Source: a virus (Duplodnaviria > Caudoviricetes). Taken from it: a stretch of 59,178 nt of DNA. Positions 1 to 59,178 of this stretch are shown here, piece after piece. The notes beneath the pieces are model-generated. The model made no database searches, was not told the origin of the DNA, and worked only from the letters and a program-made list of their open reading frames with translations. The stretch is taken from positions 1 through 59,178 of the IMG/VR virus record IMGVR_UViG_3300012940_001187; one strand, written 5' to 3'. How positions within the stretch are numbered: position 1 is the stretch's first letter; each line of letters begins with the position of its first letter. A program made the position numbers and the translations under genes.

Positions 1-1520
1 CTGACCGGTCCGCCCTTCTTCGGCTTGTCGATCGATTCCCAGTCGCCGGGTTTCGGAAACTCGCCCGTCTCTTTCGCTCGAGCGACCCATGCCGAGCACG
101 GCACCCACTTGGGATTCCAGCGGTAGTACTTCGTTTTTCCCTGGTCATCCCGCGCCGGCTCGCCCGAGACGTAGACGCGGCGCGGAGATCCCCACCGGCG
201 CTTGAGGAACGTCTGATCCTGCATGGCGGAATACGGGATGATGACCGGTTTCGGCGCCGGGATCGGATCGGGTTTGGTGCCGACTCCGGTCTGATGCATC
301 TTCAGAATGGCGCGAATCGCCGCCTGGCGCTGATTGACCATCTGCCGCACCGGCGGGAACGGGCACTCCTTTGGACCAAATTCCCAATGCTCCATATCGG
401 TGATCACGCCGACGGCCGGATTGAGCGGATACGAGTCCCACGGGACCTCGTCTTGATCGAAGATGTAGGCCATCAGCGCGATGTAGGCATTCCACTGGCG
501 CGCCTGTTCCTCCGGTCCCCACGGGTTGTTCTTGTTTCCACCGTCCGACAGCTCGATGGCGCGGAGATCACGGTTGACGGCGTTGATTCCCAATGCCTGA
601 ATGAACGCGATGCCGTCGCCGTCGAGGTCGTTCGCCGGACCGCTCGCCCATGGCGCGATGTCGAGCCCCTTCGGCACCCACTGGTAGATCCTTCCGTCGA
701 GGCTGCCATCCCACGTTCCGCCAATGCCGAAATCGGTCAGCGATCTACCCGCCGCCTCCCCCTGAAAATAGCCGTTCGTTCCGGCGAGGGTCCCGATCAT
801 TCGATGCGTGCAGGTGCCGAGATCGCGACGCACACCCAGCCAGTCGAATGCCGTATTCGGGCCGTTGCTCACGATGTCATGTAGTTCCAAGTCTTCGGGC
901 AGCGGGACACGGCCGAAGACGAGCTTGGTCGTCGGTGTAGACACGGAACCTCCTCCTGCTCCGCTCGAGGGAACAGTGAACTCTCCAAACATTTCGAAGG
1001 CGCGGTCGGCGATTTTGATGTGGCCCTCGGGATCGGTCCACCATTTGCCGGTCATGTCGGCCAACGTGTTGACGGTGCCGGCTAAGCCCTTATCGATGAC
1101 GATCTGGTAGCGAGGGTCGAGATGAATGTGCGGAAAGAGCGGGTTGTTTTCCGCGATCGGGCCATGGATATACACATATTTGTGGACAAGATCCGCGAGC
1201 GCCGCGTCGCGACCGTTTTCGAACGCGAGCATGTCATCCTTCGAGTCGGTCACGCCCAGTCCATCGAGCACCCCGCGCGTTCGATAAATCTTCGACTGCC
1301 AGGGTTTGCCGGTCTTCGGGTCTCCGCACTCGTGGCGGGAATGAACCGCATTGAGATCGGCGTTGATCTGCACTTTGGGTCCGAACTCGTACCAGGTTTC
1401 GAGCGCGTCGGAAAGAAAATCGAGCCGTGCCGCCCCGTTGGCTTTCGCCCAGGCGAGCACCGTTTCCGCGTCACTAATCTGTGGTGAATCCCAACGCGAG
1501 TTGACGGTGTAGCGGGTCAT
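1..1520 (-). CDS. Endolysin, probable zinc N-acetylmuramoyl-L-alanine amidase (partial, runs off left edge; absent from ORF track)
   Basis: Manual translation from ATG at 1520 (MTRYTVNSRW...) is open to the edge; amidase_2-like ligands THRM and EHWEFGPKECP; next to holin. Confidence 0.75.
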   Translation of the reverse strand, partial: MTRYTVNSRWDSPQISDAETVLAWAKANGAARLDFLSDALETWYEFGPKVQINADLNAVHSRHECGDPKTGKPWQSKIYRTRGVLDGLGVTDSKDDMLAFENGRDAALADLVHKYVYIHGPIAENNPLFPHIHLDPRYQIVIDKGLAGTVNTLADMTGKWWTDPEGHIKIADRAFEMFGEFTVPSSGAGGGSVSTPTTKLVFGRVPLPEDLELHDIVSNGPNTAFDWLGVRRDLGTCTHRMIGTLAGTNGYFQGEAAGRSLTDFGIGGTWDGSLDGRIYQWVPKGLDIAPWASGPANDLDGDGIAFIQALGINAVNRDLRAIELSDGGNKNNPWGPEEQARQWNAYIALMAYIFDQDEVPWDSYPLNPAVGVITDMEHWEFGPKECPFPPVRQMVNQRQAAIRAILKMHQTGVGTKPDPIPAPKPVIIPYSAMQDQTFLKRRWGSPRRVYVSGEPARDDQGKTKYYRWNPKWVPCSAWVARAKETGEFPKPGDWESIDKPKKGGPV

Positions 1521-1525
1521 GGCAC

Positions 1526-2032
1526 CTACTCCTGCGGTGGCCGCTTTACCTCGCAGGACGCAAGATTGTTCACTTGTGCTTGGAGGGAAACGACAAGAGA
1601 AAAGAGCTCGTCGAGCTTGCGGTCACGTCGTAGTTCGCTTTCGGCACGTTGCGAATCAACGACTCGTATCGAAGCGAATTGCTCGTTTCCGCGATCTAGC
1701 CGCTCATAGATGGGGCGTAGCGCCGGGGGCAACATCGCGGCAAGCTCTTCGCGCACCGTACGCCGAACACGCGGCTCGAATTCGCCATTCAACGCATGAG
1801 CCGTGCGCTCGACTCCTTCGCTGATCGGTTTCAGGAACAGGCCGATGAGAGTCGCGATGCCGGTATAGCCGGCGACTGTGGCCCCGAGAATCTCCATCGT
1901 GCGGTCACTATGCACAGCCTCAAGGAGCACAGCCTCAAGCGATAAGATCGCGGCGAGCACGACGGCCGCAATGATCAGCTTCCCCTTGTTATCTCGCACT
2001 GTCTTCACCGTCGTGCCGAACACGCTTACCAC
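1526..2032 (-). CDS. Holin-like membrane protein
   Basis: Two N-terminal hydrophobic segments and a coiled C-terminus, directly upstream of endolysin. Confidence 0.6.
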   Translation of the reverse strand: MVSVFGTTVKTVRDNKGKLIIAAVVLAAILSLEAVLLEAVHSDRTMEILGATVAGYTGIATLIGLFLKPISEGVERTAHALNGEFEPRVRRTVREELAAMLPPALRPIYERLDRGNEQFASIRVVDSQRAESELRRDRKLDELFSLVVSLQAQVNNLASCEVKRPPQE

Positions 2033-2114
2033 GCCTTACTGGTACTTTCTGGATACGGATTCTCGTTTTTCTGGTTCTCTCCGTGCCACCAATAATTCGA
2101 CCATTTAGGACAAG

Positions 2115-2148
2115 AAGTATTGACAAATACGAGTATATAGATATACTT
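2115..2148 (+). promoter_or_regulatory. Sigma70-type promoter of the AAGTATTGAC...ATATACTT family
   Basis: TTGACA 2120-2125, 16 bp spacer, TATACT 2142-2147, upstream of plus-strand operon. Confidence 0.8.
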
Positions 2149-2181
2149 GAATCATCGATCGGATGACGGACCGATTCGGGG

Positions 2182-2955
2182 ATGAGGATAGAGACGATGG
2201 AAACCACTGAGACCTGCAACTACCTTCGCCAGCAGTACGAGCTTGAAAAAACGCTCGAAGACGCGCGGCGCGCGGCCGATCAATTGGAGCGCGATCGTCG
2301 AGCTACTGCCGCCATGAAGGCAAACATGTGGCTCAGCGTTACGCGGTTGCAGGAACGCCTCGATGCGCTGCGCCCCCTGGTCGATGCGGAAGCGGAGGCG
2401 TACTACGCGGAACTGGCGGCGATGAGTGACAACGAGCGCGAAGCGCAAGAGACCGAATCGTTCATCGCGAGCCTCGATCAATACACGAACATTCGCGACC
2501 TGGTGGTCCTCATGTCGGCAATTGACGAGGATGTCCGAGATGGTCGAATGCTCGCCGATGATGCACGGATTGCTGCAACACAGGCGGCAATCAAGCGCCT
2601 CACTGTTACGCAGGATGCCGCCATCACCGAGGATGGGTCCGCAGCAGTCGAAACGGCCGAGCGCATCCTTTCCGCGGCTCGCACGATTCAGCGCCGCCAA
2701 GTCCTTGCCGAGCGATTCGTCAGAGTATGGGTCTATGACGATCCGGACTATCCCAACGTCTGGGATGGAGAGCTGATGACGATGGCCGCAGCGTCACTGG
2801 CGATTGCTGAACGGAGCGCCAATCAGCCTCCAAGGATCACCCGGACCTACGAGGGCTACTGGTCCTTCTGCTGGCGCTTTGGTCAACGCATCGTCGTCAA
2901 GGGTGCGACCGCTGATGAGCTCCGCGATGCCTATCGCGCCGCGAACGCCGCTTAG
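2182..2955 (+). CDS. Hypothetical coiled-coil protein (moron operon gene 1)
   Basis: 257 aa ORF behind strong promoter, opposite to structural genes. Confidence 0.7.
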   Translation: MRIETMETTETCNYLRQQYELEKTLEDARRAADQLERDRRATAAMKANMWLSVTRLQERLDALRPLVDAEAEAYYAELAAMSDNEREAQETESFIASLDQYTNIRDLVVLMSAIDEDVRDGRMLADDARIAATQAAIKRLTVTQDAAITEDGSAAVETAERILSAARTIQRRQVLAERFVRVWVYDDPDYPNVWDGELMTMAAASLAIAERSANQPPRITRTYEGYWSFCWRFGQRIVVKGATADELRDAYRAANAA

Positions 2956-2983
2956 TCAGGGTTACACAGAAAGGATCGACAAC

Positions 2984-3421
2984 ATGGATCGTCTCGCCCA
3001 AACCTCCATCGCCCACGTTAGCATCCGTTCCCGCAATCGCGATCGCCAAACCGAGATTGTGATCGCGAACTATCCGGCCCTCATGGAGCGCTCCCACCGC
3101 CTTTGCGTGTACGTCGCGCTGCCGGTGACGCTGGACACGCCGGCTCCGGAGATGACACTCGCGTCATATCACGTACACGGAAGCGACGGATTGAGCGTGG
3201 TCGGTTACGACGCCGATGCTCGGCTTTCGGGCCACGCTCTCGAGACCTGGCTCGCTGCCATAGCCGACGACGTGCGCGCACTGGTGAGAGGCGACACTCC
3301 CACCGATCGCGCCGAGGCGGAGGCGCCGTTCGTTGCCCTCGATGTCAGCCCCGATGCACCGATCGAGGATGTGCTCTCCTATATCAGAAAGTACGCTGGC
3401 CTCAAGGCAATCAGGGCATGA
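2984..3421 (+). CDS. Hypothetical protein (moron operon gene 2)
   Basis: ATG at 2984 preceded by AAAGGA SD. Confidence 0.65.
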   Translation: MDRLAQTSIAHVSIRSRNRDRQTEIVIANYPALMERSHRLCVYVALPVTLDTPAPEMTLASYHVHGSDGLSVVGYDADARLSGHALETWLAAIADDVRALVRGDTPTDRAEAEAPFVALDVSPDAPIEDVLSYIRKYAGLKAIRA

Positions 3422-3606
3422 TGACGTTGACGAAATGGATCATCCTCCGCGATGGCCAGCCGATCTACTCGAGCACTTCGAAAACTCGATTTGACGTGCA
3501 ACTCGCCGATTACCGAGCGGCTGGCGTCGTTGTCGACTGGACAACGGAACTCTTGACGCTCGCTCCGTATTCCTCTTCCCAATCTCCGACGTTGGCGCTC
3601 AGGTAA
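3418..3606 (+). CDS. Small hypothetical protein (moron operon gene 3)
   Basis: ATGA overlap with upstream stop; MMTLTKWIILRDG... Confidence 0.55.
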   Translation: MMTLTKWIILRDGQPIYSSTSKTRFDVQLADYRAAGVVVDWTTELLTLAPYSSSQSPTLALR

Positions 3607-3635
3607 CGCGCCAGTCCCAACTCCCCTCTTCCCAA

Positions 3636-3665
3636 GACAGCCGCGTGCAGTTGCACGCGGCTGTC
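3636..3665 (+). terminator. Strong hairpin, probable terminator
   Basis: GACAGCCGCGTGCA-GT-TGCACGCGGCTGTC perfect inverted repeat after the operon; no clear U-tract. Confidence 0.55.
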
Positions 3666-3778
3666 GCCATTTAGAATGGGGAATGTCGACGCTCCTGGAT
3701 ATTCGAACGCTGATCAACTGAATCAACATCGGAGTCCTATTCGTTTAGAATCGCGGCGGATCAACTGGGAGGATTTCG

Positions 3779-4366
3779 ATGCGCCGCTTGCTTCTCGTAC
3801 TCGTCGCCTCAATAGGACTCTTGCCATGCACCGCATTCGCGCAATCGGCGACACCGGTTGCTGCCCCGCTGTCCGTCTATTTGCCGGGCGCAAGCGACTT
3901 AGGTGAAGGATGGTCTGTCGCGCCTGATTCGGCGGGCCCGAACTTTCAGGGCCTCGATGGGGTCAGTGCTTCGTATGTTGGCCCAGCCGGCGCCAGGATC
4001 GTGATCGGAGTTTCCGAGCTGGAGTCGGGGATCACCGGCCGCGCCTATGACTGGGAGTTGCTCACGGAAACTTGGAAGGATTGGGCGGAGTACTACGCGC
4101 ACACGGGCGTACGGCGAAGCGAGTGGATCACAATCGATCCTGCCGACGCCGTTCAGGCCCCACTTCCGGCCGGAACTGTTGACGCGCTGGCCATGGAGCT
4201 CTCGCTCGTCTATTTCAATATGCCGGCTGCGGTCGGTCTCTATGCGTTGGACTCGGGGCAGGCGGTGATCATCATTCTCGAGGGAGAGGTCGAGGGCCAG
4301 ACGGGCATCGACGCGATGGAAACCGTCTTGACTGCCGTGATGAATGCTCCGGATCTGCCTCGCTAG
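3779..4366 (+). CDS. Secreted protein with signal peptide
   Basis: MRRLLLVLVASIGLLPCTAFA|QSATPVA; GGAGG SD. Confidence 0.75.
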   Translation: MRRLLLVLVASIGLLPCTAFAQSATPVAAPLSVYLPGASDLGEGWSVAPDSAGPNFQGLDGVSASYVGPAGARIVIGVSELESGITGRAYDWELLTETWKDWAEYYAHTGVRRSEWITIDPADAVQAPLPAGTVDALAMELSLVYFNMPAAVGLYALDSGQAVIIILEGEVEGQTGIDAMETVLTAVMNAPDLPR

Positions 4367-4989
4367 TAGCCCACGACAAAAAACAGCCATTGGTAGGTTG
4401 ACCCGCTCGTGAGCGCGGCTCCTACCGTGAGCGAGAATGAAACGCTCGAGCGGCTGGCCGGACCGATGTTGGTCACTGCCCGGGCCGCGTTCGAGTTTGG
4501 CGTCAATCCCACGAAGTAATTTCCGTTCGCCCGAGGCGAAGAAAACGTTATCGTTAGCACGCTCCCGCTCGCGATCCCGCTCCCTCCCGGTACGAGTTGG
4601 ACCATCCCGGCCGTGTCGGTGCCGGTGATCGAAACGGTAGCCGAGCTACCCGCCGCCGCGAGCGCACTAACACTCGGGGTCGCTCCGATCGAGCGAATCT
4701 GCGCCGGGAGCTCTAGCTCCGTCGGGATACTCCCGTCGTCGATCGTGCCGATGACGACGAACTCCTCACCGCTCTCACCGATCGGTGCGACCAAGACCAG
4801 GTCACCCTGCTCGATGAGTACCCCCTTGATCTTTGCCGCCGGTTGATCGAACGGAATGCCGTCCTCCTGCAGCGTGACAGTCCCGCCGGAGATGGCATCG
4901 ACAACCGCCTGGAACGGGATCACTGTTCGATGCAGGCGCTGTTGTTCCCGGAGCAACCGCTGCTTTGCCTGCTTGCCTTCGCCTCTCAT
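4363..4989 (-). CDS. Minor tail / tail tip protein
   Basis: End of tail module; Gly/Ser/Thr-rich beta-type C-terminus. Confidence 0.6.
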   Translation of the reverse strand: MRGEGKQAKQRLLREQQRLHRTVIPFQAVVDAISGGTVTLQEDGIPFDQPAAKIKGVLIEQGDLVLVAPIGESGEEFVVIGTIDDGSIPTELELPAQIRSIGATPSVSALAAAGSSATVSITGTDTAGMVQLVPGGSGIASGSVLTITFSSPRANGNYFVGLTPNSNAARAVTNIGPASRSSVSFSLTVGAALTSGSTYQWLFFVVGY

Positions 4990-6098
4990 GCTGCAACCTC
5001 TACGTAGTCAACGGTCTTGCCGAAGGTCAGTTCCACGAGCGCCGTTTCGGGGCTAGTCCCGACCTTCCATCCTTTGATGTGATACCGGCCGGCACGCGGC
5101 TCGCCATTGACGATCAACGCCGGATCGAGATCGACCGTCCGCTGGATGCCGAGCCATGAGGGATCGGGCTTCAATTTGCAGACATAGGTCTGGCCGAACG
5201 ATCCCATGTCGCGCAGCGTCTTCGCCGCGAGCGCCTCAAGATCGGCAATGGTTTTCACGTTCGAGTCCGACACCTCGTAGACGATATGCCGGCCGGGCGG
5301 ATTCATGTTTTGGATGGAGATCGGCGAGTCCGGGTCTCGGTTATAGGCGTAGCGCACGATCTCCTGCTGGCCGGACCGCTGCATCTTCGCCATCACCGTG
5401 TTCGGCACCGTTTCGGCAGCGGGGGTGGCCGTAATGCTCCCAACCACCACCCGCGGGCCAATCACGCCCACCGGCGCGACCTGGCTCCAGTCGCGGTATG
5501 GCAGCGTCGTCAGCGCGCCGTTCAAATCCATGTAGATGTTGTACCAGCCGATCGATCCGGCGAGCGCGTTTGCAACCTCCGCGCGATTCTTCCCGCGCCG
5601 GCGCGTGAAACCGTCCGACATCGTGCGAGTCGTGCGCCGCACGTTGAGGTTCGTGAACCCGGCATCACGCAGCACCTGCTCGAGCGCTTCGCCGTAATTC
5701 GTGCCGGCCGGGAAATTGAGCGTCCCGAACAGCACCGAATTCCTCAATACCCAGGTCAGATCCTTCCCGGTGTAGGTGGCGACAACACCGGCATCGATCT
5801 CTTTCTTCGGCAGATTCAGCACAAAGACGCCCAGCCGGGTCCGGCGAATGGTGCCGTCGCCCCAGCGGTAGGTGATCTCCGGACTCACAAACGTGTTTTG
5901 GGCGGCCAGCGGCGCCAGTCGTTCCTTCATGCTGAAGTCGACTTTCATCGCGGTGCCGCCGCTCAGATCCTGGTTCCATTGCACGGTGCAATCGAGCACC
6001 TGATCAGAGATGTCATCGATCGGCTTACCCCCGATGTCGGTGAGATAGACCCGGGAATCGATGGTGACACCACCGCCGAATGACGCTACGTCTGCCAT
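4986..6098 (-). CDS. Tail hub / baseplate-like minor tail protein
   Basis: 370 aa, LGVF...GKDLT segment and position typical of siphovirus hub proteins. Confidence 0.6.
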   Translation of the reverse strand: MADVASFGGGVTIDSRVYLTDIGGKPIDDISDQVLDCTVQWNQDLSGGTAMKVDFSMKERLAPLAAQNTFVSPEITYRWGDGTIRRTRLGVFVLNLPKKEIDAGVVATYTGKDLTWVLRNSVLFGTLNFPAGTNYGEALEQVLRDAGFTNLNVRRTTRTMSDGFTRRRGKNRAEVANALAGSIGWYNIYMDLNGALTTLPYRDWSQVAPVGVIGPRVVVGSITATPAAETVPNTVMAKMQRSGQQEIVRYAYNRDPDSPISIQNMNPPGRHIVYEVSDSNVKTIADLEALAAKTLRDMGSFGQTYVCKLKPDPSWLGIQRTVDLDPALIVNGEPRAGRYHIKGWKVGTSPETALVELTFGKTVDYVEVAA

Positions 6099-9000
6099 CA
6101 GACAACATCTCCTTGATTGCCGATGCCCTCGTCGTATGCCTCCGACACGCCCTTTACCGTCAAGTCACGCCGTTGCTTGCGGCCGTCTTCGAATCCCACC
6201 CCGGCTTTCCGCGGAATGCTGATGAAGTCCCGCCTGCTGTAGCCGTCACGCACGCAGATCGGGCCGCCGAACTTGTTCAGTGCGCGCACTTGCGCTTCCT
6301 GCTCCGCGGCGAGCACATCGTCGTAGTCGATCAACATGACGGTCGCCGAGTAATTCCACCAAACCTGGGAGGTCCGGACGGTAAACGGTGCTTCCTCGCC
6401 GCGGGTGATGTACTGCGCGTCCTGACCGTCGCTGGTGATGCCGCGGTTGACCCAGCCTTCGCACATCAGCCGCTCGGCGGTGGGGTCGAGCGCGTTGCAC
6501 CAGACCAGGCCCTCGAAATCGACACGAGCCGTGACATAGACCCGCTCCGACTCGCGCGAAGTGCCGTCGACTTCGGTGACCTGGCTCACCCAATACGTCA
6601 GATCGATTCCCGCGCGCGGCAGGTAATCGATGAAACTGGTCTGGCTGGGAGTCGTGATCTCACCGAGCGGATCTTCGAGATCAAGCCGTCCGTAGAGGTA
6701 GCCCCGCCATTCATCCATGCTCTCTTCGGTCTGGCCGAATGAAACCCGGATCGCCGATGCCTGTGGCTCGTCGTTGACGTAGACCGGCGTTGCCGTCACC
6801 GGATCGAGCGCCGGCGGACGCTCGATCGTCACCTGGATATTCGTGACTTCGGCGGTGCCCTGGAGACCGTTGATATCTTCGACAAGGACGACAAAGCGAT
6901 AGAGCCCACCGTCGTGGAGGTAGCCGGCCGATGGGCGGTAGCTATGCGAGTCGGTCACCTGCCAATTGGAGCGTCTGACGATCTCGCCCGTCACCATGTC
7001 GCGCACTTCGACATTTCGGCGCACCTGTTCCGGCGCCGTGTATTCGATGAGTGGGCGAACGGTATTGATCACATCGCCCGAGGAGTGCGATGTGATCGTG
7101 ACATCCGGCCCATCGGAGTATTCGATCGTGACCGGATCGGAGCGCACGGCATCGCTCGCGTTCGTCACGCCGCCGCTGTAAAGGGTGCCGTCGAAGCCGA
7201 ACGCACTCAAGCGGTATGTCCCGAATTCAGGGAGGTCGCTCTCATCGAGCTGATGTTCCCAGAGTCCGGTGCCTTCATTGATCTCGGTGGTTTCGATCCG
7301 TTCCCACGTCGGTGCGAACGCATCCGCATAGATCGTCCCGGTGACGCCGCCACTCGCGGCGAACGCGCGGAACCCAATCTTTGCGTACTTCACTCCGGCC
7401 GGGGCGGTCGCCGTGTAATCGTTGCGCAACCAGGAATTCGCCGTTGGCGCGAAGTTCGGCTCATCCGAGGTCGAGAGCAACACATTGCTCGCGTCGTACC
7501 AGCGAATCGCGCGAAGATGCCGGAGGCTCACATTCGTCGTGCAGAGCGAGGTCCTAACCGTCAGCTTCGAACCGGCAACGATTGGAATCTGATCGTTCGC
7601 GAAGACGTAAGCGCTGCCCCCGCCGGTGTTCCCGGTGACCGCGATTCTGATCGAGCCGCCATCACCGTCGGCCACGACCGACGTCTCCGCACTCACCGTA
7701 CGCGTGATCCCGGCCGATGGGGCATCGGCGGTCCAACCGCTGATGCTCCCGCCGGCGAACGACGGATTCGCCAGCTCGGGATCGTGATCGATGACGAGCG
7801 AGTAGACCAGGCCGCTGCTGGTGGTATCGTCCGGGTCGGTCCCCTCGAAGGTGACAAGCGAGAGGTCGGTAATGATTCCGCCGGCAGGGGAGAGATTCGC
7901 TGGGATCATCGGCGGCGTATTGGTCGCGAATGCCGGTCCGGAGTACCACGCGGTCGCGGTATCGGTGGTGTCGGTCGCCATCAGCTGAACGAAGTACGGC
8001 TGGCCCCAATCGAGATCATCGAGCCCGAGTGCCGCAAAGGTTGCCGTGAACGGGCTACCGTTGGCGACCGACTTGGTGATGATGTCGCCAGTGTCGATGA
8101 CCGTGGAGCCCTGCCGCACGCGCGCTCGGAGCGTCTTCATCGCCAAGCCGCTCGCGTGGTGCCAGACGCCGCTCACGGTCGGTGAAACGGTCTGGAGCAC
8201 TCCGGTTGGACCGTTGACATCGATGCTTCCGGCAGCAGGGATGACAAAACTCAGGCGGTCACTGAATTCGCCCCAGGCATCTGCCCAGTCCTGATGGGCG
8301 ATATCCCATTGGTATTCGACGCCGCGGGAAAGGGCCGGACCGGCATAGATGTAATCGGTCGCATTCGCCGACCGCTCCGCCGAGCTCGCCGTGTAGGTGC
8401 GGTCGAAAAACGGGGTCTCGGCATTCCCTAGATAGAAGCGAATCCGCACCCGCTTGACGACGTCGCCACAATCGTTGCCGTCGTTGCCCGGCCCCCACGC
8501 GCCGTTCCGGTCGCGAAACGCACTCTTGAACCGGGGAGTAAGCGTGTCGAGATTTTCGACCGTGCGCTCAACTGGAACACGCGGAGCCTCATTCGTATAG
8601 CACTCGGCCCAGAGCGAGAGCTTCCCTTCGGGGACGCCGTCTACCTGACCGAACGGATTCGGCGGAGTTGTGCCGGACGATCTGTCATAGAAATTGACGT
8701 TGCCGGAAACACCCGGCCGGCCAGATGCCGCCATGTTGTGCGCGATTCGCGCTCCGATCGCGACGTACGCGAGTCCCAGGTCGTGGCCGGCCGGAAGGAG
8801 GGCGCCTTTGGTACTCGGGCCGCTGTCAGATACCGCGAGCCCAGCCTCGATGTTCTGCCCACCACCGGAGCCCGTCGCCTCATCGAGCAACACCGTGACA
8901 TTTTGCGCGGCGATATAGCAGAGGCGATCGTCAAGTCCGCCCTCAGCGTCGTAGGCGACGATCCGCGCCTGGCCATCGGTGCCGTCGTCTCCCAATCGGC

Positions 9001-9151
9001 CACCGAGTCGTTTGATCCAGAGTGGCTCCGCGTAGGGATTTTCAAACACACACGCCCGCAACTGGCCCGCCGCGATCGAACCGAAGTCGGGATCGGGTGT
9101 GGTGGTGATCTTGCGTCCTAAGATTCGTTGCACAACAGGCATGAGATTCAA
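6098..9151 (-). CDS. Large minor tail protein with Ig/FN3-like folds and a carbohydrate-binding-like module
   Basis: 1017 aa after tape measure; NPSF...GW and IRWYD...W...TAPAG segment. Confidence 0.7.
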   Translation of the reverse strand: MNLMPVVQRILGRKITTTPDPDFGSIAAGQLRACVFENPYAEPLWIKRLGGRLGDDGTDGQARIVAYDAEGGLDDRLCYIAAQNVTVLLDEATGSGGGQNIEAGLAVSDSGPSTKGALLPAGHDLGLAYVAIGARIAHNMAASGRPGVSGNVNFYDRSSGTTPPNPFGQVDGVPEGKLSLWAECYTNEAPRVPVERTVENLDTLTPRFKSAFRDRNGAWGPGNDGNDCGDVVKRVRIRFYLGNAETPFFDRTYTASSAERSANATDYIYAGPALSRGVEYQWDIAHQDWADAWGEFSDRLSFVIPAAGSIDVNGPTGVLQTVSPTVSGVWHHASGLAMKTLRARVRQGSTVIDTGDIITKSVANGSPFTATFAALGLDDLDWGQPYFVQLMATDTTDTATAWYSGPAFATNTPPMIPANLSPAGGIITDLSLVTFEGTDPDDTTSSGLVYSLVIDHDPELANPSFAGGSISGWTADAPSAGITRTVSAETSVVADGDGGSIRIAVTGNTGGGSAYVFANDQIPIVAGSKLTVRTSLCTTNVSLRHLRAIRWYDASNVLLSTSDEPNFAPTANSWLRNDYTATAPAGVKYAKIGFRAFAASGGVTGTIYADAFAPTWERIETTEINEGTGLWEHQLDESDLPEFGTYRLSAFGFDGTLYSGGVTNASDAVRSDPVTIEYSDGPDVTITSHSSGDVINTVRPLIEYTAPEQVRRNVEVRDMVTGEIVRRSNWQVTDSHSYRPSAGYLHDGGLYRFVVLVEDINGLQGTAEVTNIQVTIERPPALDPVTATPVYVNDEPQASAIRVSFGQTEESMDEWRGYLYGRLDLEDPLGEITTPSQTSFIDYLPRAGIDLTYWVSQVTEVDGTSRESERVYVTARVDFEGLVWCNALDPTAERLMCEGWVNRGITSDGQDAQYITRGEEAPFTVRTSQVWWNYSATVMLIDYDDVLAAEQEAQVRALNKFGGPICVRDGYSRRDFISIPRKAGVGFEDGRKQRRDLTVKGVSEAYDEGIGNQGDVV

Positions 9152-9166
9152 CCGTCCTGGTTTCGA

Positions 9167-12100
9167 CTAGTCGTCATCGAGCCATTCGGCGGCGAAGTCA
9201 GCGCCGCGCTCCGCGTTCTCGAGCAGCTGCATGAACTCCGGAGTCCGCAACTGCTGGTTGACGATGACCTTCTTGAGGATTTGGCTAGGAACCGCCGATC
9301 CAAGCGGAGACTGGGCGTACGCGACGAGCGCACGCTGTTGCTGCGTGCCGGCGAAGCCCGTGTTCAGATAACGGAGAAGGTCGCTCGTGTTCGCCCGTGG
9401 CAACGTGATCAGCGCGGCGAGCGCGTCGGCGATCGGCTGCTGCCACCGCTGCACGGATTGGAAGAGGCCTAACCCCAGCATGTCGCCGGTATATGCCGTC
9501 TTCTTGGATGGCGAGCGGATCAGACCGGCAGCATTCGCCGCAGAGATGCCCGCTGAGACGATTCCTGCCATCGAGGCAGCGACCCGGAGGGCATATGCGG
9601 CGAGGCCCGCGAGCAGTCCTTCGCCGAGCGAAGATGCGATCCCATAGCCATCGCTGTAGAGGTTGTATCGGGTCATGGCGGCAACCATCGCCGCCATGAT
9701 GTTGACTGCCTGACCCGCCATTTGCAGCGTGCTGCCGACGACCCCGCTCCGCATCCCCTCGGCGGAATTGGTGACCCCGGAACGCATCGAATCCGCAGAT
9801 CCGGTAACGCCGGACTTCATGCCGCTTGCGGAGTCGGCACTGTTCTTGGCCATGCCTCCGATGGCCGAGCCGACTCCGGACTTCATACCGGTCGCCGACC
9901 CGATGGAGCTCGTTCCCATATCGGAGAAGTCGCCGCTGACCGAGGCGGTTGCCGTCGAGAGCCCGGCAAAACCGCTGCTGCTTAGCGCTCGAAATGCGTT
10001 CGTGACGGTGTCGGTGACTTTCGGGGTATCACCGAGCAAGCGGCCGAACGAGCTCGTTCCACGGACCGCCGCGTCGATCGCACGGGGGGCATCGGTGCCA
10101 ACGGTGGCGTTGAATCGGGCCAGATCGCGCGCCGCAGCGAGCGCTTGCGTACCTATGTTTCGATACGTCTTCCCGTTTTCATCCGGCGTCGGCGTCCCCT
10201 GCGTCGGAACCTCAGTCGGTGTCTCGGTCGGCGTCGCGGACGGCGTGGTCGTTGCCGGCGGATTAGCCTCGGGCGCCGGCTCGGGTTCCGCTTCGGTCGG
10301 ATTGAGCAGCTTCCTCAGATCGCTCGGCTTGATCCGCTTCGCAGCCGAGGTGATGGCATCGGCCGTCTTCCGTGCTTCGTCTTGCACCCTGCGGAACGCG
10401 TCGGCGACGTTCTGTGGTACCGGATCTTTCTCCGGCGGGAACAGATCGTTGAGATTGATCGTCGGGATATCCGGACCGAGCGGGTTGAGCTTATTGATTC
10501 CCTTGGCGATCGTGTTGTAGGTGTTGACGATTCGCCGAATGATCGGCTCGAGCAGGTTTTCCAGCGCGTTGAACGCCGACGAGAAGGGCTTCGTGATCGC
10601 ATCGGCGATTTGGGAGCCAACACTCGAGAGCGTGTCGAGACCCGGAATGTTATTCACGAGCAGGCTGAAGCCGTTGCTCAGCCAAGTGCCGATCGCGCCG
10701 CTAATATCGCTCCCGTCGAGATCGCTCCACAGGCCTGTCACGAAGCTGATGACCTTCGGCCCGAGCTCGCCCAGGTACGCCAGGATCGTGGGGATCGACT
10801 GAACGACCGCGAGCATGCCGGCCGTCAGCCAGCCGACGATATTGCTCCCGATCGACCCGTAATCGAGATTCGCAAAGAGCCCAACGACGAAACCGATAAC
10901 CCGCGGTCCGAGCTCGCCGAGGTAGGCCATCACCGTTGGGATTTGCGCCACAACCGCGAGCATCGCACTGATCAGCCAGGAAACGATCTTGCCGGCGATC
11001 TCGCTTCCATTCAGGGTGTCCCACAGGCCTGTCACGAAGCTGATGACACGCGGCCCGAGCTCGCCGAGGTAGGCGACGACGGTCGGGATCTTCTCGACCA
11101 CCCCAAGCATCGCGTCCTGCAACCAGGCGACGACCTTGCCGGCGATTTCTCCGTAGTCGAGGTCTTCAAACAGGCTTGCGACGAAGGTCGCGACCCGGAG
11201 ACCGAGTTCCCCGAGATACGCCGCGACAGTCGGAATCTGCTCGACGACGGCCAGGAAGCCACGCTTCAACCAGTCGAGCACGTTTGCTGTCGTATCCGAC
11301 GTTGCCAGATCGACAAAGAGACCAGCGACGAACGTGGCCAGTCGCAGGCCAAGCTCGCCAAGATACGCCGCGACGGTGGGAATCTTCTCGACCACGCCGA
11401 GCATCGCCCGGCCGAGCCAACTGACGACATTTGCGGTGGTATCGGAGGTGACGAGATCGACGAAGAGGCCGGCGACGAAGCTCGCAATTCTAAGGCCGAG
11501 TTCGCCGAGATACGCCGCGACCGTGGGAATCGCCCCCACGACCGCCGTCATGCCGCGCTGCAACCATCCGGTAACCCGGCCGGCGACTTGCTCACCGGAA
11601 AGGAGATCGAATGCCTCCGACACGAATGTCGAGACATCGGTGCCGATCTGATTCCAGTCGACCTGCGCGAGCTCCCCGGAAATCCAGTCGTAGACCTGGC
11701 TGCCGATCTCTCCGATGCCGCTGAGGATGTCGGCGCCGAGATCGAGCGCACCCTGACCGATGTCACCCCAGGGGATCGCACGGAGGGCATCACCGAGCAG
11801 GCCAATTCCGGTCCGAGCGTTATCGAGCATCCCTCCGCCGAAGTCTTTGAAGAGATCGACGAAGTCACCGAGGAGACGCTTGCCGACGGTGAGGGCTCCG
11901 GCCCAGTCGCCTTGGAAGAGCTCCTGCACAAGGCGACCGCTATCGGTCGCGATGTCGCCGAGATTTCCGAGAAGCTTGTTGACGCTTCCGAACGGCGTTT
12001 GAATCCCGCGCAGGAATTCGCCGGCGGCTTTCGGCAGAGCGCTGAGCGCGTCGCCGAATCCGGCCAATAACTTCCGGCCGCTCTTGCCGAAGAGCGCGTC

Positions 12101-14350
12101 CATCGCGCCCTTCAAGCCGCCCTTCTTGAAGGCCTTAGCGATGTCACCTAAGGCATCGCCCATCTTCCCGAAGGACTTCTTCCAGCGGCCGAGCAGCCCG
12201 TTCAGCGCCGATCCGAGCGAGGAGAAAACGCTGGAAATGATCTTCTTGACCGGTGCGAGCACGCGATCGAGACTGCCCAGCAGGTTGGTTCCGAAGATCG
12301 AATCGATGAGCGCCGCGAGTTCGCGGAACGGCCCGAAGAGCGTGCGGACGATCAGGCGCTCGAGCACCTTCAGGGCGCCGCTGATGTCGCCCTGGAAGAT
12401 CTCCTGCACGAGGCGGCCGATATCGACCAACGTGCGCGAGATGCGCTGGATGAACATGTCGACGGGTTTGAAGCCCGTCGAGATCGAGCCGAGCGCCTCG
12501 CCGAGCATCTTGGGCAGCGAGGCCAATGCGTCGCCGATGCCGGCCAGGAGTTTCCTGCCGAGATCGCCGAACAGCGCATCCAGACCCGCGCCGAAGCCAC
12601 CCTCTTGGAAGGCATCGTTGATATCGGCAAATGCGCCCTTGATCTTGTTGAACGCGTCGAGCGCGCGTTGGACTCCGGAGCCGATGGCGTCGAAGAACCC
12701 GACGACCGGCAACCCCGTCACCATTTTGATCGCGGCGCCGAGGTTGTGGAACGTTCGCTCCAGATCGGTCATCGCGTCGGCGGCCGATCGGATCGGATTG
12801 ACGATGCCACCTGTGGCATCGTCAACAAAGCCCATCGTCCGGCCAACGCTGGCGACGGAGTCCTGGAGCGTATGGAAGGTGTCGATGATCTTGGAGATGG
12901 TGCCGGTGATCTTGCCGAACACGGAGCTCAGCGCGTCCCCGATCCCCAGGAAATTGGTCTTCCATGCCAGGCCGACCAGCGCGACGGCCGCGACGAGCGC
13001 AAGCAGCCACGGACTTGCCAGCGACAACGCGCGCAGAGCGTTCGCGAGGATCGGAATCTCTTTCGACAGCGTCCGGACGGCGTTCACCGTGCTGAGGATT
13101 CGGGGAGCCAACAGCAGGAACCCGCCGCCGACCAGCGACAACATGCCGGCAACGCCGATACCGGCCGCGATCACCTTCTGCCAGGTCGGCGACAACTCGA
13201 GGAATGCCGTGACCAGTCCGGTGGCCGCGTCGGTGGCCGCCTGCATGAATGGCAGCAATTGAGTGCCGACGACGATCATCACGCCTTCGATGGCACCGCG
13301 GAGCTGCTCGATAGACCCTTTGAGGTTGTCCATCCGCTCGGCGCTGGCAGCAGCTGCGGTTCCCTGCGCCTGCATGTCATCGGTCAAGCCGCGCACGCCA
13401 TCGCCGCCGTTCTGCGAGGCGAGCGTCATCACATCGAGGGCGTCGGCACCGAAGATCGTGCTCAGAGCGGCGGTGCGCTGCTCGTCCGACATGCCGGCGG
13501 TCGCCGCAGCGACCTGGTCGAACAAGGCCGGGAACCCGATGAACTTGCCCTGAGCGTCGAACGCGGCAATGCCGAGCTCGTCCATCTTGGAGGCGGCTTC
13601 GGTCGTCGGATCAGCGAGCCGGGTATAGGCGGAGGTGAGCGAGGTGCCGACCTCGGCGGCGCTCAGGCCGAGCGAGTTGAAGTAGGCGATCTCCGCTGCC
13701 GCCTCTTCGAAGGACATCCCCGTACTGGAGATGACGGGAGCCAACCGCGCGATCCCGGTCTGAAATTCCGACATCGTCGCCGAGCTGGCGTTCATGCCGG
13801 ACACGATGATGTCGGCCGCCCGGCCAGCTTCCAGCCCGGTGTCCTGGAAGAGCAACAGCATCGCCGACATGGTTTCGGACGACTGCTGCAGGCCTTCGCC
13901 GGTGGCCTCGGAGATGTTGACCGCGGCTTGCGCGCCACCGTTGAGGATGTCTTCAACGGAGGTACCAGCTTTGGCCATGAGCTCCATGGCCTGGGCGGCT
14001 TCGATCGCGCTGGCGGAGGTGGTCGCACCGATGCGCTGGGCTTCAGTCGATAGCGCACTGAACTGCTGTTGGGTAATGCCGGTTGCGGTGCCGACGCCGT
14101 TCAGAGAGGCGCCGACCCCATCCATCGCCTGTTCGAAATTGGCGGCGGTATTGAGCGCTAGTCCAAAGGCGCCAACGACGCCGGCGCCGAAGGCAGCCAA
14201 CCCCTTCCCGAGCCCCTGCACATTGCCGGACTCGAGGGTGCTTTTCTTGAGACCCAGGAGCGAGTCACGAACGGTGTTGACCGTCTTGACCGCGTCCCGG
14301 GCCTCAATCTGGATTGATGCTGTGGCTGTTCCGTAATCGTAGCCCGGCAC
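9167..14350 (-). CDS. Tape measure protein
   Basis: About 1730 aa, Ala/Gly-rich, TP901-type core (FEQAMDGV...AAQAMELMAKAG...IFGADA...MDNLKG); likely GTG start at 14350. Confidence 0.95.
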   Translation of the reverse strand: MPGYDYGTATASIQIEARDAVKTVNTVRDSLLGLKKSTLESGNVQGLGKGLAAFGAGVVGAFGLALNTAANFEQAMDGVGASLNGVGTATGITQQQFSALSTEAQRIGATTSASAIEAAQAMELMAKAGTSVEDILNGGAQAAVNISEATGEGLQQSSETMSAMLLLFQDTGLEAGRAADIIVSGMNASSATMSEFQTGIARLAPVISSTGMSFEEAAAEIAYFNSLGLSAAEVGTSLTSAYTRLADPTTEAASKMDELGIAAFDAQGKFIGFPALFDQVAAATAGMSDEQRTAALSTIFGADALDVMTLASQNGGDGVRGLTDDMQAQGTAAAASAERMDNLKGSIEQLRGAIEGVMIVVGTQLLPFMQAATDAATGLVTAFLELSPTWQKVIAAGIGVAGMLSLVGGGFLLLAPRILSTVNAVRTLSKEIPILANALRALSLASPWLLALVAAVALVGLAWKTNFLGIGDALSSVFGKITGTISKIIDTFHTLQDSVASVGRTMGFVDDATGGIVNPIRSAADAMTDLERTFHNLGAAIKMVTGLPVVGFFDAIGSGVQRALDAFNKIKGAFADINDAFQEGGFGAGLDALFGDLGRKLLAGIGDALASLPKMLGEALGSISTGFKPVDMFIQRISRTLVDIGRLVQEIFQGDISGALKVLERLIVRTLFGPFRELAALIDSIFGTNLLGSLDRVLAPVKKIISSVFSSLGSALNGLLGRWKKSFGKMGDALGDIAKAFKKGGLKGAMDALFGKSGRKLLAGFGDALSALPKAAGEFLRGIQTPFGSVNKLLGNLGDIATDSGRLVQELFQGDWAGALTVGKRLLGDFVDLFKDFGGGMLDNARTGIGLLGDALRAIPWGDIGQGALDLGADILSGIGEIGSQVYDWISGELAQVDWNQIGTDVSTFVSEAFDLLSGEQVAGRVTGWLQRGMTAVVGAIPTVAAYLGELGLRIASFVAGLFVDLVTSDTTANVVSWLGRAMLGVVEKIPTVAAYLGELGLRLATFVAGLFVDLATSDTTANVLDWLKRGFLAVVEQIPTVAAYLGELGLRVATFVASLFEDLDYGEIAGKVVAWLQDAMLGVVEKIPTVVAYLGELGPRVISFVTGLWDTLNGSEIAGKIVSWLISAMLAVVAQIPTVMAYLGELGPRVIGFVVGLFANLDYGSIGSNIVGWLTAGMLAVVQSIPTILAYLGELGPKVISFVTGLWSDLDGSDISGAIGTWLSNGFSLLVNNIPGLDTLSSVGSQIADAITKPFSSAFNALENLLEPIIRRIVNTYNTIAKGINKLNPLGPDIPTINLNDLFPPEKDPVPQNVADAFRRVQDEARKTADAITSAAKRIKPSDLRKLLNPTEAEPEPAPEANPPATTTPSATPTETPTEVPTQGTPTPDENGKTYRNIGTQALAAARDLARFNATVGTDAPRAIDAAVRGTSSFGRLLGDTPKVTDTVTNAFRALSSSGFAGLSTATASVSGDFSDMGTSSIGSATGMKSGVGSAIGGMAKNSADSASGMKSGVTGSADSMRSGVTNSAEGMRSGVVGSTLQMAGQAVNIMAAMVAAMTRYNLYSDGYGIASSLGEGLLAGLAAYALRVAASMAGIVSAGISAANAAGLIRSPSKKTAYTGDMLGLGLFQSVQRWQQPIADALAALITLPRANTSDLLRYLNTGFAGTQQQRALVAYAQSPLGSAVPSQILKKVIVNQQLRTPEFMQLLENAERGADFAAEWLDDD
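10700..11580 (-). repeat. Six tandem 147-bp (49 aa) repeats in tape measure gene
   Basis: IPTxxAYLGELG recurs six times at 147-bp spacing; ends approximate. Confidence 0.9.
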
Positions 14351-14831
14351 CGCTGTCCCCCGGTTGCGCTGAGGCATCCGGTGCGTTGAGCACCGAATCG
14401 CCGATCAGCAACCGGGCGAACTCGTCGGGATCACCAGTCCAGGCATCGAGGAGTTCTGCGACCTCCGCCTCTTGAGCAGGGCTCAGAGCGGTGGTGGTTG
14501 CATCTTCTAAGTTGAGTAATGCCGCGAGACTCTTGTACTTCGGTACGGCGACCTTCGGTCGCTGCTTCTTTCTCGTCGGCGCATCTTTCAGGATGGTGGC
14601 TTCTTTGCGCTTGTCGATCTCATCGCCAAACATCGCAACAGCCACATCAAACGCGAATGCAAAACGCCGGATCGTGGCATTGGAGTAACCGCGCGTACGG
14701 AGCGCATCCGCAATCCCGCTCGCCTCGCTCGGTGGCCCCATGCTCGGGTACCGCCGGCAGACGAGATCGAGCAGATAGAGTTCAAGCCTCCGGGGTATCA
14801 GCGTCGCGAAAGGCATCCGCGACGTCCGCAT
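14304..14831 (-). CDS. Tail assembly chaperone, downstream (frameshift-extension) ORF
   Basis: Overlaps 3' end of upstream chaperone in the +1 frame; precedes tape measure. Confidence 0.65.
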   Translation of the reverse strand: MRTSRMPFATLIPRRLELYLLDLVCRRYPSMGPPSEASGIADALRTRGYSNATIRRFAFAFDVAVAMFGDEIDKRKEATILKDAPTRKKQRPKVAVPKYKSLAALLNLEDATTTALSPAQEAEVAELLDAWTGDPDEFARLLIGDSVLNAPDASAQPGDSGAGLRLRNSHSINPD

Positions 14832-15396
14832 CCTCCCCGTTCAAGAGACCGACGAAGGCGGCTTTATCCATCATCCGGATCGATTCGACCCAGATGCCGC
14901 CGTTGTCCCGCGCCTCCTGTTTGTCGAGATAGACCCGGGGCTCGATCGCGGCGGTAACGAGTGCGGCATCCATAAGCGGACGCAGGGAAGGCAGCTTCCC
15001 CAGCGCGATCACAAGATCCGCTTGGTTCTGCGTGTTCTGCAGCGCCGTGAAAACTTCAGCGTTTTGCACGATGTCGCTCAATCCGGCCATCACCTGAGCG
15101 GTGAAGTCGGCAGGGAAGTTTCCCTCGAGGATCACGTCACCGAGCTGAAGCCGGCGGCACCGGATGAACAGAAAACTGTCCGGGAAGGTCGCGGCAAGCC
15201 GGAACTCGAACGTGTCGTCGGCGCTGTCCTCACGCTCGTAGAACAGCCGCGGATCGACGATCGCTTTCTGCTGCTGGGCAATGCCGGGGGTGGCGGCGAT
15301 CCCCGGGGTATAGGAGATGTTCTCCTGGGAGATCGCCGCCTTTTTCGACTTGCTGCTTCGAGCCGATGTGCTGGTTGCACTCCTTGGGGTTGGCAT
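14782..15396 (-). CDS. Tail assembly chaperone
   Basis: Between major tail and tape measure genes; AAGGAG SD. Confidence 0.75.
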   Translation of the reverse strand: MPTPRSATSTSARSSKSKKAAISQENISYTPGIAATPGIAQQQKAIVDPRLFYEREDSADDTFEFRLAATFPDSFLFIRCRRLQLGDVILEGNFPADFTAQVMAGLSDIVQNAEVFTALQNTQNQADLVIALGKLPSLRPLMDAALVTAAIEPRVYLDKQEARDNGGIWVESIRMMDKAAFVGLLNGEDADVADAFRDADTPEA

Positions 15397-15483
15397 CGCT
15401 TCTCCTTGCGCTTTCTGCTGCGCTTCGTGCGGATCGCCGCACTACCTGCGTTTCGCCAATCGATCGCTACTTTGGGTGGTGGA

Positions 15484-16038
15484 TTACGGCGTTGGCACGT
15501 ATGGGAGACCGACGGCCGTCTCGAACTGCCGGCGTACGAAGAGCACGCCGTCAACGGCCACGCCCTCGAAATCGAGAGACGGGTTGTTCCACTCATTGAT
15601 GTTCAGCGACTCGTTGAGACCGCCGGTGACCATCATCTTTTTCGCCTCGATCTGGTACTCGGACCCCGCCACATCGGCAGAGGGAGCAGCCACCTGCACG
15701 GCAAACCAGTTGATCGTCAGGCTGTCGAGCTCCTCGAGCTCGCTTATTTGATTCGGGGTCGTGCCGCTTGTCTCAACCGTGCCGCCCTTCATGATGGCAA
15801 GCGACGCGAGGTTGACGATGGCCACTTCGACGCTGGCACTGAACTCTTTGATGCCCGGGGCGTAGGCCAGGCGGCGGTTATCGCCTTCGTTGGGATCGCC
15901 GTCCTGGGAAACCGACGGCTCGAAGTTGCGGATACCGGGCACATCCGCCCAGGTTCCGACCGTGTTGTTCGCGCCCGTAACAGGCGCGACTCGCATATCC
16001 TCAATGCCACGAGCCTGCTCACCAAACCCAGCCATCAT
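15484..16038 (-). CDS. Major tail tube protein
   Basis: 184 aa acidic beta-rich protein upstream of chaperones; AAGGAG SD. Confidence 0.75.
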   Translation of the reverse strand: MMAGFGEQARGIEDMRVAPVTGANNTVGTWADVPGIRNFEPSVSQDGDPNEGDNRRLAYAPGIKEFSASVEVAIVNLASLAIMKGGTVETSGTTPNQISELEELDSLTINWFAVQVAAPSADVAGSEYQIEAKKMMVTGGLNESLNINEWNNPSLDFEGVAVDGVLFVRRQFETAVGLPYVPTP

Positions 16039-16298
16039 CCAACTCCTTGCCGGGAATCACGCCCGACGTACTCCTCTTCGTCCCGGACGTGCATGCCGGT
16101 GACGAGATCGAACAGGTGATAGGTGCGATAGCCGGTAGCGGCATGCGCTCTCCGGCACTGCACTCGCAGAAAACGGCCGTTAATCACCGATCCGTGGTAG
16201 GAGCCGTCCTTGCATTTGAGCGGCACCACCGTGCGGGTCTGAAAGTCGGCCGGGTCGAATGCCGCCAGCGGCGATTGATCGCGGGAATCCACGATCAC
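16035..16298 (-). CDS. Hypothetical protein
   Basis: GTGA overlap with upstream stop; stop overlaps major tail start. Confidence 0.55.
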   Translation of the reverse strand: MIVDSRDQSPLAAFDPADFQTRTVVPLKCKDGSYHGSVINGRFLRVQCRRAHAATGYRTYHLFDLVTGMHVRDEEEYVGRDSRQGVG

Positions 16299-16879
16299 CA
16301 GCCCATCGCCGATTTGAGCGACTTGTAGGAGCGGTATGCCTCCGCTTCCCCGAGCCGGACAGCTTCCGGCGTCTGAAAGACGTCGGCGAAGAGATTCGCG
16401 GTCGCGGCCGTGATCGGCTCGACGTCGGTGTCGCCCGCATAGCCAATGACGCGAAACTCCTTGCCGGAACTGGATGACTTGATGAGATCCGCGTCCCGAA
16501 CTGGAACCTTTTGGATGTAGGAGCCTAGCGTGCCAGGTCTTGCGTACTTCTTCTTGCCGAACATCCAGACCTGCGACAGGTGAGGAATCTGGCCGAATCC
16601 GTTTCCGGGGCGCATGATTCGCCGCGTTTTGCCATCGACCCTTCGGATTGACTTTTCGGCAATCAAGCGCACGGCCTGCTTCTTGAACAGAGGCAGCTTG
16701 TCGCCGAGCATCAACGACTGGATCGTCGGTGAGTCGGTAGGTGTCGGCTGCCCGATCCATTCCAGCCAGACATAGCCTCGCTCCGGCTCGACGGCTTTGC
16801 CGTCACCGTCGAGTGCGACTTTGTCGGGTTGGATCAATACGAGCTCTGGCATCGCTTCGTTCTCTGGCACGAGTTCCAA
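16295..16879 (-). CDS. Hypothetical protein in tail module
   Basis: ORF fills gap in late operon; start uncertain. Confidence 0.65.
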   Translation of the reverse strand: MELVPENEAMPELVLIQPDKVALDGDGKAVEPERGYVWLEWIGQPTPTDSPTIQSLMLGDKLPLFKKQAVRLIAEKSIRRVDGKTRRIMRPGNGFGQIPHLSQVWMFGKKKYARPGTLGSYIQKVPVRDADLIKSSSSGKEFRVIGYAGDTDVEPITAATANLFADVFQTPEAVRLGEAEAYRSYKSLKSAMGW

Positions 16880-16888
16880 ATGGCACCG

Positions 16889-17089
16889 TTATTCGCCTGA
16901 TTTGGTACTTTCTGGAACTTCGCTCGACACACTGTCTTCCGGATCGGCGATCTTTTCCCACCTCGGATTTCCGTGCGGCCGGAACCGGTATCCCGATGGT
17001 ACCATCGTCGTTTCCGCCAGCTCCTCATCAAGCTTGGCAATTTGGGACACGTCGAGTTCGTTCGTCTTTTCAGCGTTCCGACCACGCAT
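16889..17089 (-). CDS. Small hypothetical protein
   Basis: 66 aa, co-oriented, AAAGGA SD. Confidence 0.45.
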   Translation of the reverse strand: MRGRNAEKTNELDVSQIAKLDEELAETTMVPSGYRFRPHGNPRWEKIADPEDSVSSEVPESTKSGE

Positions 17090-17095
17090 GGTGTT

Positions 17096-17575
17096 TCATC
17101 CTTTCCAACGAATGCCATCCAATTGGAGGCTCAATTCGGCCGAAACCGCATTCGGGAGCACTGGGTCATCCTCGAATTGCGTGCGGTTCGCAATGCTGAC
17201 AATCGCCGCGGCCCCATAAGTCGCGACGGGGATCGATTTGCCGCGTAGGAGGTCGATGACGCTTGTCATCACTGCCTCCATGCGGTCTTTCTCGGTTTGG
17301 TGCGGTCGGCAGTAGAAGACAATCCGCGGCGCGCCGATATAGGCGCCTGGCGGGCCGAACAGATTCGCCGGCTCCGGACCATCGAGGATGGAGGCGCAGC
17401 GCAAGATCCGGCCATCCGCGTCGAAGGCCTGCGGCGTCGATCCCGGTGTCGGCGTGGAGCCTTTCGCCACGTTCTGTTTGACCCGGCGTGTCCAGACCAA
17501 CCCCGGCAGCTCAGCCATGATGGCCGACGCTTCCTTGATGCGCCGCTCGATTTCCTTAACGGCCGATTGACTCAC
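17096..17575 (-). CDS. Tail terminator-like protein
   Basis: GTG start with GGAGG SD; synteny after neck genes. Confidence 0.55.
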   Translation of the reverse strand: MSQSAVKEIERRIKEASAIMAELPGLVWTRRVKQNVAKGSTPTPGSTPQAFDADGRILRCASILDGPEPANLFGPPGAYIGAPRIVFYCRPHQTEKDRMEAVMTSVIDLLRGKSIPVATYGAAAIVSIANRTQFEDDPVLPNAVSAELSLQLDGIRWKG

Positions 17576-17577
17576 GG

Positions 17578-17940
17578 TTACCTCCGCAGAATCGCGCGAC
17601 TGAGCCGGTCCTGAAGCCGCGGCGCCATCGCAAGCAGTGAATCGCGCAGAACGCCGTAGCGACCGCCCCACCGATATTCGAGGAAGATGCCGTAGTAGAC
17701 GCCGTGCATGAGCTTGACGATCCAGCCGGTGCCGGTCTTGATCACGATTGCGTGTAATCCAGCCTCGGCTTCACCAGTGCGGTTCTGCCACTCGTGATTC
17801 GCCTTCGCCCAATCGGCCCATTCCCCGGCAAACCCGCGCAACTCGCCTTCGACGTTCTCCGGGATGCGCACCGCGAGATCGGCGAAGCCGTCGATCATCT
17901 GATCGATCCCGCTATCCCACTCGATCCGCGACTGCACCAT
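17578..17940 (-). CDS. HK97 gp10-like tail completion/neck protein
   Basis: AKANHEWQNRTG...HGVYYGIFLE motif. Confidence 0.75.
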   Translation of the reverse strand: MVQSRIEWDSGIDQMIDGFADLAVRIPENVEGELRGFAGEWADWAKANHEWQNRTGEAEAGLHAIVIKTGTGWIVKLMHGVYYGIFLEYRWGGRYGVLRDSLLAMAPRLQDRLSRAILRR

Positions 17941-17944
17941 TGCC

Positions 17945-18598
17945 CTACCCTACCGATTCCGCCGCACCCGCATCGGTGCGCACCGCAATCTCGATCGCTC
18001 CGTCGATTGCCTCATGCACTTCAGTGACTTCGCCGCCGGCAAGTTCCGGCACGATGTCGCCGATCTCGACATTGGCGGAGGCGTCGAGCCTGAGCCAGAC
18101 CGTGACCGGTGTGCCGATCGATCCGGCACCGACGATCGCGTTGCGGGTATCGCTCGTCAGCTTCCGGGCGAAATAGGGGCCGAATCGCTCTTCGGTCTCG
18201 GTATCCTGGTTGAAACGAATGAACGTGAAGGGATCACCTTCGCTCGCCCATTCCTCCCTTGTGCCAAACGAGGTTTCCGATACGGTGAGGCTGCCCGAGC
18301 TGACCGCGCCGATAACGATGGTGATCAGCCCGTAATCCTCGGTATCGGCGGTGACGCGATCGCCGATCGCCACTCCGGTGCCGACATCGCAACGCATGCG
18401 CCAGGTCATCAGCCGCTGACCGGTCGTCTCATCATCCGGCTGTGCCGCCACCGGCTGGCCCCGCTGGGCCCTGATCGAGCAGGGGACGCCAGACCGATAG
18501 ATGAACCATGCTCCGCTTGCGTCCTGCCGCTCGATCGTCGCCGTCGCGCGGTAGAGCACCTCTGCCACACGGCTGCGGGCATGCCCCAGGTTCATCAT
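17945..18598 (-). CDS. Head closure / head-tail joining protein
   Basis: Synteny; two IGD-V beta modules. Confidence 0.55.
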   Translation of the reverse strand: MMNLGHARSRVAEVLYRATATIERQDASGAWFIYRSGVPCSIRAQRGQPVAAQPDDETTGQRLMTWRMRCDVGTGVAIGDRVTADTEDYGLITIVIGAVSSGSLTVSETSFGTREEWASEGDPFTFIRFNQDTETEERFGPYFARKLTSDTRNAIVGAGSIGTPVTVWLRLDASANVEIGDIVPELAGGEVTEVHEAIDGAIEIAVRTDAGAAESVG

Positions 18599-19014
18599 CG
18601 GAGTGCTCTCCCTCGCCGGCCGGGTGCCCGGCCAAAGACGGTCAAGCGACCACCGTCGGGCGCGAATGGCTGCAATTCATCCATCGCTCGAGCGTGGAAC
18701 CAGGCTGCTCGATTGTCCGCATCACCGTCCGCGATGGTGTACGAGTACTCGTCGCCGAATTTCTCCGAGGTGAATGACTGGCTCGAGCCGACGAATCGTT
18801 CGGCCACGAGGTACATCGCGGCGCGGCGGAACGCTTCCCGATCCTCGCCCGTCGCCGTCTGCGACTGGGGGTACTCACGGGCCAGCCAAGCCTCAACCGC
18901 GCCGGCGTACGGTGCCGAATAGATCACCTCGTCCGGCAGATCGGTCGCCGTGAGCGTGGGTGAAATGAGCCGGCGGATCGCCGCTGCGTCTTCCGGCCCG
19001 TCAAGCAGGGGCAT
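18595..19014 (-). CDS. Head-tail connector (adaptor) protein
   Basis: AIRRLI...DLPDEVI...SEKFGDEYSYT; position after capsid. Confidence 0.65.
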   Translation of the reverse strand: MPLLDGPEDAAAIRRLISPTLTATDLPDEVIYSAPYAGAVEAWLAREYPQSQTATGEDREAFRRAAMYLVAERFVGSSQSFTSEKFGDEYSYTIADGDADNRAAWFHARAMDELQPFAPDGGRLTVFGRAPGRRGRALR

Positions 19015-19019
19015 GGTGA

Positions 19020-19460
19020 TTATTCCTGCTCGCCGGTCTCATCCGCCTGGTCATCGCCGGTTGTGGCCGCCTTCTTTTTCTTCGACCGCTGGCCACCGGC
19101 CGGAGCCTGATCGTCCTGCTCAGAAGTTTGGGCGCCTTCGTCATCGCCCTCTTGCGGCCCTTCGTTCTCGCTCGACTTTCCCTCTTCGTCCGGGCCAGCG
19201 TTCTTTGTTCCGGAATCAACATCGCTGTCAGCCGGTGCGCTGGATTTCTCGGCATCACCGGTCTCAGGCGCGGATTCCTCGATTCGCACGATCCGGCCGG
19301 ATGCAAGCGCCTTGAGCACCGCCGGAGTCTCGGCCACCTCATGCTCGCTGCCATCGCCGGCGATGTAGGCCTCGCCGCCCGGATGGTCCTTATCGGTGTC
19401 CCAGAGCGCGACCCTGTGATCCCTCTTCGCTGCCTTGACGCGAATCAACTTGCTCATCAT
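19020..19460 (-). CDS. Hypothetical protein with acidic disordered tail
   Basis: ATG at 19460 with GGAGG SD; follows capsid. Confidence 0.65.
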   Translation of the reverse strand: MMSKLIRVKAAKRDHRVALWDTDKDHPGGEAYIAGDGSEHEVAETPAVLKALASGRIVRIEESAPETGDAEKSSAPADSDVDSGTKNAGPDEEGKSSENEGPQEGDDEGAQTSEQDDQAPAGGQRSKKKKAATTGDDQADETGEQE

Positions 19461-19536
19461 GACCTCCGGATACGAGCGCCGGAGCGCCGAATCTCGGCAC
19501 TCCGGCGCGTCATCGCTGTGAATTGGGTATCTGTCC

Positions 19537-20787
19537 TTAGGCGGCAACGTTCAGGATGTGAATCCCGTGGTTGTCGATCTTGCTGTAGCCTTCGACCTCG
19601 CTCATCGCGAGCACCTGCGTCTGGTTTTCAACCCAGCGCTGCGTCTCGGTGATCGAGGAGCCGATCTCAGTCACGCGCTCGATCGAGCTGCGTCCGTCGA
19701 AGCCGACGATCTTGTCCGTCGGCGAGTCCCCAGTCCAGCCGAGGCGGACGTTGTCACGCAGCTCCGGATTGATCGGGGTAATGCCACCGAACCCGGCCGC
19801 TGCCTGCAGGTTGACCAGCGGGATATTCGCGCTGCCCATGTTGAGGAGCATCAGCTGCAGCGCAACATCCGACTTGGTCAGCGCGTGAGTGATCGCGTAC
19901 GGGTTTTCGAACAGCATCTTGTAGGCCAGCCACGCCTTGACCGTGATCGCCCCGGCCGTCGCATCCGGATCGAGGGTCGTCAGGTCGACCGAGTCGGCCG
20001 CGTTGTTATTGCCGTCGCCGTTGACCAGGACGTCGATGATGGCCGCCACCTTGTCTACCTCGGAGCGAATGGCCATGCGGGCGATGTGGAAGGCGATCAT
20101 GTCGATCTTGACGCGGCGAAGCTGCTCGTAGGAGGTTTTCAGCTTCCGGCCGTATTTGTGGAGCCGCACCGTGTGCTCGGACGATGTCAGCTTGGCACCC
20201 GGAATATCGTCACCTTCACCGACGCGGACCAGGCGCTCTTCCTCCGGATTCTCATCCTCCAGGTAAACCGAGCGATAGGCGTCGTTGTCGATCGGCGTGG
20301 TGAACGCCACCAGCTCGCTGATCGGAATCGCCGGGGCTAGCTTCTGGTATCGCTCCTGCGCCGCATCGACATACGGCCGCATGGCGGTGCCGACGCCGTA
20401 GTCGTCGCTGGCGTAGAGGGAGCGGTTGCCGCTGGCCATGCCGAACGAGCGAGTGCTCGATGGGCCGTAGATCGCGCGGCGCCACGCCCGCTGCAGGAAC
20501 TCGACCGCGAGGGCGCGGGTTGCCTCGCCACCCTTGTTGAACGCCTCGAACTTGTCGGCAATGATGCCGTCGCCCGGGAAGGACCGCGTCTTGATCTTGT
20601 GGAACATGAGCTGGCGTTCGAACGCGTCGAGCCCGTCCTCGTAATCCTCGCTCGGATCTTCCTGCTCGAGGAATCGCGAGAGGTTCACACCGGCTTTCGC
20701 CGCCTCCTCCAGCACCCCGTAATCCATGTTCTTTGCGAGCTGGATGGTTTTTTCACCGATCCCTCGCCGTGTCTGCACTGCCGGCAT
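19537..20787 (-). CDS. Major capsid protein
   Basis: 416 aa; RVGEGDDIP...KYGRKLKTSYE HK97-fold signature; synteny. Confidence 0.9.
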   Translation of the reverse strand: MPAVQTRRGIGEKTIQLAKNMDYGVLEEAAKAGVNLSRFLEQEDPSEDYEDGLDAFERQLMFHKIKTRSFPGDGIIADKFEAFNKGGEATRALAVEFLQRAWRRAIYGPSSTRSFGMASGNRSLYASDDYGVGTAMRPYVDAAQERYQKLAPAIPISELVAFTTPIDNDAYRSVYLEDENPEEERLVRVGEGDDIPGAKLTSSEHTVRLHKYGRKLKTSYEQLRRVKIDMIAFHIARMAIRSEVDKVAAIIDVLVNGDGNNNAADSVDLTTLDPDATAGAITVKAWLAYKMLFENPYAITHALTKSDVALQLMLLNMGSANIPLVNLQAAAGFGGITPINPELRDNVRLGWTGDSPTDKIVGFDGRSSIERVTEIGSSITETQRWVENQTQVLAMSEVEGYSKIDNHGIHILNVAA

Positions 20788-20843
20788 TGCTTCTTCTCCC
20801 GTGCCGGATCGCCCGGCAGCTTACCCACCTAAGGACGATTCGG

Positions 20844-21254
20844 TTACGGAGCCATCACGCCGACGGCATCCGGATCGCTGCTGTTCTGGATGAAGCCGAA
20901 GCCCGCATACGGAGTGGCGGCCGCCTTGACGTAGCCGAGTTCCGTACCTCGTGCCGCACCGATGACACCGGAACCGCGCGTTAGCGTGGCGCCGGTACCG
21001 GCCGGCAGTTTCATGAAGCCGGCGATGCGCACCGAGCAAAGGCCATCGTCGTAGACACGCTCCAACCGGCCGCGAATGACGCCGCCATCCGCGACCAGGC
21101 CAACGGTGTCATCACCAGTGATGGTCAGCGCGCGACCGACCACCTCGGAGCCGCCTGGCTTGCTGGCGTCGTAGGTGATGGTGTTGTCGTACTTGTAGGT
21201 CACCTCCGTGACCTTGATCTCTTCGTACTTCGGATTCTTCCGTGGATCGGGCAT
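20844..21254 (-). CDS. Capsid decoration/cement protein
   Basis: 136 aa Gly-rich, between protease and capsid. Confidence 0.65.
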   Translation of the reverse strand: MPDPRKNPKYEEIKVTEVTYKYDNTITYDASKPGGSEVVGRALTITGDDTVGLVADGGVIRGRLERVYDDGLCSVRIAGFMKLPAGTGATLTRGSGVIGAARGTELGYVKAAATPYAGFGFIQNSSDPDAVGVMAP

Positions 21255-21321
21255 CTCACGTTCCCCTTTGCCTGCCGGTCACCGCCGGCTCATCAGCCAC
21301 GTTGGCACGAACCGGCGTTAG

Positions 21322-22755
21322 CTACGGCGCCGTGTATGAGCGCGGGTCATCGTTCTCATCCGGCTTCCGCGAATTGATGTCGATGACGTTGTTGTCCGAG
21401 GTCACGCGACCGCCCGGGAATCGGGCATCGCCCTGCTTGTCGAAATCGGCGATGAGCGTCTTCAGCTCGGCAACGCTCGATCGCTTGAAGACGCTGCGGT
21501 ACATCTCCAGGTTGACCTCGCGGCCATACGCCCGGATCAGCGATGTTTCCGCCTGCGATTCCAGGTCCTTGCGGTACTGGCGACCGTCGGAAGCCTCCCG
21601 GCGATAGCGGATGACCGTATCGCCCAGGAAGCGGATCGCTTCGAGCGGGTTCTTGCCGAGCGTGATGCCCTCATCCTTGAGGCGAGTGCGCAGCGCGGCA
21701 TACTCGGCGGAATTCGCGAGCGAACGCTCGCCCTCGGCCGCTTCCACGCTCGGAGCCGCGTCGGTTCCCTCACCTGCCTCCGGCTCGAAGTCGTCGTCAA
21801 TCGTCGACACCTCGTCGGTGATCTCCGGTTCGGTAGCCGTGACTTCCGGCTCGACCGCCGGAGTCTCCTCGGCATCACGCTTCATAGGTTTCGTTCGCGC
21901 GGCGGGCATCGCCGTCCCTCCTTGTGGTGTCCAGAGCGCCGTGTCGGGCACGGCAATGCGTTTGGTCGGATCGGGCAGGACCATGCGGTAGCGGCGCTCG
22001 AGCATGGAGCGCTCGCCGTCTTTCAGCTTTCCGGCTTTCGCCATCAGCTCGGCTTTGAGCACGGCGGCATTCGGGGTCGCGCCGTCGTAGACGATGGAGA
22101 CTTCAGAGAGGCGGCCATCCATAATCCAGGCGAACGCCGTCTTCTTGATCGGGTTGCCGTTCGGGTCGATCAGCGGCTCGCCGGCTTCATTGGTGACCTG
22201 GTACTGCATGCCGGGGATGTGGTCGCAGTCCATCCCCCACAACATGCCCCAGAACTGGATCATCTCGCCGCCGCAAATCGAGCAACGGATGTCGGTTGCC
22301 CAGAATCCGACGGAAACATCCGAGAGGATGCCGCTGCGAACGCCGTCGATGAAGTCGGTCGTGTTGACGCCGTTGAGCGTCAGTCCGCGGAGCGTGGCGA
22401 AATCGGTATGGGTGCGATTGAGCGGATACCCGTCTTCAGTCATCTCACCGGCGCCTGCCGGGATGTACTGGCCTCGGAGCGAGCGACCGAATCCGAGCTT
22501 TCGGTAGTCGTGCGAGTCCTGGAACGAAACTCCGGCCGTCGAGTCTTCGGAGAAGTTCGTCAGCGTAACCTCGTTCATCCGGGTGAAGTAGAAGTCGAGG
22601 TTGCTGTTGGAGACTTCCGCTCGCCAGAAGAAGGGATCGCGCTCATCGAAGACGGCGGGATCAGGGGCCCGTTCTTTGGCGATGTCGAGGAGGTCGTCAC
22701 CCGCGAAGGCGATCGCGCGCGCTCCCGAAACGAGTTTGATCTGATCCGCCGGCAT
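21322..22755 (-). CDS. Prohead protease with C-terminal scaffold region
   Basis: DSH, VSVGF, CSICG, EVSIVYDGA motifs; acidic/coiled C-terminus. Confidence 0.85.
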   Translation of the reverse strand: MPADQIKLVSGARAIAFAGDDLLDIAKERAPDPAVFDERDPFFWRAEVSNSNLDFYFTRMNEVTLTNFSEDSTAGVSFQDSHDYRKLGFGRSLRGQYIPAGAGEMTEDGYPLNRTHTDFATLRGLTLNGVNTTDFIDGVRSGILSDVSVGFWATDIRCSICGGEMIQFWGMLWGMDCDHIPGMQYQVTNEAGEPLIDPNGNPIKKTAFAWIMDGRLSEVSIVYDGATPNAAVLKAELMAKAGKLKDGERSMLERRYRMVLPDPTKRIAVPDTALWTPQGGTAMPAARTKPMKRDAEETPAVEPEVTATEPEITDEVSTIDDDFEPEAGEGTDAAPSVEAAEGERSLANSAEYAALRTRLKDEGITLGKNPLEAIRFLGDTVIRYRREASDGRQYRKDLESQAETSLIRAYGREVNLEMYRSVFKRSSVAELKTLIADFDKQGDARFPGGRVTSDNNVIDINSRKPDENDDPRSYTAP

Positions 22756-22865
22756 GACATCCTCCAAAACGTCTGCGGATCACTTTATATTTTCTGGAAT
22801 CCATCTGTCACCAGAAAATACCAAGTCGCATAGACGTTTTGGGACAAGCCGGCAATGGGGCGAGG

Positions 22866-23069
22866 TTAGATCGGTTTCCGGATGCGATTCGGGAGTTGTC
22901 TGATGCGCGGGTCGCGCGGAACCGGCAGTCTCGGCACCTGATGCTGAGAACCAGAGGATTTCCCGCAGTTTGGGCAGATTGACTGGTTCGGTCCGTCTAG
23001 ATGATTCGGTCCGGACTCGTAGCGACGCTCGTTCTCTTCCCCGCACCGCGGGCAGATGATCGGCTGCAT
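22866..23069 (-). CDS. Small zinc-ribbon protein
   Basis: CPRC...CPNC; GAGG SD. Confidence 0.55.
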   Translation of the reverse strand: MQPIICPRCGEENERRYESGPNHLDGPNQSICPNCGKSSGSQHQVPRLPVPRDPRIRQLPNRIRKPI

Positions 23070-23202
23070 TCTCGCCTCACTTTCACCGATTTCCGATCGG
23101 CATCTTTCGCCTCATCGTAGCATTATCTGGTCCTCGATTCATGAATTTATGGAACTCACATACATCGCCTGATTGTGACCTGAGGTCACGGGGTAAAAAC
23201 GC

Positions 23203-23233
23203 TTGACACCTACAAGAACACTTGTTCTAAGAT
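23203..23233 (+). promoter_or_regulatory. Promoter containing a LexA (SOS) box
   Basis: TTGACA 23203-23208; AGAACACTTGTTCT 23215-23228 matches GAAC-N4-GTTC. Confidence 0.8.
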
Positions 23234-23269
23234 GCGTACTCAATGAACAGGGCTGAGAGAGGAGCCGAT

Positions 23270-23620
23270 ATGAGACTGGACCCCCATGCGGTCGTGCACG
23301 TCTATGACGCCGACCAGAACATCGAGTACGCCACCTGGATCGATCACAGCCAGCGCTGCCCGGACTGCAGGCGGCCGATCCGGCGTACCCGCGTGACCTA
23401 TCTGTCCCGGCCGCCGGGGTTTCAGGTTCTGTCTCCGGACATCGATCTCTGCATCTTCTGCTCCGGCATTCGTGACCGGGTCATCGAGCAGATGCGGATC
23501 GCCGGCGAGCTCGGTCTCGTGCTCGAAGATCCGCGCATGCTGATGTTCTACGAGTGGGAATTCGGTCCGCTCGAAGAGTGGCTGCCACAGGCGGCATTCA
23601 TGAAAGGAGAACCGTCGTGA
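23270..23620 (+). CDS. CxxC-containing hypothetical protein
   Basis: CPDC...CIFC; GAGGAG SD before ATG 23270. Confidence 0.7.
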   Translation: MRLDPHAVVHVYDADQNIEYATWIDHSQRCPDCRRPIRRTRVTYLSRPPGFQVLSPDIDLCIFCSGIRDRVIEQMRIAGELGLVLEDPRMLMFYEWEFGPLEEWLPQAAFMKGEPS

Positions 23621-23850
23621 CTGGCAAGATCGAGATTGATACCGATGTTCTCCCCGAGGACCTCGAAGCGGATGTCGATCGCTTCCGCGGCATCATCCAG
23701 GCGGGTGTGTGCCCGTACTGCGGCGATCTGCTCGCCCGCCAAACCACGCGGGACGGCTGGATTTATGCCGTCCCCTGCGGTCATCGGCTCGGGCGCGCCG
23801 AGCTCGAGACGGAAAACGATTTCGGCTGGGGAGAACCGAGCTATGAGTAA
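23617..23850 (+). CDS. Small CxxC-containing hypothetical protein
   Basis: GTGA overlap, AAAGGAG SD; CPYC...CGH. Confidence 0.65.
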   Translation: MTGKIEIDTDVLPEDLEADVDRFRGIIQAGVCPYCGDLLARQTTRDGWIYAVPCGHRLGRAELETENDFGWGEPSYE

Positions 23851-24199
23851 GATCGGAAGCGGAGGCGGCGTTCCCAAATCGCCACCGGCCACCGAGCCGG
23901 ATCGGAAGGGTCCGCTCGCCTGGTGGCGCGGGCATCAAAGCCCACTACCGGCATACGGCCGGCTCGAAGCCGATTCCGGCTACGTCTACACCGTCACGAA
24001 CTCAGTCCCATGGGTCGAGCCGCTTTCTCCGCCGCCACCGGTCTTGACCGGTCTCTGTCACACCTGCGTTGTCGATGCGCGCTATTGCTTTATGGTGGCT
24101 CACATTACCTGGCGCGAGGTCATGGAGGGGACCGAGGTCTGCGCGAACTGCGGCCGTGTCATCGAACCGGCGGAGGGGGCTCCATGTGCGGACGACTGA
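23843..24199 (+). CDS. CxxC-containing hypothetical protein
   Basis: Overlapping start with GGGGAG SD; CHTC...CANC. Confidence 0.6.
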   Translation: MSKIGSGGGVPKSPPATEPDRKGPLAWWRGHQSPLPAYGRLEADSGYVYTVTNSVPWVEPLSPPPPVLTGLCHTCVVDARYCFMVAHITWREVMEGTEVCANCGRVIEPAEGAPCADD

Positions 24200-24942
24200 G
24201 ATGCGAATGGGATGAAATGGAAATCCCGAAAGAGATGTTCACCCAACTGGAGATCGCGATCGAGATCGACCGTTTCAAGACCATCTACACGCCGACCTAT
24301 AACGCGGCGCCCGGTCAGGATCACCCGGTCATCGTCCAGGATCGCAACGGCGACAACATCATCCGCCTCATGCGCTGGGGATTGCTAAGGCCGAAATCAA
24401 CGAAGAAGACGCCAAAGCCGATCGATGCCCGCGCCGAAACGCTACTGCACAAGGACATGTTTCGCGATCTCGTTCCGACCAGGCGGTGCATCGTGCCGGT
24501 GACCGGTTACTACGAGTGGCGAGACGAAGACGGCCAGCGCATTCCGTACACCATCCGGTCGGCTAACGAGCAGGTGCTGTGGATCGCCGGTCTGTACGAT
24601 GCCTGGACAAATGCCGACGGCACGACCACCGAGACCTACTGCGTGATCACTACCACTCCGGCGCCGGAGATCGCCCATATTCACGATCGCATGCCGGTTC
24701 TGCTGCAAACACGCGCCGATCAGTTGCGCTGGATCGATCGCAAGGAGCGCGACCTCTCCACGATTATGCCGCTGCTTCGGCCGTATCCGGGCGAGCGCTT
24801 GACCTTCTGGCCCGTGAGCGACCTGGTGAACAACACGCGCAACAACGGTCCGGAACTCATCCTACCGCGTGAACGTGCGACCGCGAAGCAAGAACCGGCA
24901 ACGATCAGTGCGCTCAATCTCTCCCTGCCCCTTGCCTCGTAA
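24184..24942 (+). CDS. SOS response-associated peptidase (SRAP/YedK/HMCES family), abasic-site crosslinking protein
   Basis: True start MCGR at 24184; YNAAP, MRWGL, YYEW, HDRMP motifs. Confidence 0.92.
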   Translation: MCGRLRCEWDEMEIPKEMFTQLEIAIEIDRFKTIYTPTYNAAPGQDHPVIVQDRNGDNIIRLMRWGLLRPKSTKKTPKPIDARAETLLHKDMFRDLVPTRRCIVPVTGYYEWRDEDGQRIPYTIRSANEQVLWIAGLYDAWTNADGTTTETYCVITTTPAPEIAHIHDRMPVLLQTRADQLRWIDRKERDLSTIMPLLRPYPGERLTFWPVSDLVNNTRNNGPELILPRERATAKQEPATISALNLSLPLAS

Positions 24943-25003
24943 CACGTGACCTCCGGACACATCTTGCGCTTTGCCGGCACCTGGCTATGATGGTTCCACG
25001 GAA

Positions 25004-25017
25004 AGAACATGCGTTCT
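25004..25017 (+). promoter_or_regulatory. LexA (SOS) box
   Basis: AGAACATGCGTTCT just downstream of a TATGAT -10-like hexamer. Confidence 0.8.
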
Positions 25018-25039
25018 GCAAAGCTGAGAGGAGAACGAC

Positions 25040-25255
25040 ATGACGCACCCATTGCATGTGGTCACCGAGACCGAATGGATCGATCACTTCAACGTCAGGC
25101 TCGATCTCGGATCGATCGATGAAGCGGCCGCAAACGATCCAAGCTTTTGCGATGAAGACGAGCTAGAGCGCTGGATGGACGATCCAGAGGTGGCCGCTGA
25201 GCTCGAGCAGGCTGCCACCGAACACGAAAAGGTGCTGCACTTCCCACCGTTCTAG
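25040..25255 (+). CDS. Small highly acidic protein
   Basis: 71 aa, 19 D/E versus 3 K/R; GAGGAG SD. Confidence 0.7.
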   Translation: MTHPLHVVTETEWIDHFNVRLDLGSIDEAAANDPSFCDEDELERWMDDPEVAAELEQAATEHEKVLHFPPF

Positions 25256-25399
25256 GGAAGGAGATTGCGCCTGCTTGCACCAGCCTCATCATCACACTGA
25301 TACAATACCGCCGATGTACAACATTCTTAGGGAATTTTGGCTGGTGCAAGCTATCGAAAGGCGATGTCGCTAGCATCGTGCACAGTTGGGGGAACGGGG

Positions 25400-26374
25400 A
25401 TGACCAGTACGCGCCGACGCTTTGTCGGCTCGCTTGCCGCTGCGCTCGCCGCCTGGCGGGCATTTGACGCCCGCGCTCAAGAAACGCTGCCCGATGGCGT
25501 ACCGGTCGGCAGCACGGAGGCGGTGGTCACCGGCTACGAAGATGGCGACAAATATCGGGTCACGATTGCAGGCAGCGAAGCAACCGTACTCATGATCTCA
25601 GCCGATGCGCCAGAAGAGGGCCGGTGTTTCTTCAACGCCGCTTCAAAGCACCTAAAAGAACTGATTCCGATCGGCACGACGGTCTACCTTGAGCAGGACG
25701 GCGATTCAGAAGACAAGAAGGGGCGCCTCCTTCGCTATACCTGGAAGCCACGCGAAGGGAAGACCGCTCAACTCATTGATGAGCGCATGATTGCCGACGG
25801 ATATGCCCACTTCAAAGCGCGGGAAGGTCACGCCAAACGCGACGCCAGGCTCGCCAAAGCCGAGGAGACCGCGAAAAGCAACAAGCGCGGGATCTGGGCT
25901 GACTATGCATGCACCCCCTCCGCGAAACCTAAAACCCCGACACCGGCACCAACGCCGACGGCGACGATGGAGGGAAGCAACCAGCCGCTCGCCTATTCAG
26001 TTATCGAGGACAGCGATGTCTCTTTCGGCGATCATAACCGCCGCCGAATGCGTATCGTTGTCGACGGATTCGTCGATGGAATGGCTGATGGCTACGTGCT
26101 CGCAACGATGCAGGGGGCGTTCCAGGCGGCGTTTACGGAGCATGGGACGACCGACGCCATCGTGATTTTCGCGTACCGGCCCAATACGGATGTCGACAGC
26201 CTATTCAGTCTCGCGCGCGGTGTTGCAACGAAGTCGGGCAATGGCTGGGACAACAATGGCAATCTGCTTGATCTCGGTGACGACAATGGCAAGGCCCGCA
26301 TCGAGGTGACCGATTGGGTCTATGAGTACGGGATAAACGGCGACATCCGCTCCTACGAAATCGACGTGTTCTGA
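25400..26374 (+). CDS. Tat-exported thermonuclease (SNase)-family protein with extra C-terminal domain
   Basis: TRRRFV twin-arginine signal; DGD, DAPE, GRLLRY, GIW motifs. Confidence 0.85.
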   Translation: MTSTRRRFVGSLAAALAAWRAFDARAQETLPDGVPVGSTEAVVTGYEDGDKYRVTIAGSEATVLMISADAPEEGRCFFNAASKHLKELIPIGTTVYLEQDGDSEDKKGRLLRYTWKPREGKTAQLIDERMIADGYAHFKAREGHAKRDARLAKAEETAKSNKRGIWADYACTPSAKPKTPTPAPTPTATMEGSNQPLAYSVIEDSDVSFGDHNRRRMRIVVDGFVDGMADGYVLATMQGAFQAAFTEHGTTDAIVIFAYRPNTDVDSLFSLARGVATKSGNGWDNNGNLLDLGDDNGKARIEVTDWVYEYGINGDIRSYEIDVF

Positions 26375-26382
26375 GGCGATCG

Positions 26383-27225
26383 ATGCGAGTTGCCATCGTA
26401 TGCCTGTGCTGTTTATCGCTGATGACGATCACCGACCGCGGCGGCCAAGCAGCTGATGGTTGCAGTCATTTCCTGTTCCATGAGGATGCTGAGGCTGCCG
26501 GTTGGTCGTGCCCCGATCTGCCCTCGATTGACCAAACGGGTTTCGTTCGGCCAATGCTGCCACCTGGCGCCCGGAAGGCCCGCGTCCGGGAAATCATCGA
26601 CGGCGATACGATCAAGGTTTCCATCGGGCACGACTACTACACCGTCCGCATGATAGGGATGGATACGCCGGAAGACGTTGACCCGGACACTCCCGAAGAA
26701 TGCTATGGCCGAGAGGCAGCGGCCTATTTGGCCACGGTCATCCCCGTCAAGACGCTGGTTTATCTCGATACCGATGTCAGCGACACCGACCGGTACGACC
26801 GGCTGCTCCGTTCGATCTGGGTCGAACAGGGTGCGGGTCGCTACCGCCTCGTGCAAGATCAGATGGTGCGTGAAGGCTATGCGATTGCGAAAGTCTACCG
26901 GCCGGATGTGGAGTACGCCGAGTTTCTGGCCGAGGCGCAGACGGCCGCTCAGAACGCCGGCCTCGGCTTGTGGAGTGCCTGCGGCGGAGCTGACACCCCG
27001 CTCGGTCAGCCGGCACCGACGCCAACGCCAGCCGCCGGGAATCCCGGAATGGACATCGCATCATCTGCCGGTTGCGATCCCTCGTACCCCGATGTCTGCA
27101 TCCCGCCAGTCTCCCAAGGTGGCGACCTCGACTGCGCGGATATCCCGTATAGCTGGTTTGTAGTGCTACCGCCCGATCCCCATCATTTCGATGGGGACGG
27201 AGACGGCTACGGGTGCCAATCATGA
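26383..27225 (+). CDS. Secreted thermonuclease with Excalibur-like calcium-binding tail
   Basis: IDGDT, VRMIGMDTPE, DRYDRLL, GLW; C-terminal DLDC...DGDGDGYGC. Confidence 0.9.
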   Translation: MRVAIVCLCCLSLMTITDRGGQAADGCSHFLFHEDAEAAGWSCPDLPSIDQTGFVRPMLPPGARKARVREIIDGDTIKVSIGHDYYTVRMIGMDTPEDVDPDTPEECYGREAAAYLATVIPVKTLVYLDTDVSDTDRYDRLLRSIWVEQGAGRYRLVQDQMVREGYAIAKVYRPDVEYAEFLAEAQTAAQNAGLGLWSACGGADTPLGQPAPTPTPAAGNPGMDIASSAGCDPSYPDVCIPPVSQGGDLDCADIPYSWFVVLPPDPHHFDGDGDGYGCQS

Positions 27226-27320
27226 GACAGATCAAGACGCTTCAACCCCGTCGGCCTATTCTCCAGAAGATATTGCAAATGTCGCCACATGAGCGTACGA
27301 TCTAGCCCGATGGTCATGGC

Positions 27321-28184
27321 ATGTCATGGCCAGAGCCAGTACCAGAGTGGAGCACTATGCCAAACCCAGAAACACAAGAGACTCGATGGAGCACTGCCGC
27401 GCGAAACATTGTCGCTGATGCCATCGCAAAATTTGGCGAAGCAATTGAATACGAAGAACAAGAACATCTCCCGTCTAGTTATCCCGAAGCTAACTGGATC
27501 AAGATCCCCGAAATCAACTGTGTGTTTGTCGACATGGTCGGGTCAACGGTTCTAAGCGCGGGCACCCAGGCGCGAAGACTTGCCCGAATCTATTCGTTCT
27601 TTACAGAAACGGCTGTCAGAATCCTAGATCTCGGTGGGGCGTCATATATCGATGTCAAAGGCGACGGCGTATTCGGCATTTTCAACGGTGACGAGCCCTA
27701 CCGTGCGTTCACCTCAGCGATCACCTTCAAGACCTTCGCGGACCTAGTTTTCAAGCCTCGAGTAGAGAATCTCCTAGGCAACGACCTCACAGATGAGGAT
27801 CGCCAAATTGGTGCACATATCGGTATCGCGAATGGCAGTGTGATGGTCAAGAAGGTCGGCATGCGCAACAACCGACAAAACGGCACGCGGCGAAATGAAG
27901 TTTGGGCTGGGCGTCCGGTGAATATGGCGGCGAAACTCGCGGCGCGCGCTAAGAATTGCGAAATCGCTGTTTCAGATAACTACTATGGCAAGATCTCCGA
28001 TCGGCATGCGCGATTCTCCTGCGACTGCAAAGGTGACCCCGCATTGCTTTGGGAATCCGTCGAGATTGACCGAGAGGCAGATAAACAATTCAACTTCGAT
28101 CGTTACTGGATTCTCAGGAGCGACTGGTGTGAGAGCCACGGAAAAGAGTACTGTGACGCACTTCGAGCGCTAGATCGGGGCTAG
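27321..28184 (+). CDS. pycC: Class III nucleotidyl cyclase, Pycsar PycC-like
   Basis: FVDMVGST, KGDGVFGIF, HIGI, VWAGRPVNMAAKL; adjacent PycTM-like gene. Confidence 0.85.
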   Translation: MSWPEPVPEWSTMPNPETQETRWSTAARNIVADAIAKFGEAIEYEEQEHLPSSYPEANWIKIPEINCVFVDMVGSTVLSAGTQARRLARIYSFFTETAVRILDLGGASYIDVKGDGVFGIFNGDEPYRAFTSAITFKTFADLVFKPRVENLLGNDLTDEDRQIGAHIGIANGSVMVKKVGMRNNRQNGTRRNEVWAGRPVNMAAKLAARAKNCEIAVSDNYYGKISDRHARFSCDCKGDPALLWESVEIDREADKQFNFDRYWILRSDWCESHGKEYCDALRALDRG

Positions 28185-28187
28185 TTC

Positions 28188-28781
28188 GTGCCAAGCGGGC
28201 CCCAATCCGGCGATTCCGGAGACAGAGTTATTGCCACTCTCGAAAAGGCGCTCGATCGGAACGACCACTGGATTCAAACAGCGGACGCAAAAATCGGCGT
28301 CATTCTCGGATTCCTGGTCGTTGTAAGCGGCGCTGTGCTTGCACGCGCCGCTACTGCTGCGTACGCCATCTATGAATACGACGGAAGCGCCAGTAAGAAG
28401 ACGATTTTCACAGCACTTATGACGACAATGGGCTTCCCCTTCCTTATCGCAACCACGATGGCAACGCTTGAGTGTTTTCACGGCTTACTTCCAAAGGATC
28501 GAGACCGAAATGGAGTACGGCCACAAAAGCAGAATCCGCTGTACTTTGGAGACACTGCGGACCAAGAGGAGGGAGCGCTCGCGGCATGGAGCGAAGCTGC
28601 GACTGACGAAGCAATACGTCTGGCATTTGTCGAGCAGATCGTCGCTACGGGCTGGATTGCGCGCGAAAAGTTTTCTTCGACCACGAGAGCTATAAAGTGG
28701 CTCTTGATCCTCATGCTCCCGACCGGCGTGTTGCTGTGGATGCTATGTTATCTGGCCCTTGAATCACTCGGCGGCAGATAA
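28188..28781 (+). CDS. pycTM: Pycsar transmembrane effector
   Basis: WIQTADAK, LLP, LYFGD, IAREKF pattern with three hydrophobic segments, 3 bp after cyclase. Confidence 0.85.
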   Translation: MPSGPQSGDSGDRVIATLEKALDRNDHWIQTADAKIGVILGFLVVVSGAVLARAATAAYAIYEYDGSASKKTIFTALMTTMGFPFLIATTMATLECFHGLLPKDRDRNGVRPQKQNPLYFGDTADQEEGALAAWSEAATDEAIRLAFVEQIVATGWIAREKFSSTTRAIKWLLILMLPTGVLLWMLCYLALESLGGR

Positions 28782-28790
28782 CGACTATAA

Positions 28791-29963
28791 CTACACCGGC
28801 CACAACATCGGTGCGCTCGGTGCATCGTTGAGCATGTCGAACGACCACGCGGGCATCGCTACCGCTCGATCGAACTCGGCATCGGTGAGCGGGCGATCGA
28901 AGAACGTCACGTCGGATATCCCGCCGTCAAGATGGAACGATTGTGCGTCAGTCGAACCGATGAAGATCCCGCCGGGAATGTTGTTGACAATGGCGCCGCG
29001 CGTGCCAGTGGCAACCTGATACGTTGCCGTGGCTGGGACGTATTTCTTCAGCGTGATATCCGGCCCGTCCCACGCGCAATAGCCGATAACCTGACTGCCG
29101 ACGTCCATCCCTGCTGCGTTGAGAAAAATGTTGGTGTTGGCGCCGTTTGCTGAGGCAAGGAGCTCAAGGCCATCGTCCGATCGCACGCGGATATTGAGCA
29201 GGTCGTTGCCGGCAGATGCGATGCCAGCGCGTATCACCATCTGCAAATTGCCGGTATCCGTGAGGCGCACGAAGCGAGCCATGTACGCACCGCGCGCGGG
29301 GGAAATGTGCCCGGCGGCCAGGTACGAGAGGGTCGTGAGCGCCCGGGTCGTGTCGGTGTAGCTCGTCGCGTAGGCTTTGCGCTCGAATTGTCCCGCGTCA
29401 ATCTTGATGGTCGAGGCCGTTGCGCCGGTCCCGGCGATGAGCGTGGCCTGTGTGGCGTTGGCGGGGGCGATGCCGCTCACCACCTTGCGCTCCCAACCAG
29501 CACCGGCAAATACCCCTGACGCATCACTGATGTTGAGGCTCGCCCCACCACCGTCTCGCCATGAAATCCGTAATGACCACTCGCTTCCCGGCGATCCCTT
29601 CATATCGAATGCAAAAGCGTATGGTTGTCCTGCTGTGACCGCGAGATTTGGAGAAGTCGCAGCTCCCCAGTCTTTGTTTGTGCCGGATGGCGTTGTCACC
29701 TGGAGACATGCGATCCCATCGGAAGCGTCTGTAGCGATGCGGTCTATAGTGACGCCTGATCCCCGATTTACCCACCCTGTGGTATCGACCTCGAAGCTCG
29801 GATTCGGCACGAGATTGGTTGTCGCTTCCTCCGCGTAGTACCCCCTGCCGCCGGACAAAAACCGCTCCGGACCAGCCTTCGTTGATGGCCCTACGGCACC
29901 GGATCGATCGCGCCCAACGAAATCGGCCTTGAGCGGCAGATGCAGCGTGCAGGGGTTGCTCAC
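28791..29963 (-). CDS. Carbohydrate-binding module plus LamG-like jelly-roll protein, probably virion-associated
   Basis: EEATTNLVPNPSFE, ATSY, IFIGS...GGISDVTFFDRPLTDAE. Confidence 0.7.
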   Translation of the reverse strand: MSNPCTLHLPLKADFVGRDRSGAVGPSTKAGPERFLSGGRGYYAEEATTNLVPNPSFEVDTTGWVNRGSGVTIDRIATDASDGIACLQVTTPSGTNKDWGAATSPNLAVTAGQPYAFAFDMKGSPGSEWSLRISWRDGGGASLNISDASGVFAGAGWERKVVSGIAPANATQATLIAGTGATASTIKIDAGQFERKAYATSYTDTTRALTTLSYLAAGHISPARGAYMARFVRLTDTGNLQMVIRAGIASAGNDLLNIRVRSDDGLELLASANGANTNIFLNAAGMDVGSQVIGYCAWDGPDITLKKYVPATATYQVATGTRGAIVNNIPGGIFIGSTDAQSFHLDGGISDVTFFDRPLTDAEFDRAVAMPAWSFDMLNDAPSAPMLWPV

Positions 29964-29964
29964 G

Positions 29965-30315
29965 CTAGGCCTCTGGCTCTTCTGCCGGCTCGGGCGCGGT
30001 GATCTGCCCGTACTCGATCCAAACTGTCTGTATTGCGTTCAACAACTGCGGATCATCCAAATCGCCGGTGTTGTTGAGGTTGGCTTGCGAGCTATGGGCC
30101 AGCACCCAGACGGCAATGCGCTGGGCATGGGAGTTGAGCCCCTCAAGCACCTGGCGAGCAAACGCAACCTGGGCCGGATAGGTCGGATCTTCGTAGACCG
30201 AGCCCTCGGTCAAATAGATAAGGAAGACCGCGTGCTGAGCGAGCGCCTGGCTCACGCGGGCAAGAAATCCGGTATCCCGGACGGCCGCATCACGCTCCTG
30301 ATACGTCATTGGCAT
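29965..30315 (-). CDS. Hypothetical protein
   Basis: ATG 30315 with AAGGAG SD. Confidence 0.7.
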   Translation of the reverse strand: MPMTYQERDAAVRDTGFLARVSQALAQHAVFLIYLTEGSVYEDPTYPAQVAFARQVLEGLNSHAQRIAVWVLAHSSQANLNNTGDLDDPQLLNAIQTVWIEYGQITAPEPAEEPEA

Positions 30316-30329
30316 GGTTGGCTCCTTCC

Positions 30330-31010
30330 TTAGCGCTTGCCGTACAGCACGATGGTTCGTGCAGCGCTTTCGGTCGCGCTCGAGACGACGCGAATAAACG
30401 CACATTTGCCGATCTCAGCCGGGAGATCGATCCAGCGATTCGGGGCAACCGGCACGGTGATGATGTAGCCGTATCGGTCATAGACCGGCTGCAGGGTGCC
30501 CGCAAGCGTGTTCGTTGCCTGGAATGTGATCGAGGTGCCGTCGAAGGCGGACGGCATGATGATCGACACCGCGGAGTACGACGAGATATCGAGATTTGCC
30601 GCCGAGACCGACTGCCCACTATTGATAATGATGTTTAGTGCTCCACCGGAGCGATTGAGCACTACCCCGCTCGCAATGGTGTTGAGACGGACGAAGCACG
30701 CCTTCAGGATCGCGTTGATGGTCCCGTCGCCTGACCCGGACCAAACGGTGTCACTCGAAGCGCCAAGGGTCGCGACTCGGGCGGCAATCCGCTTCCAGAT
30801 CGAGATCCCGCTCGGGCTCGGATCGCTCTCATTCCAGGCGGCATCGCTCTTCGCGCCGATTGCCTCGTCGGCGCCGTCGGCGATCGTGACAGCGCTGGCG
30901 CCGCCTCCCCCACCCTCCTGACCCACGACATAGCGGGCCGGGATGAGCGTTCCGTCGACATCTGCGTAGGTTTCTTCCTGTGCCGGTTTGCGAATGATGT
31001 CGACCATCAC
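30330..31010 (-). CDS. Hypothetical, probable structural protein
   Basis: Overlaps portal stop; Gly/Ser-rich beta C-terminus. Confidence 0.65.
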   Translation of the reverse strand: MMVDIIRKPAQEETYADVDGTLIPARYVVGQEGGGGGASAVTIADGADEAIGAKSDAAWNESDPSPSGISIWKRIAARVATLGASSDTVWSGSGDGTINAILKACFVRLNTIASGVVLNRSGGALNIIINSGQSVSAANLDISSYSAVSIIMPSAFDGTSITFQATNTLAGTLQPVYDRYGYIITVPVAPNRWIDLPAEIGKCAFIRVVSSATESAARTIVLYGKR

Positions 31011-33463
31011 TCTGCCTCCTTCTCAACGACCAGCGGATTCCAGCGGCGGGCAAGATCCGGGCAATCGACGCAATGCCCCTCCGCCGGGCCGAGGTGCCAG
31101 GTCACATCCACCGTCGTTTCGCGCTGCTCAAACGTGAGGTGGCACTGACATGCGCCCAGGCATTCGGTGTGGCCCGAACCGGGCCATTGCTCGAGTCGGA
31201 TTCCGAATGCGCCGGCAATCCCCTTGAAGAGATTCGCCCGGGTCGATGCCGGATAGAGCCGTGCGCGCGCTTTGATCTGATTCGGCGTCAGCTCGCCGGC
31301 AATAACCTTCTCGACATAGCCGCGGGCAAACTCCTGCTGGATCAGCGCCTCTTCCCCGGCAGCAGCCCGCGCAGCGTCATCCATCATGTTGATTCCGCCA
31401 CGGCCAGCCATATAACCGGCGAGCACGCCGCGCGTAACCCGGTCGCGGAATTCGCGATCGAACGAGCGGACCGTCATGTCCCCGGCCGTTAAGGCATCGG
31501 TCAGTGCATCGATCCTGTCAACCTGGTAGTCCACGACCGGCGCGGCAAGATCGGCGAGCGCTTTCTGCTCAAGCCGATCGTTCGTCGCGACATCGATGTA
31601 TTCGTTCGCGCTTCGGTCGTAGACCCAGTCGGCGCCGGCGACTTTTGCCTGCTCGATAGTGACTCCGCCCTCATGCTCGTCGTCGGCAAGTAACAGCGCA
31701 TCGAGCAGCGTGTCGTGCGGGGCTTCGTGCGCCGCCGCCCAGATCACGGTCGCATCGCTCAAAATGTCGGCATCCGGGACAAAGCGATCAGGCAGATCGG
31801 GCAGGTTGCCGGGCGCCTCCGGCACGAACGGCTCGACCTCGCGTTGCTCTGGTTCTGCCGGTTTTCTCCCCTTCTCTTCGCCGGCGTCGAGCGGTTCCGG
31901 CTGTTCGCCGGCCGGAGTCTGCTCCCCTGGCTCATCCGTTGCTTCTTGCGGTTCCGGCGCTGGCGGCGGGGCCGGCGCTCGCTTCTTGACCGCGGCTGGA
32001 TGACCGACGGCGTGCATGGATGCTTCATCACGATCGGCATACCCGAGCGCCTCCATCTTCTCCGCATTCGCGAGCTTGAGCGTCAGGGTCTGTTCGTCGC
32101 GCAGCTCCTCGGATGCACGCAATTCGGCGAACGTCACCTTGACATCGGCGGCAATGCCCTGGACTTCGAGGGAAAGCGTTAGCAGATAGCCGAGCAGGCT
32201 TTCCGCCAGGTGCTGCAGCGACTTGATGCCGGCGGCATACACCTCCCACTGGCGATTAGCGTTTGCCTCGCTGGTGCCCTGCGCGTCTCCCATCATCAGC
32301 GGCATCGTCTTGAGCGCCTTGATCAGCATGCGCTCCAGCGCCGCGATCACCGAGTCGATCCCGCGCAGCGAGTTGTCCGATACCGCGCCTTTCGCCTGGC
32401 CGACCTCGACGGCGTCGGTATGGACGTAGGCTTCCTCCGGCTGTACCTCCGAGTAATCTTTCGCGATGTCGTCGATGACGCCACCCAGCGCCTCACGGAT
32501 CTCATTGAAGTCCGCGTCCTCGGGGAACATCGCTTTGATGCCTTCGAGCTTGACGGTGAGATCGGTCTTCGGATAGCCCGCCTGGGCGATGACACGACGC
32601 ACATCGCCCAGGAGGCCGATGAGGAAGAGCGCGGGAAAGACGGCCGGCGCGATCGGCGAGACACCGTAGGGAGAGCCGACCGCCGGATCAAGCGGGATGT
32701 AGCGGACGGTCGGGCGTTCGATGCTGACGTAGCCCTTCCCGCCCTGCCACTGCACGAGCTCGTAGCGCTCGCCGAGCTCTTCGTCTTGGACCAGTCGGAA
32801 GGCCACCGAATAGGGATCGGGCAGCGAGATGTCGATCGGAGTGCGCCCTTGCTCATCGAGCACGAGCTCGGCCAAGAAGGCGCCGCGGGTCAGCCCGCTC
32901 ATGAAGAGCCGGCCATTGATCACTTTCATCGATCCATAGCGATCGCTCAGGAGATCGATAAACTCGTTGAGCTTCGCTTTGGCCGCTTCGTACGGGCGAT
33001 CCGTGCCGGGATAAAACGCATCGATCTCATGGCCAGGATCGAGGAGGCGGAGCGCATCCCAGACGGCACGTGAAACATCCGGCGAGGCGCTGCGGAGGAC
33101 ATCGAATAGCTTGCCCGGGCCCATGCGCTCGAAGGTCTCCGAGCTCAGGTCGAGCTTGTCCCAATGCTCATTGATGTGGGACGGAGGGATGATCGCCGTC
33201 AATGGGGATTGGAACAGGCCGCCGGTCTGCGTCTTCTTGACCACCGGCGCACGTTTGCTGAGTTTCGGCTTCCTGGCCGGTGCCTTACCTGATCGAGTCT
33301 GCCGCTCTCTCACCAGCTGTAGATCGCGGGCGACCGTCGTTCGGGAGATACCGAGTCGACGCGCTACCTCGGATTTCGACAGCCCTTCCCTGACCAGCTC
33401 CTGCGCTTTGAGCGCTCGCATGGCCGGATCGGCGTGCTCGGATTGTCTGGTATTGGCAGCCAT
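31007..33463 (-). CDS. Portal protein with N-terminal HTH and C-terminal head-morphogenesis (MuF-like) extension
   Basis: SPYGVSPI portal motif; GLSKSEVARRLGISRTTVARDL; C-terminal CLGACQC and HCVDC. Confidence 0.8.
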   Translation of the reverse strand: MAANTRQSEHADPAMRALKAQELVREGLSKSEVARRLGISRTTVARDLQLVRERQTRSGKAPARKPKLSKRAPVVKKTQTGGLFQSPLTAIIPPSHINEHWDKLDLSSETFERMGPGKLFDVLRSASPDVSRAVWDALRLLDPGHEIDAFYPGTDRPYEAAKAKLNEFIDLLSDRYGSMKVINGRLFMSGLTRGAFLAELVLDEQGRTPIDISLPDPYSVAFRLVQDEELGERYELVQWQGGKGYVSIERPTVRYIPLDPAVGSPYGVSPIAPAVFPALFLIGLLGDVRRVIAQAGYPKTDLTVKLEGIKAMFPEDADFNEIREALGGVIDDIAKDYSEVQPEEAYVHTDAVEVGQAKGAVSDNSLRGIDSVIAALERMLIKALKTMPLMMGDAQGTSEANANRQWEVYAAGIKSLQHLAESLLGYLLTLSLEVQGIAADVKVTFAELRASEELRDEQTLTLKLANAEKMEALGYADRDEASMHAVGHPAAVKKRAPAPPPAPEPQEATDEPGEQTPAGEQPEPLDAGEEKGRKPAEPEQREVEPFVPEAPGNLPDLPDRFVPDADILSDATVIWAAAHEAPHDTLLDALLLADDEHEGGVTIEQAKVAGADWVYDRSANEYIDVATNDRLEQKALADLAAPVVDYQVDRIDALTDALTAGDMTVRSFDREFRDRVTRGVLAGYMAGRGGINMMDDAARAAAGEEALIQQEFARGYVEKVIAGELTPNQIKARARLYPASTRANLFKGIAGAFGIRLEQWPGSGHTECLGACQCHLTFEQRETTVDVTWHLGPAEGHCVDCPDLARRWNPLVVEKEAE

Positions 33464-33477
33464 TGAGTTCCAAATGG

Positions 33478-33906
33478 TTACGAATCTGGTACTTTCTGGA
33501 ACTCAGTATGACATGAAGAAAGGTCTGTTCTCACACGCGGTGTCCCAATTTGTGCACGTCGAACGCGGGCCTCCAGGTTCTGCAGCTTCTCGGCTATTTC
33601 GGGCACATCGCAGCCGGCATCCAGCAGTCCGTAGACGTACGCCACACGGTAGCCGACTTCGCGGGTATCGTCCTGTTTCGTAATCCCACGAAGGAACAGC
33701 CGGTTGATGCGCTTGATATAGGTGTAGACCGTGGCGCGGCTGATTCCGAGACACTCGCCGATATCGGTGTAGTTGTAGCCAGCGATGCGAAGAATGAGGA
33801 TGTTGCGCAATCGCGGCGAGAGGCGATCGCTCGGCCGTTCTTCCTCATCCCACTCCATGTCCGCGGCGGGCAGCGGTGACACGGCTTTCCTGCGATCTGA
33901 TTCCAC
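33478..33906 (-). CDS. Sigma region 4 / LuxR-like HTH regulator
   Basis: LSPRLRNILILRIAGYNYTDIGECLGISRATVYTY. Confidence 0.8.
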   Translation of the reverse strand: MESDRRKAVSPLPAADMEWDEEERPSDRLSPRLRNILILRIAGYNYTDIGECLGISRATVYTYIKRINRLFLRGITKQDDTREVGYRVAYVYGLLDAGCDVPEIAEKLQNLEARVRRAQIGTPRVRTDLSSCHTEFQKVPDS

Positions 33907-33908
33907 GG

Positions 33909-35483
33909 TTACCGTCCTCTCCCCGGCTTGGCAATGCGGTTATCGCGCGCCCGTGCCGTCAGCACCGGAAGCGTCGTCTGCTCTTCCTCCACATCCGGTG
34001 GATTGATGTACCAGTAATGCGCCATCATCGAAGTGGTGTCAACCTGGTCGTCGTGCGTAGCTTTCGGGAAGCTCCCGTGTTCTTCGACGAACGGCTCTAC
34101 CCAGATCGCCGCGCCCGGAATCGCCATCGCGTCAGGAATGCCGAAGACTCCCGATTTGACGTAGCCGCTCGACGCTTTCGCCCGCGCCGTCTTGTCCGGC
34201 TCGCCGGGGTTGTAGTCAATGACCGGAATACCCTCGCGCACCAGGTCCTGTATCAGCGAGGTTCCGGCCGACTTGTCTTCAACCACAAACTCGATCTCGA
34301 GCCCGCGACGCCGCAGCGCCTTCAGCCGCTCCCAGTGCGCTTTCGCGCGTGTCTTCAGATCGGGGTATTCAAGCTTGTCGCGATCGAGATCGACCAGGTT
34401 CGCCTGACCTTCCAGCGTCATCGCCCACCAGGCAAACACCGAATAGTCGTTTTCCTGCTTCGCCTTCATCGCGGCATCGAGAAAGATGGCGATCTTCTTG
34501 GCAGTGTGAATGAGGACCGAAGGATCTTCCTGGTAGCGCCGCCACCAGTGTTTCTTGTAGACACCGCCGGCGAGCGGAGCGGGCCGCTGCCCGTACTGCG
34601 CCGCGAAGTCATACGGCCCCATCTCGATTTCCATGCGGCGGAGAACTTCCTCATCCTCGCGTTCTGGCCAGAGCGGATCGCCGGCTTCGACGGTCTTCGT
34701 TTTGCCACTCAGTGGGAAGACGTAGGTTGTCCGCTCGGGCGCTGGTGATGGCAGGCAGAAGTGCTCGTATCCCATCTCGATGCAATGGGAGGCAAGATCA
34801 TGCTCGTGCAGGCGCTGCATGATGACGATGATCGGCCCGTTCTTCTTGTCGTTGAGACGGGTCACCAGGCCCTTGCGGAAGTAGGTGATCACCGCTTCGC
34901 GCTCGAGATCGGATTCAACCCTGGTCGCATTGTGCGGATCATCGACGACGAGGATGTCACCGCCGAATCCCATCAGCTGCCCGCCGATCGGCGAAGCCTT
35001 CATGCTCCCACCGGCCGTGTTGGCAAACTGTGTCTTCAGGTTCTCGCCGTGCTTCAGGCGAACGCGCTTTCCGAATTTCGCCCGGTACTGCGGCGACTGG
35101 ATGATGTCGCGGCGATCGACGCTGTGTTTCGTCGCCAGTTCGGACGCATAGGACGCGAACATGAATTCGAGACTCGGCTTCCGAGTCCACATGTAGGTGG
35201 GCCAGCCGACCGTCGCGGTGAGCGACTTCATATGACGGGGAGGGACATTCAAGAGGACTCGCGTCAATTCGCCATCGGCGACCGCCTGGAAAATCTCGCA
35301 CATGTAGCCGATGTGCCAGCCGTCGATGAACGGGTTGTCCGGCTCCATGACCGGCCAGATGAAGTTCATGTAGTCGCGAAACGTCATCGTCTCGATCGGA
35401 GACTCGTCGAGCGCCTCGAGCGAATCGACAATCGTTTCCGCAAAGAGACTGAATGCGTTCGGTTTAGCCAGCGAGAGCGTCAT
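33909..35483 (-). CDS. terL: Terminase large subunit
   Basis: PPRHMKS Walker A, VVDDPH Walker B, MQRLHEHDL, EDKSAG, HDDQVD. Confidence 0.95.
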   Translation of the reverse strand: MTLSLAKPNAFSLFAETIVDSLEALDESPIETMTFRDYMNFIWPVMEPDNPFIDGWHIGYMCEIFQAVADGELTRVLLNVPPRHMKSLTATVGWPTYMWTRKPSLEFMFASYASELATKHSVDRRDIIQSPQYRAKFGKRVRLKHGENLKTQFANTAGGSMKASPIGGQLMGFGGDILVVDDPHNATRVESDLEREAVITYFRKGLVTRLNDKKNGPIIVIMQRLHEHDLASHCIEMGYEHFCLPSPAPERTTYVFPLSGKTKTVEAGDPLWPEREDEEVLRRMEIEMGPYDFAAQYGQRPAPLAGGVYKKHWWRRYQEDPSVLIHTAKKIAIFLDAAMKAKQENDYSVFAWWAMTLEGQANLVDLDRDKLEYPDLKTRAKAHWERLKALRRRGLEIEFVVEDKSAGTSLIQDLVREGIPVIDYNPGEPDKTARAKASSGYVKSGVFGIPDAMAIPGAAIWVEPFVEEHGSFPKATHDDQVDTTSMMAHYWYINPPDVEEEQTTLPVLTARARDNRIAKPGRGR

Positions 35484-36156
35484 GGTTCGGGCCCCGGTCG
35501 ATCGAGATCAGCGCCGCGAAATCCTGCTTGATCAGTTGCACGACCATCGGGTCTTTCACACGCTCTCGAATGATACTGACTAACGTCTGCGCCAGCGTGA
35601 TCACTTGCGACGCCGTTACGACGTTCTGCTCGTCGGTGAGGATCATGCGCTGCGTGTTCGCGAGCTTGCGCCGGAGATCGATGGCTTTCTGAATCTGCTC
35701 CCAGATCGCGCCGTCGGTTCGCTCCCGAGTGATCGCGGCTTCGAGCACCTGGAGGCTGTGGTTCATGCCCTCGACGTCTCCGGCTTTTCGCTTTTCGGCA
35801 AACCCGGCCCATGCCATGTCGATTTCCTCGAGCCGGCCGTTCGGATCGCCTGCATCGATCTTCCCGATCAGCTCGGCAATCCTCGCATCGAGCACGCCGA
35901 TCTCGGATGAGAGGTGAATCAGCTGCGGATCAGTGACGCTCCGCTCGTACGCATCGACCAGGCGCTCAGGTAGATCGGCGGAGTAGCGGCCGATCTTCGC
36001 TGTGGTCTTTCCGCCCTTCCAGTTCGGATGATCGGCGCCGCGCAGCGATCGTCCGCCATGGTGATAGCAGACATCACGACCGTTCATCGCGTTCGCTTTA
36101 CACCGCTCGCCCGTCCGTTTTGATGTCGCTGTGCACTGTTTCGCCGGCATGATCAT
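35464..36156 (-). CDS. Terminase small subunit, HGGxSTG type
   Basis: CTATSKRTGERC...CYHHGGRS immediately upstream of terL. Confidence 0.75.
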   Translation of the reverse strand: MIMPAKQCTATSKRTGERCKANAMNGRDVCYHHGGRSLRGADHPNWKGGKTTAKIGRYSADLPERLVDAYERSVTDPQLIHLSSEIGVLDARIAELIGKIDAGDPNGRLEEIDMAWAGFAEKRKAGDVEGMNHSLQVLEAAITRERTDGAIWEQIQKAIDLRRKLANTQRMILTDEQNVVTASQVITLAQTLVSIIRERVKDPMVVQLIKQDFAALISIDRGPNHDALAG

Positions 36157-36191
36157 TCACTCAAGAGGTCAGTACGCGGATATGAGGACGG

Positions 36192-36770
36192 TTACCGTTC
36201 GAACTCGCAGCCGCACTCGGGACAGATCACCATTCGCGGCTGGCTACCCTGCCGGATGAACGGCGGCTCGAAGCCCTTCAGCGGGATCGGTGCTTCATCG
36301 TCTTCATCATCGTCGAGTTCATCCGGAGCGGCGAGCGCAGCGGCCGAGGGAATCACTCCGGCATCGGCTGCCAGTTTGGTCAGGAGTTGCATCACGGCCG
36401 GATTCGTCGATATCGTTTCTTGGAGGAGGCTCGTTGCCTTCTCGCGATCGAGCTGGGCGAGCTCGGCGATCGGGTCGAATGTGGCCAGTGCGCGCCGCTC
36501 TTCGTCTGGAGTGAGATCGACCAGCGTCACCGGCAGCGTTTCCACACCGGCAGCCGTCGCTTCCTCGAGCCGCATGTGGCCGTCGATAAGGTGGCCGGTC
36601 CGCTTATTGACGATCAGCGGAGCGATAAAGCCGACCTCTTCGATCACGCCACGGAAGGCCTTCCGCTGCCGATCCGGATGAGAACGGGGATTGAGCGGGT
36701 TGCCGGTCAGCTCCGAGATAGGCAAGTCGGCGTGGCCGACGATCTTGTTCTTCCAGAATGGATCGCCCAT
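36192..36770 (-). CDS. ParB N-terminal domain protein with C-terminal zinc ribbon
   Basis: NPRSH, GFIAPLIV, IDGHMR, CPECG. Confidence 0.85.
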   Translation of the reverse strand: MGDPFWKNKIVGHADLPISELTGNPLNPRSHPDRQRKAFRGVIEEVGFIAPLIVNKRTGHLIDGHMRLEEATAAGVETLPVTLVDLTPDEERRALATFDPIAELAQLDREKATSLLQETISTNPAVMQLLTKLAADAGVIPSAAALAAPDELDDDEDDEAPIPLKGFEPPFIRQGSQPRMVICPECGCEFER

Positions 36771-37098
36771 CAGCTTCTCTCGCTTTCAGTGGCCGCACGA
36801 CGTTCGCAACGCCAGCGACATATGCCGTCTTCATTCGTATCGAACTGTTCTCCTCCGGCCAGATGTCGTGTTCCTGGAGTTCGCCGAGCCGAAGATCAAA
36901 CTGATCGCCAACTTGGGGTTGGTATTCGACGGCCGCGAACTGTTCCGTTTCGATGAAGAGGATGTCAGGTCGTTCACCGGTGTGCCGCTCAAGGACGACT
37001 ATCGAACCCAGCCGAGACGTGCAGGTTACGCGCATCGTCATTCCAGTCTGATCGAAAGAAGGCCCGAATCGATCACGGTCTCGCCATTCGATATACAT
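36604..37098 (-). CDS. Hypothetical protein (3' end overlaps ParB-like gene)
   Basis: Fills operon gap; 167-bp overlap makes the end doubtful. Confidence 0.4.
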   Translation of the reverse strand: MYIEWRDRDRFGPSFDQTGMTMRVTCTSRLGSIVVLERHTGERPDILFIETEQFAAVEYQPQVGDQFDLRLGELQEHDIWPEENSSIRMKTAYVAGVANVVRPLKAREADGRSILEEQDRRPRRLAYLGADRQPAQSPFSSGSAAEGLPWRDRRGRLYRSADRQ

Positions 37099-37377
37099 TC
37101 AGGAGCTTTCCCTTCGCTTGCCGGGCTCCGCTGTGACGGCTCGACCGATCGTGGTCAACGCCTCGATCACCTTTGCCTGAGCGTGCTCGGCATGTGCGGC
37201 TTTCACCGTGACCGCGCAGTAAACGCGATACTCGCCTGAGTGGTCGGTATCGTGGCAGACAGGACAGTGCCACCCGGGCGCCGGGCCGAACCAGATCGTG
37301 CAGGGGCCGTGACAGCGGGGACATCGCGGCCCGGCGTACTCCGAGCTGTCAGGATCAAACCGAGGCTCCAGGCTCAT
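37099..37377 (-). CDS. Small zinc-finger protein
   Basis: CPRC...CPVC; ATGA overlap. Confidence 0.55.
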   Translation of the reverse strand: MSLEPRFDPDSSEYAGPRCPRCHGPCTIWFGPAPGWHCPVCHDTDHSGEYRVYCAVTVKAAHAEHAQAKVIEALTTIGRAVTAEPGKRRESS

Positions 37378-37883
37378 TCATCAGGCTCCGATACGCCGAA
37401 GGTGGCATCGCGCTCATTCACCAACACCAATAGAATGAACCGCAGCTCCTTGGCAATTTCATTCGCCGCTTTTTTCCGCTCATCGTTATGGCGATCCGAG
37501 AATGTGATGTTGAATTGATCGGTTAGGCGATTGACGGCACTGACGATCGCCTCTTTCTTCATGAGAATCGCCATCGCCGTGAGATTGAGAAGCTCAGTAT
37601 TCGCCTCGTCGAGCTTTGCGAGCGAGTAGTAGTTATTCTCGTCGGCACGGCCAAACAGGCGGTGTTCGTTGTAGTCCCGGACGGTCACCGCGTTGGTAGC
37701 GATCCGCATCACATTCGAAGCACTCGCGATCATTTGGTCGATCAAAGTCCGCCTATCAATCTCGCGCGCCTCTCGCCTCCGCTCCTCGCGATCAACATTG
37801 CGTTGATAGCGGATACCGAGAATGGTGGCGCCCCCGGTCATGGCGCCACCGATCACGCTAGCAACGACGGTAGCCCAGTCCAT
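37374..37883 (-). CDS. Membrane-anchored hypothetical protein
   Basis: N-terminal TM helix (MDWATVVASVIGGAMTGGATILG) then charged helix. Confidence 0.7.
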   Translation of the reverse strand: MDWATVVASVIGGAMTGGATILGIRYQRNVDREERRREAREIDRRTLIDQMIASASNVMRIATNAVTVRDYNEHRLFGRADENNYYSLAKLDEANTELLNLTAMAILMKKEAIVSAVNRLTDQFNITFSDRHNDERKKAANEIAKELRFILLVLVNERDATFGVSEPDE

Positions 37884-37884
37884 T

Positions 37885-38133
37885 TCAGCCTCGATCCGCT
37901 GATGCAGTCGCTTCCGCCGCTCGCTTGATGAGATCAGCAAGGTCATGGGCAGCGTGCGGAGGCAGCCAAACGGAGCCATCGAGCCATTGGCCGGTCTTTG
38001 AGCTGATCACCACCTCGTGATCGTTGCACGTCACCTGGTATTCACGTTGATCGCCCATCAATCCCTTGAATCGCACGGAGCCGATAACCCGCCACGGCGT
38101 TTCTTCAGGGACCCGGGGTTGCCTTCTCGTCAT
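37885..38133 (-). CDS. Hypothetical protein
   Basis: 82 aa co-oriented ORF. Confidence 0.55.
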   Translation of the reverse strand: MTRRQPRVPEETPWRVIGSVRFKGLMGDQREYQVTCNDHEVVISSKTGQWLDGSVWLPPHAAHDLADLIKRAAEATASADRG

Positions 38134-38181
38134 TGTTCCAGTCCCCGATCCTTTTTCGACGGCGGGATTACCGTCAGGACC

Positions 38182-38634
38182 CTAAGCTCCCGTCGCGGAC
38201 GCCGGCCGTCCGGGTCGGCGCACACGCATGTTGTCTACTTCGTCTCGGCTAAATCGTAGATCGTGACCCCGCTTCGTGCCGAGCCCCCGGGCTCGCGCCA
38301 GATTCCGCACCCGCATCGGAGTTATCCCCAACTCCGACGCGACCTCCGCGGTTGTGAAGGTAACTGCGTCCTCTGGCGCTTTTCCGGTGAAGCGATCGAC
38401 GCTCCACGGCATGACCTCTTCGGATGCGGTTGGATCGGCGATCGGTCGGCCGTTGTCGAGTTGAACCATCACCCATCCCTCGAATGCTTCCCGCGCCATG
38501 CGGCCGATGTCGTCCCACGTCTCCGCGAACGTCTGGCAGCCCGGAAGATCGGGAAAGTAAATCGCCCATCCGTCGGTGTCAGACTGCGCGACGAATGGAT
38601 AGTGCCGGCTCAGAATCTCCTCTCTCGTTGCCAT
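38182..38634 (-). CDS. hicB: HicB antitoxin with C-terminal HTH
   Basis: FPDLPGCQTFAET...AREA; TTAEVASELGITPMRV. Confidence 0.9.
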   Translation of the reverse strand: MATREEILSRHYPFVAQSDTDGWAIYFPDLPGCQTFAETWDDIGRMAREAFEGWVMVQLDNGRPIADPTASEEVMPWSVDRFTGKAPEDAVTFTTAEVASELGITPMRVRNLARARGLGTKRGHDLRFSRDEVDNMRVRRPGRPASATGA

Positions 38635-38681
38635 TTCGGATTCGGCTCAGGGTGAGAGGGCGGGACCGCCCCGCCCTCTCG

Positions 38682-38921
38682 TTACTCCGCCTGATCGGTG
38701 ATCTTGATTGCCCTTTGCACGTAGCGCCGCTTCACGTATTTGTTGCCTCCGACCAGTGGTACACTCAAGGCGTCGCTTCCTTTTCGTGTCCAGAACCGGT
38801 GGCTTCCATGAGACCTTTGGAATGTCCACCCGTTCGCTTCCAGCCATTCGGCGAACTCTGTGTACGGCACTTCGGCTTGGGCGCTCCTGATCTTCCAATC
38901 GAGCTTGTCCCCTGTCGCCAT
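38682..38921 (-). CDS. hicA: HicA mRNA interferase toxin
   Basis: LEANGW...GSH...SVP, upstream of hicB. Confidence 0.88.
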   Translation of the reverse strand: MATGDKLDWKIRSAQAEVPYTEFAEWLEANGWTFQRSHGSHRFWTRKGSDALSVPLVGGNKYVKRRYVQRAIKITDQAE

Positions 38922-38962
38922 ACCCCCTTCTTCACTCCCCAGGGCCAATTCCCTGATGCACT

Positions 38963-38992
38963 AACTATATCTATATAGATATAGTTTGTCAA
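38963..38992 (-). promoter_or_regulatory. hicAB promoter with 24-bp perfect palindromic operator
   Basis: TTGACA-17-TATAGT; AACTATATCTATATAGATATAGTT at 38963-38986. Confidence 0.85.
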
Positions 38993-39252
38993 GGGGTTTC
39001 GATCGGATTCTCCGAGTGATCTTCCCAATACCAATCGTCAATCCGGATCATCGCAACGAAGGCATCGGCCGATCGATGACAGCACCGATGCCGGAATTTC
39101 GCTGCGAACGCGGCGACTTGCTCTTCACTCATGCGATGCATTCGCATCAGCCTGAACCAGCCGCGCACTTCATCCGGGTGCGAGTTGGTCTGAAAGAGCA
39201 TCGCCTGGTACTCGCCCTCTTGAGCCAGCAAGCGCCCTACGTCCGGAGGCAT
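38989..39252 (-). CDS. Hypothetical protein
   Basis: Start overlaps stop of HD gene. Confidence 0.45.
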   Translation of the reverse strand: MPPDVGRLLAQEGEYQAMLFQTNSHPDEVRGWFRLMRMHRMSEEQVAAFAAKFRHRCCHRSADAFVAMIRIDDWYWEDHSENPIETP

Positions 39253-39959
39253 CACTCCAACACCTGATCGGGTCTTGCCGGTAGTGCTGCACGAGCGAGA
39301 GCGACCGCGTCGAACGCGATCCAGATCGCCTCGGCATACGGAACATCCTCGTCGGCATAATCGCGCGCTAGCTCTTGGGAGAAGTAGCCGAGAATTTCGC
39401 CGAAACAATGGTGACGGCGCCTGCTTTTGATCTCGCGCGTGTCGGGATGAACTTCCTTCTCGGCTTCGATCTGGTTATTCCGTGCCAGCGATCGGCCGGT
39501 TGCGGAAAGAAGGTTGAGCGCTTCGATGTACCGCACGCGCCGGGTAGTGGTTAGCCCGGCAAAGCGATACGGCGAGAGGTGATCGAGGAGGTCGAGCATC
39601 TTGACCGTGATTGCGAGCTCGTTCTCCGAGTCGGCAATCGCGCGGATGTACTCGTCGTACGGCTCCGGGCCACGGGTCAGCAGCCGCAGCGCCGCAAGCA
39701 TTCGATCCGCTTCCGGGTGGGGATTGAGCAGCGTCTCGACGTCTTCCCAGCGCGCGAAGCCATCTTCGACGGCATCGTGAAGCAAGGCGACCATGAATGC
39801 CGGCGTGCCCTTCGTCTGGCTTGCCACCGTGATGACATGCTGGTACGGCTCGTGATGCCCGGCATATCGGTCTCGCACGAAGTCGGACACCTGCTCCGGG
39901 ATCAGCAACCATGCTGGAAGATTGATCGGCCCCCGCGGCGTTTTGAGTGCATGCATCAC
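39252..39959 (-). CDS. HD-domain protein, RelA/SpoT hydrolase-like
   Basis: EPYQH, ALLHDAVED, LT, VKMLD. Confidence 0.75.
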   Translation of the reverse strand: MMHALKTPRGPINLPAWLLIPEQVSDFVRDRYAGHHEPYQHVITVASQTKGTPAFMVALLHDAVEDGFARWEDVETLLNPHPEADRMLAALRLLTRGPEPYDEYIRAIADSENELAITVKMLDLLDHLSPYRFAGLTTTRRVRYIEALNLLSATGRSLARNNQIEAEKEVHPDTREIKSRRRHHCFGEILGYFSQELARDYADEDVPYAEAIWIAFDAVALARAALPARPDQVLE

Positions 39960-39982
39960 GAACTCCTTTCGAGCATGACCGC

Positions 39983-40240
39983 TCAGCTGGATATGCCTCT
40001 ACCCGTAAGTGCTCGACGGCGTTGCTTCAGCGTCATCCGTTGCAGCGCCGGGTGGTATCGAATCACCGTCTCTTGACGCATCCAGAACTGTTGCGTCCGA
40101 TCACCGTTGATAATTTCGTCGAACACGGCGGCCATCACCCGCGCAGCTCGATGGATCGCATCGTTGAGCCGCTCCAGTTTTTCGGCGAGCTGGCTCGCAT
40201 CAGCGGCGACACGAACCTCCAGATCAGCCGGACGTGTCAT
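39983..40240 (-). CDS. Hypothetical protein
   Basis: ATGA overlap with J-domain gene. Confidence 0.55.
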   Translation of the reverse strand: MTRPADLEVRVAADASQLAEKLERLNDAIHRAARVMAAVFDEIINGDRTQQFWMRQETVIRYHPALQRMTLKQRRRALTGRGISS

Positions 40241-40830
40241 CGTCCCGCCTCGACCTGGCGCAACGCTGCCTGATACGCCTCGTTGATCTCATGGAAGGAT
40301 TCCGGGGAGCCGCCGACATCGGGGTGATTGGTCTTGACCAGTCCCCGGTACGCCGCGGTGATGTCGTCGCGGGTCGCGGCCCGATCGATTCCGAGCACAT
40401 CCCACCACGCGTTACCAGTCGTTCCGCCCGCGGGCAGCGCGGCGAATCCCTGAAGCGAAGCGGTGAATATCTGCTTCCCGCCCCAACGTTCGATGCTGCG
40501 CAACGCTTCGACCGTCAGTTCGATCGCATGCAGGTTGTCTTCGATCCGATCGTAGGTATCGCAGGGAATGATCCGCTGTTCACCCCTGACCGTGAAATAG
40601 ACCGCTACTCCGGTATCGGCGATATAGCCCTGGCGCGAAAGGATCTTGCCGTGATCGTCGGTTCGGGCATTGGAGGTAATGACGACATCCCGCGCGCCCA
40701 TGAGGGCAAGCTGGTGGCGCAGTCCATCAATCGCACCTCGCAAGGTTGTCGAGAATTTGGATTGCTTCGGCCGCTGCTGGCGATCAACGCCATCCGGCCA
40801 GCGTAATGGATAGGGAGGAATCATCGGCAA
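40237..40830 (-). CDS. Phage J-domain (DnaJ-like) protein
   Basis: YPLRWP N-terminus; WWDVLG...HPDVGG...INEAY. Confidence 0.9.
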   Translation of the reverse strand: MPMIPPYPLRWPDGVDRQQRPKQSKFSTTLRGAIDGLRHQLALMGARDVVITSNARTDDHGKILSRQGYIADTGVAVYFTVRGEQRIIPCDTYDRIEDNLHAIELTVEALRSIERWGGKQIFTASLQGFAALPAGGTTGNAWWDVLGIDRAATRDDITAAYRGLVKTNHPDVGGSPESFHEINEAYQAALRQVEAGR

Positions 40831-41067
40831 TTACCCTTCGTTGGCGCTTCGGAGCTTCGAATCAACCTCGTCGGCGAGCTCGTGCGATACCCGCTTGAGT
40901 CGCTGCCACGCAGCATCAGATGGCTGTTTGCCGTCTGCGTAACTGCCGGTCATGTCGGAAAACGTGAGCAGAATGTCGCTGAGGAGAGAGGCGCGAATCG
41001 GAAACTCGCGCTCATTGCGCCGCGGCGTGAACGGAACCAGATTGCTCACCGGCGCCTTAGGTTCCAT
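40831..41067 (-). CDS. Hypothetical protein
   Basis: GAGGA SD before ATG 41067. Confidence 0.5.
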   Translation of the reverse strand: MEPKAPVSNLVPFTPRRNEREFPIRASLLSDILLTFSDMTGSYADGKQPSDAAWQRLKRVSHELADEVDSKLRSANEG

Positions 41068-41263
41068 CGCTGTCCTCACGCTCGAGCTCGCTCGGATCGA
41101 TCCAGCGCCGCTCCCCGGCCAGATCGCCTGACCGCAACTCGACCAGGATCTTCCCCGCGTGGTCGCGATCGCCGATGATCGCGACCTCCTGCCCGCCGTA
41201 AAGCTGGCGCTCGTGCTTGCGCCAACTGCCGTGTTTCTTTACAAGCCGTCGAACCGGCAACAT
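41057..41263 (-). CDS. Small hypothetical protein
   Basis: AGGAG SD before ATG 41263. Confidence 0.5.
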   Translation of the reverse strand: MLPVRRLVKKHGSWRKHERQLYGGQEVAIIGDRDHAGKILVELRSGDLAGERRWIDPSELEREDSDGT

Positions 41264-41291
41264 ACGCACTTCTCCTAGAACGAAATGTCTG

Positions 41292-42032
41292 CTACTGCTG
41301 GGTATCCATCTCCGGCACCCATGAAAGATCGGCATCGGCCATATCAATCAGCACCCAGCCGCGATCGGTCTTCATCCAGTCGATCGACCAGTCACCGTCG
41401 AGCTCGGTGCACACGGCTTCGCTCATCTCGCGCATCTGGCGTAGATCCTTGGCGTTGTTTGCGGCGAGCTTCATCGCGGCCATCGCCAGCGTGAAGCGGC
41501 CTCCGCTCATAGGATCACCGTTGACCCGCCTCGCCGTTTCCTCCAACGCCGCAGCCGGCCAATATGGGAAGCTGCGTTCGAACCGGCCGCCTCGCACGAT
41601 CAGGCGCACTTCCGGCACGATCGGTAGACCGCCGAATGCATAAAACGCGGGTGTGATCGGCAACATCTCGCGCACCGCCCAACAGTCAAGACCAATCGGT
41701 GTGATCAGGTTCTGCACCTGATAGTCAACAATGTCGCTTACCGAGCGGAGGAGCGCTTTCTCGCCCCGCACAACGCAAGGCGGACCTGGCTCGTGCTTCG
41801 CCGAGGTAAGGTCACTGCGGAGAAATACCGGGTAGCCGATTGTCTCCGCCGCTTCGGCAAGCCGCTCTTCGAACTCATCTAGCCCGGTCGGCTCGTCGCC
41901 ATCGAGCAGCCGGAGCAGTCGGCATCCTTTGGGTGGAGCGACGAGGATCGTTTTCGGGTATCGCTCGGTGGGGAGCACCTTCTGAACTGCCGGGAACCAA
42001 TGACTCAGCGCCGTACGCTCATCTCCGGTCAT
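41292..42032 (-). CDS. ATP-grasp-like protein (R2K/Cdc123-like)
   Basis: YPVFLRS...SAKH, VREML, EVRLIV, WSIDW...LID. Confidence 0.55.
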   Translation of the reverse strand: MTGDERTALSHWFPAVQKVLPTERYPKTILVAPPKGCRLLRLLDGDEPTGLDEFEERLAEAAETIGYPVFLRSDLTSAKHEPGPPCVVRGEKALLRSVSDIVDYQVQNLITPIGLDCWAVREMLPITPAFYAFGGLPIVPEVRLIVRGGRFERSFPYWPAAALEETARRVNGDPMSGGRFTLAMAAMKLAANNAKDLRQMREMSEAVCTELDGDWSIDWMKTDRGWVLIDMADADLSWVPEMDTQQ

Positions 42033-42901
42033 GCGGGAACTCCTTCCAAAATCGGGTATTCATCTGCCGTCAGCGCCTCCAACTCGGCAAGCCCCAATCG
42101 CGCCGCCTTCTCGGCATCCTCCCGGGCGAAATCGAACTGCCTCAGCCCGCCTTCGAGGTCCTTTAGCAGGTTCCGGATACGGCTTCGCAGCGATCGAGCG
42201 AGATCACGGGTGGCGGCCGCATCGGCCAGTGCCATCACGATCACGTCGTCATCGATATGGGAAAGCCAGGTTTCGTTTGCTCGCAGCTGGCTATGGGCTT
42301 TTCGAATCAGCTCCGAAATCCGCTTCGTCTCGGGGTGCACGTGGATCGCCGCGTTCGCTCGATCGTCGAGCTGCCGCCGCAATTCGTCACGTTCACGGGT
42401 GGCACGTTCGATCTGGTATTCGGCGTTGGCGGTCCGCGATCCGTAGTGATGCATTTGCCACGACAGGAGCCGGCGCAGTCCCGGAGCCTGGTCGATCGGA
42501 TGCAGCCGAGGTCCCGGCCGTAACACAGTCATCGATCGCCGGAGCCGGCCGGATGGCGGCGCCATGATGCCCCAGGTTTCCGGGATGTCGAGCCCTTCGA
42601 TCAATGCCGGATCGCTGACGACCAGCCACCATTGATCGCAGTACTGCATCCATGGATCGCACTTTGCCGGATCGGCCAGCTCGACAAGCAGATCCGACCG
42701 GCTGACCTTCAGCTCGTGGCCGACGAGCCCATACGCCGTGCTTCGAATCGTCGAAACCCAGAGCGCATCGGCGCGCCGCTTCCCGTCCGGTGACTCCACT
42801 TCGGCGGCGAAGAAACCGCTCGGCGGTCGGTTCTCCGGGAGATAGTGGCGACGCAACATCGAGGTCAGTTCGTGCGCGTCGACCGCTTTCTTTTCAGCCA
42901 T
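42029..42901 (-). CDS. PD-(D/E)XK nuclease-like protein (MmcB-like) with coiled coil
   Basis: EV...RRADAL...GHELKVSRSD...WG. Confidence 0.7.
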   Translation of the reverse strand: MAEKKAVDAHELTSMLRRHYLPENRPPSGFFAAEVESPDGKRRADALWVSTIRSTAYGLVGHELKVSRSDLLVELADPAKCDPWMQYCDQWWLVVSDPALIEGLDIPETWGIMAPPSGRLRRSMTVLRPGPRLHPIDQAPGLRRLLSWQMHHYGSRTANAEYQIERATRERDELRRQLDDRANAAIHVHPETKRISELIRKAHSQLRANETWLSHIDDDVIVMALADAAATRDLARSLRSRIRNLLKDLEGGLRQFDFAREDAEKAARLGLAELEALTADEYPILEGVPA

Positions 42902-43139
42902 TGACCGCCTCCGTCTCGATCGTTCGAGGAGCAGATGGAATGGCCCGGCATTTCACCCGGCCGGTCTTTTTGTAGAGCTTGAAGAGCCAACCGGGCAGCT
43001 TGCTCGAGTGCCAGCGACCGCAAAACTCGCAGGGGTAGACCGTCTCGCCGTCACGGGTATTGATGATGGCCGTCCATGCATTGGGATATGACGCCTGGCC
43101 GTCGTGCGACGACCGGCGCCGTGCTCGCTTCCGGCTCAT
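42894..43139 (-). CDS. Small zinc-finger protein
   Basis: YPCEFCGRWH. Confidence 0.6.
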   Translation of the reverse strand: MSRKRARRRSSHDGQASYPNAWTAIINTRDGETVYPCEFCGRWHSSKLPGWLFKLYKKTGRVKCRAIPSAPRTIETEAVNG

Positions 43140-44086
43140 ACCGCTGCCTTTTCTCCAAGCAATCCGGCAAAAAGCGGGAGCGGAGCCAGTCGTTGACGGC
43201 GACGCTCGAGCGCCTTCTCACTGTTGCGAATAGCTTGCTGGTAGTAACTCTCTTTGAGCTCGAAGCCGACGGCGTTTCGCCCTTGCTCAATGGCAACGAA
43301 CGCCGTACTCCCGATACCCATAAAAGGGTCAAGGACCGTGCCTCCGGGATTCGAATAGAGCTGGATCAATCGCCGGATGACCGTCAACTGAAGCGGGCAA
43401 ACGTGCTTTTCGTCGTCCTCTTCCCGCGCCGATTTGAATCCGTCAAGGATGTCGATCTCGTGGATGTCGTCCCACACACCGGACCAGGTGCCGTGTGCAT
43501 CCCTGATCCAGTCTTCCGCCGTGATCCAACCGTCTGGGTTGCGATCGCGGTCGTAGAGCGCGGGTACCGGCGTGCCACCTTCGCCGGGCTTTCGAAACAA
43601 CATCACGTAGTCGTTAATGGCCGGGGCCAATACCCGCGCGTCAGTGCGGGCCATCCTGAACTGCAGGGAATGAAGCTTCTGAGTCTGCGCGATGCGCTGT
43701 GGGTCTTTTGGAATCACGAACTCGCCGGTCCAGTCGAAGCCTCCGGCGCAGAAGAGATCGACGGTTGCTCCCCGGAAGTCGCGGCGGCCCATAAATCCGT
43801 GTTGCACCTTGGTGGCGCGAAGCTGCTGAATGTGGATGGCGGCGACGGCTCCCGGCTCGAGTACACGCAGCAGCTGCTCGATCATGAACCGGGTGTGAAT
43901 GGCGAACTCCGTCTCCCGCAGATCAACCCCAGCTGCGCAGTTACCGATGTCCTCGTTTTTGGCGCTGTACTGAAACAGATCGGCAAATGGGATCGAGGTC
44001 ACGCAGAGGTTGATCGAATCCGCCGGCAACTCCGCCATGCCCGGCACGCAATCGCCAAAACGGATGTCATAGGTCGGTTCAGTCAT
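43136..44086 (-). CDS. Beta-class N4-C/N6-A DNA methyltransferase
   Basis: GDC, TSIPF (motif IV), HVCPLQ, VLDPFMGIGST (motif I), ELKESY. Confidence 0.92.
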   Translation of the reverse strand: MTEPTYDIRFGDCVPGMAELPADSINLCVTSIPFADLFQYSAKNEDIGNCAAGVDLRETEFAIHTRFMIEQLLRVLEPGAVAAIHIQQLRATKVQHGFMGRRDFRGATVDLFCAGGFDWTGEFVIPKDPQRIAQTQKLHSLQFRMARTDARVLAPAINDYVMLFRKPGEGGTPVPALYDRDRNPDGWITAEDWIRDAHGTWSGVWDDIHEIDILDGFKSAREEDDEKHVCPLQLTVIRRLIQLYSNPGGTVLDPFMGIGSTAFVAIEQGRNAVGFELKESYYQQAIRNSEKALERRRQRLAPLPLFAGLLGEKAAV

Positions 44087-44366
44087 GGTCTTCGTCCTCG
44101 TCTCTGAGTTGCCAAACCTCACTGTTTCGCGGATTGCCTCGGACCAGCTCCACGTTGGCGCCGATCGTCCAGACTTCCCCGCACTCCATGCACTTGATGG
44201 CGTAGATGCCGATGCCGTCGAGGTGGAGATGCGCACCGCACTCGCAGTACACGTCCATGCAGATGTCGGTGCCCTTGAGTTGCATCCACCCGTACGCAGG
44301 GCCATCGTGGATTGCCTTCTGTAGTGGGCTTAGGTCCCCATCGTGGATGTAGGGTCGTTCAGTCAT
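44079..44366 (-). CDS. Zinc-ribbon hypothetical protein
   Basis: CECG...CMECG; overlaps both neighbours. Confidence 0.7.
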   Translation of the reverse strand: MTERPYIHDGDLSPLQKAIHDGPAYGWMQLKGTDICMDVYCECGAHLHLDGIGIYAIKCMECGEVWTIGANVELVRGNPRNSEVWQLRDEDEDHD

Positions 44367-45563
44367 GCCGCTTCACCCTCCCCCGCGAAATCGATCGAGC
44401 AGAGTACGGAACGCCATTGCCGCCACCACCGGCACCACTCCGTTCCCAAGGGTTCGAAGGCGGTCCACCCGAAAGGCAGTCCCATCAGCGTCTCGACGAA
44501 GGACGGGGCTAAAACGTGGGTCGATAGTGATGAGCTCTTCCCATTGATCGCGCTCTCCTGGACGCGGGGGCCAGAGTGGTCGAGCGCTTGCGCCGACAGA
44601 TGCGGCCCATGGGTCGAGTTGAGATGGCTCGGTGCCCGATTGGTCGTGCGGTTCTCCGCCGGCGACGCCCGCGGCGTCGCCCATGATCCCGACCGTACCG
44701 CCTGGTCGGTCAGCGTCGGTCCCGACCGGTCCCGTTGATTCCCGGTCATGCGCGAATCCATGGCGAGTGGGGTCGCCCAGTTCTGTGAAGTCCCTTTGAG
44801 CGTCGGATTCCCGCGCGCATAGGTCGCGCTCGCCCGATCTCCATCCGCTGCCGTCGGTGTTGGCCACCGTTCGGCAAGTGCCGCCAAAGCCGGTCGATAT
44901 TCGGCATTCGGCGACGGACTCCGATTGATCCGCGTCGTCACCCCCCGCATCGGGCGTAGGCCAGTTCGCCGCTGAACTCGGAAGCGTCCGGTCTCCCGGC
45001 CGACGTGGATTCGATTGCTTCGGGCCATCCATTGCGGTTGGAGCGGGCCAGGAGGAAGAGCCGTTCGCGACGGTGCGGCGCACCCGCTTCTTCTGCTGAA
45101 AACAGATCCCATTCCGTGTCGAACCCCATTTCGGAAAGATCGGCGAGGACAGCGGCAAGTCCATGCCGGGCAAGGTCGGGTACGTTCTCCACGAACACGT
45201 AGCTCGGTCCCACTTCGCGAATGATTTCCGCGATGTCGGGCCAAATCCATCGCTCGTCGGCAAGACCGCGTCGTTTGCCGGCGAGACTGAACGGCTGACA
45301 CGGGAAGCCCGCAGAGACGATATCCACGAGTCCACGCCACGCTGTGCCATCGAAGGATTCGATACTGTCCCAGATAGGAGCTCGATCCAGGGTCGCGTCT
45401 TCCATCCGCGCCACGAGGACGGCCGCAGCGAATGCTTCGCGCTCGACGTAGAGGCGACACTGATACGCGTCTCCGAGGGCCAGCTTGAGACCGAGCTCGA
45501 GCCCGCCGATGCCAGCGCAGAGGGCGAGTCCACTGAGAGTCCCGGGACGTATAACCAGGTCAT
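44363..45563 (-). pseudogene. Alternative-frame methyltransferase beta chain (WPTP repeats, motif IX), interrupted at the same site
   Basis: Start MTWLY at 45563; WxTP repeats continue across the G run into the frame carrying FVETLMGLPFGWT. Confidence 0.7.
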
Positions 45564-45567
45564 TCAC
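44373..45567 (-). pseudogene. C5-cytosine DNA methyltransferase alpha chain, interrupted by +1 G at 44941-44946
   Basis: CAGIGG, GFPCQ, ENV, HRRER in 44938-45567; motif X (LGNGVVP) in another frame ending 44373. Confidence 0.8.
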
Positions 45568-47192
45568 GCCGCCCTCCGGAGCTCGCCGCTCTCAATGAAT
45601 GACAGGCGGTATTCCTCTTCCTGGGCAGCAACGTCGCCTAGGAACCGAGCTTCCTTCTGGCGGATGTTGTCGAACATCGCGCCTTCGAGTTCGGGGATGT
45701 ACGGCCAATAGACGTGCACCGGCTCGGTCTGGCCATAGCGATAGGCGCGTCGGATCGCCTGATAGCTCCGCTCGAAGGAATCGTCGAAGCCGCTGAAGAT
45801 CATGGCGCGGACGAATTGCAGGTTGAGGCCGTAGCCGATGAGTTGCGGCTTGCTGATCAGCACGCGCGTTTCGCCGGCTTTGAATCGCCGGAGGAGATCG
45901 AGCCGCTTCGCCTCCGGCTGCTTGCCGTCGAGCGCGGCGATCTGGTCGCCTTCCCACCGTATGCCGTATTGCCGCATCGCCTCAAGCAGGATCGGCGCCT
46001 CCTCGTCAAACGTCGTCCAGATCAATACCTGCCGCTCCTGGGTCAGCTCATCGGCAACGATCTCTGCGATTCGGCGCGGCTTGCGGCTGTCATAGCGCTC
46101 GACGATCTTGCCCTTTTCGCGATAGAGAAAGCCGCGGGCGAGCTGGGCGAGCTTCGTACGGGGAACAATGCCGAGCTTGCCACCGAACATGTCGGCGCCG
46201 TACTCGACCTGAATCGCCTGCATGCGCCGGCGCTGGTCGTCGGTCGGCTCGATCCGCTCTTCGTGGATGACCGGATCAGGCAACCCGGCCAGAATGTTCC
46301 GAAAGCCGAATCTCGCCGGGTCATGCATGTAGAGCGACCACGAGGCGAGGAAGCGGTAAAATGCCCGTCGCGCGTGTGGCTTGATCACCCAATCGCCGCT
46401 CTTCGTCTTGCTGTAGTACGTCCAGAGCACGTCGCCCTCGGAGCGCATCGTTTCGAGAAATGCGGCCTGCGAGGCGTATTCCATCGCGTCGTTCGGGGCC
46501 GGGGTCGCGGTGTTCGACAGCTTGTATTCGATGCCCTCGGCCGAGTGGATGACGTTCCATTTGATGCGTCCGCCGCCGGTCTTCAGGATCGAACTCTCAT
46601 CGAGGACCAGCCCGGCGAGGTGGCGGAGATCCTTGATTTCGCCGCGGATGAACTTCTCGTAGTTCGTGATGGCGATCGGCTCATCCCCGCGACCGTTGCA
46701 CCACGCGATCAGCTCGTCACGGCTCTCGATGTGTCGCATGTTCGCGAGGTAGGAATCTGCCCCGTAGAAGTCGCCGGCCATCTCGATCGTCTGCGGGATC
46801 ACCGCCGGCGGGGTCACGATCAGCACCCGGCCGGCCGTCATTGCATGCACCTGATTGCCGTACTCGAGCAGCACCGGCGTCTTGCCCAATCCGGTGTTGA
46901 GCCAGGCGGCAAAGCGCTTGGCCTTCAGCGCCAGCCCGACCGCGAACTGCTGGTAGTCGTAGAGGTGCGGGGCCAGATTGCCGATGATCCGGCTCGGTGC
47001 CGGAATATCGAGGCCCAATCGCTCGGCAAACCGTGCCGCAGTGGTGACGGTGTAGACGTCTTGCCATGGGTCGTACTCGACGCTGGATTCGGGGAGCGCC
47101 TTCACTTTCAGGAAGAGTGGATAGTCTTCGAGCGGGAACGACCGGAATTGAATGCGCGCGATGTCGCCGGCAACCGCGATGTCGACCGTCAT
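45564..47192 (-). CDS. SF2/SNF2-like helicase
   Basis: TGLGKT, LDESS, TATPAPND, GLNLQ, QAIRRAYRYGQ. Confidence 0.92.
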   Translation of the reverse strand: MTVDIAVAGDIARIQFRSFPLEDYPLFLKVKALPESSVEYDPWQDVYTVTTAARFAERLGLDIPAPSRIIGNLAPHLYDYQQFAVGLALKAKRFAAWLNTGLGKTPVLLEYGNQVHAMTAGRVLIVTPPAVIPQTIEMAGDFYGADSYLANMRHIESRDELIAWCNGRGDEPIAITNYEKFIRGEIKDLRHLAGLVLDESSILKTGGGRIKWNVIHSAEGIEYKLSNTATPAPNDAMEYASQAAFLETMRSEGDVLWTYYSKTKSGDWVIKPHARRAFYRFLASWSLYMHDPARFGFRNILAGLPDPVIHEERIEPTDDQRRRMQAIQVEYGADMFGGKLGIVPRTKLAQLARGFLYREKGKIVERYDSRKPRRIAEIVADELTQERQVLIWTTFDEEAPILLEAMRQYGIRWEGDQIAALDGKQPEAKRLDLLRRFKAGETRVLISKPQLIGYGLNLQFVRAMIFSGFDDSFERSYQAIRRAYRYGQTEPVHVYWPYIPELEGAMFDNIRQKEARFLGDVAAQEEEYRLSFIESGELRRAA

Positions 47193-47740
47193 GACGCGCT
47201 CCGGTTGGTCGACTTGGTCGACTGATTTGCGTCGTGAAGTTGCCTAGCGAACCGGTCGACAACCTCCTCATAGAGGCGTTCCATTGCGCGCGTGCGAGCC
47301 ATCAGTTTGGTCACATCCGTGATGGATCGGGAGAGCAACCACTCCTCCGCTTGTGACCAGGTCGGAACGAAATGCACCTGAGGCAGACAGTAGAAGACGT
47401 TCTCCCGGTAACCGACGCAGAGCACCGGCTTCATAGCGGCGAGCGCATACCCCATCTCGACATGCCGGCCCCCGCGAGCTGGGCCGGACCTTGGCGGCTC
47501 GGTGAAACAAACGATGACGTGGGCTCTCATGAGATCGTGCAAGTCTTCTTGCGCGAATCGAGCGCATTCGTCGAGCGGAACTTCTTCGTCCGCGGTGCCG
47601 GACCATTCGTGGCCGCCCAGCAGCCACCGGCTGGTGACCGTGATCTCGGCACCGTAGTCGGGCGCCATCTCCTCGAGCGCCTCCTTGTACCCAAGCAGCT
47701 CTTCACGCCGGGAGAACCGGCCGGCAAAATAGACGTTCAC
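47189..47740 (-). CDS. Nucleoside 2-deoxyribosyltransferase-like protein
   Basis: GTG start; VYFAG, EDLHDL, GGRHVEMGYA...KPV. Confidence 0.75.
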   Translation of the reverse strand: MNVYFAGRFSRREELLGYKEALEEMAPDYGAEITVTSRWLLGGHEWSGTADEEVPLDECARFAQEDLHDLMRAHVIVCFTEPPRSGPARGGRHVEMGYALAAMKPVLCVGYRENVFYCLPQVHFVPTWSQAEEWLLSRSITDVTKLMARTRAMERLYEEVVDRFARQLHDANQSTKSTNRSAS

Positions 47741-47946
47741 TCCCCCTGCTCCTTCATGCGGGCGACCTTGCCTTCGTACTTTTCGATTTGTTCGAGGCTG
47801 GTGCGGATCGAGTGGTCGAGGGTTCTGATCCGGATGGACTGCTCCCGCAATCCCTCCACGAGGAGTTGCATCCGCCGCTCTTCGAGCCGGCGCTTCTGCT
47901 CCCGGTGCTCTCGCACCTTCGCCTCGTATTTCTCCAGCGTGGTCAT
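47737..47946 (-). CDS. Coiled-coil hypothetical protein
   Basis: Overlaps both neighbours. Confidence 0.6.
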   Translation of the reverse strand: MTTLEKYEAKVREHREQKRRLEERRMQLLVEGLREQSIRIRTLDHSIRTSLEQIEKYEGKVARMKEQGE

Positions 47947-48194
47947 CAGGCTGCGGCGAGGTGCCGCCGGATCGCCTCGCGCAATCCGAAGGCGCGATTC
48001 GTGCCGGCGTAGACAACGGCACCATCGAGCGTGACCGTGCAGTGCACGAACGGCGCGCGGTCATCCGTGCGATTCACCACGATGCCGGCTTCCTGCAGCG
48101 ACTCGCCGATCCGGCCGGCATGCTCGCGAAGCCATCGTCCTTCCGGACTCTGCAAACGGCTGGTTCTGAGTGGGTGTGCTCTCTCCATCGTCAT
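47946..48194 (-). CDS. Hypothetical protein
   Basis: First gene after promoter at 48286-48319. Confidence 0.55.
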   Translation of the reverse strand: MTMERAHPLRTSRLQSPEGRWLREHAGRIGESLQEAGIVVNRTDDRAPFVHCTVTLDGAVVYAGTNRAFGLREAIRRHLAAA

Positions 48195-48285
48195 CCCCCG
48201 TTACCCCTTGAGTTCCATAAATTGTTTTTTACGGAACTATTGAGGTGAAATAAAAAGCCGGCTCCGTTCCGGCCTGGATGCCATG

Positions 48286-48319
48286 AGTGTAGTTATACAC
48301 TCGCAATTAGTCAAGACTT
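48286..48319 (-). promoter_or_regulatory. Promoter of the repeated family
   Basis: AAGTCTTGACT-17-TACACT. Confidence 0.6.
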
Positions 48320-48454
48320 GATATCGGAATCAATACCACTGAGAGCAAGTGCGACGAGGGCGGCGATGACGATGCCCGTGACCAGGAACGGCAGTGGCGC
48401 AACCAGGACAACCACGGCGAGCAGCAGCACCGGACCGGGCGCCGCCCGTCTCAT
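48311..48454 (-). CDS. 47-aa hydrophobic membrane peptide (absent from ORF track)
   Basis: MRRAAPGPVLLLAVVVLVAPLPFLVTGIVIAALVALALSGIDSDIKS; ATGA overlap. Confidence 0.55.
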   Translation of the reverse strand: MRRAAPGPVLLLAVVVLVAPLPFLVTGIVIAALVALALSGIDSDIKS

Positions 48455-49050
48455 GATCGCCACCGAGCCGCAGCCCCGGATTGGGTGCCTGTCAGATCGA
48501 AGAGCGCCGGCTGCTCGACCGCTTCGCCCAATCCGGCAAAGAACGACGGCATGTCATGGAGCGATTTTGCCGGGATGATGTGATTGAGGGGCAGATGATC
48601 GGCGAGCCGGCCGACCCCGTAGGTCTTTGCTTCCTCATCCTCGATCCAGCCGAGCAACTCGACATGATCGGGATCGTGGAAGAGCGCGAGCACATAGAGA
48701 TCCGGATGCACGTTCGACGATGGTGAAACCGCGAGATTCGGCAACCCCCGGGCTACCTCGCGTGCAGTCACGACATCGACTCGCACCGGTTTTCCGCGGA
48801 ATATCAGCCGAAAATTCCCTCGACGGGTGCCATGTTGGAGAATGCGGACATCCATCGGCTCGCGGACTTCCCGCGCGAATTGGCGCTCACCACAGAGCCC
48901 GATGAGCTCGTATTCCTCCGAGAGTTTTCGCTGGCTGGCCTTCCCGCGGTGCATCGCAGTCCGTGTCTTCGCCAACATCCGGAGTTGCTCGATATCCGGC
49001 AACCCCAACTCGCGATCGATCAATTCGTAAATCGTTGACGGCTGATTCAT
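48451..49050 (-). CDS. Hypothetical protein, possible degenerate nuclease fold
   Basis: GLCGE...VDV...DLYVL...LLGW; ATGA overlap. Confidence 0.6.
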   Translation of the reverse strand: MNQPSTIYELIDRELGLPDIEQLRMLAKTRTAMHRGKASQRKLSEEYELIGLCGERQFAREVREPMDVRILQHGTRRGNFRLIFRGKPVRVDVVTAREVARGLPNLAVSPSSNVHPDLYVLALFHDPDHVELLGWIEDEEAKTYGVGRLADHLPLNHIIPAKSLHDMPSFFAGLGEAVEQPALFDLTGTQSGAAARWRS

Positions 49051-49388
49051 GCGCTTTTCCGTTCCTCCCTCGCTTGTGCCTCCAGGCGATCCATGTACGA
49101 CCGGCCAGTCTTGGCAACGAATTCCCAACAGCGGCGCGCCTTCGGTGATGCCTGTCGGTAGAGCGGGACAGAGAGCAGGAGCGTTTTGGCCCAGGTGGTG
49201 TAGAGCCACTCACCGCTCATCGAAAAGAGCGGGTCGCTGGCGTACTCCGCCGAAATCGCATCGACCAGGAGTGTCCATTTGTATTGTTCGCAGTCTCGAA
49301 GATGCGCCCAAGGGAGAACTGGCCGCTGGCTGGCCACTGCATGTGCGTTTCGTAGCACCGAGGCGAGGTTGTGATATGGAGCGCTCAT
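49047..49388 (-). CDS. Hypothetical protein
   Basis: GGAGG SD before ATG 49388. Confidence 0.6.
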   Translation of the reverse strand: MSAPYHNLASVLRNAHAVASQRPVLPWAHLRDCEQYKWTLLVDAISAEYASDPLFSMSGEWLYTTWAKTLLLSVPLYRQASPKARRCWEFVAKTGRSYMDRLEAQAREERKSA

Positions 49389-49476
49389 GGGTCCTCCGGT
49401 CCGTCTCCGGCGGCGTCCGCGTGTTCCAGATAATATATTTTTTGGAACTCTGCTGACAAGCACAAATGTGCGAGTA

Positions 49477-50352
49477 TCAGGCGCCTCGCATGCTCCGGCG
49501 CGTGTGCTTCTGCTTGCGCAACTCTTCGATCCAGGTGACCGCCTGATCGAACGAGAGCATTTCCGGAGCGGAGACGCGGAAGCGTTGCTGCAACTCGGCG
49601 ACGACTGCCGCTTGACTCATGCGGAGATCCGAAACCAACCCGCCAAGGATCGCCAGCTGGCGATCGCTCGCGGCCGGGCCGCTCCCGGATTGAGTCGTCT
49701 CGTCGATCACCGCCTCATATTTCCCTGCCTGCAGATCACGGATGCATGCCTGCGCTTCGAGTGCGGTCAGCTCGGAGAGCGGCTTTCCATACCCGCGCCG
49801 GGCCACGCCCTCGGGGAGGATGCCGGCACGTTGGCACAAGGAGGTGATGGCGCCGATCTGCTCCTCGGTAATGCCGGCCGCGACATTCGCCGGTTGGGCC
49901 GTCTGCTGGGGAGCCGATCTCCTTGCCGGGGCTTTCACTTCCTGACTGTCATGGCCGGCATAGACCGAGCTCGTCGGATCGATCGGCACGCCGAACATCT
50001 CGGCCGCCTTCTTCACTCCATCGCTGATCACGCCTTTCATCAAATCCTCGCCGCGCGCCGCGACCGTCACGAGCTGGACGCCCATGTGCTCGCGCGATCC
50101 GAGCGCCGGGATTGTGAGCCGGATCACGCCACGCACGAGCAAACGATCATTGCCGTTATCGGTCTGGCCGTATGGGATCACCTCGTGACTGACGACCTCG
50201 TCATGCCACTCCCCCACAACCGCATTGAGCCGCTCGATAACATCGTCGTACTCGATGTATTTCACTCCCGTCTGCTTGACCTTTTTGATCTGATCCGGCC
50301 GAAACGGTTTCTTCAGCTCGGCATAGAGCTGGCGTTGTTCTTCGGTGAGCAT
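49477..50352 (-). CDS. Rad52/22-family (Sak-like) single-strand annealing protein
   Basis: LKKPF, YI...VIERLNAVVGEW, KGVISDGVKKAAEMFGV. Confidence 0.85.
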   Translation of the reverse strand: MLTEEQRQLYAELKKPFRPDQIKKVKQTGVKYIEYDDVIERLNAVVGEWHDEVVSHEVIPYGQTDNGNDRLLVRGVIRLTIPALGSREHMGVQLVTVAARGEDLMKGVISDGVKKAAEMFGVPIDPTSSVYAGHDSQEVKAPARRSAPQQTAQPANVAAGITEEQIGAITSLCQRAGILPEGVARRGYGKPLSELTALEAQACIRDLQAGKYEAVIDETTQSGSGPAASDRQLAILGGLVSDLRMSQAAVVAELQQRFRVSAPEMLSFDQAVTWIEELRKQKHTRRSMRGA

Positions 50353-50394
50353 TCCCCTTCTCTCTCTTCTCCCGCCTAGATCGGCGGATCATCG

Positions 50395-50766
50395 TCATTC
50401 GTAATTGGCGCTCGCCGGCGAGGCACCGAGCACAACCACCTCATTCGCCGTCACATCGAGCGACGTCCGCGTCGTTCCCTCCCGGTCCTGATACTCGCGC
50501 GCCTCGAACGCCCCCTCGACAATGACCTGACGACCCTTCACCAGGTGTCCCTGGGCGACGAGGCGGTCGAGCGTTTCGGCAAGTCGCCCCCAGGCGGTGA
50601 CGCGAAACCAGTTCGTCGTCTCGACGAGATTGCCCTCGTTGTCGGTCCGGCGCCGGGTTACCGCCATACTGAACTGCACGTTCATGCGGCCGTTTGGCGT
50701 ATAGCGAGTCTCCGGTTCCCTTCCGAGATTTCCTACGAGTGTGATCGACGCGATCGCGGCCATCAT
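50395..50766 (-). CDS. ssb: Single-stranded DNA-binding protein
   Basis: LVGNLGREPETRYTPNG, TNWFRVTAW, KG...VEG. Confidence 0.95.
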   Translation of the reverse strand: MMAAIASITLVGNLGREPETRYTPNGRMNVQFSMAVTRRRTDNEGNLVETTNWFRVTAWGRLAETLDRLVAQGHLVKGRQVIVEGAFEAREYQDREGTTRTSLDVTANEVVVLGASPASANYE

Positions 50767-50797
50767 CCGTTTCCTTTCTCCGATCTCGTCACATGAT

Positions 50798-50832
50798 AAG
50801 TATATTTATATACTCATAGTTAGTCAATACTT
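50798..50832 (-). promoter_or_regulatory. Promoter of the repeated family, upstream of ssb
   Basis: AAGTATTGACT-17-TATACTT. Confidence 0.8.
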
Positions 50833-50886
50833 ATGCAATACCAGCGAGACTGCGACGGTGCTCTTCAGGGCCGATTCGATGCGGTA

Positions 50887-51423
50887 TTAGGAGGATTTGT
50901 TCTTGGTGGTCGGGACGATCTCGAGGTCGCCGTGCTGGAGCGCCAGGATCAATTGATTGACGTCTCCATCACTGCTCCCATGCGGACCGCGTGTCCGGCG
51001 AAAGCCGAACTCCGCTGCCGTCCTGCGCAGCCAGTCGAGCCCATCCGCCGAAATCGTGATGGTCCGTTTCGGCTCGGAGCTCGGCCGGTATTTCCGGTCA
51101 GCCTGAGACGGGCGGGACGAGACGATCTGCTGCACTCGCTGTTTCGAGAGATTGACCTGATCGGCAATTTCGGAGACGGAGAGACCCTGGTCGCGCAGCT
51201 CATAGATGCGGCGTCGCTGGCGAAGTATTTCATCGGACTCTCGTCGCTGCGGCTGAGCATAGGCCTTCACGGTGCTGACCGAGAGTTTCATGGCTGCGGC
51301 GATATCTTCGTAGGAATACCCCTGCTGGCGCAGTTGGGCAATGCGCTCACGCCGCGCGTCCTTTTCTTCCGGCGAGAGCGAGAGCGGCGACATCGGCGGC
51401 CTTCGTCGAGGTACGGGCAACAT
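50887..51423 (-). CDS. Double-HTH DNA-binding protein
   Basis: GYSYEDIAAAMKLSVSTV and GLSVSEIADQVNLSKQRVQQI. Confidence 0.8.
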   Translation of the reverse strand: MLPVPRRRPPMSPLSLSPEEKDARRERIAQLRQQGYSYEDIAAAMKLSVSTVKAYAQPQRRESDEILRQRRRIYELRDQGLSVSEIADQVNLSKQRVQQIVSSRPSQADRKYRPSSEPKRTITISADGLDWLRRTAAEFGFRRTRGPHGSSDGDVNQLILALQHGDLEIVPTTKNKSS

Positions 51424-51482
51424 CAGGTCAACTCCTTAATCCTCATGGATCAATCCGTCTCGCGTCAACATCGGTGCGGCGA

Positions 51483-51776
51483 TCAGTCACGCCCGTGGGC
51501 CATCAGCCATTCGAGCGGGGTCATTGCCCCCTTCTTGGCATTGCAGGCCCGGCACGCCGGCGCGATGTTCGTCGTCGCGTGAAGGCCACCGCGGCTGACC
51601 GGAATGATGTGATCCTTCGTTCGCTCTTTGGCGTCCGCTCGAAGCCCGATCATGCGATTGCAGTACGCACAGCGCCCGTTGAAGTAGTGTCGATACATCT
51701 CGACCCAGTCGGCGTATCGAAGCATGGTGATTCCGGCCGCACGCCGGCTGGCCTGCCGCGCCGGTGCGGAGCTCAT
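51483..51776 (-). CDS. HNH endonuclease
   Basis: CAYC, DHIIPVSRGG, N, CRACNAKKG. Confidence 0.9.
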   Translation of the reverse strand: MSSAPARQASRRAAGITMLRYADWVEMYRHYFNGRCAYCNRMIGLRADAKERTKDHIIPVSRGGLHATTNIAPACRACNAKKGAMTPLEWLMAHGRD

Positions 51777-52405
51777 TCCTCAGCGCCGTCAATGACATGC
51801 GTGACCCCGCGCGCCCAGCAGCCACGCCGCTGCGAAAGATCGGCCGGGTATGGCTCAACTCCGTCAGGCGTTACGATGGTGCAGCGATCGAGCCGAACCA
51901 TCACGCCATCCGGTACCACGAGCGGGCGCTCCCAGCCGAACACGGCTTCCTTCCCGAGCACGACCGCGGGCCCCGGAATCTCCGAGACCGGAACGGCTCC
52001 TTTGGTCGAGCTGTCGAGCGGGACCAATCGCCAGATCGTGCGACCATCGTTCCGGGCCATGGCCTCTTCCGGCAGGGTGCGCGTCGTCGCCATCTGCAGA
52101 AGCATCGTATCGATCTGCTGCGCAAGGAGGCCGGCCTCCTGAGCGAAAGCGATCGTCTGCTTGAGCGCTTCGCGAAGATCCTCATCGCCGTACCCGTGCC
52201 GGGAGGACGCGAGGGATGCGCGCACGACACGAACCGTTTCGGCGGCATGCGCCATCGCCACCGCCGGCGATACCGCCGCGCTTACGGAGGTCCCGGCCGT
52301 GAAGTCGGCGATTCCGATCTCGATCGATCCGTCGACCTGATCGACGATCGGCCGGGATCGAGATTCGGCGGCATTGGATTTGGCAGCACGCCGCAGGAGA
52401 GGCAT
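51773..52405 (-). CDS. Hypothetical protein
   Basis: AAGGAG SD before ATG 52405. Confidence 0.6.
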   Translation of the reverse strand: MPLLRRAAKSNAAESRSRPIVDQVDGSIEIGIADFTAGTSVSAAVSPAVAMAHAAETVRVVRASLASSRHGYGDEDLREALKQTIAFAQEAGLLAQQIDTMLLQMATTRTLPEEAMARNDGRTIWRLVPLDSSTKGAVPVSEIPGPAVVLGKEAVFGWERPLVVPDGVMVRLDRCTIVTPDGVEPYPADLSQRRGCWARGVTHVIDGAEE

Positions 52406-52418
52406 GGCATTACGCTCC

Positions 52419-54260
52419 TTACACGTTCCGGCGAGGCGCCGGCTGGATATCCTCGAATCGACGTGAAGCAGGCTGGAATTTGAAGGGATGCGCCGTGCGC
52501 TTGCCGAGGTCATCGAAGCGCAGCTTTTTCACATAGACGATCGTGGCCGAATCGGCATCGTCGAGGTCCCGCCAGAGGCTCAGGATGAAGTCCGGCTTGT
52601 TCGCGAAATTGGCGGTTCCGGACATGTCGTACGGCTCGATCACCGGATAACGACCGTCACTGTCCATGCGCACTTTGGTGGGATGGACGACGAGCCAGAC
52701 GTGCACGTCGTACTCCTGTCCGAAAGCGCGGAGCAGCGACGTCGCCCAGGCGTAGTACTCCTGCTCGTTCATCCGGTCCGGCCGGTTGTGTTCGAGCTCG
52801 GTCCACGGGTCGATCACAAGTCCGGTGATCCCGTATCGCAGCTTGGCGATCGTAGCCCGCTCGATAATCGACGGCACCGTTTTCTGGGCCGGCAGCAGGA
52901 AGAGAAATCGCTCGCGAAGATAGCGGTGCGCTTCTTCAGCCTCCGCCCAGGTCATCCGGTTCGGCCACGGGTTGCCATCGGAGTCGAGCTTGTCGAACGG
53001 CTTGCCGACGTGAATCGCGGCAAGTGCACCCTCATGACGCTCGAGCGGTTGCTGCTCCGGTGAGCAGATGGCGATGATCCCGCCCCGATACCGCGCCTCC
53101 TGGTAGATCAGGTTGTCGAGCCAGGTGCTCTTGCCGACCGACGGGATGCCGGTGACCGCGGTAAAGAGCCCCGGCTCCGGCCGGTAGACGAGGTCAAATC
53201 CCGTCCATTCGGTCGGGATGATCACGACATCTCGCTCGTAGCGCGCGCGGAACTTGTCGAAAATGTCGTCGAGCGGAATCAGGCCCTCGACCGGGATCGG
53301 CCGCGCCTCCTCGATGCAGGCGCGGAGATAGTCCTCGCCGCCGTTGACGAGCGCCTCGTTGGCGTCTTTGATCCCATCGGGCCAATGCACCACGTAGCAG
53401 CGCGCTTTGCCGAGCCGAATCGCCAGCTCGTCGGCTAGCTTCCGCCCGGGTGCGTCGGCATCAGTGGCGATGATGATGCGCTTGATCGGGGTAAGCAGCG
53501 ATTCGACGTAGTCGTCGTCGAGATAGGCGAAGCGTGCGGGGCTGAGTTGCTCATCAGGATTCGGCGCGCCGTTCGGCACGCTGATGACCGCGGTAAATCC
53601 GGACTGCAATAGCGACAGCGCGTCGATTTCGCCTTCGACGATGATGCAGGTATCCGCGTCCTTCAGCGAATCGAGGTTGTAAAAAGTCAACTCGGCTTTC
53701 GGCTCGAGCCGGAACTCCTTTTCGTCGAGGCGCCGGTATTTCGTGTTGACGAGCTTGTCGTTTTTGATATAGCGAAACGCCGCCGTCAATCGCCGCGGGT
53801 AGATCGGCTTTCCGTTTTCACCAAGCTTCGCCTTTCCATCCGGCCCCGCTTCCGGAAGCACCCAGGTTGTCACCGGGACGACACCGGCGCGCAGGAGGGT
53901 GTGCTCGGCTATCCCGCGGTTGGCAAACCATGTGCCGAACAGCTGGGCGGCCGCATCGCTGAGATCGGGATTCGGCTCGTCCGGCCGCCGGTAGTCCTTT
54001 CGTTCAGGCACCGGCTGTGGCCTCACGGCTCGCCCGTTCCCGCCGGCAAACCCGTTCTGCGCACGCTTGATCACGCCTCGCCAACCGCAGTGCCAGCAAT
54101 GCCACACTCCCTCATCGACATTCACGCTCAGGCAGCGCTCGTATGATTTCTTCCGCTGGCCCGAGCACACCGGACAGATCGTCTTGATTTCCCCAGAAGC
54201 CCCGAAAGGGATCGGTATTCCCGCTTCAGCCCACGAACCGTAGGACGCCGTCTCGCCCAT
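52419..54260 (-). CDS. Primase-helicase (T7 gp4/Twinkle-like)
   Basis: CPVC...CWHC zinc ribbon, EGEIDA and DAD TOPRIM, GIPSVGKST Walker A, VIDPW. Confidence 0.93.
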   Translation of the reverse strand: MGETASYGSWAEAGIPIPFGASGEIKTICPVCSGQRKKSYERCLSVNVDEGVWHCWHCGWRGVIKRAQNGFAGGNGRAVRPQPVPERKDYRRPDEPNPDLSDAAAQLFGTWFANRGIAEHTLLRAGVVPVTTWVLPEAGPDGKAKLGENGKPIYPRRLTAAFRYIKNDKLVNTKYRRLDEKEFRLEPKAELTFYNLDSLKDADTCIIVEGEIDALSLLQSGFTAVISVPNGAPNPDEQLSPARFAYLDDDYVESLLTPIKRIIIATDADAPGRKLADELAIRLGKARCYVVHWPDGIKDANEALVNGGEDYLRACIEEARPIPVEGLIPLDDIFDKFRARYERDVVIIPTEWTGFDLVYRPEPGLFTAVTGIPSVGKSTWLDNLIYQEARYRGGIIAICSPEQQPLERHEGALAAIHVGKPFDKLDSDGNPWPNRMTWAEAEEAHRYLRERFLFLLPAQKTVPSIIERATIAKLRYGITGLVIDPWTELEHNRPDRMNEQEYYAWATSLLRAFGQEYDVHVWLVVHPTKVRMDSDGRYPVIEPYDMSGTANFANKPDFILSLWRDLDDADSATIVYVKKLRFDDLGKRTAHPFKFQPASRRFEDIQPAPRRNV

Positions 54261-54309
54261 TGACTCGTTTCCCCTCTCGTTACTTCGAACCTGATTGCCG
54301 TTGCGCGAA

Positions 54310-54343
54310 AAGTATATCTATACGCTTCTATTCGTCAATACTT
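54310..54343 (-). promoter_or_regulatory. Promoter of the repeated family, upstream of primase-helicase
   Basis: AAGTATTGACG-16-TATACTT. Confidence 0.75.
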
Positions 54344-55231
54344 CTACGAAGGCGAACCGCCACCATAACGCTGCTCGATGTTCGCGTAGGCAGCTTTCGC
54401 GGCCGATTTGCTCGGAGAAAGCGCGTCAGGATGCATGGCCACGCGCGGAGAACTCGGTCCGTATTTGTGCATCAGTTCGTAATAGGTGAGATCGGTGTCT
54501 TCGATGCCGGTGCGGTAGCCGTTCGGATGCCAGCCCGGTTTGCCGGATGGCCCGCTCGCCTGGGCGTAGAGTGTCTTGGAGACGTAATCGATCGGTTTTC
54601 CGGCGCCATTGACGCTGGCTCGCATCAATGCCCGCACCAGGTTGGCTCCACCGTGCTTTTTCAGCAGGGCGGCCAGCCGGGGATAGGGCGGCGAGGCGGC
54701 GAAGAGATCCTGATAGGTCTCGGCAACGATGCGTAGCTTGCCCTGATGCTCGGTCTCCTGCTCGATGCGATCGGTCACGCGCTGGAGGTAGCCGCCGGCC
54801 GTCTCGTTATCCGGGGATGAATCGACATTAGCCACCGGCGCGGACTGCTCCGGCGGAGTCGCGGCTTCGGGCGTCTCCACCGCATGGTTCGGCTGGCCAC
54901 GGTAGACGGGATCGAGCTGACTGAGATCGGCGCCGGCAAACGGCAGGAGCGTGTAGCGATTCCACAGCTGGCGGCCGGTCTCTTTGTCGTATTGCCGGGT
55001 GATGTCGATCAGTCGAGCCGCACGTAATGCACGGCACGCGCGGCGAAAGGTCACGCTCGAGATACGGATTTCCCGGCAAATCTCTTTGACGCTGGTCGTT
55101 GCTTCTCCGCGAGCATTGGTGCGCGCGATCAGAGCGAGGTACACGTGCACGACCGCCTGCGGAGCGTGTCTTTGCAACGCGCGGGTATCCGCCTTGCCGA
55201 GCGCGTAGTACGGCTCACGGGACCGGGACAT
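54344..55231 (-). CDS. Winged-HTH replication initiator-like protein
   Basis: VYLAL...SVKEICREIRISSVTFRRACRAL...NRYTL; C-terminal KPIDYV. Confidence 0.7.
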   Translation of the reverse strand: MSRSREPYYALGKADTRALQRHAPQAVVHVYLALIARTNARGEATTSVKEICREIRISSVTFRRACRALRAARLIDITRQYDKETGRQLWNRYTLLPFAGADLSQLDPVYRGQPNHAVETPEAATPPEQSAPVANVDSSPDNETAGGYLQRVTDRIEQETEHQGKLRIVAETYQDLFAASPPYPRLAALLKKHGGANLVRALMRASVNGAGKPIDYVSKTLYAQASGPSGKPGWHPNGYRTGIEDTDLTYYELMHKYGPSSPRVAMHPDALSPSKSAAKAAYANIEQRYGGGSPS

Positions 55232-55532
55232 AGCCTGAGACCTCGGCAAGCACGCCGTCGGCGGTCATGTCACTGACCAGCATCGCCACAAGATAGGTCG
55301 ACATGCCGGTGTCGGCGGCAATCTCCTCAACTGCTGGCATGCGCGCGTGCAGTGACGATGCGAGCGCGTAGCACGCGAGCACGGCGAGTCCTTCGACCCC
55401 AAACGTCTCGAGCACGTAGCGCATCGTCGCGCCCGGCAGGATCGCGACGTCCTGCCCCCGCACGTCAACAACGGCGATTCGGTCTCCATCCTGCGTTGGC
55501 ATCTGGGTGAGCCTCTCGTGTGCGAACGTCAT
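55215..55532 (-). CDS. HTH protein
   Basis: PAVEEIAADTGMSTYLV. Confidence 0.55.
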   Translation of the reverse strand: MTFAHERLTQMPTQDGDRIAVVDVRGQDVAILPGATMRYVLETFGVEGLAVLACYALASSLHARMPAVEEIAADTGMSTYLVAMLVSDMTADGVLAEVSGYVPVP

Positions 55533-55780
55533 CCCCGCCCGAGAGCATACAATATCTGGAACTCACTTTGTAACCAAAAAATACCACTGGCGAATTCCAT
55601 CCAATCTCGATTCGGTGCGTAGCACCGTTCTCCATTCTTTCTTCTTCTCCAATTGCCTGTAACGAGCAGATACCCTCCCGAAGTAAAGCTTCAGATACCC
55701 TCACCCGGTATATTTGGATGTCACCGCGAATGAAAAAATGCGCCACTACTGGGGAGAAATTCATAGAACGGATGATCTGC

Positions 55781-55816
55781 AAGTGTTGACAACGATCAAT
55801 GTTTACAGACATACTT
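55781..55816 (+). promoter_or_regulatory. Variant of the repeated promoter, facing the repressor
   Basis: AAGTGTTGACA-18-CATACTT. Confidence 0.5.
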
Positions 55817-55929
55817 ATGGTGTCTCTCACGTGTGCAAACACGCAAAGAGTCATCCCCAAGAGCCCGGTCGCTCCGTCACCTAATGCGATCGGGCTCTCA
55901 CCATTTTCTCCAGTTTCCTGCTCGGATGT

Positions 55930-56193
55930 TCAAGGCGATCGTGACAGGATGACGGTGGCGAATCGCGTGCCTTCCTCCGTATCGATCTCCACCGGCCACC
56001 GGGCGACGAGGTGCCAGTCCTGGCGCTCCAACCCGTCGACAAACGCCCGGGCAATCCGGTCACGCGCCTCAACAGACTCACCCCAGCAAACCGTCAATCG
56101 AGAATCGACGCCGGATATGCCGCGATGCACGATTTGACCTAATTGCCCCCGGGATAACGCCGACACCAGGTCGTCAACCGGCGCCATATTCAT
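55930..56193 (-). CDS. Hypothetical protein divergent from repressor
   Basis: GAGAGGA SD. Confidence 0.55.
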   Translation of the reverse strand: MNMAPVDDLVSALSRGQLGQIVHRGISGVDSRLTVCWGESVEARDRIARAFVDGLERQDWHLVARWPVEIDTEEGTRFATVILSRSP

Positions 56194-56365
56194 GTCCTCT
56201 CCCTAACGGGAACGCACGGACCGGAAATCGAAAACCGCGCGTGGTACCGCTATGTGTTCCAGAAAAAACCTGCTATAGTGCCAAATGGTGACCTTGGCGT
56301 TCCAGAAAATCAGATGCCCAGGGGGACACCAGATAACAGGAGATGACGATAGAGAGGGACGGAGG

Positions 56366-57022
56366 ATGGCTGAGAATCGCCCGACCGACACATCACAATC
56401 CCCGCGGAATCGCGGGCGAGGGCGACCGCCCATGGTCCTAAGCCAGGAAGAGCGCATCCGCATCGCGCGCTGGCAGCGGTGGCTACTCGAACTCTTTGAA
56501 ATCAAACAGCTCGACATGACGAAGCTCGCCGAGATGGTCGGAACGTCCCGGGCAGTGATCAACAGATACCTGCTCCCGCCAAGTTCGCCGTCGTTCCGCC
56601 GTGTGACGCATACCGCCGCCCTGAATATTGCGCGAGCGCTCAACGTCGATCCGGCTATACCGCTCGGTATCCTCGGTCTTCTCCCGGGAAAACAGCGCGA
56701 GGCCACACTGAAGAAGGATGCTTTGGCGCTCGTCGAGTACCTGCCCGATGAGGTCCTCGTTTTTCTCGTGCCGGTCATGCGTGCCCTCGTCCAGAATCAG
56801 GTCCAGGAGAAAATTCACGCGGATCTCCTCAACCTGATGCGGTCCGGGTCGGGCATCGCCGATCTCTCGGTCGAAGAGCACCAGGCGGTTGACGCGCTCC
56901 GCGTGCCCACGGCCTGGCGCCAAGGTGCCGACGATTGGGGCGATGACGGCGATGACGAGGAACTGCAAGACGACGATCCCAGCCTGACTCAAACCACCCA
57001 CCCCCAGTCTGGAACGAATTAG
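56366..57022 (+). CDS. XRE-type HTH protein, probable immunity repressor
   Basis: LDMTKLAEMVGTSRAVINRYL...IARALNV; GGAGG SD; next to integrase. Confidence 0.75.
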   Translation: MAENRPTDTSQSPRNRGRGRPPMVLSQEERIRIARWQRWLLELFEIKQLDMTKLAEMVGTSRAVINRYLLPPSSPSFRRVTHTAALNIARALNVDPAIPLGILGLLPGKQREATLKKDALALVEYLPDEVLVFLVPVMRALVQNQVQEKIHADLLNLMRSGSGIADLSVEEHQAVDALRVPTAWRQGADDWGDDGDDEELQDDDPSLTQTTHPQSGTN

Positions 57023-57035
57023 AACACGTGTTCTA
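57020..57035 (+). promoter_or_regulatory. LexA (SOS) box upstream of integrase
   Basis: Perfect palindrome TAGAACACGTGTTCTA adjoining a TATGAT hexamer. Confidence 0.85.
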
Positions 57036-57074
57036 TTATGATATGCAATTACTGGACTGTAAAGGGGATGAACG

Positions 57075-58265
57075 ATGGCGAGACGGCCTAGGAAGCAACC
57101 CAACGTCTACCAGCGGAGCGACGGCCGTTGGGAAGCACGCGCGACGATCGAGGGCAGGCGGAAATCGTTCTACGGCGATACGCAGGATGAAGCGCTGGAA
57201 GAGCGGCGGAAAGCGCTCGAGCGTGCGAGCGCCGGGATCAAGCAACCTTCGGCGCAACTCAAATTGAATGACTATGCGGAGATGTGGCTGCGTGATGTGG
57301 CGCCGATGAGGCTGGCCCCTGCGACTGTCCGCCTCTACAACATGGTCTATACCGGGACATGGAAGCCACTGCTCGGGGATAAGAGCTTGATCCGCATCAC
57401 CAAGATCGACGTGCAGCAAGCGGTCTCCCAGCTGCAGAAGGAGCTCAAGCCATCGACCGTCAAGCGCTGGCTCTCCTGCCTACGCGGCATTTTCAACCAC
57501 GCGATCGACATGTCGCTCATGTCCGTGAATCCCACGCACGAGGTCACGATTCCAAGGATCAAGAAGAAGGAGTTTCCGGAAATGTCCGACGAGGATCTTA
57601 TCCGAATCATCGACGCGATTGAGAAGCATTCCCATGGTCCCTTGCTCGGCACCATGCTCTTTGCCGGGTTACGCATCGGCGAGACCCTCGGACTCCGGCG
57701 TAACGACATCGACTTTGCGAAGAAGACCATCACCGTCGACCAGGCGGTCCGGATCGTCGATTCCGCCACGAATGAGAAGGGGCTCGGAGACCCGAAAACG
57801 GAAACGAGCAAGCGCGTGGTCTGGATGATGCCGGAACTGGAAGCGTTGCTGAAGAAGCAGCGCGCAACCGTCGCAACTATCCAGCTCAAGACAGGCCCCG
57901 AGTGGAACCCGCTCGACCTCGTGTTCCCGACAGTCGACGGCACGTTCATCAATGAGGCGACGATCCGGAAGGCGCTGCGCCTGCTGTGCGACGACCTCGG
58001 CCTCGACCTTCGTACGCCGAAGGGGGAAAAGGTCGATCACCTGACGCCGCACATGCTCCGCCATCTCAATACGACGCTGATGAGCGAGGCAGGCATCAAT
58101 CCTCGGCTCGCGGCCGATTTGCTTGGGCATAGCGACACCTCGACCACGCTGGATGTGTATACGCACTCCCGCCGGCGCTCCCGCCAATACGCCACCGAAG
58201 CGATGTCCAGCTACCTTCAGCGATTGCGAGAAGGCAAGGTGCATCCCGACCAACAAACGGGATAG
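57075..58265 (+). CDS. int: Tyrosine integrase
   Basis: N-terminal arm-binding (RSDGRWEA); GLRIGE, PKT, HMLRH, LGHS, VYTH. Confidence 0.97.
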   Translation: MARRPRKQPNVYQRSDGRWEARATIEGRRKSFYGDTQDEALEERRKALERASAGIKQPSAQLKLNDYAEMWLRDVAPMRLAPATVRLYNMVYTGTWKPLLGDKSLIRITKIDVQQAVSQLQKELKPSTVKRWLSCLRGIFNHAIDMSLMSVNPTHEVTIPRIKKKEFPEMSDEDLIRIIDAIEKHSHGPLLGTMLFAGLRIGETLGLRRNDIDFAKKTITVDQAVRIVDSATNEKGLGDPKTETSKRVVWMMPELEALLKKQRATVATIQLKTGPEWNPLDLVFPTVDGTFINEATIRKALRLLCDDLGLDLRTPKGEKVDHLTPHMLRHLNTTLMSEAGINPRLAADLLGHSDTSTTLDVYTHSRRRSRQYATEAMSSYLQRLREGKVHPDQQTG

Positions 58266-58276
58266 TCGGTACCGAT

Positions 58277-58297
58277 TGGCGTCAAGAGTGGCGTCAA
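58277..58297 (+). repeat. Tandem TGGCGTCAA repeats, probable integrase arm-type sites
   Basis: Identical 9-mers at 58277-58285 and 58289-58297 just after int. Confidence 0.65.
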
Positions 58298-58417
58298 CCG
58301 GGCTCGGCAGGGCGATCCAGTAGTCAAAAATGTGCGAAACTACGGGGCGTCCCGGGCATGGTGCCGGGTCTTGGGTGGTACTCTCCGAGGGTACCGTTTC
58401 AAAGTATCGGAGGAGCT

Positions 58418-59178
58418 GTGCGCGCCTATATCCTCTCGATCGGCAGCGAGCTCATCCTCGGTCACCTCACCGATACCAACGCCACATTTCTCGAGCAAGA
58501 GCTTTCGACACTCGGTATCGAGCTGCTCCACGTGGTGCAGTGCGGGGACGATCGTGCGCGGTTGGCACGCACGATCCGCAATGCGATCGATGATGCCGAT
58601 CTCGTCATCTGCTCGGGTGGTATCGGCCCGACGGGCGACGATCTGACGCGTGAGGCGATCAGCGATGTCGTCGGTGAGACTCCGGAAATCGATTCCGATA
58701 TTCTCGCCGAGATTCAAGCCTTTTTTGCCCGGCGCGGCACCGAGATGCCGGAGCGCAACCGCAAGCAAGCCTGGCTCATCCCCTCGGCGCAAAGCCTGAA
58801 GAATCCAGTCGGCACCGCGCCCGGCTGGTTCGTCGAATTCGAGGGCCGCATCATCGTATGCATGCCCGGTGTGCCGCGCGAGATGTACCGCATGTGGCGC
58901 GAGCAGGTCGTGCCGCGATTACAGCAGCGCCTGCCGCAGAACGTCATCCGCACCGTTCGTATCAAAACGATCGGCATTGGCGAGTCGGCTGCCGAGCAGG
59001 AGCTGGTCGATCTCGTCGAGCGCCCGAATCCGATCGTCGCTACCTACGCCAAGGACGACGGCGTCTATATTCATGTGACCGGCATCGCCCAGACCGAGGA
59101 GGAGGCGATCGCGTTGCGCGATCTTGGCCGCTCCGGCGTCTACGAGCGGCTGGGCGACTACATCTACGGTGAGGACGA
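58418..59178 (+). CDS. cinA: Competence/damage-inducible protein CinA (partial; host gene; absent from ORF track)
   Basis: GTG start with GGAGGAG SD; MRAYILSIGSEL...DTNA...VICSGGIGPTGDDLTREA...NPVGTAPG...MPGVPREM. Confidence 0.92.
   Translation, partial: MRAYILSIGSELILGHLTDTNATFLEQELSTLGIELLHVVQCGDDRARLARTIRNAIDDADLVICSGGIGPTGDDLTREAISDVVGETPEIDSDILAEIQAFFARRGTEMPERNRKQAWLIPSAQSLKNPVGTAPGWFVEFEGRIIVCMPGVPREMYRMWREQVVPRLQQRLPQNVIRTVRIKTIGIGESAAEQELVDLVERPNPIVATYAKDDGVYIHVTGIAQTEEEAIALRDLGRSGVYERLGDYIYGED

Follow-up and report, generated by a model that had tools for sequence, protein, structure and literature searches.

Overlapping reading frames of a putative two-chain C5 methyltransferase family and a copy interrupted at a G tract in a phage genome

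The locus in the phage window

The window is the whole stretch of 59,178 nucleotides of the viral record IMGVR_UViG_3300012940_001187 (IMG/VR), and all features of the locus are located on its minus strand (Table 1). Two reading frames open 4 nt apart, as the first-pass annotation had claimed, and the TGA stop codon of the upstream helicase gene (45566-45564) sits within the same GTGAATG. The GGAGGG ahead of the starts may have a ribosome-binding role, judged by its sequence. Frame A carries the N-terminal part of the catalytic chain, chain 1, and frame B begins with the leader of chain 2 and the first WxTP modules. Downstream of a run of six G the assignment changes: chain 1 continues in frame B and chain 2 in frame C. 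Three long open frames are present across the locus. The GC3 of chain 1 in the window is 0.59-0.67 compared to 0.80-0.83 in the neighbouring genes.

Table 1. Features of the two-frame locus, in coordinates of the window
Feature	Position	Strand	Remarks
Shine-Dalgarno-like GGAGGG	45572..45577	-	4 nt ahead of the chain 1 GTG, 8 nt ahead of the chain 2 ATG; read from sequence
Twin starts GTGAATG	45561..45567	-	GTG 45567-45565, chain 1; ATG 45563-45561, chain 2
Frame A, chain 1 N part	44938..45567	-	209 aa; motifs I, IV, VI, VIII; TGA 44940-44938 directly after the G-run
Frame A motifs	GIGG 45513-45502; FPCQ 45306-45295; ENV 45189-45181; HRRER 45075-45061	-	
Frame B, whole	ATG 45563 to 44373	-	396 aa
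Frame B 5' of the tract, chain 2 leader and first two WxTP modules	44947..45563	-	Leader begins MTWLYVPG
Frame B WxTP modules before the tract	WPAP 45050-45039; WPTP 44963-44952	-	
Frame C ATG	44948..44950	-	8 nt ahead of the frame A stop
G6 run	44941..44946	-	One G above what the family reading frame needs
Frame B 3' of the tract, chain 1 linker and C-module	44373..44940	-	In this copy fused to the chain 2 leader
Frame B C-module motifs	WPPRP 44573-44559; motif X GNGVVP 44447-44430	-	
Frame C 3' of the tract, chain 2 functional half	44363..44940	-	Separated from the chain 2 start in this copy
Frame C modules	WPTP 44866-44855; WATP 44779-44768; WATP 44683-44672	-	Then the C-terminal helix after the motif-IX-like segment
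Motif-IX-like FVETLMGLPFGWT in frame C	44500-44462	-	

Frame A contains motifs I, IV (PCQ), VI (ENV) and VIII and the fold with the catalytic cysteine that characterise C5 methyltransferases. It matches PF00145 with an E-value of 7.4e-33 (profile positions 4-167 of 324) and TIGR00675 at positions 4-162 of 329 with a score of 93.8, which is below the cut-off of 100.65. A six-frame search of the record with PF00145 at E <= 10 retrieved the N domain only, motifs IX and X being beyond the reach of the profile. Motif X is not on the same chain as motifs I-VIII in the window but in frame B past the frameshift, and a chain combining the variable region and motif IX with the others in a full-length profile match was not found, the motif-IX-like segment being in the other frame. 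The tail of frame B matches the methyltransferase PHROGs 363, 29583, and 32758. In addition, residues 82-229 of frame B match phrog_1008, which is labelled DNA methyltransferase, at profile positions 40-188 (E 3.3e-20), and frame C matches the same profile at positions 60-280 of 329 (E 6e-10).

The break at the G tract

The motif-bearing frame A ends right after GGGGGG. As the first-pass annotation had predicted, one G fewer results in a protein of 397 aa, in which frame A leads into frame B and gains motif X, and one of 399 aa, in which frame B leads into frame C. The G5 reading was made as a single four-base GGGG step at the tract; a second GGGG near the 3' end alters just the final few residues of the printed 397- and 399-aa translations. 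A single base therefore shifts both chains, with G6 interrupting and G5 restoring both of them. The split of the motifs proposed in the annotation also holds, with I-VIII and X on one chain and the WxTP repeats and the motif-IX-like segment on the other. The break can be placed at the tract because the BLASTP matches of the closest relatives change frame there. The chain 1 relative P0123, in which motif X is joined to I-VIII as in the G5 reading, aligns to residues 1-205 of frame A (79% identity) and then to residues 208-396 of frame B, where its residues 180-397 are 52% identical. The chain 2 relatives P0003 and P0004 align to residues 1-204 (51% identity for P0003) and 1-210 of frame B, respectively, and then to frame C from residue 170 and 177. 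The relatives read straight across the site. G6 is thus an off-family state, in agreement with the OFF or chimeric type of allele suggested before.

Concerning the origin of the additional base, the tract lengths were compared in contigs. A contig from the probable source run has G6 at a depth of 15.4 and shows no other differences to the window, and a 151-nt contig of another soil study, otherwise identical, has G5 at a depth of 2. The contigs of two further runs (X2 and X3) comprise short parts of the stretch outside the tract. It is unlikely, but has to be considered seriously, that G6 is a sequencing or assembly error and that both chains are intact in the phage, with G5 as the true tract. 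The viral contig of the record was assembled from a metagenome, the relatives require G5, and G5 is what the contig of the other study has. Against an error, the source-run contig is an independently built assembly and also has G6, although it was built from the same reads, and the depth of the G5 contig is just 2. Both G6 assemblies stem from one run, and a consensus error could give G6. Most likely, the extra G arose as a replication-slippage indel and left this phage population with a null or crippled allele, in which function would be lost. G6 is most simply read as an ordinary slippage mutation or polymorphism, and a simple mutation had already been listed in the first-pass annotation.

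It is rather improbable that the G-run is a functional switch, either by slipped-strand phase variation or by +1 ribosomal slippage at GGG-GGG-UGA. Such a switch would fit the occurrence of both G5 and G6 versions in nature, the exact family reading that a +1 step at the run yields in both frames, and the frame A stop codon that immediately follows the run. However, the tract has only six bases and is not conserved. The closest relative, P0123, lacks the G-run, and the longest homopolymer in the 68 family loci compared has four bases in 27, five in 32, six in seven, and seven in two. A repeat tract that is conserved in relatives and long enough for frequent slipping, as expected for phase-variable genes, was therefore not found at this locus, and the regulated switch of the annotation is not supported. 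Phasevarion type III mod genes have longer tracts. The length of a homopolymer tract sets the reading frame of the methyltransferase in phasevarions, as described in PMC3711429. These are type III mod genes, whereas the tract here is an unconserved G6.

Two-frame coding across the family

Conservation of the second frame in homologous loci had been set beforehand as the refutation test of dual coding. Of 80 viral loci from IMG/VR, 76 have both frames open throughout, namely 69 loci passing the strict motif patterns and seven that are open yet fail those patterns; of 80 loci from bacterial genomes, 78 do. In 48 of the 69 viral and 66 of the 78 bacterial loci, chain 2 starts 4 nt downstream of the start of chain 1. 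Reading of about 1.2 kb in two frames, as proposed for the window, thus recurs as a layout in viruses and bacteria. Because the same layout is present in 76/80 viral and 78/80 bacterial loci, two-frame coding being real, family-wide, and more than chance is strongly supported by the sequences. Intact pairs are encoded in Acinetobacter phage ABMM1 (304 and 298 aa, GC of the region 0.50), Salmonella phage S9-5 (244 and 247 aa), Synechococcus phage Yong-M2-251 (379 and 371 aa), and a prophage of E. coli PT62 (245 and 251 aa), of which just the first chain is annotated. In general, just one frame of the pair is annotated in RefSeq and GenBank, which exposes a systematic annotation gap. A search with chain 2 retrieves 46,688 cluster representatives at E <= 1e-3, of which 8,457 remain at E <= 1e-30. 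The second frame accounts for matches in tens of thousands of protein clusters without a Pfam family, and many "hypothetical" phage proteins would be explained if both chains are made. The frame B protein itself found no close relative in viral contigs, where none of seven pattern matches was confirmed.

When synonymous codons were permuted, P was <= 0.003 in either direction for the loci L080, L084, and L085, and <= 0.001 for L001 and L002. With chain 2 fixed, a stop-free chain 1 frame was a rare outcome in almost all loci; with chain 1 fixed, the permutation is weak for single high-GC loci (P 0.1-0.3). The rows of L011, L038, L050, L052, L065, and L069, among others, comprise only about 33-39 codons by the start rule and those of a few other loci (L040, L066) about 115 codons, and these rows mean little or nothing. 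Six loci show a lone "observed stop", which is the TGA of GTGAATG or ATGAATG, upstream of the chain 2 start. Constraint is also visible at single sites. An invariant leucine of chain 2, present in 39 of 39 sequences, requires that a proline of chain 1 be encoded by CCT, and CCT is used there in 18 of 18 loci compared to a share of 0.20 at other prolines. Fourfold sites of chain 1 match in 0.445 instead of the expected 0.288 (132 of 153 pairs), and both frames are under constraint over about 60 codons at the 3' end. In contrast, most of the chain 2 leader must be barely constrained, since it changes fast between S9-5 and the PT62 prophage, at 24 of 154 residues compared to 6 of 155 in chain 1. 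RNA or DNA structure as cause of the conservation was considered and dropped, since both protein frames show periodic conservation.

In chain 1, motifs I-VIII are followed by a disordered linker, which is hypervariable, and then by a conserved C-module with motif X at its end. In a homologue modelled alone, residues 1-180 are confident, the linker (residues 184-262) has a pLDDT of about 33, and the C-module is folded. Over 173 columns, the N domain of this model can be aligned with M.HaeIII and M.HhaI (E 3e-13). Chain 2 begins with M-x-W-L-Y-x-P, of which W3 and P7 are invariant in 39 sequences, contains between one and eight WxTP modules per protein, and has a C-terminal part with a motif-IX-like helix (LNPxFVExLMGxPxGWT) followed by a terminal helix. 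It is conserved best where chain 1 is the gapped, hypervariable linker. Chain 2 has no family match in Pfam or NCBIfam, and its profile retrieved from the PDB sequences only chance matches to the MS2 coat (E 0.006 or weaker). A search of the ESM Atlas gave unnamed, mostly viral clusters of 168-212 aa without structure model, one of which was automatically named cytosine methyltransferase. Folded alone, chain 2 gives a poor model with a mean pLDDT of 56. The natural in-frame fusion P0130 has a PF00145 match that reaches profile position 217 and takes in the first WPTP module, while the match of chain-1-type proteins ends near position 166. The labels "motif IX" and "target recognition" are putative for chain 2 and were assigned by position, the motif, this extension in P0130, and predicted contacts. 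Two sequences, P0084 and P0087, carry an insertion with an AAGLIDGEGC motif that is reminiscent of LAGLIDADG endonucleases; the insertion has no Pfam family at E <= 0.01.

The pairing of the chains was predicted, with custom alignments, for the homologous locus L061 and not for the window's own chains, and this pair reached an ipSAE of 0.87 (0.86, 0.87, and 0.92 in the runs) with the best of three controls at 0.00. At least 50% of the contacts were shared between the runs and the partner pLDDT was at least 54. In the calibration, 58 of 80 solved complexes reached the mark for binding, as did 2 of 110 mismatched pairs. In the L061 model, helix 291-300 of chain 2 touches residues 159, 267-268, 287-289, 310, and 319-321 of chain 1. 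The two chains would, according to these models, assemble into one complete enzyme, but the result for L061 may also reflect the memory of the model for single-chain C5 methyltransferase folds.

We therefore consider it likely that the locus belongs to a very large C5 methyltransferase family of phages and prophages encoded in two frames, with twin starts and two chains building one enzyme, and that the copy in the window has been frameshifted by the extra G. We infer that both chains are translated and active as heterodimer. Two starts a few bases apart would be served by one ribosome-binding site that opens frame 0 and frame +1. Chain 1 would contribute the large catalytic domain and the WxTP array of chain 2 would fill the variable or target-recognition region, each frame being functional where the other reads as spacer. 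With the change from G5 to G6 at 44941-44946, chain 1 would stop after 209 aa, the leader of chain 2 would read on into the linker and motif X of chain 1, and the start of chain 2 would be lost to its functional half.

A more far-reaching, doubtful idea is a modular system in which chain 2 is an exchangeable specificity subunit, indels like G5/G6 spare the enzyme and re-deal the modules into three pieces, and the run toggles or tunes methylation. The WxTP modules could be freely gained and lost because chain 1 reads them as disordered linker. The three pieces would be the catalytic N part, a leader-linker chain with motif X, and a recognition chain for which a restart at ATG 44950, the only nearby start able to express the orphaned chain 2 half, is speculative. 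This form would resemble the natural three-piece form of the related loci L060 and L067, where no open chain 1 frame connects motif VIII with the C-module. These two loci lack the open chain 1 linker, and a full-length chain 1 is thus not obligatory.

The same loci would also fit a single chain made through two programmed frameshifts, +1 after motif VIII into the WxTP and motif-IX segment and -1 back for motif X, with the second ORF being incidental. In such a chain the conservation would switch from one frame to the other along the canonical order (I-VIII, variable region, IX, X), as it does, and the P0130 fusion, which extends the PF00145 match from motif VIII into the first WPTP module, and the fast evolution of the chain 2 leader would be expected. 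However, the chain 2 frame is stop-free from a conserved start beside that of chain 1 even at a GC of 0.50-0.58, the CCT in 18/18 loci preserves a leader residue, about 100 codons lie between the GWT motif and motif X in L084, and two efficient shifts in one gene would be unusual, which makes this alternative very unlikely. The least probable alternative is a non-coding shadow that is open through high GC and was miscalled as gene, because, despite the three long open frames in the window and some chain 2 residues that follow from conserved ones of chain 1 (e.g. W from Met-Gly or Met-Glu), chain 2 is open in loci of GC 0.50-0.58 and peaks in conservation at the hypervariable gapped linker of chain 1, the synonymous sites of chain 1 are constrained, and the binding prediction passed against three controls at 0.00.

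Relation to known systems

A two-chain C5 methyltransferase with an alternative frame is already known from M.EcoHK31I, and the family described here differs by the near-complete overlap of the two frames with twin starts. M.EcoHK31I needs two polypeptides, the second of which is encoded in another frame inside the first gene and supplies motif IX, according to PMC2836561 and PMC3404938. Compared by described architecture, it is the closest precedent. The parallel drawn in the first-pass annotation is apt in that the second polypeptide is encoded in an alternative frame within the first gene. It is incomplete in that the overlap here is complete and not nested: M.EcoHK31I beta is small, whereas chain 2 is as long as chain 1, starts 4 nt after it, and contains the whole variable region. 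Neither does the large chain hold the target-recognition domain with only motif IX on the small one; M.EcoHK31I alpha keeps this domain, while here the WxTP region is on chain 2 and chain 1 bridges it by its disordered linker (pLDDT about 33).

M.AquI is a natural two-chain C5 methyltransferase split in the variable region (PMC3404938). Its second subunit has motifs IX and X, whereas motif X stays on chain 1 here, and the passage in PMC3404938 does not describe the split as a full-length frame overlap. For M.BspRI, M.BsuRI, M.HhaI, and M.SssI, the same paper reports fragments whose large and small domains assemble from separate chains (PMC3404938). This complementation makes a two- or three-chain enzyme plausible. 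The pieces are laboratory fragments, however, and neither natural genes nor overlapping frames. The multispecific C5 methyltransferases of Bacillus phages are single chains with tandem target-recognition domains. Compared by description only, they are similar to chain 2 in their variable number of modules (1-8 WxTP). In the open literature searched, a description of this two-frame architecture was not found.

Taken alone, the window is modest news because the copy here is the broken one. Since a P22-like phage of Salmonella and a prophage of E. coli carry intact members, laboratory hosts would allow direct testing. The family is also a natural test case for the sharing of constraint between overprinted genes, and, if both chains are made, it would represent a simple route to two subunits from a single ribosome-binding site.

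Rz1 is a short ORF nested inside Rz. Embedded phage genes of the Rz/Rz1 type encode two proteins of one function in separate frames of a shared stretch of DNA, and one of the two is overlooked by gene callers (PMC11445585). In contrast to the nested Rz/Rz1, the two ORFs of 240-490 aa coincide here nearly from start to stop. If both chains are made, these overlaps of 0.7-1.5 kb would be among the longest conserved same-strand gene overlaps in bacteria and phages.

Organisation of the two-frame locus

The first-pass annotation had described two ORFs starting 4 nt apart, one of which carries motifs I/IV/VI/VIII and stops directly behind GGGGGG, and had proposed that removing one G restores two chains of about 397 and 399 aa. 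All of this is found on the minus strand of the window (see table). Frame A contains GIGG, FPCQ, ENV, and HRRER, and its PF00145 match (E 7.4e-33) is restricted to profile positions 4-167 of 324. A single four-base GGGG step at the run leads from frame A into frame B, giving 397 residues (chain 1, the C5 methyltransferase polypeptide), and from frame B into frame C, giving 399 residues (chain 2, the polypeptide of the overlapping frame). BLASTP comparisons to the nearest relatives place the break at the G-run. The chain 1 relative P0123 (397 aa) matches residues 1-205 of frame A with 79% identity and continues in residues 208-396 of frame B, and the chain 2 relatives P0003 and P0004 match frame B (residues 1-204 and 1-210) and resume in frame C at residues 170 and 177, respectively.

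GGAGGG sits 4 nt upstream of the GTG and 8 nt upstream of the ATG, and the TGA of the upstream helicase gene is embedded in the start string GTGAATG. With this arrangement a single ribosome-binding site, perhaps together with translational coupling, could serve both frames. A third frame, for which no family match was found upstream of the tract, is open there as well. The GC-rich stretch is thus permissive, and open frames alone prove little here. The window spans the entire IMG/VR virus record, which is linear with a CheckV completeness of 64.

Features of the window locus and of related two-frame loci
Source	Feature	Position	Strand	Remarks
Window	GTG start, chain 1 frame	45567	minus	read from sequence
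Window	ATG start, chain 2 frame	45563	minus	4 nt from the GTG
Window	Frame A		minus	209 aa; TGA 44940-44938 directly behind six G at 44941-44946
Window	Frame B		minus	396 aa; begins MTWLYVPG; WPAP and WPTP upstream of tract; terminus WPPRP...LGNGVVP
Window	Frame C, downstream of tract		minus	WPTP, WATP, WATP, FVETLMGLPFGWT
Window	Third frame	44363-45460	minus	about 170 stop-free codons ahead of tract; arginine-rich
Window	Helicase-like gene	45564-47192	minus	flanks two-frame gene; PF00271, E 4.5e-12
Window	N6/N4-type DNA methylase	43136-44305	minus	other flank; PF01555, E 2.7e-20
Window	95-aa ORF	44079-44366	minus	without family; between both methylase genes; overlaps long open frame of the N6/N4 gene
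Acinetobacter phage ABMM1	Chain 1; chain 2	2218..3132; 2222..3118		304 aa; 298 aa
Salmonella phage S9-5	Chain 1; chain 2			244 aa; 247 aa
Synechococcus phage Yong-M2-251	Chain 1; chain 2			379 aa; 371 aa
E. coli PT62 prophage (L170, NZ_CP090448)	Chain 1; chain 2	401-1160		245 aa; 251 aa
L060	Three-piece variant	1937-3527		chain 1 208 aa; chain 2 509 aa
L067	Three-piece variant	1997-3647		chain 1 193 aa; chain 2 549 aa

Conservation of the second frame

Judged by its distribution among homologues, the second frame represents a genuine and conserved gene. No Pfam family is matched by frame B or C at E <= 1; both match phrog_1008, labelled DNA methyltransferase in PHROGs (E 3.3e-20 and 6e-10). 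With the read-through chain 2 as query, 205 proteins were obtained at E <= 1e-3 (8000 candidates scored), nearly all of them without Pfam domain and name. The best six of these cover 96-98% of the query and are thus contiguous across the tract. A chain 2 profile built from 39 sequences and searched against 1.84 billion cluster representatives matched 46,688 of them at E <= 1e-3, 33,539 at E <= 1e-10, and 8,457 at E <= 1e-30; among the 150 matches listed, most begin at residue 1 of the protein.

The dual coding suggested in the first-pass annotation, to be judged by second-frame conservation in homologues, is borne out at the DNA level. From 597 candidate stretches in IMG/VR, 426 were confirmed and 80 kept. 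In 69 of these, one open frame spans motifs IV to X, and the +1 frame runs from the chain 2 N-motif through to motif IX. Both frames are also open in seven further loci (L042, L056, L065, L081, L083, L084, L085), which do not satisfy the motif patterns used. The four exceptions are L038, whose chain 2 frame is interrupted by one stop, L082, which shows a frame swap resembling that of the window in a record containing ambiguous bases, and L060 and L067. In bacterial genomes (600 stretches, 516 confirmed, 80 kept) the pair is present in 78 of the 80 loci, mostly from Alphaproteobacteria, e.g. Paracoccus, Rhodobacter capsulatus, and Sphingobium. Chain 2 starts 4 nt behind chain 1 in 48 of 69 viral loci (-5 in 7, -2 in 6, +13 in 3, +7 in 1, unresolved in 4) and in 66 of 78 bacterial loci. 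The second frame is likewise open in Stenotrophomonas phage SOVA965 and Microbacterium phage R1. The annotations of the named phage and prophage records give one frame or part of one; in RefSeq, chain 1 of PT62 is annotated and the intact 251-aa chain 2 is not. Near relatives of the S9-5 pair occur in 4 of 5426 complete E. coli genomes, PT62 among them.

Twenty-four cluster representatives (<70% identity) were taken from the start-offset analysis, and 18 entered alignment A2; those left out were L014, L037, L041, and L049, whose chain 1 start could not be placed, and L040 and L052, which have a misplaced start or cover part of the locus. Alignment A3 comprises 17 loci and 22 database proteins and excludes the 741-aa chain 2 frame of L075.

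The open second frame is neither due to chance nor a shadow of chain 1. When synonymous codons were permuted within the gene with chain 1 held fixed, a stop-free +1 frame had P <= 0.001 for nine loci (L001, L002, L010, L014, L058, L061, L075, L080, L084), P 0.003 for L085, and no better than P 0.1-0.3 for many single loci with a GC of 0.67-0.70. In the reverse test, which held chain 2 fixed, nearly every correctly delimited locus (those not shortened by the start-finding rule) gave P <= 0.01 for a stop-free chain 1 frame. Permutation by gene halves (19 loci) had a similar outcome. At fourfold sites of chain 1 the same third base was observed in 0.445 of comparisons versus 0.288 expected from each gene's usage (132 of 153 pairs, those with identity <= 60%), the ratio being 1.5-1.6 in each of three regions. 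The effect is plainest at the proline of AP(V/I/L)W, a chain 1 motif; this codon is CCT in 18/18 loci, compared with 89/443 (0.20) at other prolines of these genes and 1/27 in the window helicase gene; CCT is the sole proline codon yielding the Leu that is invariant in 39/39 chain 2 sequences. The GC3 of chain 1 in the window is 0.67 in the N and 0.59 in the C part, against 0.83 in the helicase gene and a mean of 0.80 across 11 other long ORFs.

S9-5 and the PT62 prophage have 39 differences per 717 nt. In the first 155 codons the chain 1 third positions take 21/31 changes, and 24/154 chain 2 residues are changed versus 6/155 in chain 1; the chain 2 leader is therefore kept open and retains some anchor positions (the Leu above, and W3 and P7, which do not vary in A3) but is under loose constraint elsewhere. 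The last 84 codons have half the substitution rate with 2 and 5 residue changes. P0084 and P0087, both homologous to chain 2, carry about 200 inserted residues in the leader; the insertion has no Pfam family at E <= 0.01 and contains AAGLIDGEGC, a sequence that recalls LAGLIDADG homing endonucleases.

Division of the methyltransferase between the chains

The division between the chains follows the methyltransferase domains. Conservation dominance switches along the gene: chain 1 is better conserved over motifs I-VIII and again at motif X, chain 2 at the WxTP modules and LNPxFVExLMG, and the middle of chain 1 is hypervariable and gapped. In the model of L061 chain 1 alone, residues 1-180 are confident, the pLDDT is about 33 at residues 184-262, and the C-module is folded; the N domain aligns structurally with M.HaeIII and M.HhaI across 173 of about 325 columns (E 3e-13). 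Chain 2 alone has a mean pLDDT of 56, with 85-91 in the last 45 residues. The PF00145 match of P0130, a natural in-frame fusion, reaches profile position 217 and spans the first WPTP module, and it stops near 166 in chain-1-type proteins, which locates the WxTP region at the usual beginning of the variable region. From position, predicted contacts, and the motif IX consensus we infer that LNPxFVExLMGxPxGWT is motif IX.

The L061 pair was predicted to bind, with an ipSAE of 0.87 (runs 0.86, 0.87, 0.92; best of three controls 0.00). In the calibration of the method the pass mark was reached by 58/80 solved complexes and 2/110 mismatched pairs; these counts apply approximately here, since own-made alignments were used for the prediction. 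The runs have at least 50% of contacts in common and a partner pLDDT of at least 54. The tightest predicted contacts connect the chain 2 helix 291-300 (NPDFVEWLMG) to chain 1 at residue 159 in motif VIII, at 319-321 in motif X, and at 267-268, 287-289, and 310; chain 2 residues 1-8 and 48-77 touch chain 1 too. As it may draw on solved single-chain methyltransferases, this result indicates likeness rather than binding.

The nearest precedent is M.EcoHK31I, which the first-pass annotation had named: its beta chain is encoded in another frame within the alpha gene and provides motif IX (PMC2836561). Compared with that enzyme, the present family differs in its complete overlap, its twinned starts, and the location of the whole variable region on chain 2. 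A full-text search of openly accessible papers found no description of a full-length two-frame phage C5 methyltransferase; an earlier one may exist in subscription journals, REBASE, or supplements.

The related loci L060 and L067 (83% nucleotide identity) have an intact chain 2, and their chain 1 ends behind motif VIII and is followed by 14 and 8 stops. The motif X C-module resumes in-frame as an ORF of about 90 aa with its own ATG and an AAGGTG-like site upstream.

State of the G-run

By comparison with the family, the six-G state (G6) is off the family reading, which is one G shorter (G5). Under G6, motif X is missing from chain 1 and, together with the linker of chain 1, becomes attached to the chain 2 leader, and the functional part of chain 2 is left without its own start; the ATG at 44950-44948, 8 nt upstream of the frame A stop, is a candidate. 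The tract is unconserved and other copies are apparently frame-swapped (L082; proteins P0077, P0130, P0136, P0150), and on these grounds we take G6 to be an ordinary slippage indel. A sequencing or assembly error is a possible alternative: X4, a 151-nt contig from another soil study, is identical save one base missing at 44941 (G5), although at its depth of 2 a single-contig difference may itself be an error (as for any depth <5). However, G6 is present in the contig from the probable source run (depth 15.4), which is otherwise identical across 1401 bases. That the run acts as a switch is conceivable too, but P0123 differs in sequence at this point, and the longest single-base run is 4 bases in 27 of 68 family loci, 5 in 32, 6 in 7, and 7 in 2.

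Five proteins (P0130, P0136, P0150, P0077, P0235) are natural chimeras, whose origin may lie in indels, in errors, or in an ancestral state. In three of them the chain 1 N domain continues in-frame into the C part of chain 2, P0077 has two frame switches, and P0235 is a single chain of 496 aa combining a motif-IX-like segment with motif X.
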